Of a stretch of 64,000 nucleotides of DNA, positions 1 through 64,000 are shown in pieces. The DNA is taken from the NCBI GenBank assembly GCA_030141605.1, contig JAQGDQ010000164.1, positions 372,001-436,000 of the forward strand, read 5' to 3'. The position numbers and the translations under genes were made by a program. Each line of letters begins with the position of its first letter. The stretch's first letter is position 1. Source of the DNA: Tubiluchus corallicola. Its lineage: Eukaryota; Animalia; Priapulida. The notes beneath the pieces were generated by a model. That model ran no database searches and was not told the DNA's origin. It saw only the letters and a list, made by a program, of their open reading frames with translations.

Positions 1-153
1 AACTCGCTAATCTGAACGTGCCATTAGACATGAATGTGCTCATGAAAAGTGATGCATTTTGTATCATGCGATATCTTCGAGAGTCACTTTCCTAGGAGCT
101 GTACGTTTTAATAATAGCTCGATTATAATTCTTCTTTTCCTTTATCGTTTAAG

Positions 154-288
154 GCGATCCTTGTGTCTGGCCATGATCTTGTTGATCTTTTGGCTGTACT
201 GAAAGCTACTGAGAAAACTGGTATCAATGTTTATACACACGGAGAGATGCTGCCAGCTCACGGATATCCCAAATTGCGCAAATATAAG
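154..288 (+). CDS. hcp: HCP exon: [45 protein letters not shown]
   Basis: tttaag| acceptor and |gtaaat donor; 135 nt; contains GHD and HGE cluster-ligand motifs; absent from the ORF track. Confidence 0.93.
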
Positions 289-3200
289 GTAAATTCATTA
301 AGGTTAGTCTAGGCTGATGTGGTCGCATGACCAAGATAGCAAAAGTTGTTGCCTTTTGTGATCTAGATATTGTAGTATGAAAATCTGTCATCACGGTATT
401 ATGTTAGACATGTTATGGATTGACGGTGCTGTTATAGAAATTTCATTGCTTCTTACTTGAGAATGTCATATTTGTTACATTGTTAGAATACAATTGTTTT
501 TTTTTATATATCATATTATTTTCAATAAAAGAAGCAAAAAACAAAATGGTTTATTCAAAAATTTGAATTGCATAGAATACAGTTTGTCTATACATTCAGA
601 GCGCTGAGTTCAAATTAGCTCAAGTTTTTGCAAATTCCATTCCTTGAGTTTAATTTGGCTAAAGAATTTGATGATTTGTCGCTAATCACTGCAATCTCTC
701 AGAATCTGGTGGGACATTTTGGAGGAGCTTGGATGCTGCAGAAATTTGAGTTTCCGAGATTTCCCGGTCCGATCGTCGTGACAACAAACTGCATCATTGA
801 ACCACATCACTCGTACAAGGACAGACTTTTCACCCTAAACGATGTCGGGTGGTCAGGTAATTTCATTAATTAAATTGTTCATGACAAATATTTATCTTAT
901 AAATTGTGATTACCATCCTTTACAAAATGTCGGAGCTGTTAACTTCTCTTCATAAACATTTGGACAACACCTGCACGAGTAACAACAGCAAAATGGAAAA
1001 AGTTGTGTACTGTAAAAGGTTCATTATCGTGACCTAAGAATTACACGCAAATTTTGTTGTTGTTTGCTGACATAATTTGTGTTAATGTTACATAACCTTG
1101 TTTTGTTACATATCCATATAAAATTGAAATTGTCACTTGATGAGAATTCCCCATTTGTTAAAGGCTGTAAACACTTGGATTTATCACGTGACGATCACAT
1201 GGCAGACCTGCTGTCCTCTGCTATGAGCTGCGAAGGCTATACTCGGGAGTTTTGTGATTCCTACAAAGACAGAGACGGGAAGTTGACTGTAGGATTTGGG
1301 CACGACTTCCTGCTTGCTAATGCCGGAAAGGTATGCATGTCTCAAAATGTTGTTGATTGTAGACACTGTTTTTAAAAAGGAAATTAGAAAATGAAGCATA
1401 TCACTACAGTATTTTTACAACTTTTTACCTTCATGAGTTTATGCAAAAAAGGTAAATATCCACCATTGTGAATGCCTGCAGTCAACTGGTCCAATTTCTG
1501 GTATTAAATTAGAGCGTGTTTTATAGATATTTGCTTATTTTGTGATTTTAATAAAGTTTGCTTTTAGAAATAATAGTGAAATGTGCTTCATATCATATCA
1601 CTATTGCTGGGTACTCACACCCACTTGTTGTTTTGTTTTAATCCCAAGTAATTATATTGGTGAATTAATATAATTTTGACTGTAATCTTACTCTTGAAGC
1701 AACAGGGACAGATTACATATTGTTTGTGCACACCCTTAAAGTAATTTTCGAGGAGGCCAAGCATTCAGGGTATTTTCATTTATGTTTTAAATCTCACATT
1801 TTGCTGTAACGGTTTGATCTGTAAAATAGATTATGTATTACACTTGCATCATTTTTTTGCTTTAATGTTCTAGTTTATTGTGTTTATTGTGACATGTCAT
1901 AATTGTCGAAAACACTACACAGTTACGGCACATTCAGACTATCAAGTTTCCTCTAGCGAATTCTCTCTGAGAGTAAACACGCAAGTGTGAACGGCTTTGC
2001 AAGAACTGTCTTGAGTTTTGCTGAGTGTAAACTCATGCTTACTGTTGGAGAGAATTTGCAGCAACTCTTGGGAAAGTTCGCAAAAACTTACCGGCAGAAC
2101 TTGCAAAACCGTTCACGCTTCTGAGTTTACTCTCAGAATTTACTCGTCTGTCAGAGTAAGATACCCAACTTGGAATCGATCCCACAACTTCTCAGATAGG
2201 AAGTAGTTACTTATAAATTATTTACACACTGTAACAGTTTTACTGTATATAATGTACACAGGTTACAGCACAAATGTTTGTTCTTAAACTAAAAAGAATA
2301 GCAAAGAATGACTTGGATGCTATGCTAACACTGACATGTAGCTCATGTTTTTTCACTTTGTATACATTTCAGGTAATAGATGCAGTAAAAAGTGGAGGAC
2401 TTAAAAGAATTTTTGTTGTGGGCGGATGCGATGGCTCAGAAAATCGTAGAAGTTATTACTCCACACTTGTAGAAAGTTTACCACAAGATACAGTCGTATT
2501 GACCTTGGGCTGTGCCAAGTACAGGTGAATTTTTACTTTACATATATTATATTGTATTATATTGTAACTGTGGGAAATGTTTTTCTAGTTTTTGTGTATA
2601 AGTGTATTGCGTTTTATTGCTTTGAGTAATGCAGTTACTTCATTGTTTCCGACTTCAATGATCTTAACCCACTTAAGACTTGTTCAAAGTTGTATTGTTA
2701 GTATAGGTCAGATCAGATTTCAGTTCAATGCTGTAATTTCTTGCTTATCAAATATCTGTTGCAACACTAGCATCACAGTAATAACTTCTATGAAAAGATG
2801 TTTGCTAATTTTGAACTATTTGCAGCCACCCATTGCTTATCTTACAAATGTTTTAGCTGCTGCTGTTTAATAAGAATTTAAAAGCACTGTATTTGATTGA
2901 TGGTGAAAGGCTGTCAGAATTGTATATGAAGCTTTGCAATCCTGGTAGCATAAAGTCATTGAGCATTCTCGTCAACATCATTTTGAGGAAAATGTGTTGC
3001 CGAGTAGCAAGGTGCTCTGATTGGTGACTAGTCAATCGTAGTTAAGAACTGTTGTTCCAAGGCTTCTTGGGTGAACTGCTTCAAAAAATACTCGTTGTTG
3101 GTGGTTTTAGTAGCCATACTGTTTCTTGCTGTTTGCCTCATAGAGTGTGTGTGTGTGTATTCACCTCCGAATGATGCTAAGATGGTCAGTGACATCATCT

Positions 3201-3758
3201 TACAGACACCTTGGCAAAGAGTCATGTTTCATGAAAATCCAGTTAAGTAGGACTGTGTTGTTGCACACCAGTTTCTAGCTTGCTGCATGTCAGGTCGTAT
3301 AAGGAAACACAACACAGTTGATTAAACTGCAAGCAGACGAAGATGTAGAGAAGTAATTGAAAAAGTTATTGTACAAATTGCTTTCATTCTACAGGTTTAA
3401 TTACAAAGACCTGGGCATGTTAGGTGAGTCAGGAATCCCTCGCTTGCTGGACATGGGACAATGTAATGATGCATATGGAGCTGTGGTCGTCGCTTCGGCT
3501 TTAGCTGATGCTTTCAACACCGATGTCAACTCTCTGCCTATATCCCTTGCTATTTCCTGGTTTGAACAGAAAGCTGTTGCTGTCCTGTTGACTCTGCTTC
3601 ATCTGGGAATCAAGAACATTCGACTGGGTCCCAAATTGCCGGCTTTCCTGACACCCAATGTGTTGAGAATTCTTGTAGACAAATACAACATTCAACCTAC
3701 AGATAATCTACATCCACTTGATGACATGAAGTTGATGATGGAGCAGAAAGTTGGGTAA
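154..3758 (+). CDS. hcp: Hybrid cluster protein (prismane / hydroxylamine reductase), 3' part; join(154..288,703..856,1164..1330,2373..2524,3395..3758); 5' exons lie left of the window
   Basis: Five GT-AG-bounded exons join in phase (0,1,0,2) with no stops. They translate to [110 protein letters not shown], the characteristic C-terminal half of HCP. Confidence 0.96.
703..856 (+). CDS. hcp: HCP exon: [10 protein letters not shown]...TTNCIIEP...VGWS
   Basis: ctcag| and |gtaatt; lies inside ORF 628..873. Confidence 0.93.
1164..1330 (+). CDS. hcp: HCP exon: GCKHLDL...[15 protein letters not shown]
   Basis: ttaaag| and |gtatgc; phase 1 in, phase 0 out; TVGFG motif. Confidence 0.9.
1967..2136. 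mobile_element. Palindromic MITE-like element in an HCP intron
   Basis: Imperfect 42-bp inverted arms at 1967-2008 (ctgagagtaaacacgcaagtgtgaacgg...) and 2095-2136 (...ccgttcacgcttctgagtttactctcag); outer boundaries unclear. Confidence 0.6.
2373..2524 (+). CDS. hcp: HCP exon: VIDAVKSG...VGGCDG...LGCAKYR
   Basis: tttcag| and |gtgaat; GGCDG persulfide-Cys motif. Confidence 0.95.
3395..3758 (+). CDS. hcp: HCP last coding exon: RFNYKDLG...GQCNDAY...SWFEQKA...MEQKVG*
   Basis: ctacag| acceptor; TAA at 3756-3758; AATAAA at 4103 and 4450 downstream. Confidence 0.96.
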
Positions 3759-6700
3759 CGTTTCTATGACGACTGCATTGTGCTTTGCATGTTATGTGCT
3801 TGTATATTAGTGCTGGACAGCATATTAAAAACTTAGAAATTGAACACAAATCAAATCATTACATTAGTTTTACCATTGATCAAATTAGTCTGCTCAGGTT
3901 TTAGTACATTTGAATTTGTTCTACTGTATCATCCTTGTTGTTATATTTACATGTTATGTAAATATTGGTTAATCATAATGGGCTACTGAATATGATGTTT
4001 CAACAAAGGTTTCATTGTTGTTAGCCCTGATTTCGTGGAATTTTAACAGTCTAGAAGAACTGCAGCTGAAAAATTGCAGGAAAAATTGTATCGCATTCCT
4101 GTAATAAACACTTTACATTAAGTTTTACATTAAGTTTTCTGCCTCGTATGCAGTAGAAAATTTTTTGCGTAGTGCTGAAGCGATACCATTCAACTTTCAG
4201 GCATTCACCTCACAACTGCTGAAAAAGTAACTTTAGAGTTTGCAAATTGAAGTATTTTTGGAAGAAGCAATGGACTTACTAGGTGAAAACGAGAGATCAG
4301 TTTATAAATTAGATTTGCTAGTAGTTGTAAATTTGTAGCTCGTTGTTGCAGCATTGAAATTTTCTGTTAACTGTTAATTTTATTTTCTTATCATCAATTG
4401 AATTTCAACTGCAAATTTTGGAATATTTGTAGAACTTGTAAATACCTGTAATAAAATAGTTACTTGATTTTAATTTGTCATAGGTTTCGTCATTTCACAC
4501 TGTTTATATGTAATCATCAATGGCTTCAGTAATTGCTGAAGCAAGAATTGTAAAATTTTGTAATTTTGCTTCAAATGATAATTTTGTGTCATTCTAGTGA
4601 AATCGTACATCTGTCCACGCCTGGCAGCGTTTGATTATTGAGATATCCTGGTCAGGTTCCTGCTGATCACATCAGGTGTGGTGTAGTAGTGTACGATCTG
4701 GATAGGGTGTGGCCTTAACGAATCTATGTTGCTGTGATTTAGGTTTTTTAGTCTGTTCCGCGTACTGACAGATGTTTTGGTGAGTATAATCTCTGTAGTC
4801 AGAATTTTAGAATGTGAGCTCAAGTTGTGTGTAAATACTTTTATATATACATGATTTTAGCACGTACTGCATAGGTGGCTCAGATGTATTGCTCTTATAG
4901 ATACATAGACATATGCCCTTTATGTATAAACTATTTGACAGCAGCCTTTTTGTAGTCCTCTATTATCATGGTTTTCTATTATATTGGTTTTGCTGGTGTT
5001 TACATTTGTGACTCATTGCACTTATGTAGTGAAACAATTTACTGCCTTTGTAAATAGTGGTCTTTATATCTCATGTCTCTAGACTTTTAATTTTTATTTC
5101 TTCTGAAGAGTTTTTTATACTGTTTCACACTTTGCAAGCTCTGACACTCATCGTTTATATTTTGGTGCCATTTGTACAGTGTTTGTTTTTTTACTTTTAA
5201 TTGCATTTTTCTTGGGAATAATATCTCATTTTGTTTTTTCTAAGTAGAAAGTGAACAGTAGCTGTTTGTGTATGAAAACTCATTATGTACTTACTTACGC
5301 ACATCATAGCAGTGAGAATAGATTGAAAATTGTTTGTAAATAGAAGATCATAATTGGTTATTGATTTATTGATGATCATTTTTATATTTGATTCACATGC
5401 TGTCCACGAATTGCAAAAAATAAGAAATCAAAATTACCATTGCCTTGAACACCTAATACACACGTTCCAGGTAAAACCATAATCTGCTCTATGCTGTATT
5501 GCCTATAATTTTTGCTGACAGTGAATGTTAACATATACTTGAGATGTCCTACACCATCACTGTAATCATCCTCACTGCATTTCCTGAAGGGAATTTTATC
5601 TGGTGGAGATGCAATATTTGAAAACGGTAGGTTTGACTCATGTGTAAAACATTACCAGTAGATCATTTTCTATTTTTATGCGTTATTATTTTGCTATACA
5701 TGTATGATGTTGTAATATTAGTGCAGATTCTAGTTATTGCTCTTAGCTATTTATCTAGTGATCTAATCTAATCTATAGGCCTAACTAAATTCACACCAAC
5801 AAGCAAATGCCTAATTGGCTTTTGACAATTAAATAACGTCATTATAAAACCATGTGCATTGTGTTTAGTGTATTTAACAGTACATCCACACACAACAACG
5901 CTTTGGATAATTGGACGTTGAAATTCTCGGTTATTGGTTCAAATAACAATATCACCGTGTTCAGAATTCAATACAGTTCTCTGTTGTAAATACGTAATTG
6001 TTTAGTAGTTTGACCAATGTAATTACATTCACATCTGCTACACAACAACTCATAAACTGCATTATTGCACTAGAAATGTTTATTCAACAACTTCCAACGA
6101 TCGTACGTTTTTTGAGTTCTTCCGTTATTATCGATGCTACAGTTAGGTTGGGCAAACAGTTAGACAGTTTTGTAGTCAAAGTACTCTACAAAATTTATTT
6201 GTTTGCACGTTTTCAGTGGTGAGGCAGCGTTGATTGTCACCACTTTCAACTTGGTTATGTCCAAAGATCATTCGAGTTAAATTATGTTGTTTCTCTGTTT
6301 GTTTAGTAGCTTTGTGTTAAACAAACGTGTTTTATAAAACTGATTGTATAGCTACAAATCTTCATTTTAATTTAATGAAATTTGTAGTCCATTACAATAA
6401 AGTTATTAAGGATTTGTAAATAGGCATATAATACTAATAAAATGTTAATGAATAATATTCCTACTAATAATAACTGCTGACGTTGTCTGAATGGAACAAA
6501 CTATTCATAATAAATGTTTAACACAAAATAAGTCAGACGAAACTTTCGCCTATTTAATTATGTTAAATTTAAAAACTTTATTATCTCATAAAAACATACA
6601 ATGTTACCGAAATCCCTGCAAACAAAAAAAGAACAAAGAAAAAAGACGAACTATTATCAATATTCTGCGCATATACGGCACATTGTAGTTTCATCGCTTA

Positions 6701-7601
6701 TTAGCACTAAAATATGCAAAGTAATTTAGAGCAAAACTACTACAGAGTTTTAAACATTTTGTCTGAACGCATTTCGCAAAAACGGCGCACACACTACATA
6801 CAGTGAAAATAAACTTCCTGCTATATATACATTACATATACTACAACTATAGTTATTAAAACAAAGTCAGCGTCAGTAAACAAACTCACCATTGAGATTC
6901 ATAATGCTGCCATCTATACAAGGATAACCAAACTAATAGAATAGTTACAGTAGTTAATCATTTCTGTAATCACACATAATTGTTTTAATGCAAAACGCTG
7001 CCGCACTAGTGACCAACGTACATTAATAAGGTAGTTGCATTTTGAATAAAGCAAATCTTAGTCTGATACGCCTGCACAAAACTCAAATATTGAACAATTT
7101 ACAGAATCTGTAGTCAGCTGAATATGACGACTGTAATGTCTCTCACAGTCAAATGAACAATATTAACATTTTTTTAAATGTATATCATTAAATTAAATAA
7201 CAACCTATGAACTAAAAACTATTACTTCTCTTGCAGCAACTGCACTACCTGTATACAAAAGTAAAGTCCTACAACAATGCAAGAGCAAGTGTAAGCAATG
7301 CAGACTTCTGTTATCTCCAAAACAGCAAGCGATTAGCTCTTATATATTTCATTTTTTTATATTGACTGAGGAACAAATACTATCACACAAATTACAAATC
7401 CACTGTGCAGTTAAAAGAATAAAATACAACCGTTTTTTATTATAGTTACATTGGAACAGAGCAGGCTATTAAGAAACAGGCATATGAAATAAAACTGTTG
7501 TCTTTAAATTACATTTTCTAGACAATATCAAGAAAGACAATATGATCAGCTTAATCAGAAGACAAGAAAGTGGATGATGATCACAAATTCAGAATGTAAT
7601 A

Positions 7602-7754
7602 CAGTAGACTACGCATAATTTGGCTCTGCGTAAATCGGAATATTGTTCATCTCAGACACACTCGGCGGAATGGATTTGTTTCTATATATCTGAATTCGCT
7701 TTATCGAGCAAGTCGGACAGTTTCGTTGGCCCCTAGCCATCCGAAAGTTTACTG
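7602..7754. mobile_element. Short Tc1/mariner-pogo-like MITE relic
   Basis: TA|CAGTAGACT ... AGTTTACTG|TA termini; interior more GC-rich than the flanks. Confidence 0.5.
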
Positions 7755-9540
7755 TACTCTCCCTATCTCATAGCGCTATGAACAATGAAACAAACAATGA
7801 AAGCTTATGCAGCTAGGCTAAAGCTATACATACTCGTCACACATCCAGCCTCCGCTTGGGTATTAGTTACTTACCTAAGTAAAATTTATAAACATGGCAA
7901 GTTCATCTATATTCCTAACACATAAAAATAATTAGTGGAAATAAACAATGAATAAAAAACCCTGCACTAGAATTACATATCCAGTATACACTAGTAACAG
8001 TTACTTAATAATATAATATATACATAATATAACACTTTGTTTAGCCAAGAACTGAGGAATTCGATGTAAATGTTAGCATTGCACGAAGTATTGTTCAACG
8101 CATTGCACATAATGCGAATAACATTATCCTTTCTTACAACACCACCGGTAAATGTCACAACAGCTAACTGTGGTTAATATATACAGGCTTGTTCTAAACT
8201 GTGTTATCATTAACATACAACAAAAAGTTCAAAAAATAGAGAAAATAAATTTACATGAAACACAAACGCATCTCGTATAAAAACAAAGCAAATGTTCAGT
8301 AAAAGGAATGTCTTTAATTGTTTCCGGGACAGTTAAGTAAGTGAACATGCTGCAGTTAAACAAGTGAACATGCTATCGTGAGTGAGACTGCATCACCATT
8401 ATGCTTTCTGACAAAACAACGTATCTGAAATCGACTCCACTATTGAAAGTTCACTAGCAGAAGACACTCTTTACAACAGAGCGAAACACACGTGGACCTC
8501 AGACACAGTACTTGCATCAGCTTATTCTAAGGGTATCAGCAAATGTGATGCATACATAACCTAACCTATTGGCTGGAACGAAGCTGGATCAATTCCAAAA
8601 CACTTTTGTACCATTTCTAACTTCCATATCGTTGCACATTTCTGCACTTTTACATAAATTGCACGATGCTCCATGCTGGTGTTACTAACCCAAAGAAATT
8701 TGGCAGTGTTAGAAAACTGATCAATCAGATCGAATCTGCAGCATCTCGTTTAAACAAATAATTATTTTTAGAAAGACTATGCTCACCAGGAAGCATTAAA
8801 AGAAAACAACTCGCTAGAAATCTGCGGTACTATTAGAGATTAACGTTTACATCTTCTACGCTAATGAATGCTTAAAAACAGGATAATGATTTAACAACAC
8901 AAATATATACATGTACAGCTTTATACCGTCAAGGCCACATGTCAACATCTGTTATTAGTTTTATCTACATTCACACATCGTTATTCTAAATGACCACAGA
9001 CATAGGCGAAGATCACATAACATGCAGAGATGAAAAGTTAGGGATGACCGAGGAAAATTAATTAAATAAACCCAACGTCGTAATAGTATTTTACCATTAC
9101 ACTTGTAATTATTATTATTATAAACGATAATAAACTTTACACATTTATGTTTCCAGACTAAGCAAATATCACCTTACATGCAATGAAAATGGATATAATG
9201 GACTAAGTGTTTAGAACTGTTTTTAAGAATTTTATAACATTGCTCACAAAGTGAATAAGCTATTAATCCAATAATAACACCTAAGTTATATAATTTTTTA
9301 AATTTCTATCGCGAATAAGAAATACTTAGATTCGAGAAGCTTATCATGTAAAGACATTTATATCGAATTACTGATAGCATGCACTATACGTCACAGTAAT
9401 AAAAGTTTTATTTTGAAACACTATGTAGGACTTAGCGTCCACGCAGTCTGACAGCAAAGAGAAACGCTTGCTCAATGGTCACACATCTGTCTAAGCCGGA
9501 AAAGTCTACCAATTTACCACAATTTGCAGTTCAGTTAGCC

Positions 9541-53384
<43,844 letters not shown>

Positions 53385-56300
53385 CTTGCTCTAATCGTGA
53401 GCTAATCCGCCCTAAAAAATTGAAACGAATTACTAAGATATTGTTTCATGCACTTTACGTATCAAAGTCAGGCAACTAAAGCTATCTAAAGGTAGCAAAT
53501 GAGAAACAGTCAACACGGGGTTTGAACTTGAACCACAGACTTCTGAATGACAAGCCCAACCAGGCACACAGTCACTTATGATCAAGCCAAGGCAGTCTTA
53601 ATTTAATTATAATAATTCATGAAACAAACCAATATTTCCAAGGGGCTACTGTTACTTCACTCATAATACTTGATACTAGAGTAGTTATATATAGATTAAA
53701 TAGATAAACCAAAGTACACCAATCATTAACTGAGAGTTTATTAATGAAGATTATAAAAGAGTTAATTAGCAAGTGCATTAAAATGAGTATAGAAAATCAG
53801 CTATCTTAATAAGCTATTAAGATTAAATGCTGGCCTGCCTTGACCACAAGGTTGTGTGTGGCCTAGTTGTTACAGAAGAAGGTTCCTTGCAATATGAGGC
53901 TTCTTGCTTCAAATCTAGACTATACTTTTTCACAATTTGTGTCCCTCTTGATCAACCTTAGTTTCAAAAATTTAACAATGATTAGGATTTCACGTTCAAT
54001 GAATAAACTAGAAATTAGAATTACAAGTGCTCCATTAACACTCAGAAAAATACCAGACACTAGCAGTAGGTCTTCACTGAAGTGGTGCATTAGCAAAGTT
54101 AAAGGTACAAAAATTAGGTACAGTCAACAACAAAATGTGAGACTAACTGCAGACCCATTTGCTCCATGAGATCTTTGATTCTGTACAAATAAAATGGACA
54201 CGGCAGCCCCAATGTCTCTTTTGTATAAGGACCAAGAGATTCAAGAGTAACCCATTGGTCTAACTGAAGGAAACTCAAGTAGAACCAAACCTTGTCCCCA
54301 GGTGTTCCAACCAACAATCTATTGGTCTTAATCAGATGGAATCCAATACCTACGAGGTGACAGTTCAACATCAGTCAAAACTTAGATAAATGCAAATTTA
54401 GAAATCACAAAACTGAACGCCAAATTCCACACCAAAAACTGCAAAGTTGATAATGATGTTTAGTAAATGTTTACACTGGTTATTCAGTGAAATTATACTA
54501 ATCTAATATTGACGCTGGACATTGATCTAATTCTAGTGGAGGAAGATGTAATTTAACCACACGGATCAATACCGGAGAGATCTATCTCGGCAAACACTCC
54601 AAACAGTAAGACATTTACTCCTGTTGACTTGTAAGACTAGTAGATTACTGCCGTCATTAGTCTGTATGCCAAACACTATTTCCGGGCTCGAGAGTCGCGT
54701 GTAGTTTGTACATAATCTAAATGCATGGAAATCCAGACTTATTATCAATTTCCAATTAGTCCTTTTAACATATGTGGCAGTAAGCATTGAATCGGTAAAA
54801 ATGAAGATGTTTAATTTGCAGAGAATGTCACTAAAATGGACGAAACATCATCAGACGATCATTGCAGAGAGGCGTGTATACAGCTGCAGCCAGAAAACCA
54901 TCAAACATAACACCACAGCAAACAAGGAGCACACCATTAGCCATGGTATCACTTGTTTCATCCATAAAACATGAATTGACATATGCATAATGCATGCGCT
55001 TGATTATTATCACTGCTGCTGCAGTGTCAGCCAACCATCTTGAGCTCCGCAATAAAATTAAGTGGATGGAATTGACTTTAAAATGTGCCGTAAAATAAAC
55101 GGCTGGCGTTCACGGAAACGCGGAACAGTGAAAAATTATTTTTAATAGGCACCTTAATAGAGCAATTTGCTGCAGCTGAAACTGAATAAAAGCTGCTGAA
55201 TAATAATGTGGCAATGTGGTAATCTAGTGTCTCATATCTTATTCTAATCTCTGACAAGTTTGACTGCCCGAGTTCAACTCCTCGGTTACCTATCTTAACT
55301 TAGTCGCTGTGATAAAACTGCAATGTGTACAGTAATGACGATATTAGAATCTCAAGACGTTTCAAAAATTTTAAGAACGTCAATTAACTTTCATGATATG
55401 TCAGCTTCCATTAAAATTAATAAGCCTGTTCCTTTGTTGCATTAATAAAACGCTGAATATTTAATTTTAACTTGTGGTGTCCATGATCAAGTTTCACTTT
55501 GCTCAACTTTATTTATTTTAGACAAACATGGCCTCCAGAGCTCTCACAATTAAAAATTTATTCAGGGACTGAAGTCAAGAATGTTTCAAATTTGCTAGTT
55601 TTCTGAATTTTGTTATAATTATTGTGATGAAGACTACACGCATAATATAATGAATGAATGATTATACGAATAAGTATCTGTTAGTATTGTACTTATGTAC
55701 ACTGTTCAGTAGTCATTGTTATAACAAAATAAATAATTGAATTTAACTGAATTGTAACCACTTATGGATATTTATAAAGTTTGATAATAACAGTTGAAAA
55801 TGGCATTATAAGGAATGAAAAATCGAGACAACTTCCAAATTCACAAAGCCTCTATAAAACCGTCAAAAATGACCAATTTACTACAGGCAATAATAGTGAG
55901 TGCATCACGAAATCGCTACAAGTGGACAATATATGTATCAAAGATCAAACACAAATACAAGAGCTGGCAGCAAGTTAACACTAGATAACAGTTATAGTTA
56001 TGTAAATCCAATCTTACAGAAATCACAGTAAAACTATCTAGTATAAAAGCTAGTATCTAGTATAGTATAGTAGTAAAAAGCAAGGGCTATCTTGATTATT
56101 ATAAAACGTTATTGTACAGAAAAACTTTCCTTTGTTTAATGTAAATTCCAATTATTCATGTAACTGTGCTCCGGTAACTATGTTTAATTTGGTTATCATG
56201 TCTTCTTTAGACAAATGATTACGCACATCAGAGCTGGAGGAGTTTGTCTCTTGCAGTTTTTGTATCTTTTAATCAAGACCCAAATCAATCAATCAATCAA

Positions 56301-59300
56301 TCACTTGTTTTTCCATTATCAGAGGCCAATAACTGTCCTCAGCGTAGAAACCAGTGATGAAAGGCCTGAGAGTTTGATCCATAAAAATAACGTAAAAGAA
56401 GCTTAATGTAGCCACGCATTCTTTGATCAGCAAAGGACTGCAGGGATCTGATCCCAAATCAGACCCGACAAATGATATTTTAGTTACCATATTGCTATAA
56501 AAAACTTCACAGTGATAGTCATCACGAACAACTATCATTTCATTAAGAACATTCACTTCGCTATTAATGTCAGCAATAAAGCTTTCATATTATGGATTAA
56601 GTCTTCAAGTCCACTTAGTCATACAACATTGTTATTACACACAATATTATTGTTAGGACAAAAAATAGAGAAATTATTTAAATGATTTGACGAGGTTTTA
56701 GCAGAGATAAATTTCAACAGTGGAAAACGCTTATTAATTACACTATTTGTACAGTTACACTATATATAGCTTTGTTTTAAGAATGTCTAGAAACAAAAAT
56801 TCTGCCAAAATACATGTAATATGATAACATTTATTTATTTGTAATTTATTTCATAACAGGTATGAGGTGATAGTAACCAGTTTATTCTCCAATATGTATT
56901 CTTAATTTGCATAATGTATAAATCCCTGAAAAATCTTTACCTTCCAAATGCCATAAAGGGCACCAAAATGTTTTAATAATGATGGTTAAACAGAGTACTC
57001 TCCAGTTTTTGTAATGGCATAGTTTCTAATTTATTCAGGTATTCCAAAATCCCAAATTCACCTGTTAACGTAGGATTTAAAAGTTTAAAATGGCAAATAA
57101 TTTTTAAAGCAAAACCGGACACAATCTTAAACTGTGGAAACAATCTACTCTTTAAAATATTGAAAGAAAACAGAATTATTACCACACGAACACAATTTAG
57201 CGTTCGCGCCACTAGTTCTTCAGTGTCACACACGTTTCGCTATTCGTTAGTTAGACAGGCACTAGTGCCTGCATTTTGGAAATGCATTGCACAAAAACAG
57301 GTGTTGTACCTCTTAGTTCAGATTTGTTAGTTCGTGGCGAACTGCACACTTTCGACAGAACATGCGTGAGCACAGCGATAAATTTAAAATTTGTATTTTT
57401 ATCTTAAAACTTGTCCATTTCAACACACTGAACATCTTCCAGTAGCACTGTACTTCAATTTATGCTTTTCCAACACACGCATGGAATATTTTTGCTATTG
57501 AAAATTATGTTAGTTTGTGATGTCATCAATAGCAGAGCTCGCCTGCCGTTAATTAATTATCAGATATACTTTGCAGTATTAATTGCGTTAAAATGTATAA
57601 CTTTTATCAGACTTGCAAATGAGGTAGTATAATTATGAAAAATCATCCCATCTTCCTTTAAACAAAATGGTATTTAAGCTATAAATGGTAACCAAAACGC
57701 TAACTTACTGTTGGCATAAGAATTATTGTCAAATTTCATAAAATAGCGGTACCCTCTGCAATCTTGCAGCAGACCACATTTAATGGTGCAGTCTAAACCT
57801 GCTGCTGATGCTGTTTGCACTCCTCATTCGTTGGCCACTAATGCTGCAGCTTATCGTTGTAAATAATACAACTTGGCTTCTTCTACAACCGCAAGACAAT
57901 TACTGTCACCCATCTCCATTTGCAGTGCACTGTCTCAGATAATTTACATCCCAGGAGATGAAGCCGGCCGAAAGGCGTGAAGCCAGGAACCAACATTTCA
58001 CCAAAATTTTCACGCGAATTCCCCAAACTTCCAGGTGTAATTAAGGTGATCTCTATTCACTAATGTAACAAACGGACGGGGAAGAATCAAATATTTATTG
58101 TTACTCCTAGAATAGCCTATATTAAATAATTTAGAAGCTGAACTAACAGGGCTCACCGCACTGTGCAGGCAAAGTGTAATCAATAAGCTACACTGTACAT
58201 AGATACCATAAACTATTATTTGGCCGAATTCAATTAGCGGTGGCTCATTAAAGGCTGCTTAGGGAACTGTTGTTTTGTCAACGACCTCTCCTAATGTCAT
58301 TATAAGTTTATAACGTCATGCGCAACGATCGCAATTTTAACATGCAAAAATTCAAAATTAAAGGAACAGCTAGGGATTTGCGTTCAGTGTTAAGAGCGAC
58401 GTGGTTTCGTAGGAAAGAGCCTCATCATTATTTCAGGACGTTTCAAAGCACCAAAACCTTGTTTTCAATCAATGCATCAGCAGCATACAATTTACACGAG
58501 AGCAATAATAAAAATCCTTTGTTTAGAGTTTACTTAAAAACACTATGAAAATCCCCCAAAAAAAGGATTCCGATAATATTACGCCTAAACTGACGTCTGA
58601 AGGCAATTTTGGCTGGAAGAAAGAAGCGTGAAAAAAACTGAAATAAGCTTACATTTGAACCATGGACGTTTAGATTACAAGCCCAATGTCAAGACTACTG
58701 GACCTCAAAGCACCTTAAATGAGACAATATTGTAAAATACGATTTCAAAAGCAATAATTCATGTATTTGCATGCTTAAAACACTAACTCAATTCAGCCAA
58801 TACTAAATAAATTATATTTCTGCAGAAATCTAACAAAACACACAGTACGTCCAAACACAATAAATGCTACACTGATTAAACTCAACCGGTACCCCACACA
58901 GCTAAATTTCCACTTGTTCAATTTTCCCATCGGTTTAATTTCGGCTGAAATTGAGTGATTAATAAGTAATACTGCAGTTAGTTTGAAGGTGATTGAAGAG
59001 AAGCTTTACAACAATTACTGCCAATCAAGTGCCATAGTTAATAATCTTGCAAGACAGCGATACATGCTGCAAAAATGACTTAATGCACAAGAAACAGGTT
59101 TAGTTTACATTCAAAAATAGACATAGAAGTTGACAATCATAAGCCGACAGCTACTTATCTTATAATGTCTGATGATTACCTGTCTGATGTCATTGTTTTC
59201 TTATTTTATGTTTTCTTTCGACTTCTTCTTTCCTTCTGTTTTCTTTCTACTAACTGCAACATGGCTCTTCTTTTCTCATCATCTACCTTCTTCATTCCTC

Positions 59301-59756
59301 ATTTCACATTTCATGGTAACAAGGTCCCCTTTTTAGCTACCACGAGGCAAACTTCAACACCTTAATACAGTATTTCTAGGAAGTCAGTATTAACTTTATT
59401 TTTTGCAGTTTTCAATTATACAAGATGTTCTACATGTATATTTGCATTATTGTAGTTTGCTGGTGAAATAAACTGAATTTGAATTTGATTATTAACGGAT
59501 TTAAGGCTTTGTAAACTTAAAAAAGAAACTTAAGTAATTTCACAGATTTTAATGCCAGATCTAACTAAGAACTGTTCTAAATTTCATACTTCGAGAAAGT
59601 TCGTAGTCACTCTGTCAGTCTGGTCAAGTACTGTGCTACTGTACATCTTTCAGCATGATGTGCAAAAACTCGGCAAATTTTAAGACAAAACATGAAATTT
59701 AATTTTACTGCTGTGGTCACGCATTAACTCTTGAATGTGTACTACATCACAAATTA

Positions 59757-60022
59757 ACACTTCTGAACTGAGACGTACAGCATGTTTTTATGTGTAATGC
59801 AATAAAAGATGCAGGTACTGATGCCCATCTAACTAACTAGCGAATAGCGAAAAACATACAACAATGAATAACTGGAAGTGCGAATGCGAAATTACAATTC
59901 TGTGGTAATAATTTTTTGAGGCATTCTTGAAAAAATAGTACCAAGATATGTTTACTTTCAATAATTTGTAGAACAGATTGTTTTGAGTTACAATTTTAAG
60001 ATTGGGTCCGGTTTTCCTTTAA
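59757..60022. mobile_element. Second diverged copy of the same Kolobok-like element (left boundary uncertain)
   Basis: Shares tgaactgaga..tacagca, cc(a/g)tctaacta, agattgttttgag and gattgggtccggttttcctttaa with 44427-44674. Confidence 0.6.
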
Positions 60023-61699
60023 AGAAACTGGCACAAAATTGACTGTTACATTATTTGACGACTACATGACAGTGTTTCAAGCAAATTTCTACGCCATACC
60101 ACTACAGGAAACCATTTATAATTTGTTCCTTTGACAGACTATTATACGAGAGCATTTTTAACCTCTTTCTATGCCAAATCATTACGCGTAAAAGCGTTTT
60201 CAACCCGGCTTTTACACCAATATCCGCAGCTTACTGGATAATGCTTCCTAGGCGTTTTCACAAACACTTGTGTCATCAGCAAAAAGCCAGCACATTTTTC
60301 CTGAAAGCATCATATAATCAATGCCATACTCGCTCAACCAAACCACGCTGATAAAGCGTATACACGATGTAGTCCTGTTCACAATATATCGATCTGAAGC
60401 ACTTTTGTAGAAATGTTGTACAATTCACAAAGAAGTCGTAATAGTTATTACATACATGTATAACGTACAAATGTAGAAAACAGTTGCAAAGTAAAGCAAA
60501 GTTCTACAACTGATTGTGCAATTTCTTATCTGGTTTAATTTAATACTAATTTATTAGACTTTAATATAAACTAATCTAAAGTTCGTGGATCTGAAAGCTA
60601 GTTACAAATTACTATAAAGTGTGGCAGATTTCGTCTCTGATAAAAAATAACAAAGAAAAATTGGTAATTGAAAAAATACATCAAAAGTATTCAACTATTC
60701 TACAATGAAACGTGACTTCTCGTTGTCACTCGCTGCTACCACCACCACTATCACTGCCAGGCACTTGTATTACCACCACCACCGTCATCACTGTCGTTTT
60801 CGCCATTACCATCACTAGCAACATTTCACTACAGCTGATAACTAACTTAGGTTATCGTCATCCATCCAATCATCTACATCACTACTACGAACACAATCAC
60901 TGATTATTACCGCTGCCATTCTGCAGCTGTTGCCACTATCATCACTAATACCGTCATCATCAACATTTTACCAACACAAACGTCAGTGGCAGTGTGGTAT
61001 AATAAAAACTGAAGACAACAGGTGAGATAAGCAAGAAACCCATGCAATGTTGGTGCTTTTTTGCAAATGAAGCCCTGTAAAACAACATCCCATGAAGCCT
61101 TGTATAAAACGTACTTATTATACATAAATGATCTATTGTTACTCCTCAATGTCACATAAAAGCTAATGCCTCGCATCAACTTGACTCCATAGCGTAGTAA
61201 TCTCTGCGGTTTAATCACGCGGCCCTGCCGCTAATGATTTTAAACGGCTTTGTCATGCAATACTGCAAGTCTGATCAGAGCGGATGCAAGTATCAGCAAT
61301 AGCACACGAAACAAACTCATCAGAACAGTTGTCGCACAACCGTGATCTTATGATGACTAGGATAAACTTTCAAAGAGAGCTCCGCGCTAATGAGAAAACG
61401 CATGTTTATTGGCATACGAGCAGGCAACAAGCTGGAAGGATGATGGAAATATGAGAGAAGTATGAGGACGGTTGATGGATCAGCCGAACCATATTGATCG
61501 TCACTCGCTCATTCCAGTTTGTCGAGTGTATCATCAACCGGGATCATCAAACATATGATTAACTGTACATGGGGGAAATGTATTGTGAAACACTGCCGGA
61601 TAGGAATGTTAACCAGAAAAAGATAAGAGGGTTTGATGAATGAACTCTCAGCCCTGGAGAGATAGTATTGTGTTGCTGCATTGTCAGGCAGTGCAATCA

Positions 61700-61998
61700 A
61701 GGACAGAGAGGGTTTACAGAAAGAGAGGAGGAGGAGAAAGGATAGAGGGAGAGAGAAATAGGAGAGGAATGGCAAAAGAGGGGAGACTGGGCAGAGGAAC
61801 AAAGAAGAGGAGGTAGGCAGAGAAATAAACAGGAAGAAGGGGGAAAGAGATCGAAAGAGAAAGACAAACATGGAGGATATGCTGAGAAAAATGGAAGAAA
61901 AGGGGACGGAGGAAAAGAGGTGAGGTAAAGTGAAAGGCAGAGGGGAGTGAGTGAGTGAGAGAGAGACAGAGAGAGAGGGAGAGAGAAAGAGAGAGAGA
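61700..61998. repeat. GA-rich low-complexity tract ending in (GA)n
   Basis: Directly visible purine-rich run. Confidence 0.8.
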
Positions 61999-62622
61999 TT
62001 TTTATTTAATCAGAAGTTTTATTTGCCTGTACTTGCAAGCATGAGACTAAAAACAGACTAAAACAAAAAAACTTGCAAAAACGTATATACACATAGACCT
62101 ATGTAAAAATGTATCAATAATAGCCACTTCACTAAAGTGGGTATATCCATACTGAATGAAGAGTTACGCATTTGTTCTTCATCAGCCTAATAGTCAACTG
62201 AAAATAACAAATTTTATTTGTCTTTATTTGCAAGCACGAGACTAAAAACAGTCTAATAGTCAATTGAGAAAAAAGAACATCATCTAAGTCCATCAATAAA
62301 CAGCTATAAATGAAAATTACAATGTCTCAGAGGAAATACACAGAGCAGTACATGACACGAATGAACAAATAAAATTGCAATAGAAAAATTCCTTACTACT
62401 GCACTGTTACGAATGAACAGAACATGCTTGGCAGGCATGTACCGCACATCGTTGACATACGTTTTTGGTTATTTTTACAAAAAAATAAATAAATAAAAGT
62501 CGTCTGGTAAGTAATGATGCTCAAGACGACTACTAACCAGAATGAACTGCTCTTCTTGTTCGATGAAAAGTTTCTGTTTTACCTGGACGCAAATACTTAT
62601 ATAGTAAAAGTTACCCTCCTGT

Positions 62623-62628
62623 TTTATT
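62623..62628 (-). terminator. Candidate poly(A) signal AATAAA of the cadherin-like gene
   Basis: TTTATT on the + strand, about 52 nt past the stop codon. Confidence 0.45.
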
Positions 62629-62680
62629 GTGAAAAAGTAGCCACTATTAAACATACTATTAAACTATGTATGTAGACAGT

Positions 62681-64000
62681 CTATTCAGTTCTTAAAAGAT
62701 TTATGATTAGCAGGACAATGATGACTAACATCACACCTCCCACAGCTGCAAGCAACATGGTGCCGTAGAACTTTCGACTGGAACCGTCATCGCTTTGCGT
62801 TTCTTCATTTTTAACAGCTCCCACAGAAAGACGTCGCAACGAGCGAGATTTAACCAACGTTACGACGACTCTAGCATAACTGCAACGTTTATCTTCGTAC
62901 AGTTCTTCATTTGGCTCATTACACGCTACCACATTGATATCAACCACTTTATCAGTGGCGTTCACTACACTGAGTTTCGTATAAACCTCTCCCTCTTTGT
63001 CGATTAAGAAATCACTGTTAGGGGGTAGCAGCTTGTATTGCAGATATGCGTTAGGATTTCCAACAATATGAGCTTTAAAGTTAGCGACACCTCTGTTAGG
63101 GCGGACGACGGTGCCACCCTTTTTGTCAATAGTTGCTGTAAAGAGACCTTGTTGAAATTTTGGGTTTCTGCTGTTTGTTCTTATCAACTGAATATCTAGA
63201 CTTGCTTCATCAGAAAATTTTCCATCATCAGCTTTAAGTACAAATGAGAAATGGTCCACACTACTTTTAAGGAAATCTTCAACTGTCCTCAACATGCCAG
63301 TAGAACTCACTGTCAGCACAAGTTTCTCACTAACCGTCTTTGGTCTTATATGGTATTTGATTTCATTTCCATCACGATCTGATGCAGAAACATAGCCAAT
63401 GCTACTCCCATTGGGCATGGTGTCCATTAAACGTAAAAAATAAGTTTTCTTGTCAAAAATTGGTTTATGGTTATTAATACAGCAGATTGTAATGTGTACA
63501 GATGTTGTAGTATAGGCAGTGTGATCAGAAAGTAACACAGCTCTGACTAAAATTAAATATTCAGCAAAATCTGTACCAGTATCCTGTGAACACACTTTAT
63601 TTTCTACTGTCATGTTACCCAAAACATGGTCAATATGAAACAAAGACTTATCTCCAGCAGGGTCATACTCTAATGCCGGTAAACTGTAACGGATTTCATG
63701 ATCTAACGAAGTATCATAGTCAACAGCACGTATTTTTTTAGGCTTTATATCTAATTTCATACGGCTGCTACTGTTAAATGCACTGCAGTTTGCCATGCCT
63801 TGGTAAGGTGAATCAAGAAATACAGGTTTTTGCATAACATCAGTGACAGTGATTTTAAGGGTTGTGGAATCTGACAAAGGAATGTCACCTCCATCATGAA
63901 CTTTTGCTATAACTGTGAAATTTTTCAGTACTTCATAGTTCAGCTTATGTTTCAATTTAACATGGCCTTCCCTCATATCTGGGATTTCAAGGTAGTGAGA
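62681..64000 (-). CDS. Cadherin-repeat type I membrane protein, 3' part (open at the window edge); about 3-4 cadherin-like repeats, one TM helix, 3-residue tail
   Basis: The frame stays open from 64000 (SHYLEIPD-MREG...). Motifs: LNYE, AKVHDGG, ITVTDVMQKPVF, IRAVDYD, NNHKPIF, VSASDRDG, KADDG. Hydrophobic segment TMLLAAVGGVMLVIIVLLIINLL precedes RTE*. Confidence 0.9.
   Translation of the reverse strand, partial: SHYLEIPDMREGHVKLKHKLNYEVLKNFTVIAKVHDGGDIPLSDSTTLKITVTDVMQKPVFLDSPYQGMANCSAFNSSSRMKLDIKPKKIRAVDYDTSLDHEIRYSLPALEYDPAGDKSLFHIDHVLGNMTVENKVCSQDTGTDFAEYLILVRAVLLSDHTAYTTTSVHITICCINNHKPIFDKKTYFLRLMDTMPNGSSIGYVSASDRDGNEIKYHIRPKTVSEKLVLTVSSTGMLRTVEDFLKSSVDHFSFVLKADDGKFSDEASLDIQLIRTNSRNPKFQQGLFTATIDKKGGTVVRPNRGVANFKAHIVGNPNAYLQYKLLPPNSDFLIDKEGEVYTKLSVVNATDKVVDINVVACNEPNEELYEDKRCSYARVVVTLVKSRSLRRLSVGAVKNEETQSDDGSSRKFYGTMLLAAVGGVMLVIIVLLIINLLRTE

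Follow-up and report, generated by a model that had tools for sequence, protein, structure and literature searches.

Gene structure and neighbouring genes

We examined a stretch of 64,000 nucleotides from Tubiluchus corallicola (the window), in which the C-terminal half of a hybrid cluster protein (HCP) gene is encoded by five GT-AG exons between positions 154 and 3758 of the forward strand (Table 1). The joined exons comprise 972 nt and read as 323 codons followed by TAA, with zero internal stops. An AG acceptor precedes every exon, and a GT donor is present at all four introns (414, 307, 1042, and 870 nt; phases 0, 1, 0, and 2). The in-phase exons without frameshifts or stops claimed in the original prediction were thus confirmed. 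The 5' exons and the four cubane cysteines lie upstream of base 154, beyond the window. It was also observed that contigs from runs X1 and X2 extend about 190 bases beyond the window start.

Table 1. Coordinates of the HCP exons, introns, and neighbouring features within the window.
Feature	Position	Strand	Remarks
HCP exon 1 of the window	154..288	+	45 codons, from about Owenia residue 318; GHD His, HGE Glu
HCP intron 1	289..702	+	GT-AG, phase 0
HCP exon 2	703..856	+	TNC Cys; run X6 contig spans 701-857
HCP intron 2	857..1163	+	GT-AG, phase 1
HCP exon 3	1164..1330	+	variable linker and conserved GFGHD stretch; alone without Pfam match
HCP intron 3	1331..2372	+	GT-AG, phase 0
MITE-like host repeat in intron 3	1956..2137	.	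inverted arms and contig depth
HCP exon 4	2373..2524	+	GGCDG Cys, LGC Cys
HCP intron 4	2525..3394	+	GT-AG, phase 2
HCP last exon and stop	3395..3758	+	GQCND Cys, WFEQK Glu and Lys
Candidate polyadenylation signal AATAAA	4103..4108	+	inferred; second at 4450
PMCA calcium pump gene, neighbour of HCP	9541..43782	-	Pfam matches 9544 to 43782; last stop 9543-9541
Cadherin-domain open reading frame	62684..64000	-	

The repeat within intron 3 possesses 43-nt inverted arms (1966-2008 and 2095-2137; 84% complementary) and is present in very high copy number, with a summed contig depth of 22,470 in run X1 compared to approximately 180 alongside it, which bears out, for intron 3, the claim that the introns carry host-type repeats. 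Run X1 contigs were found at depths of 175-182 across the HCP exons compared to 161-174 downstream. Because this run is possibly the source of the window, its even depth does not count as independent support. In run X6, which is RNA only by guess, there were three short HCP contigs (exons 2, 4, and 5) and one contig on the intron-3 repeat, and none of the HCP contigs contained an exon-exon joint; they were given no weight either way on splicing. Of the exon differences listed for run X6, 11 of 13 were synonymous. In run X5, six of the eight listed differences in exon 3 were non-synonymous, an excess that fits poorly with uniform purifying selection; these differences may reflect a paralogue or a relative in that run, with exon 3 acting as a variable linker.

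The stop of the PMCA gene places it tail to tail with HCP across a gap of about 5.8 kb. This arrangement, together with a cadherin on the same contig, had been claimed from the outset, and both were verified by the Pfam matches and the position of the stop. A functional link between HCP and PMCA was considered and dropped, as there was no evidence for one.

Family membership, class, and N-terminal extension

Four of the five exons matched the Pfam Prismane family (PF03063) above its curated cut-off (E = 6e-14, 2e-13, 7e-17, and 7e-39). All seven motifs expected to carry the HCP ligands (GHD, HGE, TNC, GGCDG, LGC, GQCND, and WFEQK) were found in the window gene in the right order, as had been predicted. 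Through an alignment with the Owenia protein, their eight key residues correspond to H244, E268, C312, C406, C434, C459, E494, and K496 of the Desulfovibrio vulgaris HCP (1e2u), positions that comprise the cluster ligands and a neighbouring lysine, and the GGCDG cysteine in exon 4 is presumably the persulfide site. The eight residues were identical in 27 of 27 other animal-clade sequences, and the window protein deviates at six of the 126 near-invariant columns. The initial description of the gene as ligand-complete therefore holds for all of the hybrid-cluster ligands but does not extend to the cubane cysteines.

Whole-protein models were consistent with this assignment: the TIGR01703 and PRK05290 cut-offs were passed by all five full-length orthologues tested, while the last exon alone scored 156-172 bits, below these whole-protein cut-offs. 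On the Ni-CO dehydrogenase model, whose cut-off is 478 bits, the same five orthologues failed with scores of 33-48 bits, and the last exon matched HCP at E = 1e-33 compared to 1e-6 for the dehydrogenase. When a model of the Owenia protein was used for a fold search, HCPs occupied ranks 1-11, and its comparison with 1e1d gave a TM-score of 0.77 by query and 0.89 by target at 41% identity.

The class I cubane motif Cx2Cx8Cx5C, along with the complete N-terminal helical domain that sets class I apart from class III, was present in 26 of the 27 other clade sequences; the exception is 5'-partial. The class II cubane insertion was missing from the orthologues. The best reading of these orthologues is that the window gene is a class I-type HCP. 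For class I HCPs, neither a dedicated reductase nor an electron donor is known (PMC10210160). The lack of an hcr-like reductase, noted in the original prediction, is thus to be expected. On the 3' side of HCP, which is the side that the window covers, 135 of the 181 stop-to-stop frames were scanned, and none matched a reductase family.

An N-terminal extension of 57-71 residues ahead of the cubane motif was present in 12 of 12 named animal proteins, compared to 0-2 extra residues in three of three bacterial-type HCP rows. Within their first 30 residues, 10 of the 12 named animal HCPs had no more than one acidic residue and a net charge of +3 or higher, compared to 20 of 462 control windows. 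This simple charge count is cruder than a trained predictor and covers the orthologues only. These basic extensions likely resemble mitochondrial presequences, and we consider it probable that the product of the window gene is mitochondrial as well. The earlier reading as an NO-handling enzyme is still the most plausible one; it had overlooked this likely mitochondrial targeting.

Distribution and origin of animal HCPs

The window HCP is not confined to one genome. Named orthologues were found in 11 genera of three phyla (annelid, bivalve, and brachiopod), namely Owenia, Lingula, Helobdella, Lamellibrachia, Ridgeia, Mytilus, Dreissena, Mercenaria, Mactra, Sinanodonta, and Solemya, with records that are often automatically annotated as 'hydroxylamine reductase' or 'hcp'. 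The best match was Owenia (70% identity), followed by Lingula (69%), Helobdella (65%), and the siboglinid and bivalve rows (57-63%). A search for shorter proteins yielded no additional named animal among the 120 matches listed, and there were no gastropod, cephalopod, oyster, ecdysozoan, deuterostome, cnidarian, or sponge names among the 120 matches listed per protein search. Because few of these matches carry names and scoring in the main searches was limited to about 8,000 candidates, HCP may well occur in other animal groups too.

We found no study of an animal HCP in the part of the literature that was searched. Two passing mentions were encountered, a clam gene list and a Riftia plume cDNA (2007) suspected of contamination. 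The HCP term was absent from the main text of the Alvinella genome paper and from eight text files of the MitoTOL supplements. Since its relatives Ridgeia and Lamellibrachia possess HCP, the evidence suggests that the Riftia cDNA (GenBank EF648468) may be the worm's own gene.

In the IQ-TREE analysis, the window and the annelid, brachiopod, and bivalve HCPs formed one clade (14 rows; 99/98). The animal clade was also recovered with an SH-aLRT of 100 under a mixture model (nine rows; a quick tree only) and with a support of 1.0 in FastTree. The clade tracks animal groups, with the bivalve HCPs placed together (100/99). A larger group of 44 rows (100/99) united the animal clade with amoebozoan and green-algal HCPs, and the animal clade is nested among protist and algal HCPs with no supported sister; the outgroup material came from a 50%-representative search, and the Acanthamoeba sequence was left out of the trees. 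A sisterhood of the window and Owenia was supported under LG+G4 (91/97), with no such support under the mixture model; judged by the trees alone, an annelid host would be likely but not certain. Introns 1 and 3 were inferred at the same positions in the siboglinid and P0006 clusters, and intron 3 also in P0004. In contrast, the siboglinid and P0006-cluster fragments lack introns 2 and 4 of the window gene and continue in frame across the site of intron 2.

A constraint joining the animals to all three unicellular holozoans that carry names, and to the neighbours of these, was rejected (p-AU = 0.021); when Pigoraptor was omitted, the constraint was not rejected (p-AU = 0.23). As both constrained groups were named after tree inspection, neither test settles the origin of the gene. 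As its sister lacks support, the animal clade may derive from vertical inheritance or from an ancient transfer. A recent bacterial transfer was rejected on the grounds of the eukaryotic neighbours and the shared introns. Of the original description of a 'domesticated or anciently retained' enzyme, ancient retention accords with the single animal clade and with shared introns 1 and 3; a bacterial domestication is not suggested by the trees, as the nearest named relatives are eukaryotic HCPs.

It was also considered whether the stretch is a contaminant, a chimeric join to a protist, or a dying pseudogene. The 5' half of the gene lies outside the window, HCP and PMCA are not bridged by any one contig over the stretch examined, one run shows the non-synonymous excess in exon 3, and the Riftia cDNA was once suspected to be bacterial. 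However, the clade follows animal groups, the orthologues are located on scaffolds of chromosome scale, the longest being 211 Mb, introns are common to the window and other worm clusters, the high-copy repeat of run X1 lies inside intron 3 at otherwise even depth, and the frame is open with all eight key residues. We therefore regard such an artefact or decayed copy as extremely improbable. These comparisons support a host gene that was anciently retained, as opposed to contamination or a transfer of recent date, and that the gene belongs to the host is close to certain.

Proposed function and its alternatives

Our preferred reading, to which we assign a probability of roughly 0.5, is that this is a class I-type host HCP, likely mitochondrial and likely reducing NO to N2O under low oxygen; NO reduction as the main role of the animal enzyme is itself moderately probable. 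The literature searched yielded no assay or localisation of an animal HCP. The 5' exons of the window gene would resemble those of the orthologues, whose N-terminal extension would serve as a matrix presequence. Both the [4Fe-4S] cubane and the hybrid cluster would come from the mitochondrial Fe-S machinery, and a donor of general use, either matrix ferredoxin/ferredoxin reductase or some flavin reductase, could pass electrons in through the cubane. The reaction would be 2 NO + 2 e- + 2 H+ -> N2O + H2O, and it could shield Fe-S enzymes as well as cytochrome c oxidase once the removal of NO that depends on oxygen fails, as might happen in animals of burrows, the intertidal zone, and vents.

PMC10210160 favours NO reduction as what HCPs do physiologically and describes their function as debated, with S-nitrosylase, hydroxylamine reductase, and peroxidase activities also reported. 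The same gene in the same location could instead serve mainly in NO signalling, passing cluster-bound NO to protein thiols and tuning mitochondrial metabolism. The source reports transnitrosylation for the E. coli HCP and speculates on it for the algal enzyme, and the same residues serve both activities, which sequence cannot separate. The E. coli Hcp-Hcr system (7de4), from which both the NO reductase and the S-nitrosylase models originate, shares the hybrid-cluster site. However, it is a class II enzyme for which the S-nitrosylase role was described and is called debated (PMC10210160), whereas the animal orthologues are class I, and we regard a main role in signalling as unlikely.

A main role in reducing hydroxylamine or peroxide, or in serving anaerobic mitochondrial metabolism as an electron sink, is quite unlikely in our view. 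Hydroxylamine reductase and peroxidase activities were measured in several HCPs, although millimolar KM values and low turnover were judged incompatible with a physiological role (PMC10210160), and the oxidation of ferredoxin has been put forward as a role of Chlamydomonas HCP4 (PMC8003979). The database name of the orthologues points the same way, but this naming is automatic. An NO reductase that is cytosolic or dual-targeted, and that takes its electrons from a diflavin reductase or a cytochrome b5 reductase of the cytosol, would agree with the fusions seen in protist HCPs, whose partners are either diflavin reductases or domains of the cytochrome b5 and b5-reductase types, and with the two of 12 named animal HCPs that missed the charge criterion. 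Against this low-probability placement, all 12 keep the long basic extension, the three animal HCPs scanned contain the Prismane domain alone with no fusion, and the amoebal homologue is mitochondrial (PMC13632651).

The mitochondrial NO reductase that we favour most resembles the class I HCPs of Desulfovibrio vulgaris and D. desulfuricans (1e2u, 1e1d, 1gn9) and Methanothermococcus (8cnr) in its hybrid-cluster site residues, the fold of the Owenia model, the Cx2Cx8Cx5C motif of the orthologues, and the lack of a linked reductase gene. It differs in being a nuclear gene with spliceosomal introns, whose orthologues add the basic extension. The HCP of Acanthamoeba castellanii (PMC13632651) and HCP1-4 of Chlamydomonas (PMC8003979) are likewise eukaryotic and unfused, and they are organelle-targeted; microscopy placed the Acanthamoeba protein in mitochondria, and it ranked near the top of the proteins induced by hypoxia. 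These organisms are unicellular with hydrogenase/PFOR-type anaerobic metabolism, whereas the animal clade is a distinct branch.

A structural paper of 2023 gives bacteria, archaea, and unicellular eukaryotes as the organisms with HCP genes (PMC10210160). An animal clade whose genes contain introns and keep the ligands intact widens this range to three animal phyla, among them mussels, clams, vent tubeworms, and a leech. The finding bears on whether anaerobic mitochondrial enzymes date back to the last eukaryotic common ancestor (PMC13777428 and PMC13632651). Hypoxia physiology gains a candidate for oxygen-independent mitochondrial NO removal.

A bolder and rather doubtful proposal is that annelids, bivalves, and brachiopods kept a mitochondrial Fe-S-O NO reductase from unicellular ancestors and make N2O with it. 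The N2O from mussels, clams, and worms is usually credited to their microbes; if the proposal were true, it could partly be animal-made, and animal mitochondria would contain an unrecognised anaerobic module. Mytilus and Helobdella are tractable hosts for the question of the role of HCP in vivo. It was noted that Helobdella and Dreissena, as freshwater and normoxic animals, also keep HCP, so hypoxia is not its sole correlate.

An intron-bearing HCP gene and its surroundings

The predicted exons of the gene for hybrid cluster protein (HCP) join into 323 codons plus a stop, with no internal stops, across four introns that all start with GT and have phases 0, 1, 0, and 2. Four of the five exons scored above the Pfam Prismane cut-off, at profile positions 208-252, 255-307, 346-395, and 401-505 in succession, and exon 3, which had no Prismane match, occupies the profile gap between its neighbors. 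The last exon matched solved HCPs at an E-value of 1e-33 compared to 1e-6 for CO dehydrogenases, and GC content was 45% in the coding sequence versus 30-36% in the introns. This combination of exon pattern, profile order, and coding GC is far beyond chance; the gene is genuine, and its family is an already known one. The first exon begins at approximately residue 318 of the Owenia protein, our numbering reference, which leaves about half of the gene beyond the window, on its upstream side.

Features located in the window
Feature	Position	Strand	Remark
Predicted HCP exons	154-288, 703-856, 1164-1330, 2373-2524, 3395-3758	+	AG acceptor at each
MITE-like element with 43-nt inverted arms	1956-2137		In HCP intron 3
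PMCA calcium pump gene	Between 9544 and 43782	-	Pfam matches
PMCA exon opening the calmodulin-binding region and two apparent alternative last exons after it	9544-9777, 17181-17564, 18689-19030	-	
Low-complexity, repeat-like stretches in PMCA introns	13153-13645, 28472-28869		Frames open on both strands; weak Pfam matches only
Cadherin-domain ORF	62684-64000	-	Continues past the window edge

The original prediction had described five in-phase GT-AG exons without stops, HCP family identity, a full set of hybrid-cluster residues (considered below), repeats in the introns, and a contig shared with PMCA and a cadherin, all of which were borne out. The HCP and PMCA gene ends are approximately 5.8 kb apart; the scan beyond position 3800 covered 135 of 181 stop-to-stop frames, the choice favoring long frames and those on the minus strand. 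The cadherin ORF is a long single frame that probably encodes a transmembrane segment close to its end and continues past the window edge. Both candidate last exons of PMCA match ATP_Ca_trans_C weakly and have different tails, resembling the C-terminal splice variants known from vertebrate PMCAs.

Among the sequencing runs with contigs matching the window, X1 gave the intron-3 repeat a summed depth of more than 22,000, and the copy number of the repeat was very high in X1, X2, X3, and X5. Depth in X1 was 182 and 175 for the two exon-bearing HCP contigs and 161-174 for downstream contigs, a consistent picture but not an independent one, as the window may itself derive from X1. Pieces of the gene were present in runs of three further studies (X3, X5, and X6). 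Among the exon differences listed (40 rows out of 164 and 40 out of 86), X6 had 11 synonymous ones of 13 and X3 had 2 of 3; in X5 the number was only 2 of 8, all of these differences falling in the variable exon 3. One 150-base X6 contig turns back from 2522 to 2381 within exon 4 and carries adapter letters at its end; because it ends near, not at, the exon ends (2524 and 2373), it is probably a library chimera, not circular RNA.

Animal relatives and protein anatomy

The window protein matched Owenia fusiformis best (70% over 318 residues). Next came transcript-sized proteins and Lingula (69%). A profile built from nine such proteins ranked about two dozen clusters above all others. The named members, counted together with cluster members, span 11 genera across three phyla: the annelids Owenia, Helobdella, Lamellibrachia, and Ridgeia, the brachiopod Lingula, and the bivalves Mytilus (five species), Dreissena, Mercenaria, Mactra, Sinanodonta, and Solemya. 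Several of these records lie on scaffolds of 37-211 Mb.

In the phylogeny proposed with the original prediction, the window and the named animal HCPs formed one clade in every tree built. Support was 1.0 and 0.994 in FastTree (196 and 175 rows), 99/98 for 14 rows in IQ-TREE under LG+G4 (55 rows hand-picked from the 175), and SH-aLRT 100 for 9 rows in a quick mixture-model tree of 34 rows. The bivalves grouped together (100/99, IQ-TREE), and the window paired with Owenia at 91/97 under LG+G4, with no resolved pairing under the mixture model. This placement points to a host that is probably an annelid, and at least one belonging to the lophotrochozoan group sampled here. Two database proteins, P0080 and P0132, form a distinct branch inside the clade (100/99) and may come from another animal phylum. 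The Mytilus records P0238, P0239, P0246, and P0247 are partial or divergent models on scaffolds also bearing full ones, which suggests tandem copies or decaying duplicates.

The class I cubane motif (Cx2Cx8Cx5C) was found in 26 of 27 clade members, the remaining one being 5'-partial, and all 27 share the window's eight residues at the hybrid-cluster site. Through Owenia, these align to D. vulgaris positions 244, 268, 312, 406, 434, 459, 494, and 496, which we take to be the cluster ligands. All five full-length orthologues tested passed the NCBIfam HCP cut-offs, and the first-ranked structural matches of the predicted Owenia structure (mean pLDDT 74.6; residues 1-86 unreliable) were HCP structures. 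Each of the 12 named animal proteins carries 57-71 residues ahead of the cubane motif, and the first 30 residues were basic and acid-poor in 10 of the 12, compared to 20 of 462 control windows from mature parts. Named protist homologues have a similar basic extension, and three bacterial-type rows lack one. As such extensions have the look of a mitochondrial presequence, the animal proteins are probably targeted to mitochondria.

Shared introns and evolutionary origin

Intron positions, a comparison also proposed originally, were read from exon-sized fragments cut by gene callers from unspliced DNA, that is, from protein fragments and not genomic alignments. In a siboglinid cluster, P0261, P0262, and P0265 span Owenia residues 363 to 467/468 and P0263 and P0264 start at 468/469; P0216 and P0220 of the P0006 cluster show the same boundaries. 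These match introns 1 and 3 of the window, which follow residues 362 and 467, and the fragments read through the positions of introns 2 and 4. P0004 contains intron-like letters ahead of the intron-3 position, and one Mytilus model jumps from position 466, a weak hint of intron 3 in bivalves. Upstream of the window's part, four fragments of one cluster in the bivalve branch end at residue 132, the site of an 11-residue insertion in the Helobdella model, pointing to an intron that a leech and a bivalve share. Taken with the trees, these fragments point to an HCP gene that already carried introns in the last ancestor shared by annelids, brachiopods, and molluscs.

The animal clade sits inside a 44-row group (100/99, IQ-TREE) whose named members are all eukaryotes, many rows being unnamed and bacterial sampling comprising top matches and 50% representatives. 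These members include the choanoflagellate Salpingoeca punica, the ichthyosporean Amoebidium, the filasterean Pigoraptor, amoebozoans, a malawimonad, green algae, and a glaucophyte cluster. We place a probability of about 0.6 on vertical retention with many losses; ancient transfer from another eukaryote into animals is somewhat less probable, yet a serious contender. With groupings chosen once the tree was known, a constraint uniting the animals with the choanoflagellate and ichthyosporean rows was not rejected (p-AU 0.23), and the same constraint with Pigoraptor added was rejected (p-AU 0.021). No named copy outside annelids, brachiopods, and bivalves was found among the database matches, a result that speaks against straightforward vertical descent unless the gene was lost many times.

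Possible role and electron donors

The surprise lies in host range: a protein described for microbes occurs, with all cluster residues, in three animal phyla. van Lis 2020 reportedly confines HCPs among eukaryotes to anaerobic parasites and microalgae, but its tree might include animal records. A literature search that reached a minority of subscription papers found no study of an animal HCP and two passing mentions, one in a clam gene list and one in Riftia; these proteins are visible in databases yet apparently unstudied. In Riftia, one hydroxylamine reductase cDNA was recorded from a plume-enriched library, with bacterial contamination suggested by its authors (PMC2175520). Andersson 2006 (PMC1484493) deals with protists and PMC8003979 with algae. 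In MitoTOL, HCP is one of the LECA mitochondrial proteins enriched in anaerobes, and the words mollusc and annelid are absent from its main text; a supplement table places Helobdella and Lingula in the 673-species set, outside the 203-species set of the presence figure, and animal HCPs may therefore be present in its online orthogroups (PMC13777428).

If our reading is correct, animal mitochondria would reduce NO to N2O by HCP. The protein would be imported into the matrix and loaded by the mitochondrial Fe-S machinery, electrons from a general donor would enter through the cubane, and the hybrid cluster would reduce two NO to N2O. The proposed role in NO reduction is based on studies of bacteria summarized in PMC10210160, in which hydroxylamine and peroxide kinetics are considered not physiological, S-nitrosylation is debated, and class I electron donors are not known. 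Location and the hypoxia link rest on the Acanthamoeba HCP, reported as mitochondrial by microscopy and strongly induced under low oxygen (PMC13632651).

The animal HCPs are unfused, with Prismane as the sole domain in the three scanned. Protists have HCP fusions with diflavin reductases, and others with domains of cytochrome b5 and b5 reductase, and these eukaryote-type fusions (P0299, P0441, P0305, P0306, P0315, and P0330) point to a possible form of eukaryotic electron donors. The diflavin reductase fusions are approximately 1,200 residues long, with one cluster including the glaucophyte Cyanoptyche; in others HCP is joined to cytochrome b5, and b5-reductase domains may be present or absent.
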